From Eledone cirrhosa (Eukaryota): a DNA stretch of 64,000 bases. A program made the translations under genes and the position numbers. Positions 1 through 64,000 of the stretch are shown here, piece by piece (position 1 is the stretch's first letter; the number at the start of each line of letters is the position of its first letter). The DNA lies in assembly GCA_964016885.1 (NCBI GenBank), contig OZ024740.1, positions 229,214,001 through 229,278,000 on the forward strand, written 5' to 3'. Under the pieces are notes generated by a model. It was not told the origin of the DNA. It made no database searches and saw only the letters and a program-made list of their open reading frames with translations.

Positions 1-243
1 GCTTGAAGCATAGGAGAAAGGATAGACCAACCCTGGGGGGAATTAAAATGACGAAAAAACGGTTCAGTACTATACGAACACGCCAGCCAACAACATGACG
101 GTAACATAGTCAAATTAGAAATTAAAATAATATCTAAACATACACATGACCCAGCAGGTAGGCAAATCAGAGAAGCAAGCGAAATAGAGCTTAGAAGGTC
201 AAAGCTAAACAGACAAAATGAATGGAATAACAACAACACTTAA
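1..243 (+). pseudogene. C-terminal GIY-YIG endonuclease remnant of a Penelope-like retroelement
   Basis: Frame 1 reads A*SIGERIDQPWGELK*RKNGSVLYEHASQQHDG...RQIREASEIELRRSKLNRQNEWNNNNT*. This matches the PLE GIY-YIG tail pattern (S.L..H...H, R.I.EA..I, LN...EW). Two in-frame stops; a hammerhead follows in the putative 3' UTR. Confidence 0.7.
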
Positions 244-727
244 ACAAACAATACTGACTTAAGAGAAATATAAATAAATAAATAATTAAATAAGTTTATA
301 CACAAGCACAATAACAACAAACACATATAAACACACACTAGTAAACTAAGATAGAATACAATAACCAAAACACAATCACCCAAACGCGAACACACACACC
401 AAACACTATACACACACGCAAACGCATGCACAGAGAAGACAAAAATAAAGAAATAATAAACAGATAAAATAAAAATGGCGTAGAAATACAATACAAGAGA
501 TGTGCAACGAAAGAACTTTGTTAATCTATATATATGTGTTTATATCTGTATTTTTGACCGTTGGCCAGTCAATGATAAACATTGAGGACCAAATGAATTA
601 ACTGTGGAGATATAAAAGATACAGAAGCGAAAACCAACCAAACAGTGAGTGTGTTCTGTTATTATTTCTGGCAATATTATTACAACAATACGACCCTCTT
701 CAAGTATAACAATATATATATATTTTC

Positions 728-838
728 GTATTCTGATGAGTTGGTCAGAAGTAAATTATGTAATGGAGATCGAGTGACGCAACTTCAAGCGATTAACGCC
801 CTCTAGACTCACCTGATCAATGAAACAATTGTCAATAC
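728..838 (+). ncRNA. Type I hammerhead ribozyme with long stem II loop
   Basis: Stem I gtatt(728-732)/aatac(834-838); CTGATGA 733-739; stem II gttggtcag/ctgatcaat; GAAA 822-825; palindromic stem III acaattgt; GUC site, predicted cut after C833; AATAAA at 843-848. Confidence 0.85.
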
Positions 839-1063
839 CTGAAATAAAGCCCCTTGTTGTACAGCCAACCATGTTACTCTTCATTCTTTCACTATTATTA
901 CACCAAGTATAACCTGCATAGGAATTACCGCGAACTCGCTGCCTAACTATGGAAACCTCTTGTTGAGTCAAACAAAGCCGTACGTTAAACTATCCACGAC
1001 GCAGAGTACTCACAACCTCTAATTGGATTACCTATAACGATAACTTGTTACCCCATATATATA

Positions 1064-1594
1064 TATATTTTGAATTTATTTTGAAAGATTGTTTGAATTT
1101 TGCTTGCTCCGCTCATCTCAATTTTATAGTTCTGGTATGTCAAATTAATACCATTGAACAACAACTGTATCATAGACACCCTATATATTTCCGAGGGTAC
1201 TTAGTACCTGTGGGGATATCGATCTCATTTTATATATATTCTGCCATGTGTAGAGAAAAAATCCGTTGCTATTTTTAGTAGTGTGGCAAACAACACATCT
1301 ATGCTACTCCCGCTTCTACTAACGACCAGTTCACGTGTAGGTTACGTTTACGGCCCCATTCGATCCTGCACTACCTGGCCGAAGGCAATATATTTGCCGG
1401 CTGTGGGACTATATGTCCTATGTAAGGGAAAATGCTTTCTGAAGAGCCGAACTTTCCATTGGAAGTCCCTTGGATTTCCAATCTTTTGTGAAGCGAAACC
1501 GTCGGTAAAAGCAATATGGATAGGTAAATATTTAAATTATATTTTTTGAATTTATTTTGAAAGATTGTTTGAATTTTGCTTATTCCGCTCATCT

Positions 1595-1598
<4 letters not shown>
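1064..1598 (+). mobile_element. Penelope-type pseudo-LTR remnant with ~60-bp direct terminal repeats
   Basis: tattttgaatttattttgaaagattgtttgaattttgctt...ccgctcatctcaat occurs at ~1064-1122 and ~1538-1598. It encloses a hammerhead and is flanked by (TA)n. Confidence 0.6.
1433..1513 (+). ncRNA. Type I hammerhead ribozyme
   Basis: Stem I tgcttt(1433-1438)/aaagca(1508-1513); CTGAAGA 1439-1445; stem II gc/gc with an internal hairpin attggaagtcc/ggatttccaat; GAAA 1495-1498; stem III acc-gtc-ggt; GUA site, predicted cut after A1507. Confidence 0.8.
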
Positions 1599-1631
<33 letters not shown>

Positions 1632-1649
1632 TAAAAAAACATGAGAAGA

Positions 1650-1706
1650 AAGAAGAATACTGCGTGGTTGCACATAGGTTACATATGATAAAAATAGTCC
1701 TTCGTC

Positions 1707-1710
<4 letters not shown>
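1650..1710 (-). repeat. Truncated relative of repeat family A (see 56513-57412), starting at CTGACGA
   Basis: Minus strand ctgacgaaggactatttttatcatatgtaacctatgtgcaaccacgcag aligns to ctgatgaaggacaaacttttttcatatgtaacccatttgcaactccgcag at 56773-56822. Confidence 0.65.
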
Positions 1711-1768
<58 letters not shown>

Positions 1769-1773
<5 letters not shown>

Positions 1774-1960
1774 AACAAGTAAGACCCCGACGGCTGAGCT
1801 CAAGCCGTTTCGACGGCTAATTCAGTCCAGAATTAGCCGTCGAAACGGCTTGAGCTCAGCCGTCGGGGTCTTACTTGTTCCTATTACCCACTCTACTACC
1901 CTAAGTATTGAGTACTTTGGTGCGTTATGGTCCACCTGGTTCCTTACCACATTTCCTTCG

Positions 1961-1963
<3 letters not shown>
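1769..1963 (+). mobile_element. Fold-back short element (family C) in (TA)n, probably Penelope pLTR-derived
   Basis: Inverted arms around the apex agtcca (~1834). The right arm carries GAAAcggct-tgagctc-agccGTC. Other copies at ~2265-2372, 11099-11286, 32235-32388, 43820-43962, 44643-44918 and 62104-62213. Confidence 0.7.
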
Positions 1964-1992
<29 letters not shown>

Positions 1993-2004
1993 GCAGGCAT
2001 AAAA

Positions 2005-2036
<32 letters not shown>

Positions 2037-2395
2037 TCGAATTTGCGCACGCGTGGGTGCGTGTATATATATATGTGTGTGTGTGTGTGTATCTTTCACT
2101 GATGTATATTAGTGAAGTATGTAAATATCTGCGAGAATAACATATCAACAGTCTTTCATCACTCTCATCTGAAAATTTTGTAAGCTTACAACACTATTAT
2201 TCACCAATTTGTAAACATACGACGCTATTATTCACTAATTTGTAAACATACGACGCTATTATTCCGGAGCTCAGCCGTCGGGGTCCTGAATCTTTTCATA
2301 TTACCCACTCTACTACCTCAAGTATCGAGTACTCTTATGGTCCACCTGTTATTTTACCACACCCTATCTGTTATATATACATATATGTATAAATA

Positions 2396-2471
<76 letters not shown>

Positions 2472-2590
2472 GGAGGTGAGTTTTATTGTAGTACAATAAA
2501 GCAATGCAGATATCGGATAAGAAGCACTCTACATGTTGATTTAAAACTGCACTATCCACAAGTGGTTTTAACTTTCATATCATGTCTTCC

Positions 2591-2661
2591 TATTTTATCT
2601 GATGAAAACACGAATGTTATTGCATGATGATATTTGTTTTTGAAATGCGCATAATAAAATA
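2591..2661 (+). ncRNA. Type I hammerhead ribozyme
   Basis: Stem I tattttat/ataaaata; CTGATGA 2599-2605; long AT-rich stem II; GAAA 2642-2645; palindromic stem III atgcgcat; AUA site, predicted cut after A2653. Confidence 0.75.
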
Positions 2662-2691
2662 CATGGAACTCATTTAACCATCTTTTGATCT

Positions 2692-2732
<41 letters not shown>

Positions 2733-2994
2733 CATACACACACATACACACATATATATATATATATATACATATAAATATGTACGTGTTGGGGTGTGTA
2801 TGTGTGTATAGCCATATTACCATACCACCTGAATTCGACGTTCACACCTACCTACCTTCCTACCTTCCTACCTATTGTTTTATTTTTGAAATAGAATTAG
2901 TGACGTAAATGAAGTGAAATGGTTTCAGCGGAAATTAGGTCATGAACACGACAGGCGGAGATTAGTAATAAATATACTGATTACTAATATAGAA

Positions 2995-3931
2995 ACGAGG
3001 TCACCTGCAATGTTTGATTTGGGACTTGTTATGGTCATTGCGTAACTGACTGTCACTGGGAATTGTAATCATTTGAAACGAAAGTGGACATCAATTAGTA
3101 GAGGCGGTATTCTAGGTATAAATACAATCACTCCCTTACCATATCCAGTGAGGATTTGGGCTTCGATAATGTGAGGTTGTCATTAAGTCACAACCACACG
3201 CGTCCTATTGCGCAATCTTGGCTGATCCAGGTTTTCTGAGAAACATGGTGAATGTGCCCTTCTTCAATACAATGTTGCTGTGTACCAGCATACCGGACAG
3301 TTCCAGATTGTTGAGAAATTCAACGGGATAATGAACAGCATCGTACTCGTCGACAACTTTGTCGATAGATTTATAGGTGTGTCTACCTCCAGGGATCATT
3401 TGTGATAGCTTTCACTGTAATGTTTTGGGCGGCAAGGCTTGCTCTTTCACACATCCACTCCTCATTAGAATGGTGGATTTTGAAATTGGGAAACACTTAA
3501 TTAATTAAGCTTACAACGCTTTTTACAACAGTACAAAATGATGAAGGATCAAAACATCCTTTAGTATCAAGGGATTGCTTTTCTATAAACGACTGAGAGG
3601 TGCTTATCTTTAACTCCGAGTCTGCCCCACACTCCCACCCTCTGTTTTCGGGAAACGGAGTCATTAGTGAGTGGGTCGGATGTCAGATAGTTCGAAATCA
3701 AACGAAAATACTTAGAAAAGGAAACAAATCTCAAGAAATCTCTAAGGCTGGAAAAATAATCTGACCCCCACTCCCAACATTCTGTTTTCGGGGAAAAAAG
3801 TTGATTGCGAGCATGTCGGGGGGGGGGGGGGTCATATTAGCTGAAAACACAGGGAAAACCTTAATTATTACTAATTTTATTTAGTATTTTTAGCGGCCAA
3901 TGTAAAAACTTATTTTTTATAGTATTATAGA
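2995..3931 (-). mobile_element. Helitron remnant with decayed Pif1-like helicase fragment
   Basis: Minus strand reads YKSIDKVVDEYDAVHYPVEFLNNLELSGM...LKKG...LRNL, then IIEAQILTG..G..VFIPRIP and QFPVTVSYAMTI, with frameshifts and stops. 5' end is like a|TCTATAATACTATA at 3931. Confidence 0.8.
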
Positions 3932-3940
3932 TAAAGATAA

Positions 3941-4130
3941 GGGCGGTGGATTGGCAGTATCGGTAGAGGGTCGGATACCATGCTTTGACGCATAGAGTTA
4001 CGGCCCTTGCCATTCTGAGTTCAAATCCCGCCGAGGTTAACTTTGCCTTTTATCCTTACGGGGTCAATAAAATAAAGTACCAGTAATACACTGGTTAATT
4101 GCTGGCCTTGTGCCAATAGTAGAAACAATT
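3941..4130 (+). mobile_element. tRNA-derived SINE with Deu/Nin-like core
   Basis: A-box tggcagtatcgg, B-box gagttcaaatcc, core gccttt(t/c)atccttacggggtc(g/a)ataaaataaagtaccag. Further copies at ~6400-6560(-), 7455-7665(+), 7692-7810(+), 18960-19160(-), 24270-24415(+), 30530-30745(-), 55070-55255(+), 55515-55618(-), 60135-60325(-) and 63290-63506(-). Confidence 0.8.
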
Positions 4131-4253
4131 ATAGATAAAGATGTGTGTGTGTGTGTGCATACATGTGTGTGTGTGTGTGCGTGCGAGTTTCAACACATAT
4201 ATATATACGTGTGTGTGCGTAAGCTTTACTTAGTTGGTGGACATAAAGAGACA

Positions 4254-4287
<34 letters not shown>

Positions 4288-4789
4288 AATACACACATTA
4301 CATAATTAGAGAGAGGGGGAGTGGAGTGAGTGAAAGTTGAAGTAGTGTTTCACTCTCTCTATATAGATAGTATGAGGGACGATAGATAGATAGGTACATA
4401 CATACAGATAGATAGATAGAGAGAGAGAGGGGGGGGAGACAGACAGAGATAGTGTGTATGTGTGTGTGAGTCAGATGACAGGGCGGCTGAGAACAAACCT
4501 TTTAGTTAGGTAGAGTGAGGAGGGGTAGTTTGAGTGAGAGGTGTAGCGTTTCCCTCTATATTGATAGCATAATGGGGGGAAGAAATAGTATTTGTGTGCT
4601 AGAAATAACAGTAACTTCTCCTCCAACTCGACCCCCACCTCATTCCATTTTTGGAAAATAAATCCACAATTAGCTTGATGGAGATCAGATTAGTTGAAAA
4701 CACACGAAAAACCTTAATTATTATCAATTTTATTGAGTGATATTAGCGGTTAAATTACGAACTTCCTTTTAATGAGGATATATCTATCT

Positions 4790-5114
4790 AGTGCGGGTAA
4801 CATTTCTGAGAGCCATGGACGAGTTCTCTTCAGCGGTCTCTGTCCTTCATCATCGCCGCCATGTCCTACGTCTCCCAGAGACAAGTGCCTGTCCTTAGGG
4901 CAACCTCGATCTAGTGTGTCCGTATTGGGACTTCCACAGCACCACTGAGTGCAGTGTGAACTCTGAATGTCGGTGAGCATGTGCAGCTAACCTCAGTCTC
5001 CTCTGTGTTACTTTCGTGCTGACTTTTGAGAGACTCAAGTACAGCTCTGAGATCTTCATCCTCACTGTATACTGATTAATGTTCAGAGCCATCCTCAGCA
5101 TTCTCGAGTAGCGC
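4790..5114 (-). mobile_element. RTE-type LINE 3' fragment
   Basis: RMLRMALNINQY...LRLAAHAHRH..SVVLW..HG...RGRP-type ORF2 C-terminus; same family as 40089-40771. Confidence 0.8.
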
Positions 5115-5144
5115 CCATATATATATATTTATATATATATATAT

Positions 5145-5509
5145 AGTAAGAATATTTTCGAAACAGCGAGCGAGTTTGAAATTATAAATATAAGCTATCG
5201 CCGTATTTTGACTAAAGAAATTATTTAGCCTGATAGTGGGGTTAAGAACCCTCGGAGAAATGGAAAAAAAGATGAGTATTGACGTACATGGGAGTCGAAC
5301 CCACATCTTTGGTTATCCAGACCACTGTGCTACCATTACACCAACACATCACCCGTCATCGTCATTCAAATTAGAAGCTATAATCTTCTCCGAGGGTTCT
5401 TAACCCCACTATCAGGCTAAATAATTTCTTTAATTTCTTTAGTCAAAATACGGCGATAGCTTATATTTATAATTTCAAACTCGCTCGCTGTTTCGAAAAT
5501 ATTCTTACT
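5145..5509. repeat. ~115-bp inverted repeat enclosing a tRNA-like sequence
   Basis: Arms 5145-5259 and 5386-5509 are near-identical apart from a short duplication in the right arm. Abuts (TA)n. Confidence 0.85.
5281..5350 (-). pseudogene. tRNA-like cloverleaf (pseudo-tRNA or SINE head)
   Basis: gatgtgt/gtacgtc acceptor with G-U pairs, A-box tggtgtaatggt, anticodon arm tggt-ctggata-acca, T arm gtggg-ttcgact-cccat. Atypical anticodon GGA with T37. Confidence 0.6.
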
Positions 5510-5820
5510 TGACATTACAGTTGCTTAGTAGTAAGTAGTCTGACAAGATGCATTGAATTAACCTTTATTAAGGTACCAACACTTTCGAGAGGGCAGGAGG
5601 TTTTGGCTAAGCGCTACATCTCTCTACTTGTTAAAGCAACTCCGTATGGTGACCGTCTCTGTCGAGAAACGAGGGCAGAATGGGTTAAGAAAATCTTATC
5701 TCAAATAACCCCAAGCTGGCCAGTTTCTCCAGACTACTGGCACAAACCAGAGATAAAAAACAACTGAAAAGTATATCGTTTACGGGACAGTATATGTGGA
5801 ACGATTTCGCTACTAGCTCA

Positions 5821-5972
<152 letters not shown>

Positions 5973-6004
5973 AATAAAATTCGAACAGAACGCAGCACGC
6001 CATT

Positions 6005-6078
<74 letters not shown>

Positions 6079-6303
6079 GTGTACGTTTATCATAAAAATA
6101 TTAGGGTCCAAGCTTGTTTTTCTCCTCCTGGTGGGCCCTGGAAACTGATCACTAATCTCTGATCTCAATCAAACGAACGACAACGACCACCGACAGCTCA
6201 TACACCATTGAGTTTCCTGCAATGAATATAAGCACACAACTACATGCGTGTATATGACAGACAGACATGCACACACACGCACGCACGCACACATACACGC
6301 ACG

Positions 6304-6362
<59 letters not shown>

Positions 6363-7094
6363 CTCGTCGAGCGGACGTTGTTGTAACAATAGTTTCTGAT
6401 TTAGGCACAGTTTTGGAGGATTAAATCGACACCAGTCCATTACTGGTATTTCATTTTATTGAAATACTACGATGAAAGGCAACGCTAATCTTGGTGGGAT
6501 ATGAGCTCAGAACGTAAAGGGATGTAACTCAATGCCTACGCTCTACTGGTACTGCCAATCCACTGCCCTCTTTGTTGTGATAATGGTTTATAATTTAGGC
6601 ACAAAGACAGCAATCGTACTTTGAAGGGGAAAGTCGATTTAATCGAAACCAGTGCATTATTGGTATTTTATTTTATTGACCACACAATGATAAAAGGTAA
6701 AGTAATAATACTAATTGCTGGCATAAAACTAATTGTTGTTATTGTTATTGTCGTTGTTATTGTGGCCGGGTGGGAACGAAAAGGGGATTTATAGGTAGAA
6801 CATAAGTGAGGGAATGATAAATACAGAAATATAAAGAAAGGAAAGCGGGAATATAAAGAAAGGAAAGGGCGAAGTGAATGGAAGAGAGGGGAAATGAAGG
6901 AGAGAGGCTGAGGGGTAATAGGGAAGGAGGGAGAGTGAGGAATAAGGGGAGAGAGAACGGGGGGGGGGATGGCTGTGGTAAATAAAAAGAAAATCAACAT
7001 TTGAAATGAAAACAAATAAAATAACAATAACAAAGTTGGTTGAAAAAAAAAATATTTAAAATATATATATATTATTCTATACATATATTTTATT

Positions 7095-7228
<134 letters not shown>

Positions 7229-7839
7229 TATATATATATACATGAGAGGGGGAAGAGAGGAGGGTGTAAATGAAAGAAAAGAAGAAAGAAACTGTAAGTA
7301 AATAAAAAGAAAGGAGAGGAATACAGAATGGAAAAATAGCGAAAGGAACGCAAAATATGTCATTGCATTGTCATGTGACTCAGCCAAGGATGGGAGTGTT
7401 TGATGTTCTGGTAGGTTTGGACACTGTTGTAATTGTTATTATTGTTGTTGTTATGGCGGTGGATTGGCAGTATCGGTAGAGGGTCGGACGCCATGCTTTG
7501 CAGCATAGAGTTACAGCCCTTTATTATCTGAGTTCAAATCCCGCCGAAGTTAACTTTGCCTTTCATCCTTACGGGGTCGATAAAATAAAGTACCAGTAAT
7601 GCACTGGGGAGATTTAATCGACTTTCCCCTCTCCCAAACTGGCCTTGTGCCTATATAAGAAACCGTTATTACTGTTGTTGTTGTTTTTAAGGAGGATCGG
7701 GTGGTAGAATTGTCAGAGTCTGATGAAATACCTCGCCGTTCTCTACGTTCTGAGTTCAAATCCCGTCATGGTAAACTTCACATTCCATTCTTCCAGGGTC
7801 GATGAAATATTAATTTTTCAAATCCTTTCCTGATTGACC

Positions 7840-8078
7840 TCCACCGTTTTCTGTATGTCAGGGGTATAGCCGTACTCACCACGCTTGGCCAATTGCGGGT
7901 TGGTGAGGCTATTTAACCCATAGCTGGGTAAACTCATTTCTACAGCTGAGTGAACTGGAGCAATGTGAAATAAAGTATTTTGCTCAAGAACACAACGCAA
8001 AGCCCGGTCCAAGAATCGAACTCATAACCTCAGGATTGTAAGCCCGACGCTCTAACCACTAGACCATGCACCTTCACT
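7840..8078 (-). mobile_element. tRNA-derived CORE-type SINE
   Basis: Minus strand tggtctagtggttagagcg...gagttcgattc followed by gtgttcttgagcaaaatactttatttcacattgctccagttcactcagctgtagaaatgag. Confidence 0.7.
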
Positions 8079-8461
8079 GCAATACATACATAACAATAAA
8101 AGAACATTACTAAAACTCCCGTACGTTATAAAATAAATAGGATGGGTTAGGGTCTGAATATGTAAACTAAATGATTAATTCTGGTTTTGTCTTTTTTTAA
8201 TAAACGGAGGCAACCTAACACAATTACCCATTTTCCATCCCCCCTCCTCCACCCCGCTTATTCCAATTCCCTCGTTCTATTATGTGGGACTCGAGAGTAT
8301 GTGAATTGTATATGAATGTATCTTGTATTGCTATTAAATGCATATTACAGCCATCAGTCACAATCGAGGATGACTTGGTGACGTGCGCCATGCCTTCAGA
8401 AAGTCCGTTTGACTTTCTGAATAGCACGCCTACTTTCAAAATTGCTTTGAAATGTTCAATA

Positions 8462-10021
8462 GTGCGGCCCGCCTTATGATGAGGCATATCCTATGCGGCC
8501 CACCTTATGATGAGCCATATCCTATGCGGCTCACCTTATGATGAGTCATATCCTATGCGGCTCACCTTATGATGAGGCATATCCTATGCGGCCCACCTTA
8601 TGATGAGCCATATCCTATGCGGCTCACCTTATGATGAGTCATATCCTATGCGGCTCACCTTATGATGAGTCATATCCTATGCGGCTCACCTTATGATGAG
8701 CCATATCCTATGCGGCTCACCTTATGATGAGCCATATCCTATGCGGCTCACCTTATGATGAGTCATATCCTATGCGGCTCACCTTATGATGAGTCATATC
8801 CTATGCGGCTCACCTTATGATGAGTCATATCCTATGCGGCTCACCTTATGATGAGTCATATCCTATGCGGCTCACCTTATGATGAGTCATATCCTATGCG
8901 GCTCACCTTATGATGAGCCATATCCTATGCGGCTCACCTTATGATGAGTCATATCCTATGCGGCTCACCTTATGATGAGTCATATCCTATGCGGCTCACC
9001 TTATGATGAGTCATATCCTATGCGGCTCACCTTATGATGAGTCATATCCTATGCGGCTCACCTTATGATGAGTCATATCCTATGCGGCTCACCTTATGAT
9101 GAGTCATATCCTATGCGGCTCACCTTATGATGAGTCATATCCTATGCGGCTCACCTTATGATGAGTCATATCCTATGCGGCTCACCTTATGATGAGTCAT
9201 ATCCTATGCGGCTCACCTTATGATGAGCCATATCCTATGCGGCTCACCTTATGATGAGTCATATCCTATGCGGCTCACCTTATGATGAGCCATATCCTAT
9301 GTGGCTCACCTTATGATGAGTCATATCCTATGCGGCTCACCTTATGATGAGTCATATCCTATGCGGCTCACCTTATGATGAGCCATATCCAATGCCGCTC
9401 ACCTTATGATGAGTCATATCCTATGCGGCCCACCTTATGATGAGTCATATCCTATGCGGCTCACCTTATGATGAGTCATATCCTATGCGGCTCACCTTAT
9501 GATGAGTCATATCCTATGCGGCTCACCTTATGATGAGCCATATCCTATGTGGATCACCTTATGATGAGTCATATCCTATGCGGCTCACCTTATGATGAGC
9601 CATATCCTATGCGGCTCACCTTATGATGAGTCATATCCTATGCGGCTCACCTTATGATGAGCCATATCCAATGCGGCTCACCTTATGATGAGTCATATCC
9701 TATGCGGCTCACCTTATGATGAGTCATATCCTATGCGGCCCACCTTATGATGAGCCATATCCTATGCGGCTCACCTTATGATGAGTCATATCCTATGCGG
9801 CTCACCTTATGATGAGTCATATCCTATGCGGCTCACCTTATGATGAGCCATATCCTATGTGGCTCACCTTATGATGAGTCATATCCTATGTGGCTCACCT
9901 TATGATGAGCCATATCCAATGCGGCTCACCTTATGATGAGCCATATCCTATGTGGCTCACCTTATGATGAGCCATATCCAATGCGGCTCACCTTATGATG
10001 AGTCATATCCTATGCGGCTCA
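8462..10021. repeat. 31-bp minisatellite, ~50 copies
   Basis: Unit atgcggctcaccttatgatgagtcatatcct with few variants and no spacers. Confidence 0.95.
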
Positions 10022-10089
10022 CTGCTCGAAAAAGATTGCTCGCCCCCATATTAGACTATTCAATGTATCACTCCTAAATTTTACTTTTT

Positions 10090-10500
10090 TTAAATGATGC
10101 AAGTGCTGCTGGGTGGCTAATTTGGTTGTTGCAGCGGGTGTCTCTGGTTATCCTCCTTTGCCATTTTGTCCGGTTGAGACACCGCTCAGACTTGGGTGTT
10201 GTGTCTCTTCCTCCTTCTCTCCCTTTCTTTCGTTGCTGGTTCCTCTTTTTCTTTTTCTTCTTTACATTTCCCTTGTTTTTAATTCCCTTTATTGGTGGGG
10301 TACCTGAGTCGCCCGTGGGTGGTTCACCCTCCCCATTGAGATATTTATTTTGTTATGTTTATACATAGTTTATTTTATATCTTTTATTGTTAAATTGGTT
10401 TTGCTATTGTGCACAATTACTCACGTTTATTGTAAACCCCCACTGTCCCTGTCTTTGTATTCTCCCCTACATGTCGGCCCTTGTGGCTAATAAATGAAAT
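10090..10500 (+). mobile_element. 3' tail of a Tx1/L1-like LINE
   Basis: Pyrimidine-rich UTR ending tttgtattctcccc...gcccttgtggctaataaatgaaat, resembling the ends at 30430-30480 and 43312-43360(-). Confidence 0.55.
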
Positions 10501-11048
10501 CTTTATTAGTGTGTTTTGTATTTGGCGGTTGTTACTAGCTGGTCGAGTGACCGATAAAGACGCGCCTGGTTTGTCTGGTGTTGTGGTGTTGTGGTGTTGT
10601 GGTGTTGTGCAGATGTCTGTAGGCGGGGGATGGTAGTGATTGAACCTCGAATTTAGAGAAGAATATTTTAGTCACAATTTTTTCTTATACTAGATGTCAG
10701 CACTTGCCGCTCAGAGGTAGGTGGCCTAAATTAAACAACAACAACAACAACAACAACTACTACTACTACTACTATTATTATTATTATTATTACAAAACTG
10801 GTTTCAGTGCACGTGTCTGATGACCTTTCATACTGTCCGTTATGTTACGTGGTCACGTGATAGCTTTGTTTACATTGAAGTTAGTGGAAGACAAGAGATA
10901 GAGATACCATGTTGTGTGTGGCTGGTGTGTGTGTATGTGTGTGTGGGGGGGGGGGGTGTATGTGTGCGTATATATATATATATATATATATATATGAACC
11001 TACTATAACTGTGTACAATTGCCTCCTGTGTTTTGTTCGTTCAGTTTC

Positions 11049-11098
<50 letters not shown>

Positions 11099-11101
<3 letters not shown>

Positions 11102-11283
11102 CGAGTAGGACTCCGACGGCTGAGCTCAAGCCGTTTCGACGGCTAATTCCCAGAATTAGCCGTCGAAACGGCTTGAGCTCAGCCGTCGGGGTCCTACTCG
11201 TTCCTATTACCCACTCTACTACCCTAAGTATTGAGTACTTTGGTGCGTTATGGTCCACCTGGTTCCTTACCACATTTCCTTCG

Positions 11284-11286
<3 letters not shown>
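11099..11286 (+). mobile_element. Fold-back family C copy in (TA)n
   Basis: Arms around the apex cca (~11150). Both arms share the private variant acgagtaggac. Confidence 0.75.
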
Positions 11287-11340
<54 letters not shown>

Positions 11341-11341
<1 letters not shown>

Positions 11342-11750
11342 TAGCCGAATTACCCGCGCCTTCCTGCGTTCACACATTTTATTTTGTCAGAAAATGATGG
11401 TTGATTTTAAATCAGTGATATAATTTATGGAGAAAAACTCTGCATACTCAATGTAAAATGTAATGCATGAAAAATTGGAAAACATTATTTTTTTGTAATA
11501 TATCAAATCAAAATTACATTATTAAATCTTATTCTTATTTTATTTCTTGGAAAATAATTTTTTTCAAAATATCAATTCAAAACTTTTGTGAATAGGCATC
11601 ATGTCTCGTCATTTACCTATGGTTTAAATTTCATATAAATCGAAAGGAAAACATTTTCAGTGGGGGTTTTGTGCACCCGTACAACCCTTTGATTAACCTG
11701 AAATATACTTATCCAAGTACCCTGGGCAATGTAGTTTCAAAATATATATG
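11341..11750 (-). mobile_element. Non-autonomous Helitron-like element, 3' end
   Basis: CTAG terminus at 11341 with an adjacent GC-rich subterminal segment (gaattacccgcg). A similar end occurs at ~34260. Confidence 0.45.
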
Positions 11751-11762
11751 GTTTTGGGGGTG

Positions 11763-11826
<64 letters not shown>

Positions 11827-12371
11827 GTTTCTGTTCAACTCCCTTTCCCATTAGGTCAGCTCTGATCAAAGGCATTCAAGCTATAGAGATTATAAAGATA
11901 AAGAACCCCCAAAATATTTTATTCTGTTTAGTCCGAGAGAGAAAGGAAGTGCACTGGGTCTTTTTAATGGCTTCTGAGACTGGCATAAAGGGGGTGAGGA
12001 AAGTATCTTCAAACCAAAATGGACTCCACTAAAGATACCCAAAAGCCAGGAGGTGGTGTTAAACTAGGCATGGGTTTCGGTTGTTTTGTTACACCGATAA
12101 GTTACACCGGGTGCTTCCTACAGAACCCAGTGGAAGGAATACTTGAGGAATGTGCTCACACAAGAAGAAGAAGAAGAAGAAGAAGAAGAAGACGAAGACA
12201 AGAAGAAGAAGAAGAAGAAAATAGTCGAATAAGTCGAGACAATTATACATATAGACGGGAAAATGTTGGACAGAATCACCTACGGGAATCGAACCACGCA
12301 TCTGCCGTACACCGTAGTTAATAGACTAAATAGAAGTATTAACAGTCGACCAATTAATGAACGATTAGCTA

Positions 12372-12445
12372 GGGCGCTTTAGTGCAATGGTTACCGCAGT
12401 CGTCCGGTCTACGGTAGATATGTTGTTCGATTCCCACTGGTGTCT
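12372..12445 (+). pseudogene. Degenerate tRNA-like sequence, with a partial inverted copy at ~12281-12314
   Basis: tagtgcaatggtt A-box and gttcgattccc B-box; stems imperfect. Confidence 0.45.
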
Positions 12446-12456
12446 CTGGCCAACCA

Positions 12457-12815
12457 TCATCATCATCATGTTCCCGCAACTGGTACAGCCAATCGTTGGG
12501 GGGTACCACTCTAAACGTTTTTGCAGTCAGTCGTCACCACTGGTCTCTATTCTCCGTCATGCGTAGAAGGTCTCGGTGTTGTGACCAGTCCAGTCTTTGA
12601 TGTTGTCGGACCAGGATTTTCTTCTGCCCCTTCTTCGCCCTCCCATCAACTGTGCCCTGATGAGAAGTCTTGGACTAGTTATGTGGCGGGAGGTATGACC
12701 ACACCCGACAAGCTTACGTCTTTTCATTATCGCAAGGAGTGGTTCCTGTCTGCCAACATATTTGTTAATTTGGTGCCTGACAAAGCTGTTCGTTTTGTGC
12801 TCCGTGTATGGGATG
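12457..12815 (-). mobile_element. RTE-type LINE 3' end with (ATG)n tail
   Basis: ...LLHIPYTEHKTNSFVRHQI...MKRRKL..GHTSRH...GGRRRGRRKSWSDNIKDWTG; catcatcat tail at ~12456-12470. Confidence 0.85.
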
Positions 12816-15800
12816 TGTAGCAACCTTCTGAAGTACTTGTGCTCCGTGTATGGGATGTGTAGCAACCTTCTGAAGCACTTGTACTCTGTGTATGGGATGT
12901 GTAGCAACCTTCTGAAGTACTTGTACTCTGTGTATGGGATGTGTAGCAACCTTCTGAAGCACTTGTACTCTGTGTATGGGATGTGTAGCAACCTTCTGAA
13001 GCACTTGTGCTCTGTGTATGGGATGTGTAGCAACCTTCTGAAGCACTTGTACTCTGTGTATGGGATGTGTAGCAACCTTCTGAAGCACGTGTGCTCTGTG
13101 TATGGGATGTGTAGCAACCTTCTGAAGCACTTGTGCTCTGTGTATAGGATGTGTAGCAACCTTCTGAAGCACTTGTGCTCTGTGTATGGGATGTGTAGCA
13201 ACCTTCTGAAGTACTTGTGCTCTGTGTATGGGATGTGTAGCAACCTTCTGAAGCACGTGTGCTCTGTGTATGGGATGTGTAGCAACCTTCTGAAGCACTT
13301 GTGCTCTGTGTATGGGATGTGTAGCAACCTTCTGAAGCACTTGTACTATGTGTATGGGATGTGTAGCAACCTTCTGAAGCACTTGTGCTGTGTATGGGAT
13401 GTGTAACTACCTTCTGAAGCACTTGTGCTCTGTGTATGGGATGTGTAGCAACCTTCTGAAGTACTTGTGCTCTGTGTATGGGATGTGTAGCAACCTTCTG
13501 AAGCACTTGTACTCTGTGTATGGGATGTGTAGCAACCTTCTGAAGCACGTGTGCTCTGTGTATGGGATGTGTAGCAACCTTCTGAAGCACTTGTGCTCTG
13601 TGTATGGGATGTGTAGCAACCTTCTGAAGTACTTGTACTCCGTGTATGGGATGTGTAGCAACCTTCTGAAGCACTTGTGCTCTGTGTATGGGATGTGTAG
13701 CAACCTTCTGAAGCACTTGTGCTCTGTGTATGGGATGTGTAGCAACCTTCTGAAGCATTTGAGCTCTGTGTATGGGATGTGTAGCAACCTTCTGAAGCAC
13801 TTGTGCTCTGTGTATGGGATGTGTAGCAACCTTCTGAAGTACTTGTGCTCTGTGTATGGGATGTGTAGCAACCTTCTGAAGTACTTGTGCTCTGTGTATG
13901 GGATGTGTAGCAACCTTCTGAAGCACTTGTGCTCTGTGTATGGGATGTGTAGCAACCTTCTGAAGTACTTGTGCTCTGTGTATGGGATGTGTAGCAACCT
14001 TCTGAAGCACTTGTGCTCTGTGTATGGGATGTGTAGCAACCTTCTGAAGCACTTGTGCTCTGTGTATGGAATGTGTAGCAACCTTCTGAAGCACTTGTAC
14101 TCTGTGTATGGGAGGTGTAGCAACCTTCAGAAGTACTTCTGCTCCGTGTATGGGATGTGTAGCAACCTTCTGAAGCACTTGTGCTCCGTGTATGGGATGT
14201 GTAGCAAACTTCTGAAGCACTTGTGCTCTGTGTATGGGATGTGTAGCAACCTTCTGAAGCACTTCTGCTCTGTGTATGGGATGTGTAGCAACCTTCTGAA
14301 GCACTTGTGCTCTGTGTATGGGATGTGTAGCAACCTTCTGAAGCACTTGTGCTCTGTGTATGGGATGTGTAGCAACCTTCTGAAGTACTTGTGCTCTGTG
14401 TATGGGATGTGTAGCAACCTTCTGAAGTACTTGTGTTGTGTATAGGATGTGTAGCAACCTTCTGAAGCACTTGTGCTCTGTGTATGGGATGTGTAGCAAC
14501 CTTCTGAAGCACTTGTGCTCCGTGTATGGGATGTGTAGCAACCTTCTAAAGCACTTGTGCTCTGTGTATGGGATGTGTAGCAACCTTCTGAAGTACATGT
14601 GCTCTGTGTATGGGATGTGTAGCAACCTTCTGAAGCACTTCTGCTCTGTGTATGGGATGTGTAGTAACCTTCTGAAGTACTTGTACTATGTGTATGGGAG
14701 GTGTAGCAACCTTCTGAAGCACTTGTGCTCCGTGTATGGGATGTGTAGCAACCTTCTGAAGCACTTGTGCTCCGTGTATGGGATGTGTAGCAAACTTCTG
14801 AAGCACTTGTGCTCTGTGTATGGGATGTGTAGCAACCTTCTGAAGCACTTCTGCTCTGTGTATGGGATGTGTAGCAACCTTCTGAAGCACTTGTGCTCTG
14901 TGTATGGGATGTGTAGCAACCTTCTGAAGCACTTGTGATCTGTGTATGGGAGGTGTAGCAACCTTCTGAAGCACTTGTGCTCTGTGTATGGGATGTGTAG
15001 CAACCTTCTGAAGCACTTCTGCTCTGTGTATGGGATGTGTAGTAACCTTCTGAAGCACTTGTGCTCTGTGTATGGATGTGTAGCAACCTTCTGAAGCATT
15101 TGTGCTCTGTGTATAGTAGGTGTAGCAACCTTCTGAAGCACTTGTGATCTGTGTATGGGATGTGTAGCAACCTTCTGAAGCACTTGTGCTCTGTGTATGG
15201 GATGTGTAGCAACCTTCTGAAGCACTTCTGCTCTGTGTATGGGATGTGTAGTAACCTTCTGAAGTACTTGTACTCCGTGTATGGGATGTGTAGCAACCTT
15301 CTGAAGCACTTGTGCTCCGTGTATGGGATGTGTAGCAACCTTCTGAAGCACTTGTGCTCCGTGTATGGGATGTGTAGCAACCTTCTGAAGTACGTGTGCT
15401 CTGTGTATGGGATGTGTAGCAACCTTCTGAAGTACTTGTGCTGTGTATAGGATGTGTAGCAACCTTCTGAAGCACTTCTGCTCTGTGTATGGGATTTGTA
15501 GCAACCTTCTGAAGCACTTCTGCTCTGTGTATGGGATGTGTAGCAACCTTCTGAAGCACTTCTGCTCTGTGTATGGGATGTGTAGCAACCTTCTGAAGCA
15601 CTTGTGCTCTGTGTATGGGATGTGTAGCAACCTTCTGAAGCACTTGTGCTCTGTGTATGGGATGTGTAGCAACCTTCTGAAGTACTTGTGCTCTGTGTAT
15701 GGGATGTGTAGCAACCTTCTGAAGTACTTGTGCTGTGTATAGGATGTGTAGCAACCTTCTGAAGCACTTGTGCTCTGTGTATGGGATTTGTAGCAACCTT

Positions 15801-17576
15801 CTGAAGCACTTCTGCTCTGTGTATGGGATGTGTAGCAACCTTCTGAAGCACTTCTGCTCTGTGTATGGGATGTGTAGCAACCTTCTGAAGCACTTGTGCT
15901 CTGTGTATGGGATGTGTAGCAACCTTCTGAAGCACTTGTGCTCTGTGTATGGGATGTGTAGCAACCTTCTGAAGCACTTGTGCTCTGTGTATGGGATGTG
16001 TAGCAACCTTCTGAAGTACTTGTGTTGTGTATAGGATGTGTAGCAACCTTCTGAAGCACTTGTGCTCTGTGTATGGGATGTGTAGCAACCTTCTGAAGTA
16101 CTTGTGCTCTGTGTATGGGATGTGTAGCAACCTTCTGAAGTACTTGTGTTGTGTATAGGATGTGTAGCAACCTTCTGAAGCACTTGTGCTCTGTGTATGG
16201 GATGTGTAGCAACCTTCTGAAGCACTTGTGCTCCGTGTATGGGATGTGTAGCAACCTTCTAAAGCACTTGTGCTCTGTGTATGGGATGTGTAGCAACCTT
16301 CTGAAGTACATGTGCTCTGTGTATGGGATGTGTAGCAACCTTCTGAAGCACTTCTGCTCTGTGTATGGGATGTGTAGTAACCTTCTGAAGTACTTGTACT
16401 ATGTGTATGGGAGGTGTAGCAACCTTCTGAAGCACTTGTGCTCTGTGTATGGGATGTGTAGCAACCTTCTGAAGCACTTGTGCTCTGTGTATGGGATGTG
16501 TAGCAACCTTCTGAAGTACTTGTGCTCTGTGTATGGGATGTGTAGCAACCTTCTGAAGCACTTCTGCTCTGTGTATGGGATGTGTAGTAACCTTCTGAAG
16601 TACTTGTACTCCGTGTATGGGATGTGTAGCAACCTTCTGAAGCACTTGTGCTCTGTGTATGGGATGTGTAGCAACCTTCTGAAGTACATGTGCTCTGTGT
16701 ATGGGATGTGTAGCAACCTTCTGAAGCACTTCTGCTCTGTGTATGGGATGTGTAGTAACCTTCTGAAGTACTTGTACTCCGTGTATGGGATGTATAGCAA
16801 CCTTCTGAAGCACTTGTGCTCTGTGTATGGGATGTGTAGCAACCTTCTGAAGTACTTGTACTCCGTGTATGGGATGTGTAGCAACCTTCTGAAGCACTTG
16901 TGCTCTGTGTATGGGATGTGTAGCAACCTTCTGAAGCACTTCTGCTCTGTGTATGGGATGTGTAGTAACCTTCTGAAGTACTTGTACTCCGTGTATGGGA
17001 TGTGTAGCAACCTTCTGAAGCACTTGTGCTCCGTGTATGGGATGTGTAGCAACCTTCTGAAGCACTTGTGCTCTGTGTATGGGATGTGTAGCAACCTTCT
17101 GAAGCACTTGTGCTCTGTGTATGGGATGTGTAGCAACCTTCTGAAGCACTTCTGCTCTGTGTATGGGATGTGTAGTAACCTTCTGAAGTACTTGTACTCC
17201 GTGTATGGGATGTGTAGCAACCTTCTGAAGTACTTGTGCTGTGTATGGGATGTGTAGCAACCTTCTGAAGCACTTGTGCTCTGTGTATGGGATGTGTAGC
17301 AACCTTCTGAAGTACTTGTACTCCGTGTATGGGATGTGTAGCAACCTTCTAAAGCACTTGTGCTCCGTGTATGGGATGTGTAGCAACCTTCTGAAGCACT
17401 TGTGCTCTGTGTATGGGATGTGTAGCAACCTTCTGAAGCACTTGTGCTCTGTGTATGGGATGTGTAGCAACCTTCTGAAGCACTTGTACTCTGTGTATGG
17501 GATGTGTAGCAACCTTCTGAAGTACTTGTGCTCTGTGTATGGGATGTGTAGCAACCTTCTGAAGTACTTGTGCTCC
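12796..17576. repeat. 42-bp minisatellite, ~113 copies, derived from LINE ORF2
   Basis: Unit tgtgctctgtgtatgggatgtgtagcaaccttctgaagcact; the minus strand encodes EHKCFRRLLHIPYT, contiguous with the LINE at 12457-12815. Confidence 0.95.
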
Positions 17577-17765
17577 AATGACTGACCAACTTTACCCATC
17601 TCCAGTTAATATATGAATCAAGACAGCTTTCCACAGCAAAAACTAATACATTTTTAATTTTTAAAATCTTCTCAAAAAAACATAAAGAAACCTTAATAAA
17701 ACTAAGTAACACACTAGTGTGTGGTTTGGCTGCTATTTCTAGCAAGTATCTCCGCTGTCCTTTGT

Positions 17766-17766
17766 A

Positions 17767-17823
<57 letters not shown>

Positions 17824-17858
17824 CAATAGTAGTAGTAGTAGTAATAATGGTGGTAGCG

Positions 17859-17916
<58 letters not shown>

Positions 17917-17994
17917 CAATAGTAGTAGTAATAGTGGTGGTAGCGGTAGTAGCAGTAGTAGTTGTGGTGGTGGTGGTGGTGGCAGCACCAGCAC

Positions 17995-18067
<73 letters not shown>

Positions 18068-18194
18068 CGCAGTAGTAGAAGTAGTAGTAGTAGTAGTAGT
18101 AGTAATAGTAGTAGTAGTAGTAGTAGCAATAGTAGTAGTAGTAATAGTGGTGGTAGCGGTAGTAGTAGTAGTAGTAGTGGTGGTGGTGGTGGCG

Positions 18195-18263
<69 letters not shown>
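17766..18263. repeat. Compound (AGT)n/(GGT)n/(AGC)n microsatellite
   Basis: Directly visible. Confidence 0.95.
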
Positions 18264-18529
18264 TGTTAATGAGTGCAGAAATATTCCGTCATGACATCTA
18301 ATGATTTAAATAACATACAATGTACAATACGTTGCTTTTATTAATCTAACAAAGGCCTTCGATTTTGTCAGTCACAGGTGGACTCTTAAAGCTACTACAG
18401 TGTGTGGGATGTTCATGAATTTTACATAACCAGCTCATTCCACGGTGGTATGAAAATCATCTTTGGATTTCACAATATGGTATGGCTTGATATGGTCCCA
18501 TAATTCCTGGTGGAGTCCTAGTGGTGCCG

Positions 18530-18880
18530 TATTGATATACTCTTAATGAGAGTGCAAAACCTATCCTGGAAACGACATCCCACCTTGTCTAAAATCTATG
18601 GCAAACTCCCTCGAGCCTCTGCCCTTCTAAAATCCCGGAGAGCTCAATTTGCTGGCCACTGTCACCGTGCCAGCAATGAAATCATATCCGCTCTCTTGCT
18701 CTGGAACCCTGACTCCAGCCTGACTAGGAGTAGGAAGCTGTCATTCCCTGACGTTATCTCTAGGGATACGGGAATCAGTAGACAGGACCTGGGGGCAGCG
18801 ATGGGGGACAGGGAATTCTGGGGCATGAGAGTGAGATCCATCATCTCGACAGTAGTCGACGAGTGATGATGATGATGATT
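18530..18880 (+). mobile_element. RTE-type LINE 3' fragment with (GAT)n tail, nested in an older RT remnant
   Basis: LMRVQNLSWKRHPT..IYGKLP...RRAQFAGHCHR. Older RT motifs lie on both sides: FINLTKAFD (~18335-18365) and GVKQGCVI (~19190-19215). Confidence 0.8.
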
Positions 18881-19367
18881 GATATACGGCATTTCCTTGG
18901 CCTTTTAAGCCTGGCGGAGCCATGCCTGAATACAGCAGATTTCTTCCAGAGAAGGATAGAAAGTAAGAGAGAGGAAGTGTAAAAGAGATAAAGAGGAAGA
19001 ATCGACCCCAAGTCTAGACTGGTACTTTTTTTATCGACCTCGAAAGGATGAAAGAGAAAGTTGACCTCTACGGGATTTAAACTCAAAGAGCAGATAGCCG
19101 GAACGAATACTGCATGGCATTCCACCCGACGTTCTAATGGTTCCGCTAATTCACCGCCTTAGATTTGACAGGTACACATCAACCCCCGGTGGAGTCAAGC
19201 AAGGGTGCGTGATTGCTCTGATTCTCTTTACGACTGATAAACGCCTTCCAGTCTCCCTCTGATAACGTGTGCATTCACAAACACCACATAACAGATAAAT
19301 TGTAAAGCTTAGACCATATGCATGCAAAATAATTGCTTGATTCAACATTTGCCACAAGGCCAGAAAT

Positions 19368-22300
19368 TTGAAGGAAAAGGGGAATTCCGTGAAGTATTTT
19401 GAAGAGAAAGGGAAATTCCGTGAAGTATTTTGAAGGGAAAAAGAAATTCCGTGAAGTATTTTGAAGGGAAAGGGAAATTCCCTGAAGTATTTTGAAGGGA
19501 AAAGGGAAATTCCCTGAAGTATTTTGAAGGGAAAGGGGAATTCCGTGAAGTATTTTGAAGGGAAAAGGGAATTCCGTGAAGTATTTTGAAGGGAAAGGGG
19601 AATTCCGTGAAGTATTTTGAAGGGAAAAGGGAATTCCGTGAAGTATTTTGAAGGGAAAGGGAAATTCCCTGAAGTATTTTGAAGAGAAAGGGAAATTCTG
19701 TGAAGTATTTTGAAGGGAAAGGGAAATTCCGTGAAGTATTTTGAAGGAAAAGGGAAAGGGAAATCCCGTGAAGTATTTTGAAGGGAAAGGGAAATCCCGT
19801 GAAGTATTTTGAAGGGAAAGGGAAATCCCGTGAAGTATTTTGAAGGGAAAGGGAAAGGGAAATCCCGTGAAGTATTTTGAAGGGAAAGGGAAATCCCGTG
19901 AAGTATTTTGAAGGGAAAGGGGAATTCCGTGAAGTATTTTGAAGGGAAAGGGAAAGGGAAATCCCGTGAAGTATTTTGAAGGGAAAGGGAAAGGGAAATC
20001 CCGTGAAGTATTTTGAAGGGAAAGGGAAAGGGAAATCCCGTGAAGTATTTTGAAGGGAAAGGGAAATCCCGTGAAGTATTTTGAAGGGAAAGGGAAATCC
20101 CGTGAAGTATTTTGAAGGGAAAGGGAAATTCCGTGAAGTATTTTGAAGGGAAAGGGAAAGGGAAATCCCGTGAAGTATTTTGAAGGGAAAGGGAAATCCC
20201 GTGAAGTATTTTGAAGGGAAAGGGAAATTCCGTGAAGTATTTTGAAGGGAAAGGGAAAGGGAAATTCCGTGAAGTATTTTGAAGGGAAAGGGAAAGGGAA
20301 AGCCCGTGAAGTATTTTGAAGGGAAAGGGGAATTCCGTGAAGTATTTTGAAGGGAAAGGGGAATTCCGTGAAGTATTTTGAAGGGAAAGGGGAATTCCGT
20401 GAAGTATTTTGAAGGGAAAGGGAAAGGGAAATTCCGTGAAGTATTTTGAAGGGAAAGGGGAATTCCGTGAAGTATTTTGAAGGGAAAGGGTAATCCCGTG
20501 AAGTATTTTGAAAGGAAAGGGAAAGGGAAAATCCGTGAAGTATTTTGAAGGGAAAGGGGAATTCCGTGAAGTATTTTGAAGGGAAAGGGGAATTCCGTGA
20601 AGTATTTTGAAGGGAAAGGGGAATTCCGTGAAGTATTTTGAAGGGAAAGGAGAATTCCGTGAAGTATTTTGAAGGGAAAGGGAAATTCCGTGAAGTATTT
20701 TGAAGGGAAAGGGAAATTCCGTGAAGTATTTTGAAGGGAAAGGGAAATCCCGTGAAGTATTTTGAAGGGAAAGGGAAATTCCGTGAAGTATTTTGAAGGG
20801 AAAGGGAAAGGGAAATCCCGTGAAGTATTTTGAAGGGAAAGGGAAATTCCGTGAAGTATTTTGAAGGGAAAGGGAAATCCCGTGAAGTATTTTGAAGGGA
20901 AAGGGAAATCCCGTGAAGTATTTTGAAGGGAAAGGGAAAGGGAAATCCCGTGAAGTATTTTGAAGGGAAAGGGAAATCCCGTGAAGTATTTTGAAGGGAA
21001 AGGGAAATCCCGTGAAGTATTTTGAAGGGAAAGGGAAAGGGAAATCCCGTGAAGTATTTTGAAGGGAAAGGGAAATCCCGTGAAGTATTTTGAAGGGAAA
21101 GGGAAATCCCGTGAAGTATTTTGAAGGGAAAGGGGAATTCCGTGAAGTATTTTGAAGGGAAAGGGAAATCCCGTGAAGTATTTTGAAGGGAAAGGGGAAT
21201 TCCGTGAAGTATTTTGAAGGGAAAGGGAAATCCCGTGAAGTATTTTGAAGGGAAAGGGAAATCCCGTGAAGTATTTTGAAGGGAAAGGGAAAGGGAAATC
21301 CCGTGAAGTATTTTGAAGGGAAAGGGAAATCCCGTGAAGTATTTTGAAGGGAAAGGGAAATCCCGTGAAGTATTTTGAAGGGAAAGGGAAATCCCGTGAA
21401 GTATTTTGAAGGGAAAGGGAAATCCCGTGAAGTATTTTGAAGGGAAAGGGAAAGGGAAATCCCGTGAAGTATTTTGAAGGGAAAGGGAAATCCCGTGAAG
21501 TATTTTGAAGGGAAAGGGAAAGGGAAATCCCGTGAAGTATTTTGAAGGGAAAGGGAAATCCCGTGAAGTATTTTGAAGGGAAAGGGAAAGGGAAATCCCG
21601 TGAAGTATTTTGAAGGGAAAGGGAAATCCCGTGAAGTATTTTGAAGGGAAAGGGAAATCCCGTGAAGTATTTTGAAGGGAAAGGGAAATCCCGTGAAGTA
21701 TTTTGAAGGGAAAGGGAAAGGGAAATCCCGTGAAGTATTTTGAAGGGAAAGGGAAATCCCGTGAAGTATTTTGAAGGGAAAGGGAAAGGGAAATCCCGTG
21801 AAGTATTTTGAAGGGAAAGGGAAATCCCGTGAAGTATTTTGAAGGGAAAGGGAAAGGGAAATCCCGTGAAGTATTTTGAAGGGAAAGGGAAATCCCGTGA
21901 AGTATTTTGAAGGGAAAGGGAAAGGGAAATCCCGTGAAGTATTTTGAAGGGAAAGGGAAATCCCGTGAAGTATTTTGAAGGGAAAGGGAAATCCCGTGAA
22001 GTATTTTGAAGGGAAAGGGAAATCCCGTGAAGTATTTTGAAGGGAAAGGGAAAGGGAAATCCCGTGAAGTATTTTGAAGGGAAAGGGAAATCCCGTGAAG
22101 TATTTTGAAGGGAAAGGGAAAGGGAAATCCCGTGAAGTATTTTGAAGGGAAAGGGAAATCCCGTGAAGTATTTTGAAGGGAAAGGGAAATCCCGTGAAGT
22201 ATTTTGAAGGGAAAGGGAAAGGGAAATCCCGTGAAGTATTTTGAAGGGAAAGGGAAATCCCGTGAAGTATTTTGAAGGGAAAGGGAAATCCCGTGAAGTA

Positions 22301-24010
22301 TTTTGAAGGGAAAGGGAAATCCCGTGAAGTATTTTGAAGGGAAAGGGGAATTCCGTGAAGTATTTTGAAGGGAAAGGGGAATTCCGTGAAGTATTTTGAA
22401 GGGAAAGGGGAATTCCGTGAAGTATTTTGAAGGGAAAGGGAAATCCCGTGAAGTATTTTGAAGGGAAAGGGGAATTCCGTGAAGTATTTTGAAGGGAAAG
22501 GGGAATTCCGTGAAGTATTTTGAAGGGAAAGGGGAATTCCGTGAAGTATTTTGAAGGGAAAGGGAAATCCCGTGAAGTATTTTGAAGGGAAAGGGGAATT
22601 CCGTGGAGTATTTTGAAGGGAAAGGGGAATTCCGTGAAGTATTTTGAAGGGAAAGGGGAATTCCGTGAAGTATTTTGAAGGGAAAGGGGAATTCCGTGAA
22701 GTATTTTGAAGGGAAAGGGAAAGGGAAATCCCGTGAAGTATTTTGAAGGGAAAGGGGAATTCCGTGAAGTATTTTGAAGGGAAAGGAGAATTCCGTGAAG
22801 TATTTTGAAGGGAAAGGGAAAGGGAAATCCCGTGAAGTATTTTGAAGGGAAAGGGAAATCCCGTGAAGTATTTTGAAGGGAAAGGGAAATCCCGTGAAGT
22901 ATTTTGAAGGGAAAGGGAATTCCGTGAAGTATTTTGAAGGGAAAGGGAAAGGGAAATCCCGTGAAGTATTTTGAAGGGAAAGGGGAATTCCGTGAAGTAT
23001 TTTGAAGGGAAAGGGGAATTCCGTGAAGTATTTTGAAGGGAAAGGGAAAGGGAAATCCCGTGAAGTATTTTGAAGGGAAAGGGGAATTCCGTGAAGTATT
23101 TTGAAGGGAAATGGAAATCCCGTGAAGTATTTTGAAGGGAAAGGGGAATTCCGTGGAGTATTTTGAAGGGAAAGGGGAATTCCGTGAAGTATTTTGAAGG
23201 GAAAGGGGAATTCCGTGAAGTATTTTGAAGGGAAAGGGGAATTCCGTGAAGTATTTTGAAGGGAAAGGGGAATTCCGTGGAGTATTTTGAAGGGAAAGGG
23301 GAATTCCGTGAAGTATTTTGAAGGGAAAGGGGAATTCCGTGAAGTATTTTGAAGGGAAATGGAAATCCCGTGAAGTATTTTGAAGGGAAAGGGGAATTCC
23401 GTGGAGTATTTTGAAGGGAAAGGGGAATTCCGTGAAGTATTTTGAAGGGAAAGGGAAAGGGAAATCCCGTGAAGTATTTTGAAGGGAAAAGGAAAGGGGA
23501 ATTCCGTGAAGTATTTTGAAGGGAAAGGGAAAGGGAAATCCCGTGAAGTATTTTGAAGGGAAAAGGAAAGGGAAATCCCGTGAAGTATTTTGAAGGGAAA
23601 GGGAAAGGGAAATCCCGTGAAGTATTTTGAAGGGAAAGGGAAAGGGGAATTCCGTGAAGTATTTTGAAGGGAAAGGGAAAGGGAAATCCCGTGAAGTATT
23701 TTGAAGGGAAAGGGGAATTCCGTGAAGTATTTTGAAGGGAAAGGGAAAGGGAAATCCCGTGAAGTATTTTGAAGGGAAAGGGGAATTCCGTGAAGTATTT
23801 TGAAGAGAAAGGGAAAGGGAAATCTCGTGAAGTATTTTGAAGGGAAAGGGAAAGGGAAATCCCGTGAAGTATTTTGAAGGGAAAGGGAAAGGGAAATCCC
23901 GTGAAGTATTTTGAAGGGAAAGGGAAAGGGAAATCCCGTGAAGTACTTTGAAGGGAAAAGGAAATTCCGAGAAATATTTTGAAGGGAAAGGGAATTCCGA
24001 GAAATATTTT
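19368..24010. repeat. 31/37-bp purine-rich minisatellite, ~140 copies
   Basis: Unit gaagggaaa(gggaaa)gggaaatcccgtgaagtatttt with an optional extra gggaaa. Confidence 0.95.
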
Positions 24011-24957
24011 GTCCGGCGCCTTAATGACTCTGCTAATCCGCCACACTACATAAGTCAACCGTATGTTTACACCTCTAGCTTCACATTTAAATCGTGTACA
24101 AAGACGATAATTGGCAGTCAGTGACCCTGTGGAGTAATGGTTAAAACACACACGACTTGCATACGAGAGATGTATGGCTCGTTTCCACAGAGGCCTCTCA
24201 ATCCACTTTTTACCGTTTCTAATGAGTAATTTACTCAATTTGTTCAACTATTATTTATAGTTATCTGCAGGATGACAGGCAAAGGTCAATTCTGCCTTCA
24301 TCCTTCTGGAGGTCGAAATAATAAAGTACCGTAAATTACTGTAGTCGTTCAAATCGACTTTCTTTTCCCCACCCCTACACATTGCTGGCCTTGTCCCTAA
24401 ATTACAAACCATTATAGTTATCTATCTACATTGAGCGACTATATAATCTAGCTGTCGTCTGTTCTACAAATCTAGCTGTCGTCTGTTCTACAAATCTAGC
24501 TGTCGTCTGTTCTACAGCGTAGATGTAATTCACTTCACGCAGAAGTTTTGTTCAAATTTATTGCGGAAATTTTGTAAGTTCAATTTTAATTTTGATACTA
24601 TTGTGTAGCTTGACCCCCCCCCCCCCTGAACTGTCAGGTGGTGGGTCAGCTCATCTTTACCCCTCCTAGGGGTGAAAAACCTGTTTTTAAAAATTTTGTG
24701 GCATAAAAAATTTCAATCGTCTGACAGAAATGTTAAACGAAGCTAACGAAAATAGTGGTGGGGGGACAGCGGTAAGAGTTGTAAGCTCGCACGCTTTAGT
24801 CCCCCCCCCTTCCTTCCCAACTAACGTCATAGAGAAGGAAAGAAAAAATAAAATAAAAACAGACGAATCTGCGGAGAAAAATGACGAAAACACAAATCTG
24901 GACATTGATTCCAACAACGAAAAAAAAAAATTTGAAAAATTGCATGACAATATTAAT

Positions 24958-25119
24958 TGTTTCTACTTTAGGTACAAGGCCAGCAATTACCCAGTGCATC
25001 ACTGGTGCTTTATTTTATCGACCCCGTAAGGATGAAAGGCAAAGTCAACCTCGCGGAGTCGATAAAATAAAGCACCAGTGATGCACTGGGTAATTGCTGG
25101 CCTTGTGCCTAAAGTATTG
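24958..25119. mobile_element. Fold-back SINE insertion in the 5' part of the LINE
   Basis: SINE 3' half on the minus strand, then an inverted copy of the same segment. 17-bp TSD tgcatgacaatattaat at 24941-24957 and 25120-25136. Confidence 0.85.
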
Positions 25120-25358
25120 TGCATGACAATATTAATACCACAAACAAAGACACGACAAACACAAAAATAACATTTGAAAACAACATCATAACAGAAAGCA
25201 AAGCAGACGACAAAGTCAACACCAATAATATTTAGTTTGCACAAACAACAAAGAAATCTTTGACATATATACCTGAAAATATTTCAGATGTGGCACAAAG
25301 AATTACAGACGCCAAACAATATATAACTGAAGGAGAAAATGGTATTTTATAGGTAAAA

Positions 25359-26796
25359 ATGCCTCAAGAACTCACCAAAGACATTGAAAGTCGAACGGTC
25401 ATTTTCCGCACCATCAACAATATTTCTAAAAAACCTGAACAGCCAACTCAAACAGAAATCAAAACAGTACTTACAGAAGTACTTAATGAAACCACTTTCA
25501 TAAGAAAAGACAGACTGTATGGAAGCCTAGCGATTATTATGAAGAACGAATCGGCGGCAAAAAAATGTGCTTTGTCACCGATTCGTTCAAAATTTTTTAC
25601 CTTTTATCCATCTTATATGGGTAAAAGAACTCAACGCATATGGCTGGATGCAATGATGCCAGATGTGGACTACTGCAGGCTCATAGCTGGCTTCATCGAT
25701 CCAGCGAATGACAACGTGATTTCCATTGGGAAAACCACAGGCAATGCGTTCAGTGGAACAGGTATAGAACTTGTAGTGCAAATGAAGCCTGAACGCATCG
25801 CCCAAATACCCGACAGAATCCTATTAGCGTGGAGGGGAGAAGGCCGTCCTGTCATATCTGTGCAGGCAGAGGGCACCTGAAGGCGGCTTGTCCCCAACTC
25901 AACAAAAAGAAAACCCTGCTACCAACACCAGCTCCACCACCACCACCACAACAGATAAACAAGCAACAAAGCTCAGTCCCACCCAACCCGTCCCTCAGTA
26001 AAACTACACCACCACCACAACACAAACAGTCACAACACATTACCCCAAAACAAAATACAGGCCCACCCAACCCCTCACTCAATAAAACAACACAACCACC
26101 GCAGCCACAACACACAACACAGTCTAACATAGTGACATCCATCTCTCCCACAAAGAAAACCAACACGGAAACATTACCAGCAAACATACCTCTTCCCTCC
26201 AACACTGAAGATAACCCAACGAATTCGGAGGAAGAACGGAGTCCTTCAGACAGATTAAAAGGAAAAAAAGAAAACATGTGCAAAACACACAAGGCCAAAC
26301 AACCCCCACCCAAATGTCAACACAATCCAACAAAACACAAAACACCCCTCCAGCAACAAACAAAACCAAACCTGCCCCTCCCCTCTTCGAAACACTCACA
26401 CCATCCGAAAAAAAGACATTACACTATACTTACATCAACAGAAACAATAATAAATTAAATGAACTCATAAACAATAATCCTTCGGTACAAACCGAAGGTG
26501 TAAACTTTGTTTCTTCAGAAAACTACCCACATTTAAAATTAATAAAGATCCCAATGAACCTCTACCAAAAACTAAAAAAGGATTTTAAGGAGGACGTAGG
26601 ACCACCCTCTGTCAAACCCATAAACCGCGTTCTACTAAAAAGCTTTCCCCCTCCCCTTCCCCTCCCCAACACAACTCCAAACACCCCAACCCCACCACAC
26701 ATTGACGACCCAACACCACCACAAGACACCCCTTCACCCAACACCCCCGACCCCATGGAAGTCGTGCGACCCGAACCCCGGGAAGCAGAAAGGTAG
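25359..26796 (+). pseudogene. LINE ORF1 (gag-like), frameshifted
   Basis: CHICAGRGHLKAAC (CX2CX4HX4C) followed by a Pro/Thr-rich region; split over three frames. Confidence 0.8.
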
Positions 26797-26829
26797 GTCT
26801 CTACACTCTCCTTTGGCTTTGCCGCCCAC

Positions 26830-29800
26830 ATGGATGTGTTAAGAGTAGGATGTTTGAATGCACGTGGCCTGGGCTCAACTTGGATGCAAGCAAAGCTTCT
26901 AGACCTCAGGTCATGTGGTATAAATGTAATGGTTATCTGTGAGACTCGGATCAGCGTCGTGCGGCAGCTGGCCCCTACCTTCGATGACTTTGAGGTGCAT
27001 GCATCTCTCTGTCAACCTGGAGGTGGGGTGGGGTTGTCGTACTGCTGCAAAAACACCTGGGTCTTGCCGTACAGGTTGTTCACTCGGACCCGGAGGGTCG
27101 TTTGTTGGTGCTAGACGTTGGCAGTAGTGAAGGTGCGGCCTTGAGACTGGTCGCCGTCTACTCCCCTTTCGGAGCTGAACGGCCCGACTTCTTCCAGCGT
27201 TTGGAGACTTTTCTGGGAACGTCGCGTTCCCTGCTTCTAGCGGGGGATTGGAATGACATCCTAGATGCACGTTGGGACTATGCAGGAGCATGTCCTAATA
27301 GAGGGGAGTGTAACAGCCTCAAGGGGTTACTCGACCGTTTTAACTTGGTCGATAGATATCGACTAGATTTTCCAACTGTGCCTACCTGGACTTGGACGAA
27401 CCACAGTGGTCAATCTAGATCGTACTTAGATAGATTCTTAGTTAGAAGTAAGGATAGGGACATATTAAGCTGTCCAGAAATGCGCACGGTTGGCTATACG
27501 GATCACAAATTAGAAATTACAAATTAGAAATCACAAATTAGAAATTAGAAAACACATAAACAGGGTCCCGGTTACCGGAAACTTAATTTGTCTTTACCGG
27601 CAAAAGAGACTTACAGAAACCGGATTAGCAGATTAGTTAAGGAGAGGTTGACGGGTGCAATCGTCAACAACCGATGGTGGGCATCTCTCAAAAGAGAGAT
27701 TAGAACCTGAATCAATAAGTTATAGCAAGATGTTAGCTGCCGATAGGAATAGAAACGAGAAAGAATTAACAGGTAAATTAGAAGAGGCAATCAAGAGCGA
27801 AGATGTGGCCAGAGTGCTGGCATCGAGGACGGCCTTGAACCAGTTTTTCGATGCAAAGCACGAAGGCTGCGTCATTCGAAGTAAAATACGTGCTCTAGGT
27901 AATGAGGGGGGCAAATCCGTTGGCTGGGCCCGCGTGACAGAAGCTAAGAGTGGAAATCGATCCACCATCCGGTCTTTGCAAGATGAGGATGGACGGGTGA
28001 TCCGGGAGCCTAAGCAGATGTGCGAGGCCTTTCAAAGGCACTTTGCCCGATTATTCGGGGGAGGCGAGGGTCCAGGCGGTGACGTGGATTTCGGTCCATA
28101 CCTCGACGGCCTGCCGCGTCTCTCGAGCGAAGAGGCAGAGTTCTGCGAGGGACCAATCTCGGCTGATGATATCGGAGATGCGCTGAGCCAATGCAGCAGA
28201 CGCAAATCTCCAGGTCTCGGTGGTATACCTTACGAACTTTATTTAGCAATGCCGGTCTTCTTCTCCGAACTCCTCGAAGCGGTCTACTGCAATTGGCAGC
28301 AGAACGGGAGAATTTCTTGTTCTGTAGCCAAGGGCGTAGTCTCGCTGGTGAGGAAGGACGAGAACAAGGGGGATAGTATAAATAATTTTCGGCCCATAAC
28401 CCTTCTAAACACAGAGTTAAAGATTTTGGCCAAGGTGTTAGCAAAGAGGTTGGCGCTTGTCGTGGGTAGCCTGGTGGGAGATGCGCAGACATGTGCTATC
28501 CCATCCATGTCCATTCACGATAACCTCCACCTCATGCGATACATCATAGAGAGGGTTGGCAACAAACCCGGCTTCGGTGGGGCCCTGATCAACTTGGATC
28601 AGTCTAAGGCCTTCGATAGGGTCGACCATGGTTACCTGGATGCGGTGCTAGCGGCGGCTGGGTTCGGTCCTGTTTTCAGAGGCTGGATCACTGCCTTACA
28701 TAGCAACCACATCTGCTCTAGGATCAAGGTGAACGGCTACCTTTCGAAGCCGTTCGAAATCACACGATCCATTCGACAGGGGTGCCCTCTCTCCTCCCTT
28801 CTGTACGTATTGACTCTCGAGCCTTTACTGAGGAAGTTGGAGTTGTTGCAGGGTATCCCCCTAGAACCAGGATTGAGCAAAGCGGTGTCGGCCTACGCTG
28901 ATGACGTAACAGTAATGGTATCGACCGACTCGGAGATCGAGGCGATCCGTACCTTACTGGAGGATTACGAAAGGTTGTCAGGAGCGAAACTGAACCGGGA
29001 AAAATCCATCGGGCTGCAACTCGGAACGTGGAGAGGCAGACCGATGCCTCCCGACGGTGTCGTCGGACACTGGACGGAGGGCCCGGTAAAGTTGCTTGGG
29101 CCGGACCTCCAGGTGGAAAAGAACTGGGACGAGGTTACGAACAAGGTGTTTGCACTAACCCAGAAATGGGCCAAGTGTAAGCTGTCCCTAAAAGGCCGGG
29201 CGGAGGTGGCGAACATTTACATAGCGTCCGTCACTTACTACCGCCTGACTGTCGTGCCTTGCCCTAAGGAAACACTCACCACCATGGAACGCATGCTCTT
29301 CTAATTTCTTTGGAAGAAGTGCCCTCCTATGGTGAGAAGATCCATCTGCTGCCAACAACCTTCGAAAGGAGGGCTGGGGATGCCGTGGTTGATGGTGCGT
29401 AGGCACGCATTAAGGCTACGGCACCTACAGGTATTCCTCACTGGTCAACCGGTGTGGGCTCCGTTCGTAAAACGAGCCTTTCCGAGACTCGTCTCGCTCA
29501 CCGAGCTGCAGTCCTGGGTCAAGCAAAGATCCGGAAAACTGGGAGACTGGCACACTGAGTGTGCTCAGGCGCTCAGGGCTCTCTGGCAAGCGGGCCAGGC
29601 CATCGGTGGAGAATCCACCTCATCATTCTATAGAGGGCTGGTGGCTAGCAGGGGCGATGACACCCTTGGAGAGTCGCTGGACATGGAAGAGGACGAACTG
29701 GCCAACCTGTTCGGTAGGACTTTCGGCCCGGGACCAATGGACAACTTCCAGAAGTCACTAGCCTGGCAGTGCTACCGGGGGGCTCTACCCGTTCGAGAGA

Positions 29801-30263
29801 GGCTCTACAGACACGGGCGCCCGGGCAGGGATCCCTCAAAAAAGATTTGACCTAGATGCGTGCGTCACGAAGAAACCGTTGCGCACGCATTGGTGCAATG
29901 TCCTGGCGTGGCTGATCTGTGGGGCTACGCCGAACGACTGCTGTCGCGGGTGGCGCCGATTCGATTGACCGCCGAGTCCGTGATGACAATCAAACCGCCT
30001 CCCTCTTCACAAAGGAAGCAAAGGCGGTTTTTCTGTGCGTAATAGCCATGTTGAAAGAGGTTGTTTGGTGGACACGATTGAAAGGTCTGAGGTCAGGCAA
30101 CTTCCTCTCTGGCCATAGTCTGGTCTACTTCTTCCGATATCACTTCGGAAGAAGGATAAGAATGGAGAGAGAGGTACTTGGCCACAGCCAGTTTTATGAA
30201 AGGTGGGTGATAGTGGCGAGAATGGCTCGTGTAAATGGGCCTTCTCTGTATACCATCCTGTAG
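26830..30263 (+). pseudogene. LINE ORF2 (APE endonuclease, reverse transcriptase, C-terminal zinc finger), disrupted
   Basis: LNARGL, ICET, GDWN, SYLDRF, TDH (APE); FRPITLLN, LDQSKAFDRV, RQGCPLS, YADD (RT); EETVAHALVQC. Several frameshifts and a stop at 29302. Confidence 0.92.
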
Positions 30264-31143
30264 GTAAAGAAGTGGAGGAGAGGGGAGCACCTTCTCCATG
30301 TGCTCCCCGGGCAAAGGATTGCACACTTTTTCGGGGGTGTGTGCAACCCCCAGCACGTCCCCTCCCTTTTGAGGTTGTTTTCGATTATTTTCATTTTATA
30401 CCCTTTTTACTCGATTGTATGTAAACTCCCCCTTTGTATTTGTCCCTTCTTTTTATGCCTTTATGGTAAATAAAGAAATATATCTACATTGAGCGACTAT
30501 ATCCCCCTCACCCCAAATAAAATAAGTAATGGTTTCTGCTTTAGGCACAAGGCCAACAATTTTAGAGAATGGGAAAGTCGATTAAATCGATCCAAGTGCA
30601 TTACTGGTACTTTATTTTATCGAACCCGTAAGGATGAAAGGCGAAGCGAACTTCGGTGGGATTAGAACTCAGAACGTAAAGGCACGTAACTATATGTCGC
30701 AAGGCATGTTGCATGACGCTCTACAGATTCTGCGAATCCCCCGCCCTCTATATATTACTAAAAGTCTGTGGTTGCCTGCTTGCTTGTCTGTAATGTAATA
30801 CAGCCAAAAGGGCACATAATGGGAAAATACTTTGAAAGAAAGTTTTCCCTGAAATGGGAATACAAATGGAATGAAACAAATTTCGCGTAAATTGGAGCAC
30901 GGATTCCCGAGATATGGGGTTTTCTGGGTACCTTCATAAATAGAGAGAGAGAGAGAAAGAGATAGTGTTTGTGAGAGTGTAAATTGAGAGAGACATAGAG
31001 AGAGGAGACAGAGAAGGATAATGGAAGAGGGAGAGAGAGAGCTGGTGGTGTTGCTGTGTGCATATATATATGTGTGAGTGTGTGTGTGTGTATATATATG
31101 TCTGTGTGTGTCTATGACCAGTGTATATAGATCACAGACACCC

Positions 31144-31177
<34 letters not shown>

Positions 31178-31207
31178 GCACAACATACATATATATATAG
31201 AGATAGA

Positions 31208-32020
31208 ATAGAAATGGCTGTGTAGTTGCTATTTAAGGTAACTTAAAATGCGGTGGGAATACAAAGAAAGCAAGAACGGGGGCGAGGGGGTTCCTCATCA
31301 GTTGTCTACTGGGGTTCTCGGATATTTTAACACTTTAAAGACAATATATCTCGACCCAGGGTGTCAATAACTGGATAAGTTATTGGGAAAAAGGGGGAGG
31401 GAGGGAAAGCAAAAGGGAAGAAAGAGAAAACAGTAAAAAAAACAGCGAAAAAAACAACAACAAACCGAGCAATATGCGAATAACTTAAGGTAAGGAAATC
31501 CAAGACCACTCGATAAGAGAACTTAAGTTCAAGACTGAGTGGTCGAGAGGAGAAAGACACACGTCTGATCGTTGCAGTTGTAAGTGAAAAGAGAACTGCT
31601 AAACGGTCAGGCGAGGGGGTGAAAGTGAGAGGGAGAAAGGGAGAGGAAGAAAGTGGGATAAGAGTAGATAGGGAGAAAGGGAGTGGGGGAAAGAGGGGTG
31701 AGAGTAGAAAGTAGCGAAATAGGTAGGTAGAAGGGGAGAGAAGAATGGTCAAAGCGAAAGCATGATGAAATATAAGGAGAATAGAAATGGCTGTGTAGTT
31801 GGTATTTAAGGTAACTTAAAATACGGTGGGAATACGAAGAAAGCAAGAACGGGGAGGGGGGGGACGGTCCCTCATCAGTTGTCTACTGGGGGTCTCGGAT
31901 ATTTCTACGCTTTAAAGACAATATATCTCGCCCCAGGGCGTCAATAATTGGATAAGTTATTGGCAAAACGGAGAAGGGAGGGAAGGAAAGCAAAAGGGAA
32001 GAAAAGAGAAAACAGTAAAA
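31208..32020 (-). mobile_element. Repeat family B: ~240-bp diverged direct repeats (pLTR-like), each with a rearranged hammerhead-like motif
   Basis: ~31208-31440 is repeated at ~31780-32020. Minus-strand CTGATGA at 31295-31301 and 31872-31878. Confidence 0.65.
31867..31936 (-). ncRNA. Candidate non-circularly permuted hammerhead (family B)
   Basis: ctgggg-cg-agataT-A-ttgtct-ttaaagcgta-GAAA-tatcc-gagac-ccccag-t-agacaa-CTGATGA-gggac. Stems I and III pair; stem II is essentially absent. Confidence 0.5.
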
Positions 32021-32138
32021 AACCAAACTCCCTTTCTCCCTATCTACTCTTACTAAGATTTCACAGCTCTAGCTTCAATCCTCCATGCTCAGCCTATGAA
32101 CTTTTCAGCCTACCCTCGAATACATACAAACACAAACA

Positions 32139-32203
<65 letters not shown>

Positions 32204-32234
32204 ACACACATACTCCCCTATATATATATATATA

Positions 32235-32388
32235 TAGGAACAAGTATGACCCCGACGGCAGAGCTCAAGCCGTTTCGACGGCTTGAGCTCTGCCGTCGGG
32301 GGCATACTTGTTCCTATTACCCACTCTACTACCCTAAGTGCTTTGCTGCCTTATGGTCCATCTGGTTCCTTACCACATTTCCTTCGTT
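32235..32388 (+). mobile_element. Fold-back family C copy with deleted apex
   Basis: Arms meet at gccgtttcgacggc; flanked by (TA)n. Confidence 0.7.
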
Positions 32389-32849
32389 GTATATATATAT
32401 ACACGAGTTCAATAGGCTGACCAAGATACTCTCATGGAATGAGGTTTCAGCCGGCCCTCATACATGTCGCAATGAGCCGAGTTTGTTGTATATTTTATAT
32501 CCAAACAATAATTTGTTAAAATCACAAAATTTCATAAAAAAAACAATAATAAATACATGGAAACAAAAATATTTTGATTATTTTGATTAGTAATAATTGA
32601 TTAAAAACAAATTGGATTCTTTAGCTTCAGCAGTTTCTGATATACTAGAGCAGACAATCAATGAAGCATTCGATATAGGAGATCGATAAAATCAATGAAG
32701 CATAGAAACGTGAGAAAAATGGTAGTAACTAATCTAATGTTTCGGTGAATGAATATAATTTTGGTTGATTGAATGAGGCACATGAGGAAAGAAGAGATAA
32801 GGAAAGAGAAGAAATATTATTAGAATGAAAGAAGTGAATACGCTGGGAG

Positions 32850-33045
32850 AATAGAAGAGAGAAATAAAGAAAGAGAGAGAGAAAGAGAGAAAGAAAGAGA
32901 GAAAGAAAGAGAGAGAGAAAGAGAGAAAGAAAAAGAGAGAAAGAGAGAAAGAAAGAGAGAAAGAAAGAAAGAAAGAAAGGGAGAAAGAAAGAGAGAAATA
33001 AATAAATAAATAAAGAAAGAGAGAAAGATAGAAAGACGGAAAGAG

Positions 33046-33079
<34 letters not shown>

Positions 33080-33144
33080 TAAGAAAGAAAGAAAGAAAGA
33101 AAAATGGAAAGAGAGAAAGTAAAAAAGAAAGAAAGAAAAACGGA

Positions 33145-33200
<56 letters not shown>

Positions 33201-33280
33201 AAAGAAAGAAAGACGGAAAGAAAAAAGACAGAAAAACATAAAGAAAGAAACAAACAAAGAAAGAGTAATCGAAAAAAGGA
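32850..33280. repeat. (GAAA)n/(GA)n purine tract
   Basis: Directly visible. Confidence 0.9.
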
Positions 33281-33900
33281 AGGTAGAAGGAGTATATACT
33301 GTGATAAGGTGTTGTAGGGAGGAGTCACATGTTGGAAGTTTCTACCTTTTGTTATCTGCTAAACTAATATTTCCATTCAACATCTTTCCACGCCTCACGT
33401 TTTGGTCGAGAACAACAATTCATCTTCCGCTTGGGCACAACTACACTTTTAGGTATTAATAACCAAACTAGCTTTCTTTTAACACTACATCTACTCACCA
33501 CTCATTACCATACACGTACTGATAATTGTCCACGCATACATTTCACACACACACAGACAAGCACATATATGCACACACTTCATTCCTTATTTCTGCACTC
33601 ACATAGAAACCTACAAAAAAAACAACAACAAAAAGAAACAAAAAAAAAAACAATTGATATCCCGCTTGGGTGTAACTGTTCTTTTTGGTATCAACGACCG
33701 ACTAGCTTTATTCTAACACTACCCCTACCAACCACTCACCAACACCATACACCATACACATACTGATAATTTCCCACTCATTTCTCATACATATGCATCC
33801 ATATATTTGCACACACTTCATTCCTTATTTCTGTACATGCATTGAAACCTAGACACACACACTGACTATAGCTTCTCAAACTTCAACACACACTTCACGC

Positions 33901-33970
<70 letters not shown>

Positions 33971-34940
33971 TCTCTTAAACTTTCAAACGTCCACATGCAA
34001 ACATGTCACACACACATATATATATACATGCACACTCACATACACACACATATACACACACATATACACATATGCATACACTCGCATATTGTCTCGGCAG
34101 TCACTCGTAATCAAGTACGACATTACGTTAGATTTTTCTTTCAAATTATTTTAATTACATAATGAAGGAACTCCACCAATAATACTTTGGTCTTTCATGA
34201 GACTGTAGATCAAAAGCATTAACTAAATCACCAGCAAATATTTAAAAAATATAGTTGACTTGCTGAATTACCCGGCCTCGTTCGGGTTACTGCTGTTCTT
34301 ATTCAGATTAGTAAACAATAAATATAAAGATATGTTATTTTTTTTCTCTTAATTATTTCAAAATATCTCTATTTTATTTTTAAAATATCAAAATCGTAAT
34401 GATAATAGAATTTAAAAATGAAAATATGTCAAACTTGAAGCGCCTTAGGGTAAACAATATTCATTGTGTCATTTTTTTGTTGGTGTCCAAACGATTAAAT
34501 TGTTGCTACACACTCACACACATAGACTCTCACATACATATATTAAGACAGCCACACACAGGCATACATTCACGCAGACATACGCATAGCTTTTCACCTC
34601 ATTTTTTTAACAGTCGCCACATGTATATGTTTGTGTAGATGTGTGTGTGTATTTAATTACGTACCTAATGAACGTGCGCACACACACTCACAGATACATA
34701 CATATTCATATACAAAATGTGACGTCGTTGTGTTGTTTTCTAGTGTTTTAATCCAAATGAAAATTAAAATTATCACACATACACACACATACACTCTCAC
34801 ATACACTCACACACACTCTCGCGTACACTCACATACATATACTAAGACAGACACACACAGACATACATTCACGCACACCTGTCTGTCATCACATATGTAT
34901 CTGTATGTGTAGACGTGTGTGTGTGTTTAATTGTCTATAT

Positions 34941-37778
34941 CAGGGGTCGGCACCCCGGCCCGCGGACCACATCCGGCCCTCGAGTGATTTTTGTCCGGCC
35001 CACCATCTTACACTGGACACTAATTATCTAATTAGTATCGAATACAGATATAGTAGTTCACTTCAAGGTTGTACCGACCTGATGCCCATCACAAATCGCT
35101 GCTCATAACGTATATATTTACACATACCTTTAAACCTTATTATATTTTCCATTTATTATTATTTCCTCTTATCCATCTTTTTCTGGGCATTCCGCCAAGC
35201 ATTATATCACCTGTATTATTATTTCCTGTGATTTCATGTATGTGTTTTTTTTCCAGTCAACAAATCCAAATGTTGGCTGGAAGAATGCCTTTTCGTTAGC
35301 GACTGGAAGGTATACTACCTTACGGTTCGCATGACTCGCTTTTATACCCATATTGTCATTCAATAAAATTACTCGTGAATTATTGTCGTCTTCGTTTGCC
35401 TGACCTTACCTGTGCCCCCCCTCCCGGCACAAGGTAAAGCTGTCCTTGGAAAAATTACTTCGTTCCCTCCTCCCCAGAGTATTTTCATTTGAGTTTGTTG
35501 TCTGGTGGTATAACAACTATACAGTAGGTATCTTTATTCGATAATAACGTTTATTTAATTATTTGTGATAAATTGTGTGAATTATTATTATTAGAATTAG
35601 GCCAAAAGTGGTTTAAAAAAACAAATGGCAACCCTGATCTAACAACGTCGTTAGAAACCTGATTTTATATAATTTATTCGCAATTATCCTATTTTATCGC
35701 ATTACTGTATTTGCATTTACATTTGTTTTCATTGTTTCTTATTTCTTCATTCTGATTATTATACTTTTTGTTCTTTTTCCTTTCCATAAATCTTTTTTGT
35801 TTGAACAGAAACAAGCTAAGAAAAGAAAAGTGGATTTGGAGTGCCGAACTTTTAACCATGGCTGGACACTTAGCTATTTTTTCATTGACCACTTCGGAAA
35901 CAATTGCTGTGAAGAAAGTTTCAAATATTAAACGGCACTATAAACTCGTCATAATCATTACAACAGTTTTACTGGAAAAGCACGAGTAAACGAAGTTGCA
36001 CGGCTGAGAAATAATGTAACAAAGCAATCATCCTTTTTCACTAGAAAAGTTGAAGAAAGTGACCGAAACACTCGTGCTAGCTACGAGGTGTCAAAACTAA
36101 TTGCAGAAAGGATGAAACCTTTTACTGATGGAGATTTCTTCAAAGAATTATTGTTGAAGGTAGCAGATGTTGTTTGTCCAGAAAAAAGGGAATTATTTTC
36201 TGCGATCAGCTTATCGGCAAGAACAGTAACAAGGCGAATTGAAGAGCTGGCAGCAAATGTCAGAAGTGGCTTGGAGGGCATTTTAAATAATCTGGAGTAT
36301 TATTCAATTGCTATCGATGAAACCACAGATATGAAGGATACTTGTCAACTTGCAGTGTTTGTGAAGGGTGTAACACCAACATTTTATATTGTGGAAGAAT
36401 TTGTAGAATTGGTTCCTATGAAGGACACTAGCACTGGAGCAGATATTTTGGAAAGCATAATAAAATGGATTACCGAAATGAATCTGGATTTATCAAAGCT
36501 TTCTGGAGTAATCACAGATAGAGCAGCAGCAATGGTTGGAGAGAAAAAGGGGTTTGTTGCATTGCTCCAAAACCACATCGGTATTGATCAAAAACTAATC
36601 AAACTTCATGCATTATGTGAAAAGTCATTGAATTTTAAGGACATCATGGCAGTGGTCGTGACAACAGTGAATTTTATACTGTCAAGAGGACTAAATCCCC
36701 GCCAGTTTCAAGAATTTCTGAAACAAATTGAAGCAGAGTATGGCGACCTTGCATATTTTTCAAATGTTCGATGGCTTAGCCGCGGGAAAATGATAGAACG
36801 AGTATATGCATTGAGAGAAGAGATTTCTATGTTTTTAGAGAGCAAAGACCAAGATAATTCTTACTTTCAGGATCCACAGTGGGTTGATAAGTTAGCTTTT
36901 TTAGTGGACATCACGACCCACATGAACACTTTGAATTTTGAGCTTCAAGGAAAGAACAAAGTTGTATTTGAGATGTTTGGTCAAATTACTGCTTTTGAGA
37001 GAAAACTTCGACTGTGGGAATCACAACTTCAAAAAGGAAACTACTCTCATTTCCCAAGTCTCCAAAATCACAAGAGAGATATAATACCGGACATCTTTGT
37101 GAGCTCTATTAAGGATTTGAGAAGCGAGTTTTCCTCTCGTTTTGCTGACTTCCGGCAATATGGAACTCTATTTAAGTTATTTGGTACTCCTTACGAAACA
37201 GATGTGGAGCAAGTGGCAGAAGAATATCAGTTGGAGTTAATTGACTTACAGTGCGACGAATCTTTGAAATCGAAATTTCAGTTCGAATCCACTGCTGACT
37301 TCTACAAGCGGAAAATATAACAACATCTTGACTAATGTGAAACTGATGATATCATTATTTGGAAGTACATATACTTGTGAACAACTTTTTTTCCAAAATG
37401 AAATATACTAAAAGTCATTTAAGAACAAGGTTGCGTGACGACCACCTGGATGATGTTTTGCTCCTGTCATCGACAAATATTTCACCTGATGTGGAGAAGT
37501 TATCGCACAAACAAGTGTCTCATTAAATCATTTACCATTTCTAACTGTATTTCGTTTGTAGCAAGGAATTTGCTTTTTTTTTTGTTGATTTTGATAGTAG
37601 TTGTTTTTCTGTTATTCCTGCAGTAAAATAAGGGGCCTTGTTAAAATAAAATTATATTAAATTCCTTGTTTTGCTTTAAACCTCCAGAAAATTCCTTTAC
37701 ATATTTAATAACATGGCCCTCCTCCATGACACTGCATAGCTGTTTGGCCCTCTCTCTCCAAAAGGTTGCCGACCCCTG
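34941..37778 (+). mobile_element. Complete hAT DNA transposon, Buster/Charlie type
   Basis: TIRs caggggtcggca/tgccgacccctg; 8-bp TSD gtcTAtat at 34933-34940 and 37779-37786; internal transposase. Confidence 0.95.
36088..37525 (+). pseudogene. hAT transposase (GTF2IRD2/ZBED5-like), disrupted
   Basis: KPFTDGDF, LSARTVTRRI, SIAIDETTD, ITDRAAAM and VRWLSRGK in the 410-aa ORF. The C-terminal FGSTYTCEQLF segment is out of frame after 37320 and the N-terminus is decayed. Confidence 0.9.
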
Positions 37779-38859
37779 GTCTATATGTATGTGTAGATGT
37801 GTGTGTGTGTTTAATTCTCTAAGGCCTAACGTATGTAATGAACTCGCAAACACACACACACTCACACACACATACACACTCATATACAATGTAATGTCAT
37901 CGTGGTGGTGGTGGTGATGGTGGTGGTGATTTACTATAGTTCACAATAGAAAGGTTATTTTAGATACAATATTATATTGTTTTAATCCAAATGAAAATAA
38001 AAATTACATGTTGACACTCCTGGGGTCTAATACCTTGTAAAATTTGATTTGATTTGGTCAAGCCGTTTGAGAATGCATAGGAACAGACAGACAGAGAGAC
38101 AAAGAATTTTATATAGAGAGAGATAGTGCCAGTGAGATAGATCTTCTTCTGGTTCTTTTGCTCATTCGTTCTCGTTGTTCGGACCAGTTTGATTCTACAA
38201 CTTTTACTCCTTCCTCCATTTTTTGCAGTCTGTCGCTATCTTCTCTCATGTTATCGTAATCAGGCCACCTGCTTCCCTGGGGTGACATATGATGACAGTA
38301 ATCAGAAGAAGGGAGGTAGGTGTAAAAGCCAAACTCGCTGTCTTCAATTCGATATTCGTGCCAATCCTTACTTATGGTCATGAATCTTGGGTAATGACCG
38401 AAATAATACGATCGAAAATACGAGCGGTCGAAATTGGGTTCCTCCGAAAGGTCTTTGGAATAATAGCTGACTTTTGGACATTCTTTTCAACTGCTTCCAC
38501 ATTTCAGCTCACTATAGAGTACGGCTCCAGAATATTACTGTACTCCACACGAATTACATGTCCAATCCAGCGAGGTTTCCATTTCAACATGATGGATTCA
38601 GCATTAGGCATATTTACACGCTGCAGGGCTACATGGTTTGAGATGTGGTCTCACCAGGAAATATTCACTCTGGTTCACAGATGGCGCAACTGGCAGCTTT
38701 TTTAATGTGTCCCTGATAGAGTACGTCTCAACAGAATACAACAGGTAGGATAGCACTGCTGCTCAACAGACTTTGCATTTTGTTGACAGTTTTATTTCAG
38801 GTTGTTTCCTCAGGCGATCGTTGAGCTTTCCGAAAGTGAACTAGATGTTTCTATAGTCC

Positions 38860-39095
38860 TCATCATTACATCTTTATTTTCGACAATTTCATTTGATTGC
38901 ACATCGAATATTAACGGTATTTCATCCGTATTTCCTGTTTGCTTTTTTCATAATATGTGACGCTAATCACATATTTGTAAAACTCAAGGATTTTTCTTCT
39001 TCATAGTCATCAGGCATCTTGAGTGCAATCCCGGTTTCCACTCTCATGCTTCGACTGTACTGTTTCTTGAAACAGTAACATCAATAGCTGGAGGA
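38860..39095 (-). mobile_element. Decayed pogo-like (Tc1/mariner) transposase fragment
   Basis: Minus strand gives IALKMPDDYE and QTGNTDEIPLIFDVQSN, resembling the GNMDETPLxFD motif. Confidence 0.55.
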
Positions 39096-39349
39096 AGGAA
39101 AAGCCTGACCAATTAAAACTAAAGTAGTTATCCCCGCGATAGATTACAGTTACAATTACAACCACTGCATGTTTCAGTCAACAAATCAATCAAATGTTTT
39201 ATGCGGGAAGAGTGGAATAAATACTTTCGGTCCCAAATAATAGTGGGATTTCTAGTAATGTATATTTTTTGTCATGTATAACGTTTTTTAACGTTAAAGA
39301 AAATTGATTAAAATTTAGCTGGAGATAGTTTAGCAAAATATTATCGCGG

Positions 39350-39968
39350 GGTCGTGATCAGTGCTGAAAGGCGGGAGGATGAATTAAGTGCAAAAATTGC
39401 TGCAGCTGGTGCAATAATGCACCAGCTTCAGCATTCGGTAATAAGAAAAAGGGAGGTAGATATAAAAGCCAAACTCGCTACATTCAATTTGGCATTCATG
39501 AATCTTGGGCAATGACCGAAAGAATACAATCGCGAAAGGGGTTCCTCCGAAGAGTCTTTAGAGTAACGTTACTCGATAGAGTGCGTAACTCGGAGACCAG
39601 AAAGTCACTCCAGGTAGAGCCGCTACTTCTCCGAATTGAGAGAGCAAAGCTCAGATACTATGGACGTGTGGTTAGAATGTCTCAGGAAAGAATCGCTGAA
39701 CAAATTTTACGGGCAAAACCAACTGGCAGGAGACCCAGGGGTAGACCCCGAGCAAGAAGGTTGGATAACGTCCATGAGCTTGGCTGGTCTCACTTGGGGA
39801 TCCAGCCGGATCAGTTGGAGACGGTTGCTTCTGACATGACCTGCAGGAAGTAATATTTGAGGACTCTGCCCCAACAACTCTCTCAGGAATATGTGGGAGA
39901 AGAAGAAGAAGAAGAAGAAGAAGAAGAAGAAGAAGAAGAAGAAGAAGAAGAAGAAGAAGAAGAAGAAG
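39350..39968 (+). mobile_element. RTE-type LINE 3' part with (GAA)n tail
   Basis: FLRRVFRVTLLDRVRN...LRYYGRVVRM...GRRPRGRPR.RRLD. Same family at ~38290-38460(+), 41920-42408(-) and 48722-49275(-, with a long (TTC)n). Confidence 0.85.
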
Positions 39969-40088
39969 CATCGACGTTGACTATGAAAAATAGTCTTTAA
40001 ATTGGGCATATAAACTCTGAAGATGGGTGATGCTGTACAATTTTTTACATACATACATATGTGTGTGTATGTGTGTGTGTGTGTCTAT

Positions 40089-40771
40089 TCTAGGGTGGGT
40101 AAAATTCCCGAGATCCATGGATGAGTTCTTTCCAGCGGTCTCTGTCCCTCATTATCGTTGCCATGTCCTGCGTCTCCAACAGACCAGTGTCTGCCCTTAG
40201 GGCATCAACATACGTTAACCTTGGTCTTCCTCTTCCAGTGTGTCCATGGGGCTGAGAATGAATGAGACTAAAACAAAATATCTGGTAGAGAATGTTGAGA
40301 AGCCAGAGGGGGTCATTAATGTAGGCGGGAAGCCGCTAGAATTGGTTGAGGACTTCCTGTATTTGGGAGCAAAGATTGGGAATACGGAGGATGATGTGGT
40401 TGAGAGGAAGAGCAAAGCCTGGGCGGCATGCCACAGCTTGAGATCGGTGTGGAAGTCGGACCTTCGTAAAGACCTGAAAATCCGCCTCTTCATTGCTGTA
40501 GTGGAGTCTGTGCTGCTGTACAGGTCTGAGACTTGGACACTGACCAAGAAACTCACTCAGATGATGGATGGATGCTACACGAGAATGCTGAGGATGGCCC
40601 TGAATATTAATCAGTATACACTGAGGATGAAAAACTCAGAGCTGTATGGGAGCCTCCCAAAAGTCAGCTCAAAAGTGACACAGAGGAGACTGAGGTTATC
40701 TGGACATGCTCACCGACATCCAGAGTTGACATTGCACTCAGTGCTCCTGTGGGAGCCCCTACATGGAGACA
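40089..40771. mobile_element. 5'-inverted (twin-primed) RTE-type LINE insertion
   Basis: Minus part (40089-40248) begins HGHTGRGRPRL and the plus part (40246-40768) ends LLWEPLHG. Probable TSD tgtgtgtctat at 40078-40088 and 40772-40782. Confidence 0.85.
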
Positions 40772-41038
40772 TGTGTGTCTATGTGTGTACATAATGTATT
40801 ATTCCGTGTTCGTTCATGTCTTAGTATGCGTGTAAACTGTGTAGGGTTTTGAGAAGTGTAATTATATGTATGTTTGTGTGTGTGTGAGTGTATGTGTGAG
40901 TGTCTATGTAAGCCTTCGTACATGCCTGTGCACTCATGTAAGTCTATGTATATGTTTGTGTATGCTGGTTTATGTATCTAACTTGTATGTCTGTATGTAT
41001 ATTTGCATGCATATATATATATATACACACATACATAA

Positions 41039-41115
<77 letters not shown>

Positions 41116-41132
41116 TATATACAAATAAATAA

Positions 41133-41186
<54 letters not shown>

Positions 41187-41306
41187 GAATATTATATATA
41201 TATATATAATATATATATTATATATATTAAATGCATATATATATGTATATATATATGTGTGTGTGTATGTATGTATGCATGTGTGTATATATATGTATAT
41301 ATATAT

Positions 41307-41368
<62 letters not shown>

Positions 41369-41407
41369 TGCATACATATGTGTATATATATATATGTGTG
41401 TGTGTGT

Positions 41408-41474
<67 letters not shown>

Positions 41475-41823
41475 ATTATATGTATGTATGTGTTTATGTA
41501 TGTATGATACTTTATGGCCAATAACGAAAGAGTTGTCGTTGTTATTGTTATTGTTGTTATTGTTATTATTATTTATATTTCCTCTTGCGTCTGCCTCGTC
41601 TGCTGACGTTGTTAAGTACAGTGGGGGTTGATAATTTTTCTCACCCTGCTCTATTTCACGTCCCAGACAGCAAAAAAAGAAACAAGACGAAAAGTGACAT
41701 GTTGGTAGGGTGTGTGGCGGGTGTGTGACGGGTGGCGTAGGAAGGGTTTTATTTGGGAAAAACGGGTGGGATATATGAAAGTATAAAAATGAAACATATT
41801 GGATATGAACGATATATTATTAT

Positions 41824-41870
<47 letters not shown>

Positions 41871-42658
41871 ATATATATATATACATATATATGTAATATA
41901 CTCCGAGGGAGTGAACGTTCCTGATCTTCTTCTTCGCCCACTTATTCCTGAGAAGATCGTGGTGCAGAGTCCTCAAACACTCCTACCAGCGGGTTTTGTC
42001 AGAAGCAACCGTCTCCAACTGATCCGGCTGGACCCCAAGCGAGATCAGTCACGCTCTTGGATGTTATCCAACCATTTTGCTGAGTCTCCTGCCGGTTGGT
42101 TTTGCCCGTATAATCTGTCCAGCGATTTTTCCTAAGACATTCTAACCACATGCCAATAGTATCGGAGCTGTGATCTCCCAATTTGGAGAAGTAGTGGCTC
42201 TACCTGGAACGACTCGCTGATCTCCGAAAGCTACACACTTTATCGAATAACGTTACTCCAAAGATCCTTTGGAGGAACCCTATTTCGGCCGCTTGTATTT
42301 GCGATCGTATTCTTTCGGTCATTACTAAGGGTTGGCACGAATACCGAATTGAAGATAGTGAATAGTGCTTTTATGCCTACTTCCCTTCTTCTGATTACTG
42401 AATGCTGATGACGGATAAAAATCCAGAAACAATATCACGTGTTTGTACGTTTATTATAAATAGACTTATCGTATGTCTTCATACAGAATATATTGCTTCA
42501 TATGCTCTATTATGAGATTACATAATTTTCTCTTCCATCCCCTCGTTACCATATCTTCGCTGAACCAGTCAATGAACGAACATTTACGTGACCGCTTAAC
42601 TTGCTAGATATAGCAACCAAAATCTCCTTCTCCGAAAAAGGGCACAATGTATAATGTA

Positions 42659-42856
42659 CGAGGATCGGCTGAAAGGTTCATAGGCTGACCAAGATACTCT
42701 CCTGGAATGACCAAATGAGGTTTATTTTTTAACATAATCCCTGGAAAGCAACAATGCAGTTATTAATAAGAAAAGTTGAATTTAATGCATGCAAAATTTC
42801 ACAGCTCTAGCATCACTATTTCATAATAAGCCTATAAACTTTTCAACCGACCCTTG
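42659..42856. mobile_element. Mariner-type MITE
   Basis: TA-cgaggatcggctgaaaggttcataggct ... agcctataaacttttcaaccgacccttg-TA. Partial copies at ~32060-32122 and ~32402-32445. Confidence 0.75.
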
Positions 42857-43247
42857 TAGTTTGCGAGTATTAAATTTGCAGCTCTTTCTCTTCTTGGGTG
42901 GTTGACCTAACCCCGCCACACAGTTTAATATCTCCATCTGGTCCTTGGATGAGTTGAAAGAGATAGAGTAAGAGAGAGGAAGACAAAGAAACAAAGAAGC
43001 ATGCTGAGAAAGAGAGAAACTAATTAAAAATGAAAGACAGAGATTGAGAGATACCAAAATAAGCAAAGTAAGAGAGAGAGGCGGGGGGGGGGGAAGAAGG
43101 AGAGAAATAAAACAAGAGTAAGAGAAAGAGAGAAAGAGATAAAGACAGTAAGAAATATGGACAGTGTGAGACAGAGTGAGGGTGGGTGAGATAGAGAAAG
43201 AGAAACTGAACGAGAGACAAGGGGAAAATGAGAACGAGTGTGGGCGT

Positions 43248-43311
<64 letters not shown>

Positions 43312-43390
43312 TGTTTCTTTATTAGCCACAGGGGCACAACAGAAGGGGACAAATACAAAGGGTGAAGTTTATATACAATAAAAACGTGTA
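43312..43390 (-). mobile_element. Tx1-like LINE 3' tail abutting (GATA)n
   Basis: Minus strand ctttgtatttgtccccttct...gtggctaataaagaaacat, then (atct)n; matches the 3' end at 30430-30480. Confidence 0.65.
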
Positions 43391-43565
43391 AAATATTATC
43401 ACAAATGCAATTTAAAAGTTAATCGATTTTCGAGAATGAGAGTGCGTGCGTGATATATATATATATAGTAATAATAATAAATGTGAAGACTAAAATCCAA
43501 AGAGGGTTCGATAAAGATAAATATATATCAAATATATAAAAACCATAGAGCAAATATTTATTAAA

Positions 43566-43819
<254 letters not shown>

Positions 43820-43973
43820 TCAGTTTCGGATCTAGCTGTCGAAACGGCCGGAGCTCAGCCGTCGGGCTCCTGAATCTTTTCCTATTACCCACTCTACTAC
43901 ATCAAGTATCGAGTACTCTGTTGGGTTATGGTCCATCTGGTATTTTACCACACCCTATCTGATATATATATAC

Positions 43974-44023
<50 letters not shown>

Positions 44024-44642
44024 CATTATAAAGAGAGAAGAAACATTAGATATAATTAATAAGATATACCATACCCAAATTCCTTCGTTACTCCTCGACT
44101 ACGTAGTTTCGTGGCATATTATGCAAAAACACTGCATTATATAGCTCTGATACTGAATCAATCTAATCCATTCGGATTATTTTGTCCCAATTATTCATAG
44201 AGCAACATCGGTAGAGGTTGGCACTAATTCAAGGATATATGTGGATAGATTCAAGTATATGTGTGTGTCCGCATATAACTGCGGTAAGAACATTTTTTCT
44301 TATATCAAAGTTTAATGGGCATCCACTGATGATTTATAAGTGCCCACCTACATATATTCTTACAGAAAAATATGTTAGGCTTCTACATAAACTGGAAACA
44401 TTCTCCCAACTTGTAGAAAACTTATAATGAAACAATTGTTTGGAAAGAGAGATATATTTTAATTTTAATTATATCTCATAAAATAATACAACTGGCTTTC
44501 CACAAAATACATATAGTTAGCACCCCAAACACTAAATTGGGATTATACTAACGTATATCCTAATGTTTGTTGAGTGAGATGGTTACCAGTCAGAGTTTAG
44601 CTTAAAGCTTTCTCTGTTATTGTATTAAATATATAATATATA

Positions 44643-45026
<384 letters not shown>

Positions 45027-45080
45027 GATTGATAGAGAAAGTGACAAAGTAATAGAGAGTGAGAGTGAGAGATAGATAGT

Positions 45081-45133
<53 letters not shown>

Positions 45134-45259
45134 GGTAACAAAATAAGGGAGAGACAATGCTGGAGGTGAAAATGAAGTGAGAAGTGAAAGAGAAATATGG
45201 AGGAATGACCTAATTCTAGCGAAGTTGATAATGAGGAAATGTGAGCGTATGAAGAGGTT

Positions 45260-45385
45260 TAGGTTGTTGTTGTTATTGTTGTCGTGATTGCTGTTGTGGC
45301 TGTGATTGTTATTGTTGTTGTTGTTGTTGTTGTCGTGATTGCTGTTGTGGCTGTGATTGTTATTGTTGTTGTTGTTATTGTTGTT

Positions 45386-45447
<62 letters not shown>

Positions 45448-46086
45448 CGCAATAGTAGTAGTAGTAGTCGTAGTAGTAGTAGTAGTAGTAGCAGTAGTTG
45501 TAGTAGCAGTAGTTGTAGTAGTAGTTGTAGTAGTAGCAGTAGTTGTCATTGTTATTGTTATATCTGTTGTTGTTGTTATTGTGGTTGTCATTGTTGTAGT
45601 TGTTGTTTTTCACGTTGTCATCGTCGTCGTCGTTGTTGCTGTTGTTGTTGTTGTTGTAGTTGTTGTAGTTGTAGTTGTAGTTGTTGTGGTAGTTGTTGTA
45701 GTTGTTGTTGTAGTTGTTGTAGTTGTAGTTGTAGTTGTTGTGGTAGTTGTTGTAGTTGTTGTTGTAGTTGTTGTAGTTGTTGTAGTTGTAGTTGTAGTTG
45801 TTGTGGTAGTTGTTGTAGTTGTTGTTGTAGTTGTTGTAGTTGTTGTTGTAGTTGTTGTTGTAGTTGTTGTTGTAGTTGTTGTAGTTGTTGTAGTTGTAGT
45901 TGTAGTTGTTGTGGTAGTTGTTGTAGTTGTTGTAGTTGTTGTAGTTGTAGTTGTTGTTGTAGTTGTTGTTGTAGTTGTTGTTGTAGTTGTTGTTGTAGTT
46001 GTTGTTGTAGTTGTTGTTGTAGTTGTTGCTGTCGTAGTTATTGTTGTCGTTGTTGTAGTTGTTATTGTTGTTGTTGTTGGTGTTGC

Positions 46087-46161
<75 letters not shown>

Positions 46162-46360
46162 CGTTGTTGTTGTAGTTGTTGCTGTTGCTGCTGTTGTTGT
46201 TGTTGTAGTTGTTGTCGTTGTTGTTGTAGTTGTTGGTGTTGCTGCTGTTGTTGTTGTTGTAGTTGTTGTTGTTGTTGTAGTTGTTGTTGTTGTTGTTGTA
46301 GTTGTAGTTGTTGTTGTTGGTGTTGCTGTTGTTGTTGTTGTCGTTGTTATTGCTGCTGCT
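45260..46360. repeat. (GTT)n/(GTA)n compound microsatellite
   Basis: Directly visible. Confidence 0.95.
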
Positions 46361-46609
46361 ACCAATGCCGCTTTATTGCTACTTTTGCAGATCCTGTAAC
46401 TTGTGCTAAGGTCTGTGTTTGTAGGTGTTGGATACTAGCCCCAGTAGCCCTGGGTTAGGTCTTACTGAGAAAGCAATGATCAACAGCGTTACAAGCTTCA
46501 CCACTCTATCTTCATGCGTTTTGCTTCGCTTTTCCTGCCCGCCGAAAATGCGATTCTCGCTGAATCTTTATTTTATTTGTATATATATATATATATATAC
46601 ATATATATA

Positions 46610-46657
<48 letters not shown>

Positions 46658-46794
46658 AACGATCGACTTTCGTCAAATCGGACCGAGGGAACAATGTTTC
46701 CGTTGGTCTTTCCAATTGCTAATACTATCTATCGGTCGCAACTCCAGGTAGAAGATATATATATATATATATATAATATATATTATATATATAT

Positions 46795-46875
<81 letters not shown>

Positions 46876-47042
46876 AAAGTTCTATTTAAATTGTTGGGAT
46901 ACAACAAGCAAATATTTTTATAACTGATATAAAGCACTCGACAAGTATTTGGAGTAAATATACTATCCTGATGTCTTCCAAAAGTAACGGTCGCATTTTG
47001 AAAGGGTACGTCAATGTTTATTTATAAAACTGGTATATATTG

Positions 47043-47107
47043 TATTTTATCTGATGAAGGCACACCATAATTTAACATGGTATCCTTGAAATATGTATAA
47101 TGAAATA
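47043..47107 (+). ncRNA. Type I hammerhead ribozyme (imperfect stem II)
   Basis: Stem I tattttat/atgaaata; CTGATGA 47051-47057; agg..accat/atggt..cct; GAAA 47088-47091; self-complementary atatgtat; AUA site, predicted cut after A47099. Confidence 0.65.
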
Positions 47108-47304
47108 AATATGGTTTTATAAATATAGTTTCCATTTATTAATATCGTATATATATATATATATATATATGTAGATAAATCTACCAAGAGTTTACGGTAG
47201 TGTCCAATCCGTATGAAGAACTCAATGTATTCCGGATATCATGGAAAGAAGAGATGTAATGAAAAACCACTTTCGGTGAAAGATAAACGGTATACAGAGT
47301 CAAG

Positions 47305-47638
<334 letters not shown>

Positions 47639-47668
47639 TCAATATATATATAAAGAGAGAGAGAGAGA

Positions 47669-47741
<73 letters not shown>

Positions 47742-47855
47742 TAAGATAGATAGATAGATGGATAGATAGATCTGATAAGTAATCTCTAAGAACTAGATGG
47801 CTGAAACATTTCCTCATAAGACTGACATATACATGTGTGTGTAAATATTAATATA

Positions 47856-47889
<34 letters not shown>

Positions 47890-47992
47890 TTCATATATAT
47901 ATATATATATATATGAATGTATATGTGTGTGTGTGTGTGTGTGTGTAAATATTAATATATGCACACACACACACACACACACATATACATTC

Positions 47993-48039
<47 letters not shown>

Positions 48040-48720
48040 TGCAGTGTATCTTGGACTACATTATCTACGGTGTCCTTCCGTCCTGTTGTCATTGTTGTTT
48101 AACCCTGATACAGCAGGCCTGCGATCAAAGGAGATCCAGCTGTGACCATCCCATGCTTTTTCTTTCTTTTACCAGTCATGTTTATATTTTTATGTATTTA
48201 TTTCTCGGATAGTAACAGGGGTCAACAACCAAAGCCCGAGGGCCAAATCCGGGCCCGTAGCTTCATCTCATCCAGTTCGCTAACTTTATTGGATATGTAA
48301 CGTTGAATGAAAGATCTATTGTTTTCCTTATCAATCTTTGGTTAGCAAACATTAATCTATTTTCTCCTATCGTGCTGTTCTCTTGATGTTGTTATAACCC
48401 TGCTATTGTGTTATTTTCACTGTTCTAATTCGTCCATATACAATATTGTGTGTTGATTGTCTAAGCCTGCTGTGGCTTAGTAAAAGAAATATTTTTATTA
48501 ACGTAATTAAACACTGATATGGAATTAAGATACGTATTCTCTATCGGTTATTATGTATGTTACCGGTGATTGACATTAATTTTATTCTATGTTAAATGCT
48601 TTTACGTTTGGTACGAGGCTAGCAATTTGAAGGGAAGCGGGAAAAAACGATTAAATTGATCCCATTGCGTTGGTGGTGCTTTAGTTTATCTGAGACTAAA
48701 TAACAACAACAACAACAACA

Positions 48721-48751
<31 letters not shown>

Positions 48752-49539
48752 CTTCTTCTTCTTCTTCTTCTTCTTCTTCTTCTTCTTCTTCTTCTTCTTC
48801 TTCTTCTTCTTCTTCTTCTTCTTCTTCTTCTTCTTCTTCTTCTTCTTCTTCTTCTTCTTCTTCTTCTTCTTCTTCTTCTTCTTCTTCTTCGTCCACTTAT
48901 TCATGAGAATGTCCTGAAACACTTCTTCCAGCGGGTCTAATAAGGAGCAACCAACTCCAACTGATCCGACTGGATACCCAAGCGAGAACAGCCAAGCTCA
49001 TGGAAGTTATCCAGCTGTCTTGCTCGGGGTCTACTCCTGGGTATCCTGCCGGTTGGTTTTGCTCGTAAATTCTGTTCAGCGATTCTTTCCTGAGACATTT
49101 TAACGACATAATATCTGAGCTGTGATCACTCAATTCAGAGAAGTAGCGGCTCTACATGGAGTGACTCTCTGATCTCGAGCTACGCACTCTATCGAGTATC
49201 GCTACTCTAAATACTCTTCGAAGGAACCCCATTTCGGCTGCTTGTATTCGGGATCGTATTCTTTCGATTCATGACCATGCTTATATACAAATTCATAATT
49301 GTTTATCCTGCCAATCCAGCTCCCTTGAATGTTAAAAATGGAAAAGATTAGAGTAATTTAAAAACACAAGCTGTTTTCATAACCCTCGCATGATCACGGT
49401 TTCACTTTTTATTGCCCTCGCCCCCACCTCTCTTTCTCTCTCTGAAAGAAACCGAATGTTCCAACTTGAAGAGCCCATCATGTATGTATGTATGTATGTA
49501 TGTATGTGGTAAATATCATATTGGTTAAGAGAGTGGGAC

Positions 49540-49805
49540 TGGCTTTGTGCAGTGCTTTTGCTCACTATAAAAGCTTCATGGCACAGGCATTTCTTTATAT
49601 CTGGAGATCTCTCTGCACTTGTCGTCACATGGTACCATGGGCCCAGCACTGTGTGTCAGTAATTGTCACAAGTGTAGTGTTTGTACCAGAGTTTTCAAGT
49701 CGCTGGCTGGACTAAAAAGTCACACTCGTTCAGCGCATCGGTAGGGGTTCTCCTACGTGGATATAAAGTAGTGGCCGTACGCGAAAACGAGTTGGCAGCC
49801 ACCAT
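49540..49805 (+). mobile_element. RTE-type LINE 3' end with C2H2 finger
   Basis: HKCSVCTRVF..LAGLKSHTRSAH with a frameshift. The tail ggccgtacgcgaaaacgagttggcagcc resembles 51373-51403. Confidence 0.6.
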
Positions 49806-49904
49806 GTATGTATATATATGTATGTATATATACATATATATGTGTGTGTGTGTGTATGTGTGTGTGTGTATGTATGTGTGTGTGTACATATATGTACATG
49901 GACT

Positions 49905-51405
<1,501 letters not shown>

Positions 51406-52219
51406 TTATTTATGTATATGTATATGAGACAATTTTAGCACACGTTTTTCCCGTGCATTTGCCAGACAATGCGATCAATGTATATATATGTATGTGTGTG
51501 TTGTCGGCATTAGTTCTTGGTCAGACCTAATTAAACTGATTTATGATCAAAGCCATTCTAGGTGTGACGATCTCATTTTTTTTTTCAGAACTAATTTCTA
51601 GGACTCAATGATTTAATGTCATATCCTTTAAAAAGAAATAGGATGTAATTGAAGGGAAAATGACTAAAAGTTCTAGGAGCCAGAGCGACCAACTGCAAGC
51701 TGCATGCATGGCCCGTCACTTCTAACTGAGTTGTAGGGGCACCGCAGCTGCCTACGATATTTCTTGGACATTTTAAGCCTCTTCAGATCTGAGCGCAGCA
51801 GATTTCTTCCAGAGAAGGATAGAAATCGAGAAAAAGTGGGAGGGAAAAAGAGATATAGAGAAAGAATCGACCCCAGTACAAGACTGGTACATTTTTAACT
51901 GACCTCAGAAGGAAACTGCAAGCTATGTCACTAATAAAAAGAGGAAATGGAGAGAAGAAAGAAAAAAAAAAAGAAATGAGAAGAAATTGAAATGGTGGTT
52001 GGTAACTTTGCACTGAATGATATATCTCCATTGCACCGCGCACACAAGATAGTGTAAAACAACCAGCCATTGCCACTATACCAGCTATCCCACTTCAGCT
52101 GACACACTTCTCAGACCTGGTGCCCTCCTCTATATTTGGTGGAGGAAAAACTGCAATCCAGGAACCAAGGACACTAGGGATTCACGTTGTTATCGGTGTT
52201 GCTGTTATTTCGATTGTTC

Positions 52220-52223
52220 ACTG

Positions 52224-52279
<56 letters not shown>

Positions 52280-52348
52280 ACACCACCACCACCAGAACTA
52301 CCACTACATCCCCTACAAATACTACTACTATTTCTGCTGCCACTAGAA

Positions 52349-52429
<81 letters not shown>

Positions 52430-54276
52430 ACACCACCACCACCAGAACTACCACTGCAACCCCTACAAATACTACTACTATTTCTGCTGCCACTAGAACT
52501 ACCACTACAGCCAGCACCATGACCACCAGAAGCATTACCACCACAACCATCACTATCGCCACCACCACCACCACCACCACCATCACCTCCAACAACACCA
52601 CCACTACTACCACCACCAGCACCACCACCACTACCACCACCACTACTACCACCACCAGCACCACCACCACTACCACCACCACTACTACCACCACCAGCAC
52701 CACCACCACCTCCAGCACCAACACCATCACTACCACCACCACCACTACTACCACCACCACCACCATCACTACCACCACCAACACCATCACTACCACCACC
52801 ACCACTACTACCACTACCAGCACCACCATCACCACCAGCACCAACACCATCGCTACCACCACCACCACTACTACCACCACCACCACCACCACCATCACCT
52901 CCAGCACCAACACCATCGCTACCACCACCACCACTACTACCACCACCACCACCATCACCTCCAGCACCAACACCATCGCTACTACCACCACCACTACTAC
53001 CACCACTAGCACCACCATCACCTCCAGCACCACCACCACTACTACCACCACCACCACTACTACCACCACCAGCACCACCATCACCTTCAGCACCAACACC
53101 ATCACTACCACCACCACCACTACTACCGCCACCACCATCACCTCCAGCACCAACACCATCACTACCACCACCACCACTACTACCACCACCACCACCACTA
53201 CTACCATCACCACCACTACTACCACCACCACCACCACCATCACCTCCAGCACCAACACCATCGCTACTACCACCACCACTACTACCACCACCAGCACCAC
53301 CATCACCACCAGCACCAACACCATCACTACCACCACCACCACTACTACCACCACCACCACCACCACTACTACCATCACCACCACCACCATCACTACCACC
53401 ACCACCACCACCATGGTGTCTGACGCTCTACCGATAATTTCAAACCACTGCCCTTAATACCAACACCATCGTCATCAGCACCACTTCAAACTACAACAAT
53501 AACACCACTACCGATCCCACCATCACAATAATGATTTATTTCTATAAGTACAGCAACAGCCCCCCACCCCCCGCGCGCCTCAACCACCACCACCACCACC
53601 ATCAACAGCCCCTCTACCACCACCACCAACAACAAAAACTCCACTACCACTACCACTACCACCGCCACACCCAACAATTATGACCCCTTCATCATCACCA
53701 TCATCAACACCAACAACTACCACCACCGCCATCACCACACCATCAATACCAACACCAACAACTACCACCACCACCACCATCACCATCACTACCACCAGCA
53801 ATACAAATAATTACCACCACCACCACCACCTCAACATCACCAACACCACCACCACTACCACCTTGACCACTACCATCACCACCACCATCACCTCCAGGAC
53901 CAAAACAACCACTAACAACTCCACCATCACCAACACCATTACTACCGCCACCATCACTTCCAGCCCCCCCCCCCCCCCCCTCGCCTCCAGTGCCCCCCCC
54001 AAACACCACCACCACGACCAACACCGCCACTACCACCTCCACCACTACCACCACCATCACCTCCAGCACCAACACCACCACCTCCGCCACCACCACCACT
54101 ACCACCTCCACCACCTCCACCACCACCACCACCAACACCACCATCGCCATCACCACCACCACCACCACCACCACCACCAACACCACCATCACCATCACCA
54201 CCACCACCACCAACAACAACACCACCACCCTTACAACCACCACCACCACCACTACCACCACCACCACCACCACCAC
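52220..54276. repeat. (ACT)n/(ACC)n compound trinucleotide region
   Basis: Directly visible, with internal block duplications. Confidence 0.9.
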
Positions 54277-55639
54277 TAGGTTCTATTTAAACATCTGTGC
54301 CTCCGTTCTGTCGTTGCTTTTACTTGACATGTTACAGAGGTCAGCAGATATGGAAGACTTTTTATGACACTGTATGTGTCTCTGTATGTGTATGTGTATG
54401 CGTGTGTGTGAGTGTGTGTGGGGCTGTGTATCTGCGAGTGTGTGGGGCTGTGTATGTGTGGGGGTCTATGTGCCTGTGTATGTGTATAATTGTATGACAC
54501 AGGGTGTGTGTGTGCGTTTGTGCGTTTGTGTATATGCGTGGGTGTCTTTATACATATGTATGTGTATCACTGTGTGACTCAGTCTGTGTGTGTATTTGTG
54601 TATGTGTTCGTATGCGTGTGTGTTTGCGTATGTATTCATGCGTGTGTGTATGTGTATGTGTATATGCGTGGGTGTCTTTATACATATGTATGTGTATCAC
54701 TGTGTGACTCAGTCTGTGTGTGTATTTGTGTATGTGTTCGTATGCGTGTGTGTTTGCGTATGTATTCATGCGTGTTGGCGTATGTGACTGATATTTTTCG
54801 CAGTGTCTGTGTATCTGTGTATATGTATTCCTGTGCGCATGTGTGTGTGTGTCTGTATGTGTGTATGTACTTTCGGGTTTATGTGCACGTGTGTGTGATT
54901 GAGTATGTAAACTGTGTCACTCTGTGGTTATGTGTACCTATGTGTGTGAGTGAATGTGTTTGTATGACTCTGTATTTTAGTGGGTCTCAGCACCATATTT
55001 TCCAGTGTATAAGGCGCACTTATAGTACTCTAAAATCTCCCTGCGTCAAATACACCGAAGGTATAAATATATTGGCAGTATCAATAGGGGATCGGGAACC
55101 ATGCTTTGCAGTATAGAGTTACGGCCCTTTAAGGTCAGAGTTCAGACCCCGCCGAGGTTAACTTTGTTTTTTATCCTTACGGGGTCGATAAAATAAAGTA
55201 CCAGTAATGCACTGGGATAATTGCTGGCCATGCGTCAAAAAGTAGAAACAATTATTACTATTTTTGTTGTTGTTATTGTTGTTATTTGGACGTAGCAGGA
55301 AACAAAATAACTAGCAATACAATACCCCCCTCCCTCCACACACACATACATAAACAAAATTCCGTACTTTTGAATGTTTGGTTTCTTCCACAAGCACCTT
55401 CCCTTGACTATTAAACACAACAGACATGAATTGCTACTGTCCATATTCACTGAACCACGGCACTCCCGTTTATTTGGCGCGAAAGTACCACCAAAATCGG
55501 TTCCTAATCACCTAATAATTGTTTCTACTTTTGGCACAAGGCCAGCAATTACTCAGTGTATAACTGGTACTTTATTTTATCGACCCCGTAAGGATGAAAG
55601 GCAAAGTTAACCTCGGCAATCCTCAGCCTATGAAATTAA

Positions 55640-55907
55640 ATTTCAAATATATAGCATTTTTTTGTATAAAAGTGGAATAAACATATAGCATTTTTTTGTA
55701 TAAAATTGGAACAAACATATAGCATTTTTTTGTATAAAATTGGAATAAACATATAGCATTTTTTTGTATAAAATTGGAATAAACATATAGCATTTTTTTG
55801 TATAAAATTGTAACAAACATATAGCATTTTTTTGTATAAAATTGGAACAAACATAGCATTTTTTTGTATAAAATTGGAACAAACATAGCATTTTTTTGTA
55901 TAAAATT
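55640..55907. repeat. 34-bp AT-rich tandem repeat, ~8 copies
   Basis: Unit aaacatatagcatttttttgtataaaattggaat. Confidence 0.9.
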
Positions 55908-56180
55908 CTAACTGATGTTAGACATTTCTAACATCAGTTAGATGCGAGTTACAAGTCGGCATAGCCATACATGTCTCCATCTATCTTAACTTTTGAAAAT
56001 CATGAAACCAATAAAGTTTATGAATTATTGTAAAGTGGTGCCCCAGCATGGCCTCTGCCCGATGGCTGGAACAGGTAAAAGATTAAAAGAGTAAAACTTT
56101 CTTTAAGACTGCAATTGTATTTTCAACATCCTTTTCATGTATCTATAAATACTAGCGCACAGTATCATGTACATAGATCA

Positions 56181-56286
56181 GTATTCTGATGATTTGGTCG
56201 GGTATTTACTGTAATTAAAATCGAGTAACGTAGCATCTTGCGAACAGCGCTTCTAAGACACACCGGACTAATAAACGCTATTGTAC
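56181..56286 (+). ncRNA. Degenerate homologue of the 728-838 hammerhead
   Basis: gtatt-CTGATGA-tttggtcggg...ccggactaat with a similar loop (tgtaat..atcgagt.acg..gcga). The G of GAAA and the stem I partner are lost. Confidence 0.5.
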
Positions 56287-56313
56287 AGCCGGCCACGTTA
56301 TTCTTCACTCATT

Positions 56314-56379
<66 letters not shown>

Positions 56380-56481
56380 GCCATTTCTATATTAAACTAT
56401 ATTAAATATTTATACATTTATACTCTGCTATGTATTGAGTACCTTACTTACTGTGGTTACCCCCCGATAAACCCGGGATAA

Positions 56482-57512
<1,031 letters not shown>

Positions 57513-57658
57513 TTGTTATATAGTAAGGTGTATTATTGGTTGTGAAAAACAGTCCAATAAATTTTTGTTAGCAATATTAAGTTCTCCACGCTTTTGTATA
57601 TCTCCAATTCCATTCAAGGGAACAGCTAGATGATGTAAAACGGAGTATTAGTGTCACT

Positions 57659-58425
57659 GGCCTGACCACTAGTATAGCTAAGCTTTTCTTTAGGGCCTTA
57701 GACAAATGCTTCCCTAGATCACACAGATACTATAAAATATTCTATAGGAATACCATCAAGCTGTCCCTCTCCACAATCAGTAACATAGCTCAGAATATAG
57801 CTAAGATGAATTATAGTAGACTTAGGACAGCCCAAGGGGGGACTAGACATGGCAGAACTATGGATGAACGGACTCATACACGTGAGGCGAGTCGGGTCAC
57901 CCCAACCCCTGGGAACTTACCCATAGAGCAGACAAGAACTGAGACCCGACCCCAAAGGTACCGTGGTTCCTCTGGAACTACCCAAGTCGATAGCAGAAAA
58001 TGTAATTGCAGGAACACCGCCACTTGCCCCATGGCTGGGAAATGCCTTTCCAAAAACATAGTCTACGACTGTAAGGTCTCCACTCTTGATAGGACCTTCA
58101 GGTATATTGGGGCAACTGCCACTGAATTTAAGGATAGATGGTATAATCACCGCCATACCTTTAATAGATTAGATAAAAAAATAGCACGGGATTTTCTGAA
58201 TTAGTCTGGAAGCTTAAACAACAGAATATAGAGCACTCCTTATCCTGGTCCATAATTTGCTCAGCCCAGCCTTATAAGGGCAGCACTGGCGTCTGTAATT
58301 TATGTATAGCTGAAACCTTTAATATGATTAGAGGCGGCCCCCTATTAATTAATAGGGGGGCGAATTTTTTCAGCAACTGCCAACATAGAACCTCGAAAAC
58401 CTTCCGCAGGATTTTTGGAAAGTAA
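57659..58425 (+). pseudogene. Penelope-like element ORF 3' part (linker plus GIY-YIG endonuclease), frameshifted
   Basis: IAKLFFRALDKCFPRSHRYYKIFYRNTIKLS; CNCR...CPMAGKCL..NIVY...YIGAT..FKDRWYNH; CNLCIAE; EFFSNCQH; stop at 58423-58425. Putative 3' UTR extends to ~59500. Confidence 0.9.
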
Positions 58426-59534
58426 CCTACCACTAACTCCTCCCTCTCTACTTTAGCCATAGAGTTCTCTCAATAAACAGACAATCACACACTCAGGTAG
58501 TTAGACGGCTAAGACCGTTTGCGCACTTACAAACGGTACTCGGCCTGTTTCCACAGAGTGCTCTAGTTAGTAAATAGTTAGAATGATTATACACTCAGAA
58601 TACTTAGTTAGTAAATGATTACACAATCAGGCAAGACCGATTACGCGCATTTACCTTTACTTTAAGATACCCTAACCATTGAGTTCTCTCGGTTGGGACA
58701 TAGCTAGACGTATTGCACACTCAATTAAGACCGATTACGCTCTCTATACATAACTCTACACACAGTACCCGTTTTCTTTAGACATTGAGTTCCCACAGTT
58801 ACAACTGGTCACGTTCCTACCGATTGAACACTACACTAGGTTTTGATCCGTGATCATCTAACCATGGAGTGCTCACAGTTACGGATTGAACAATAATACT
58901 TACACACCATTAATGGGCCTACACACATCCTCTGGGTTTTGCTATCCTTTGTTATTTTAGTTTACTTTATGTGTTGGATAACACACCTCTACCACTCAAA
59001 CACATATCTTAAAAGCCCAAGGGCCCATATGACGGGAAATCGCACTTACTGACACCTTAATCGAAATACCCAACCCTACACGGAGCCCTTTGCTGGTTGT
59101 TTGCACGCACAGATTTGGGGACTCGGATTCTCAATGGGACAGCGGTACATACTGAGTTCGATATGAGCTGACTACTTGCTCTTCACATGGATGTGTATAT
59201 ACCTAGACATACACTTTTTTGGACGATACGGATGTGTATATACCATAACATACACTATTTGGAGATACGGATGTTACAATTCAATCTATACACATATAGC
59301 AGAACACTGAACTGAACTTACTTGCTTGTGTGTGTGTGTGTGTATAGGGCTGTGGTTGACCCAATATTTCCAATTTACATCGTCAAATTGAGATTTAACC
59401 AATGTAGCATTTGTTGTTTTGTAAACTAACTTTCGGTGAATGCTATGTTGGTATATTCTTATATTTATTATGTTTTCTTTGACATCGCTTCGGTGTGTGT
59501 GTACCCACTCACACTACTTGTGACCGTCTATAGT

Positions 59535-60005
59535 AAAGGTTCTCAACGGGGGGGCATATGCCCCCCCCCCCCCCCCACCCCATCCCGGGGGACGTTTCGT
59601 AGCCCCAGGGGGGCGTTATGCAGTAACGGGGAGTTAGGGGGGACGTTATGCAGTAATGGGGCGTTTGAAACTTTGAGGGCGCTAGAAGCTCCTTTAGTTT
59701 GGTAAGTTTTATAAGTCATATTTGTACGTCTCTTAGACAGTCAGTGATTTGAATAAAAAAAAAAACAAAGAAAATAAATTAAAGGCTTGTCAACGAATTC
59801 CCTAAGGAGATAAAAGAAAATCCAAAGAAAATCAAAGAGAATGAAAGTAAGGACTACTTCAACAGAAATGACAAGAAGAAGCAATGGTGGTGAACATACA
59901 CATACATACATACATACACACACACATATATACACATGCATACACACACACACATATATATATACACACACGGGCCGGCGTTAGTGTTTGATGAAGTTGA
60001 GAACC
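59535..60005. mobile_element. Degenerate hAT-type MITE
   Basis: ggttctcaac near 59538 and gttgagaacc near 59995. Similar hAT-like ends at ~48216 and 63190-63588. Confidence 0.45.
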
Positions 60006-61203
60006 TGGTCAGCTTTCAGCCAGAAGTGTGGTATTTAATCTCCCTAGGTACATAAAATCTGGCGACAAAAATGTTCTCCTTACCAAAAAAAAGAAGACAT
60101 AGATCATATCAACATCCTTACACATTTAAATATAATTGTTTCTACTTAGAGGCACAAGGCCAGCAAATACCCAGTGCATTACTGGTACTTTTATTTTTAT
60201 CGACCCCGTAAGGATGAAAGGCAAAGTCAACCTCGGCAGGATTTGGAACTCAGATCGTAAAGGGACGTAACTATGCTGGAAAGCATGGCATCCGACCCTC
60301 TACCGGATACTGCCAATCCACCGTAAATATAATGTTAATATAATGTATAGTATACAAATGTATAGAATGCATAGCTATATACATACTAAATGTATGAGTA
60401 TATATATAGTGTATTGTATGTTAGATTTATATATAGTATAGTATATATATATATATAGGATTTATATATAAATATAATATATATATATTATATATATATA
60501 GATTATATACTATATTATATTATAGTATATTATAATATATATATATATAGTATATATAATATATATACAGTATTATATTTATATGTTATTTATATAATAT
60601 ATATTAATATGTATATATAGTATTATAGTATATATATAGTATAGAGTTATATATAGTATAGTATATATATAGTATAATAGAGTAGATAGTAGTAAGTATA
60701 TATATATATATAATATATGATATTATAGTTAATAGTAATATATCATATACGTATATAGTACAGATACAATAAATAGATCTATATACTACAGTATTAATAT
60801 ATAGTATATATATCGTGTCAAACTACTCACTATATCTCAGAGCTAATTACCCTACATATATATCATACGTACAGTCGATAGGTACAGGCAGACAGACACT
60901 ACACACACACACGTCCACACACATGACACACTCACCACACTCACACGACACACTACACCACATACACACTACACGACACCTACACAGACACACTCACACA
61001 CACGACTCACGACACACGTACCTACACGACCCACTCACACACACACTTACGACACACTACACACGACTCACACACACAGGACACACACACCACTGCCTAC
61101 TCACCACACTACCTACGTCAACTACTCACACACACACACACACACGGACACAGCACTACCATAGACGCGACCGACACACCCACACACAACAGCACTCACA
61201 CAC

Positions 61204-61403
61204 NNNNNNNNNNNNNNNNNNNNNNNNNNNNNNNNNNNNNNNNNNNNNNNNNNNNNNNNNNNNNNNNNNNNNNNNNNNNNNNNNNNNNNNNNNNNNNNNN
61301 NNNNNNNNNNNNNNNNNNNNNNNNNNNNNNNNNNNNNNNNNNNNNNNNNNNNNNNNNNNNNNNNNNNNNNNNNNNNNNNNNNNNNNNNNNNNNNNNNNNN
61401 NNN
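61204..61403. other. Assembly gap (200 N)
   Basis: Run of N. Confidence 1.
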
Positions 61404-61445
<42 letters not shown>

Positions 61446-61727
61446 TAAAAGAGAAAACACAGGTAAGCATTAAGAGAAGGATTTTATCCAGGTATTTACG
61501 ACCGTTTCATTGGTAAGTGCAATCTTATATTGCCATACTGCAAATAGCAGCCACTCAATTATAATTGTTGTTCACAGTCCACATTTTCAAAATAGTAAGT
61601 TACTCTTGAAATAATTCTTAATATATAGAGAAAAACATTTATTTGGAATTGTATTTACTAGTATAGAGAGAGAGGAATCAGAAGGTGAGGGGACAAACGG
61701 AATAGTATAGAGAGTATAACTATATAT

Positions 61728-61883
<156 letters not shown>

Positions 61884-62063
61884 TTGTTTGTTACCCTGGC
61901 GTCCCCTTTGTTTACGTGTCCCAACGACTTTTTTTAGCCGTTGTTCGCACCAACCTGAGGCATATGGCCCTTAAAGCGATGAAATGCCTGGGACGGTTGG
62001 AGGGTCACTGATGAAGGACTTACTTTTTCATATGCACCACCATTTGCAATGCGCAGCCATCAT

Positions 62064-62107
<44 letters not shown>

Positions 62108-62407
62108 CGAAGGAAATGTGGTAAGGAACCAGGTGGACCATAACGCACCATAACAGTCCAGAATTAGCCGTCGAAACGGCTTGAGCTCAGCTGTCGGGGT
62201 CTTACTGGTTCCTATATATATATATATATATATAAATCTACATACATATATATATATATATTCAGGTTTGAAGGTTTACCACTGGATAGAGATGGTCAAT
62301 TCCGTATGGTCAATCTTAATGTGATAATATGTAGAGCACTCAACGTAAAGCAGTTCAACCGTCTTCGTTTGTTGTAGTTGGTGGTGCTAGTACGGAGTTA
62401 AATATTA

Positions 62408-62480
62408 TAATAAAATGACAGGAGGCTGGACTTGTGTAAAACCTTTCAAGGATTTACACAAGTCCAGCCTCCTGTCATTT

Positions 62481-62485
<5 letters not shown>
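62408..62485. repeat. Short fold-back palindrome
   Basis: taataaaatgacaggaggctggacttgtgtaaa ... tttacacaagtccagcctcctgtcattttatta. Confidence 0.85.
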
Positions 62486-62561
<76 letters not shown>

Positions 62562-62577
62562 TCTACATACATACATA

Positions 62578-62635
<58 letters not shown>

Positions 62636-62647
62636 TATAAATCTACA

Positions 62648-62683
<36 letters not shown>

Positions 62684-62846
62684 TATAAATCTACATACAT
62701 ACATAAATATATACATACATACATTTACGTATGTATATGGCTATGCATTTATACATTTGTATATATATATATACATGCATTTATATTTAAGTGTGTAAGG
62801 TTATATATATATATATATATATATGTGTGTCTAATATATATATTAT

Positions 62847-62904
<58 letters not shown>

Positions 62905-62909
<5 letters not shown>

Positions 62910-63135
62910 GTGTGACAAGAAGCTTGTTTCCCAACCACATATTTCCGGGTTCAGTCCCACTGCCCGGGCCGACCAAAGCCCTGTGAGTGGATTTGATAGA
63001 TCGAAACTAAAAGAAGCCCGTCGTATATATGTATATATGTCTGTGTGTCTTTGCGTTTGTGTTTGCCCTCCCACCAATACTTGTTGGTTTGTTGACGTCC
63101 CCATAACTTACCAAGGGGATGCTCCAGCATAGGCG
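62905..63135 (+). mobile_element. Third tRNA-derived SINE type, internally deleted
   Basis: agaagcttgtttcccaaccac...gggttcagtccc head followed by ccgggccgaccaaagccctgtgagtggatttg. Confidence 0.55.
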
Positions 63136-63673
63136 TAGTCCAAAGACAGAAAAAAAGTAAAATATATGTGTGTGTGTGTGTGTGTAGAAGAGGGGTCTCA
63201 AACTCAAGGACACAAAAGGGGTATTACGTCCTGGAGGAGAGGCACAGTGGGCCAAACGTGATGGTGGGTGAACATTTTCACCAGTTATAATCATTTCTAC
63301 TATAGGAACAAGGCATGAAATTTGGGGTTTTAGGGTTCAGTCGATTGCATCGATCCTAGTACACAACTGGTACTTAATTCATCGACCCCAAAAGGATGTA
63401 AGGCAAAGTTGAGATCGGCGGAATTTGAACTCAGAACGTAAAAACGGAAGAAGTACCGTTAAGCATTTCGCCAGATGTGCTAACGATTCCACCAGCTCGC
63501 CGCCTTATTTACACCAGTGATAATGCGATATGAAATATTGGTTCTACCACGGGCCACAGTAGTTCGCGGGCCGCATGTGTGAGCCCCGTTGGAGATAAAT
63601 AGATAGATAGACGTGTACCCCAACACACACACATTTCTTACTCTCTCTGTCCCTCCCTCTTTCTCTCTTCATT

Positions 63674-63743
<70 letters not shown>

Positions 63744-64000
63744 TGTGTGTGTGGAGCGTTGTTATTTAGCGTTGTTGAAAAGAGCTGTGGTCTTTGACCT
63801 GACAATAAAAAACTGTAAACAAAATTCTTTCTGTACCAAGGCACACACACACACAAGTTTGTGTGTGTGTGTGTGTCTATCTATGTTTATATATAAGGGA
63901 TACAAATATACAAGTTTGTGTGTGTGTGTGTGTGTCTATCTATGTTTATATATAAGGGATAAAAATATTGCTTTCTCAGTCACCAAGCTTCTCAATTCAT

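Follow-up and report, generated by a model that had tools for sequence, protein, structure and literature searches.

A predicted hammerhead ribozyme with an upstream-donated stem II in non-coding tandem repeats of Eledone cirrhosa

A 64,000-nt stretch of the Eledone cirrhosa genome (GCA_964016885.1, contig OZ024740.1, positions 229,214,001 to 229,278,000 of the forward strand; the whole stretch is called the window) contains repeats that carry hammerhead core sequences in a rearranged order. The first-pass annotation described two such copies, forming a family (B) whose stems differ in sequence from those of a second family (A). The locus raises the question of where such a core would obtain its stem II, whether the pairings have been maintained by selection, and what kind of element carries them.

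Location and wiring of the motif

Two family-B motifs were confirmed on the minus strand where the first-pass annotation had placed them. Their three helices, UA site and both core boxes were as originally written, including the change of GAAA to AAAA in the 31290 copy. The extent of the motif required revision: the three helices are part of six, and the motif starts about 32 nt earlier, at 31968 and not at 31936. The direct repeat of about 240 bp reported around the copies is real (245 nt, 89% identity, 31205-31440 and 31778-32022), and is the overlap of a 577-nt monomer present at 1.4 units. A descriptor of stems I and III with both core boxes gave five matches of identical spacing in the window, four in family A and one in family B (the 31867 copy). 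Neither family-B window copy passed a descriptor of all six helices, stem IV being damaged in the upstream copy and G12 lost in the downstream copy. The features are as follows.

31205-32022, minus strand: family-B element, a non-coding partial tandem of 1.4 units of a 577-nt monomer with a (TA)n end, delimited by coverage by other loci and tandem spacing
31866-31968, minus strand: upstream ribozyme copy; core, stems I to III and interaction helix intact, stem IV damaged, hairpin V with one mismatch
31963-31968, minus strand: stem IV 5' strand, damaged in this upstream copy; partner 31866-31871, directly after CUGAUGA
31942-31962, minus strand: hairpin V, 7 bp
31938-31941, minus strand: stem II 5' strand; partner 31907-31910, one nt before GAAA
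31931-31936, minus strand: 5' strand of the stem I/II interaction helix; partner 31886-31891
31916-31927, minus strand: block S, comprising stem III 3' strand, U16.1-H17 and stem I 3' strand; predicted cut between 31922 and 31921
31898-31910, minus strand: block G, comprising stem II 3' strand, GAAA and stem III 5' strand
31866-31884, minus strand: block C, opened, comprising stem I 5' strand, CUGAUGA and stem IV 3' strand
31291-31389, minus strand: downstream ribozyme copy, predicted inactive; G12 replaced by A, helices retained
57296-57399, plus strand: family-A copy with all six helices (six-helix descriptor)
56564-56667, minus strand: family-A copy in an inverted, 5'-truncated arm (six-helix descriptor)
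56714-56790, plus strand: family-A copy cut by the inversion junction, without the 5' strands of IV and V
61918-62019, plus strand: family-A subfamily copy, stems I and III compensated (six-helix descriptor)

The motif comprises all conserved hammerhead bases in S-G-C order (cleavage site, GAAA, CUGAnGA) together with six covarying helices, and natural copies are 90-110 nt long. Read 5' to 3', its first half consists of a stem IV strand, hairpin V, a stem II strand, an interaction-helix strand, and a stem III strand, UH and stem I strand in succession. The second half consists of a short linker (5 nt from stem I to stem II in family B), the other stem II strand with GAAA and a stem III strand, the second interaction strand, and a stem I strand with CUGAnGA and the second stem IV strand.

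It had been suggested that tertiary contacts of the conserved taaagcg linker may replace stem II. This proposal was not borne out: the 3' half of the linker joins an upstream strand in a Watson-Crick stem II of 4-5 bp that covaries between families (acgc/gcgu in B, ucgc/gcga in A and ggcgc/gcgcc in a third family, C). In all seven lineages tested, a stem II continuous from A9 amounted to 0-2 bp and the upstream partner offered 4-6 bp. The 31867 copy has a gggac/gtccc hairpin that could serve as a canonical stem II following CUGAUGA; this and other pairings of the kind were rejected as not conserved within family B.

The bases 3' of CUGAnGA pair with a strand lying upstream of the stem II strand, forming stem IV, and hairpin V fills the gap. 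Because IV pairs upstream and V lies between, a four-way junction is predicted where II, IV and V join the core, each side having 0-3 spare bases. Stem II would stack beneath the A9-G12 pair as usual, IV and V would stack as a second arm, and the RNA would cut after H17. The ctgggg/ccccag helix, initially taken for the first helix of the motif, corresponds better to what Eckert 2023 describes as the stem I/II interaction helix; one of its sides lies 3' of the stem II strand and the other 5' of the stem I strand.

In family C, and likewise in three metagenome loci described below (L230, L231 and L246), the upstream-donated stem II has a G-C pair at its foot. Families A and B are without the usual G10.1-C11.1 pair and have one extra base before GAAA, and in family A a rival 6-bp register is available to the stem II strand. 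Given the missing pair and the competing family-A register, both families may be slower or inactive. Dimerization through a cuuuaaag palindrome was also considered and rejected, since the palindrome is broken in family C and in one A subfamily.

Pairing across families and chance controls

Distinct copies spanning the motif numbered 31 in family B (from 73 matches), 50 in family A (from 103) and 26 in family C (from 34). Family-B cells were paired in 175/183 cases for stem IV, 206/217 for V, 113/124 for II, 165/185 for the interaction helix, 151/155 for III and 174/185 for I, and the counts for families A and C were similar. Such within-family percentages largely reflect shared descent, the double changes being the informative part. 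Between A and B, 17 of 28 pairs were changed on both sides (a count that excludes stem IV, in which the two families are one base apart in register), and 94% of cells were paired compared with 28-45% for slid registers in 20 hand-picked rows. The interaction helix contributed double changes in five of its six pairs. Stems V, III and I showed double changes among family-A copies as well, and family C had its stems rewritten once more. These data support the first-pass view that the stems were rewritten with compensation between families.

The flanks of A and B had been described as unrelated. This is true of most of their length, where only short matches were found (best 29 nt at 83%), but the 30 nt upstream are homologous and form the same hairpin. 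The family-B consensus does contain the pairings, and A/B identity is not uniform over the flanks, so neither observation that might have overturned the first-pass reading was made. By their homology across the ribozyme, A and B are two descendants of one motif and not independent origins.

Both the CUGAnGA and GAAA boxes were intact in 22/31 B, 46/50 A and 21/26 C copies. The cleavage-site dinucleotide was UC in 16, UA in 12, UU in 2 and UG in 1 of the family-B copies, UA in 48/50 of family A, and UC in 24 and UU in 2 of family C. H17 was therefore C, A or U in 30/31 B copies and never G in the 26 C copies.

The six-helix descriptor, which is independent of sequence, gave 89 matches in 779,604 bases of E. 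cirrhosa loci, a set selected for the motif and including duplicates. Reversing these loci left no match, and 4,619 shuffles of the window yielded 5. In Rfam searches the motif went unmatched up to E = 10, as did L230, L231 and L246 up to E = 5. Nested folding of one family-B copy (L009) recovered IV, V, the interaction helix and III (z -3.4); folding of L246 recovered IV, V and the interaction helix with stem III shifted, and one family-C copy adopted a different fold (z = 0.1). Nested folding cannot test stems I, II and III, because the three cross one another.

Two additional groups of copies were noted. A fifth family, E (minus strand of L149, near positions 1870-1975 of its reverse complement), mixes A and B features and has a CUGAAGA core, a 5-bp stem II and a 6-bp stem IV. 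An old family, D (L131, L171, L172, L177 and L269-L278), shows stems I to III plus the interaction helix and is too decayed for IV and V.

The carrier repeat and its relation to Naiad elements

First-look searches of the genome returned 2,675 candidates for family B, 1,411 for A and 2,054 for C, figures that are candidate counts and not copy numbers. The stretch between the two window repeats was covered by 28-29 of 29 other family-B loci. Tandem spacing was 518-579 nt in B, 604-614 nt in A and 690 nt in C, and outside the ribozyme the units of the three families shared short matches only. The family-B element contained no long frame of coding character, and the Naiad open reading frame (N-terminal GIY-YIG, CxC, RT) was absent from it. 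Inverted truncated arms were present, including in the family-A element at 56520-57410 of the window. Among 34 family-A ends, 9 lay 11 nt and 16 lay 51 nt past the anchor, both positions falling just before an internal ATAT (25/34). A (TA)n tract was found within 400 nt of the last copy in 34/34 A, 16/16 C and 13/20 B cases. PLE insertions likewise show partial tandems, inverted arms and ends at (TA)n, which supports the PLE-type carrier suggested at first pass. Forty genomic copies of family A were 100% identical over 146 nt, which argues for recent mobilization of this family, although the Naiad remnants found are broken.

The element shares with retrozymes its non-coding tandem units, one ribozyme motif per unit and dispersed copies; a type I hammerhead was not matched by the motif in the stem I/III descriptor or the Rfam search. 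The carrier is likely a Naiad-derived retrozyme. In the proposed cycle, multimeric transcripts of the tandem repeats would be cut into monomers of 570-690 nt, which would circularize as shown for type I retrozymes (PMC7229834). A PLE enzyme would then reverse-transcribe the circles in trans, giving 1.4-unit tandems. Priming might occur by annealing of nicked (TA)n to the RNA, as suggested by the family-A ends at ATAT.

Other repeats occupy the same window. A broken LINE with endonuclease and RT frames, which we take to be L1/Tx1-like, lies at 25350-29850 (plus strand), and a 458-aa frame at 35944-37320 (plus strand) presumably represents a hAT-type transposase. Long minisatellite arrays occur at 12640-17400 (42-nt unit) and 19150-24050, and a tRNA-like match above the Rfam gathering score at 5280-5350 (minus strand). 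A near-perfect palindrome at 32235-32316 comes from a short TA-flanked repeat with further occurrences in the window.

A metagenome scan with the linker pattern gave 36 matches, of which three (L230, L231 and L246) passed the six-helix descriptor with new stem sequences and 33 failed. Between L230 and L231, stem II shows a double change. Viral contigs gave a single match, identical to the stretch at metagenome locus L243, one of the loci failing the descriptor. L230 also contains a 410-aa RT frame, which precedes the motif by about 230 nt and is encoded on the same strand. The closest longer relative of this frame (91% identity) is a 955-aa protein in which GIY-YIG occupies residues 93-136, with CxC and DKA motifs also present; this N-terminal GIY-YIG and the motifs make up the Naiad architecture. 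Adjacency to PLE RT/GIY-YIG frames, which the first-pass annotation had proposed to check, is thus seen at L230, with its Naiad-type RT, but not in E. cirrhosa, where none of 144 motif loci contained a Naiad RT when four Naiad-type proteins were used as queries.

All six helices were identified by eye in eight published Naiad consensus tails (PMC8557442 supplement), within the part of its 54 unaligned consensus sequences that was viewed. These are Acropora Amil, Aacu and Anas, Morbakka Movir-2, Pomphorhynchus Plae, Eulimnadia EuTe, and Octopus Obim and Ovul (PMC8557442); the names Amil, Aacu, Anas and Movir-2 were assigned by file order. Each of the eight has a G-C foot on the upstream-donated stem II, for example ggcucc/ggagcc, ggcccc/ggggcc, gacgcc/ggcguc and gacacc/gguguc. 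The Octopus motifs have 3-nt and 6-nt linkers identical in length to those of families A and B, and a stem IV of just 3 bp in both Obim and Ovul. The same by-eye reading of the supplement did not reveal the motif in the Omin, Dcar and Ppla tails. At least five further consensus tails, three of them Nippostrongylus by file order, look like type CSG with an ordinary stem II.

Within E. cirrhosa, 69 matches to Naiad remnants were found, all broken, with a longest open frame of 233 aa, and the 23 stretches downstream of such remnants contained no intact motif. Descent of the motif from the 3' untranslated tail of a Naiad PLE is likely by analogy with these other organisms, from which it is drawn because the E. 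cirrhosa remnants are broken and none was found linked to the motif. The (TA)n bias does not single out Naiads, since Neptune PLEs have been proposed to share a microsatellite insertion bias (PMC8557442).

A PLE remnant with a C-terminal GIY-YIG at 57581-58400 (plus strand) was rejected as a partner, as the loci of its 29 relatives were without the motif within 1.5 kb. This remnant had 51,203 first-look candidates in the genome, and towards the 3' end of its relatives a CUGAyGA box precedes repeats of gatc. Intact PLEs with a C-terminal endonuclease are abundant (L262-L266; frames of 710-777 aa with C-terminal GIY-YIG, in many copies of near-identical score). The 777-aa element had no sequence in common with units A, B or C; these PLEs are a candidate helper enzyme.

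Alternative readings and comparison with known systems

On the model developed here, the motif is quite probably a self-cleaving hammerhead in which an upstream strand supplies stem II by way of a four-way junction placed at A9/N10.1, with likely descent from a Naiad tail and a proposed retrozyme cycle. Cleavage could also proceed in another geometry, with stem IV, which continues from A9, stacking as the working stem II, or with the crossing helices formed between two molecules or tandem units. In its favour, stem IV shows conservation and covariation, a single chain would have difficulty forming three helices that all cross one another, and the units are arranged in tandem. Small PLE hammerheads reportedly cleave as dimers, which offers a precedent. 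Such a geometry is nonetheless unlikely: a G-C foot pair is conserved on the upstream-donated helix while the pair following A9 varies freely, and the SGC and CSG constructs of Eckert, which have crossing stems, cleaved during transcription (PMC10085705).

A little less likely still is that the fold, non-cutting at least in A and B, serves to bind or position the PLE reverse transcriptase. A signal of this kind would not require CUGAnGA, GAAA and the UH rule, all of which are kept in lineages with unrelated stem sequences. It would suit the ends of the elements, which lie at downstream ATAT sites and not at the predicted cut, as well as the non-canonical stem II foot of A and B; and 8 of 9 predicted Xenopus retrozymes failed to cleave in vitro (preprint 10.64898/2026.07.22.740005). 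That the pairings reflect chance or plain shared ancestry in a decaying repeat is very improbable and already largely refuted. A and B are homologous across the motif, and the one apparent double change of stem II in the 31290 copy is explicable by CpG decay alone; against this stand the near-empty descriptor controls and the recurrence of the six helices, in different sequences, among metagenome contigs and among the published Naiads from four phyla.

We lean towards a broader form of the self-cleaving reading, which seems moderately probable: that the wiring lies outside the six layouts considered possible, with the core entered through the A9/N10.1 junction; that it is an overlooked ribozyme of many cnidarian, acanthocephalan, crustacean and mollusc Naiads, others having type CSG; and that it drives recently mobile circular-RNA retrozymes in E. 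cirrhosa. Naiads were reported without a canonical hammerhead, with only "cores" or "half cores" flagged (PMC8557442), and the motif may answer the puzzle stated there of how they thrive. It would have been missed because standard descriptors cannot see such wiring. RNA engineering might also benefit from a hammerhead whose core offers a free helical port.

Eckert 2023 derived exactly six possible hammerhead layouts on the assumption of an uninterrupted block C (PMC10085705), an assumption that the motif breaks. In that study, rearranged hammerheads came from environmental sequence and one bacterium only, type SGC from metatranscriptomes and type CSG from two metagenome sequences, with none from an animal genome; the present copies would place such ribozymes in animal genomes at high copy number. 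The motif shares with types SGC and CSG the core bases, a short linker between stems I and II, a helix joining the far ends of I and II, and crossing stems, and with SGC specifically the S-G-C block order (PMC10085705). Unlike both, its block C is broken, its stem II 5' strand does not follow CUGAnGA as theirs does, two helices are added in the predicted four-way junction, and both of the loops left open in SGC and CSG are closed. As its predicted wiring stands, the motif is not a member of type SGC: order and interaction helix are shared, and block C is not unbroken.

An extra base beside A9 or G12, as in families A and B, has precedent in natural core variants (PMC3088659), and Hydra PLE motifs have one extra base on each side of stem II (file S2, PMC8557442). 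These variants are insertions of 1-2 nt, whereas the motif has a strand break and two added helices. Hammerhead variants with additional helices are mentioned in a 2026 paper (PMC13725137); term searches of one of the three sources that it cites (PMC10162972) and of PMC3088659 returned no such junction. A literature search covering few subscription journals found no report of the fold.

The E. cirrhosa element resembles Naiads in its (TA)n targets, partial tandems, inverted truncated arms and an optional tail of 30-40 nt (PMC8557442), and differs from them in being non-coding. With animal non-LTR retrozymes it shares non-coding tandem units, one ribozyme motif in each, high copy number and a proposed PLE origin (PMC7229834; 10.64898/2026.07.22.740005). 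Known retrozymes carry type I hammerheads in units of mostly 150-450 nt, whereas the E. cirrhosa units span 570-690 nt and carry a predicted, rewired ribozyme. The PLE origin proposed for animal retrozymes in the preprint (10.64898/2026.07.22.740005) fits the E. cirrhosa element.
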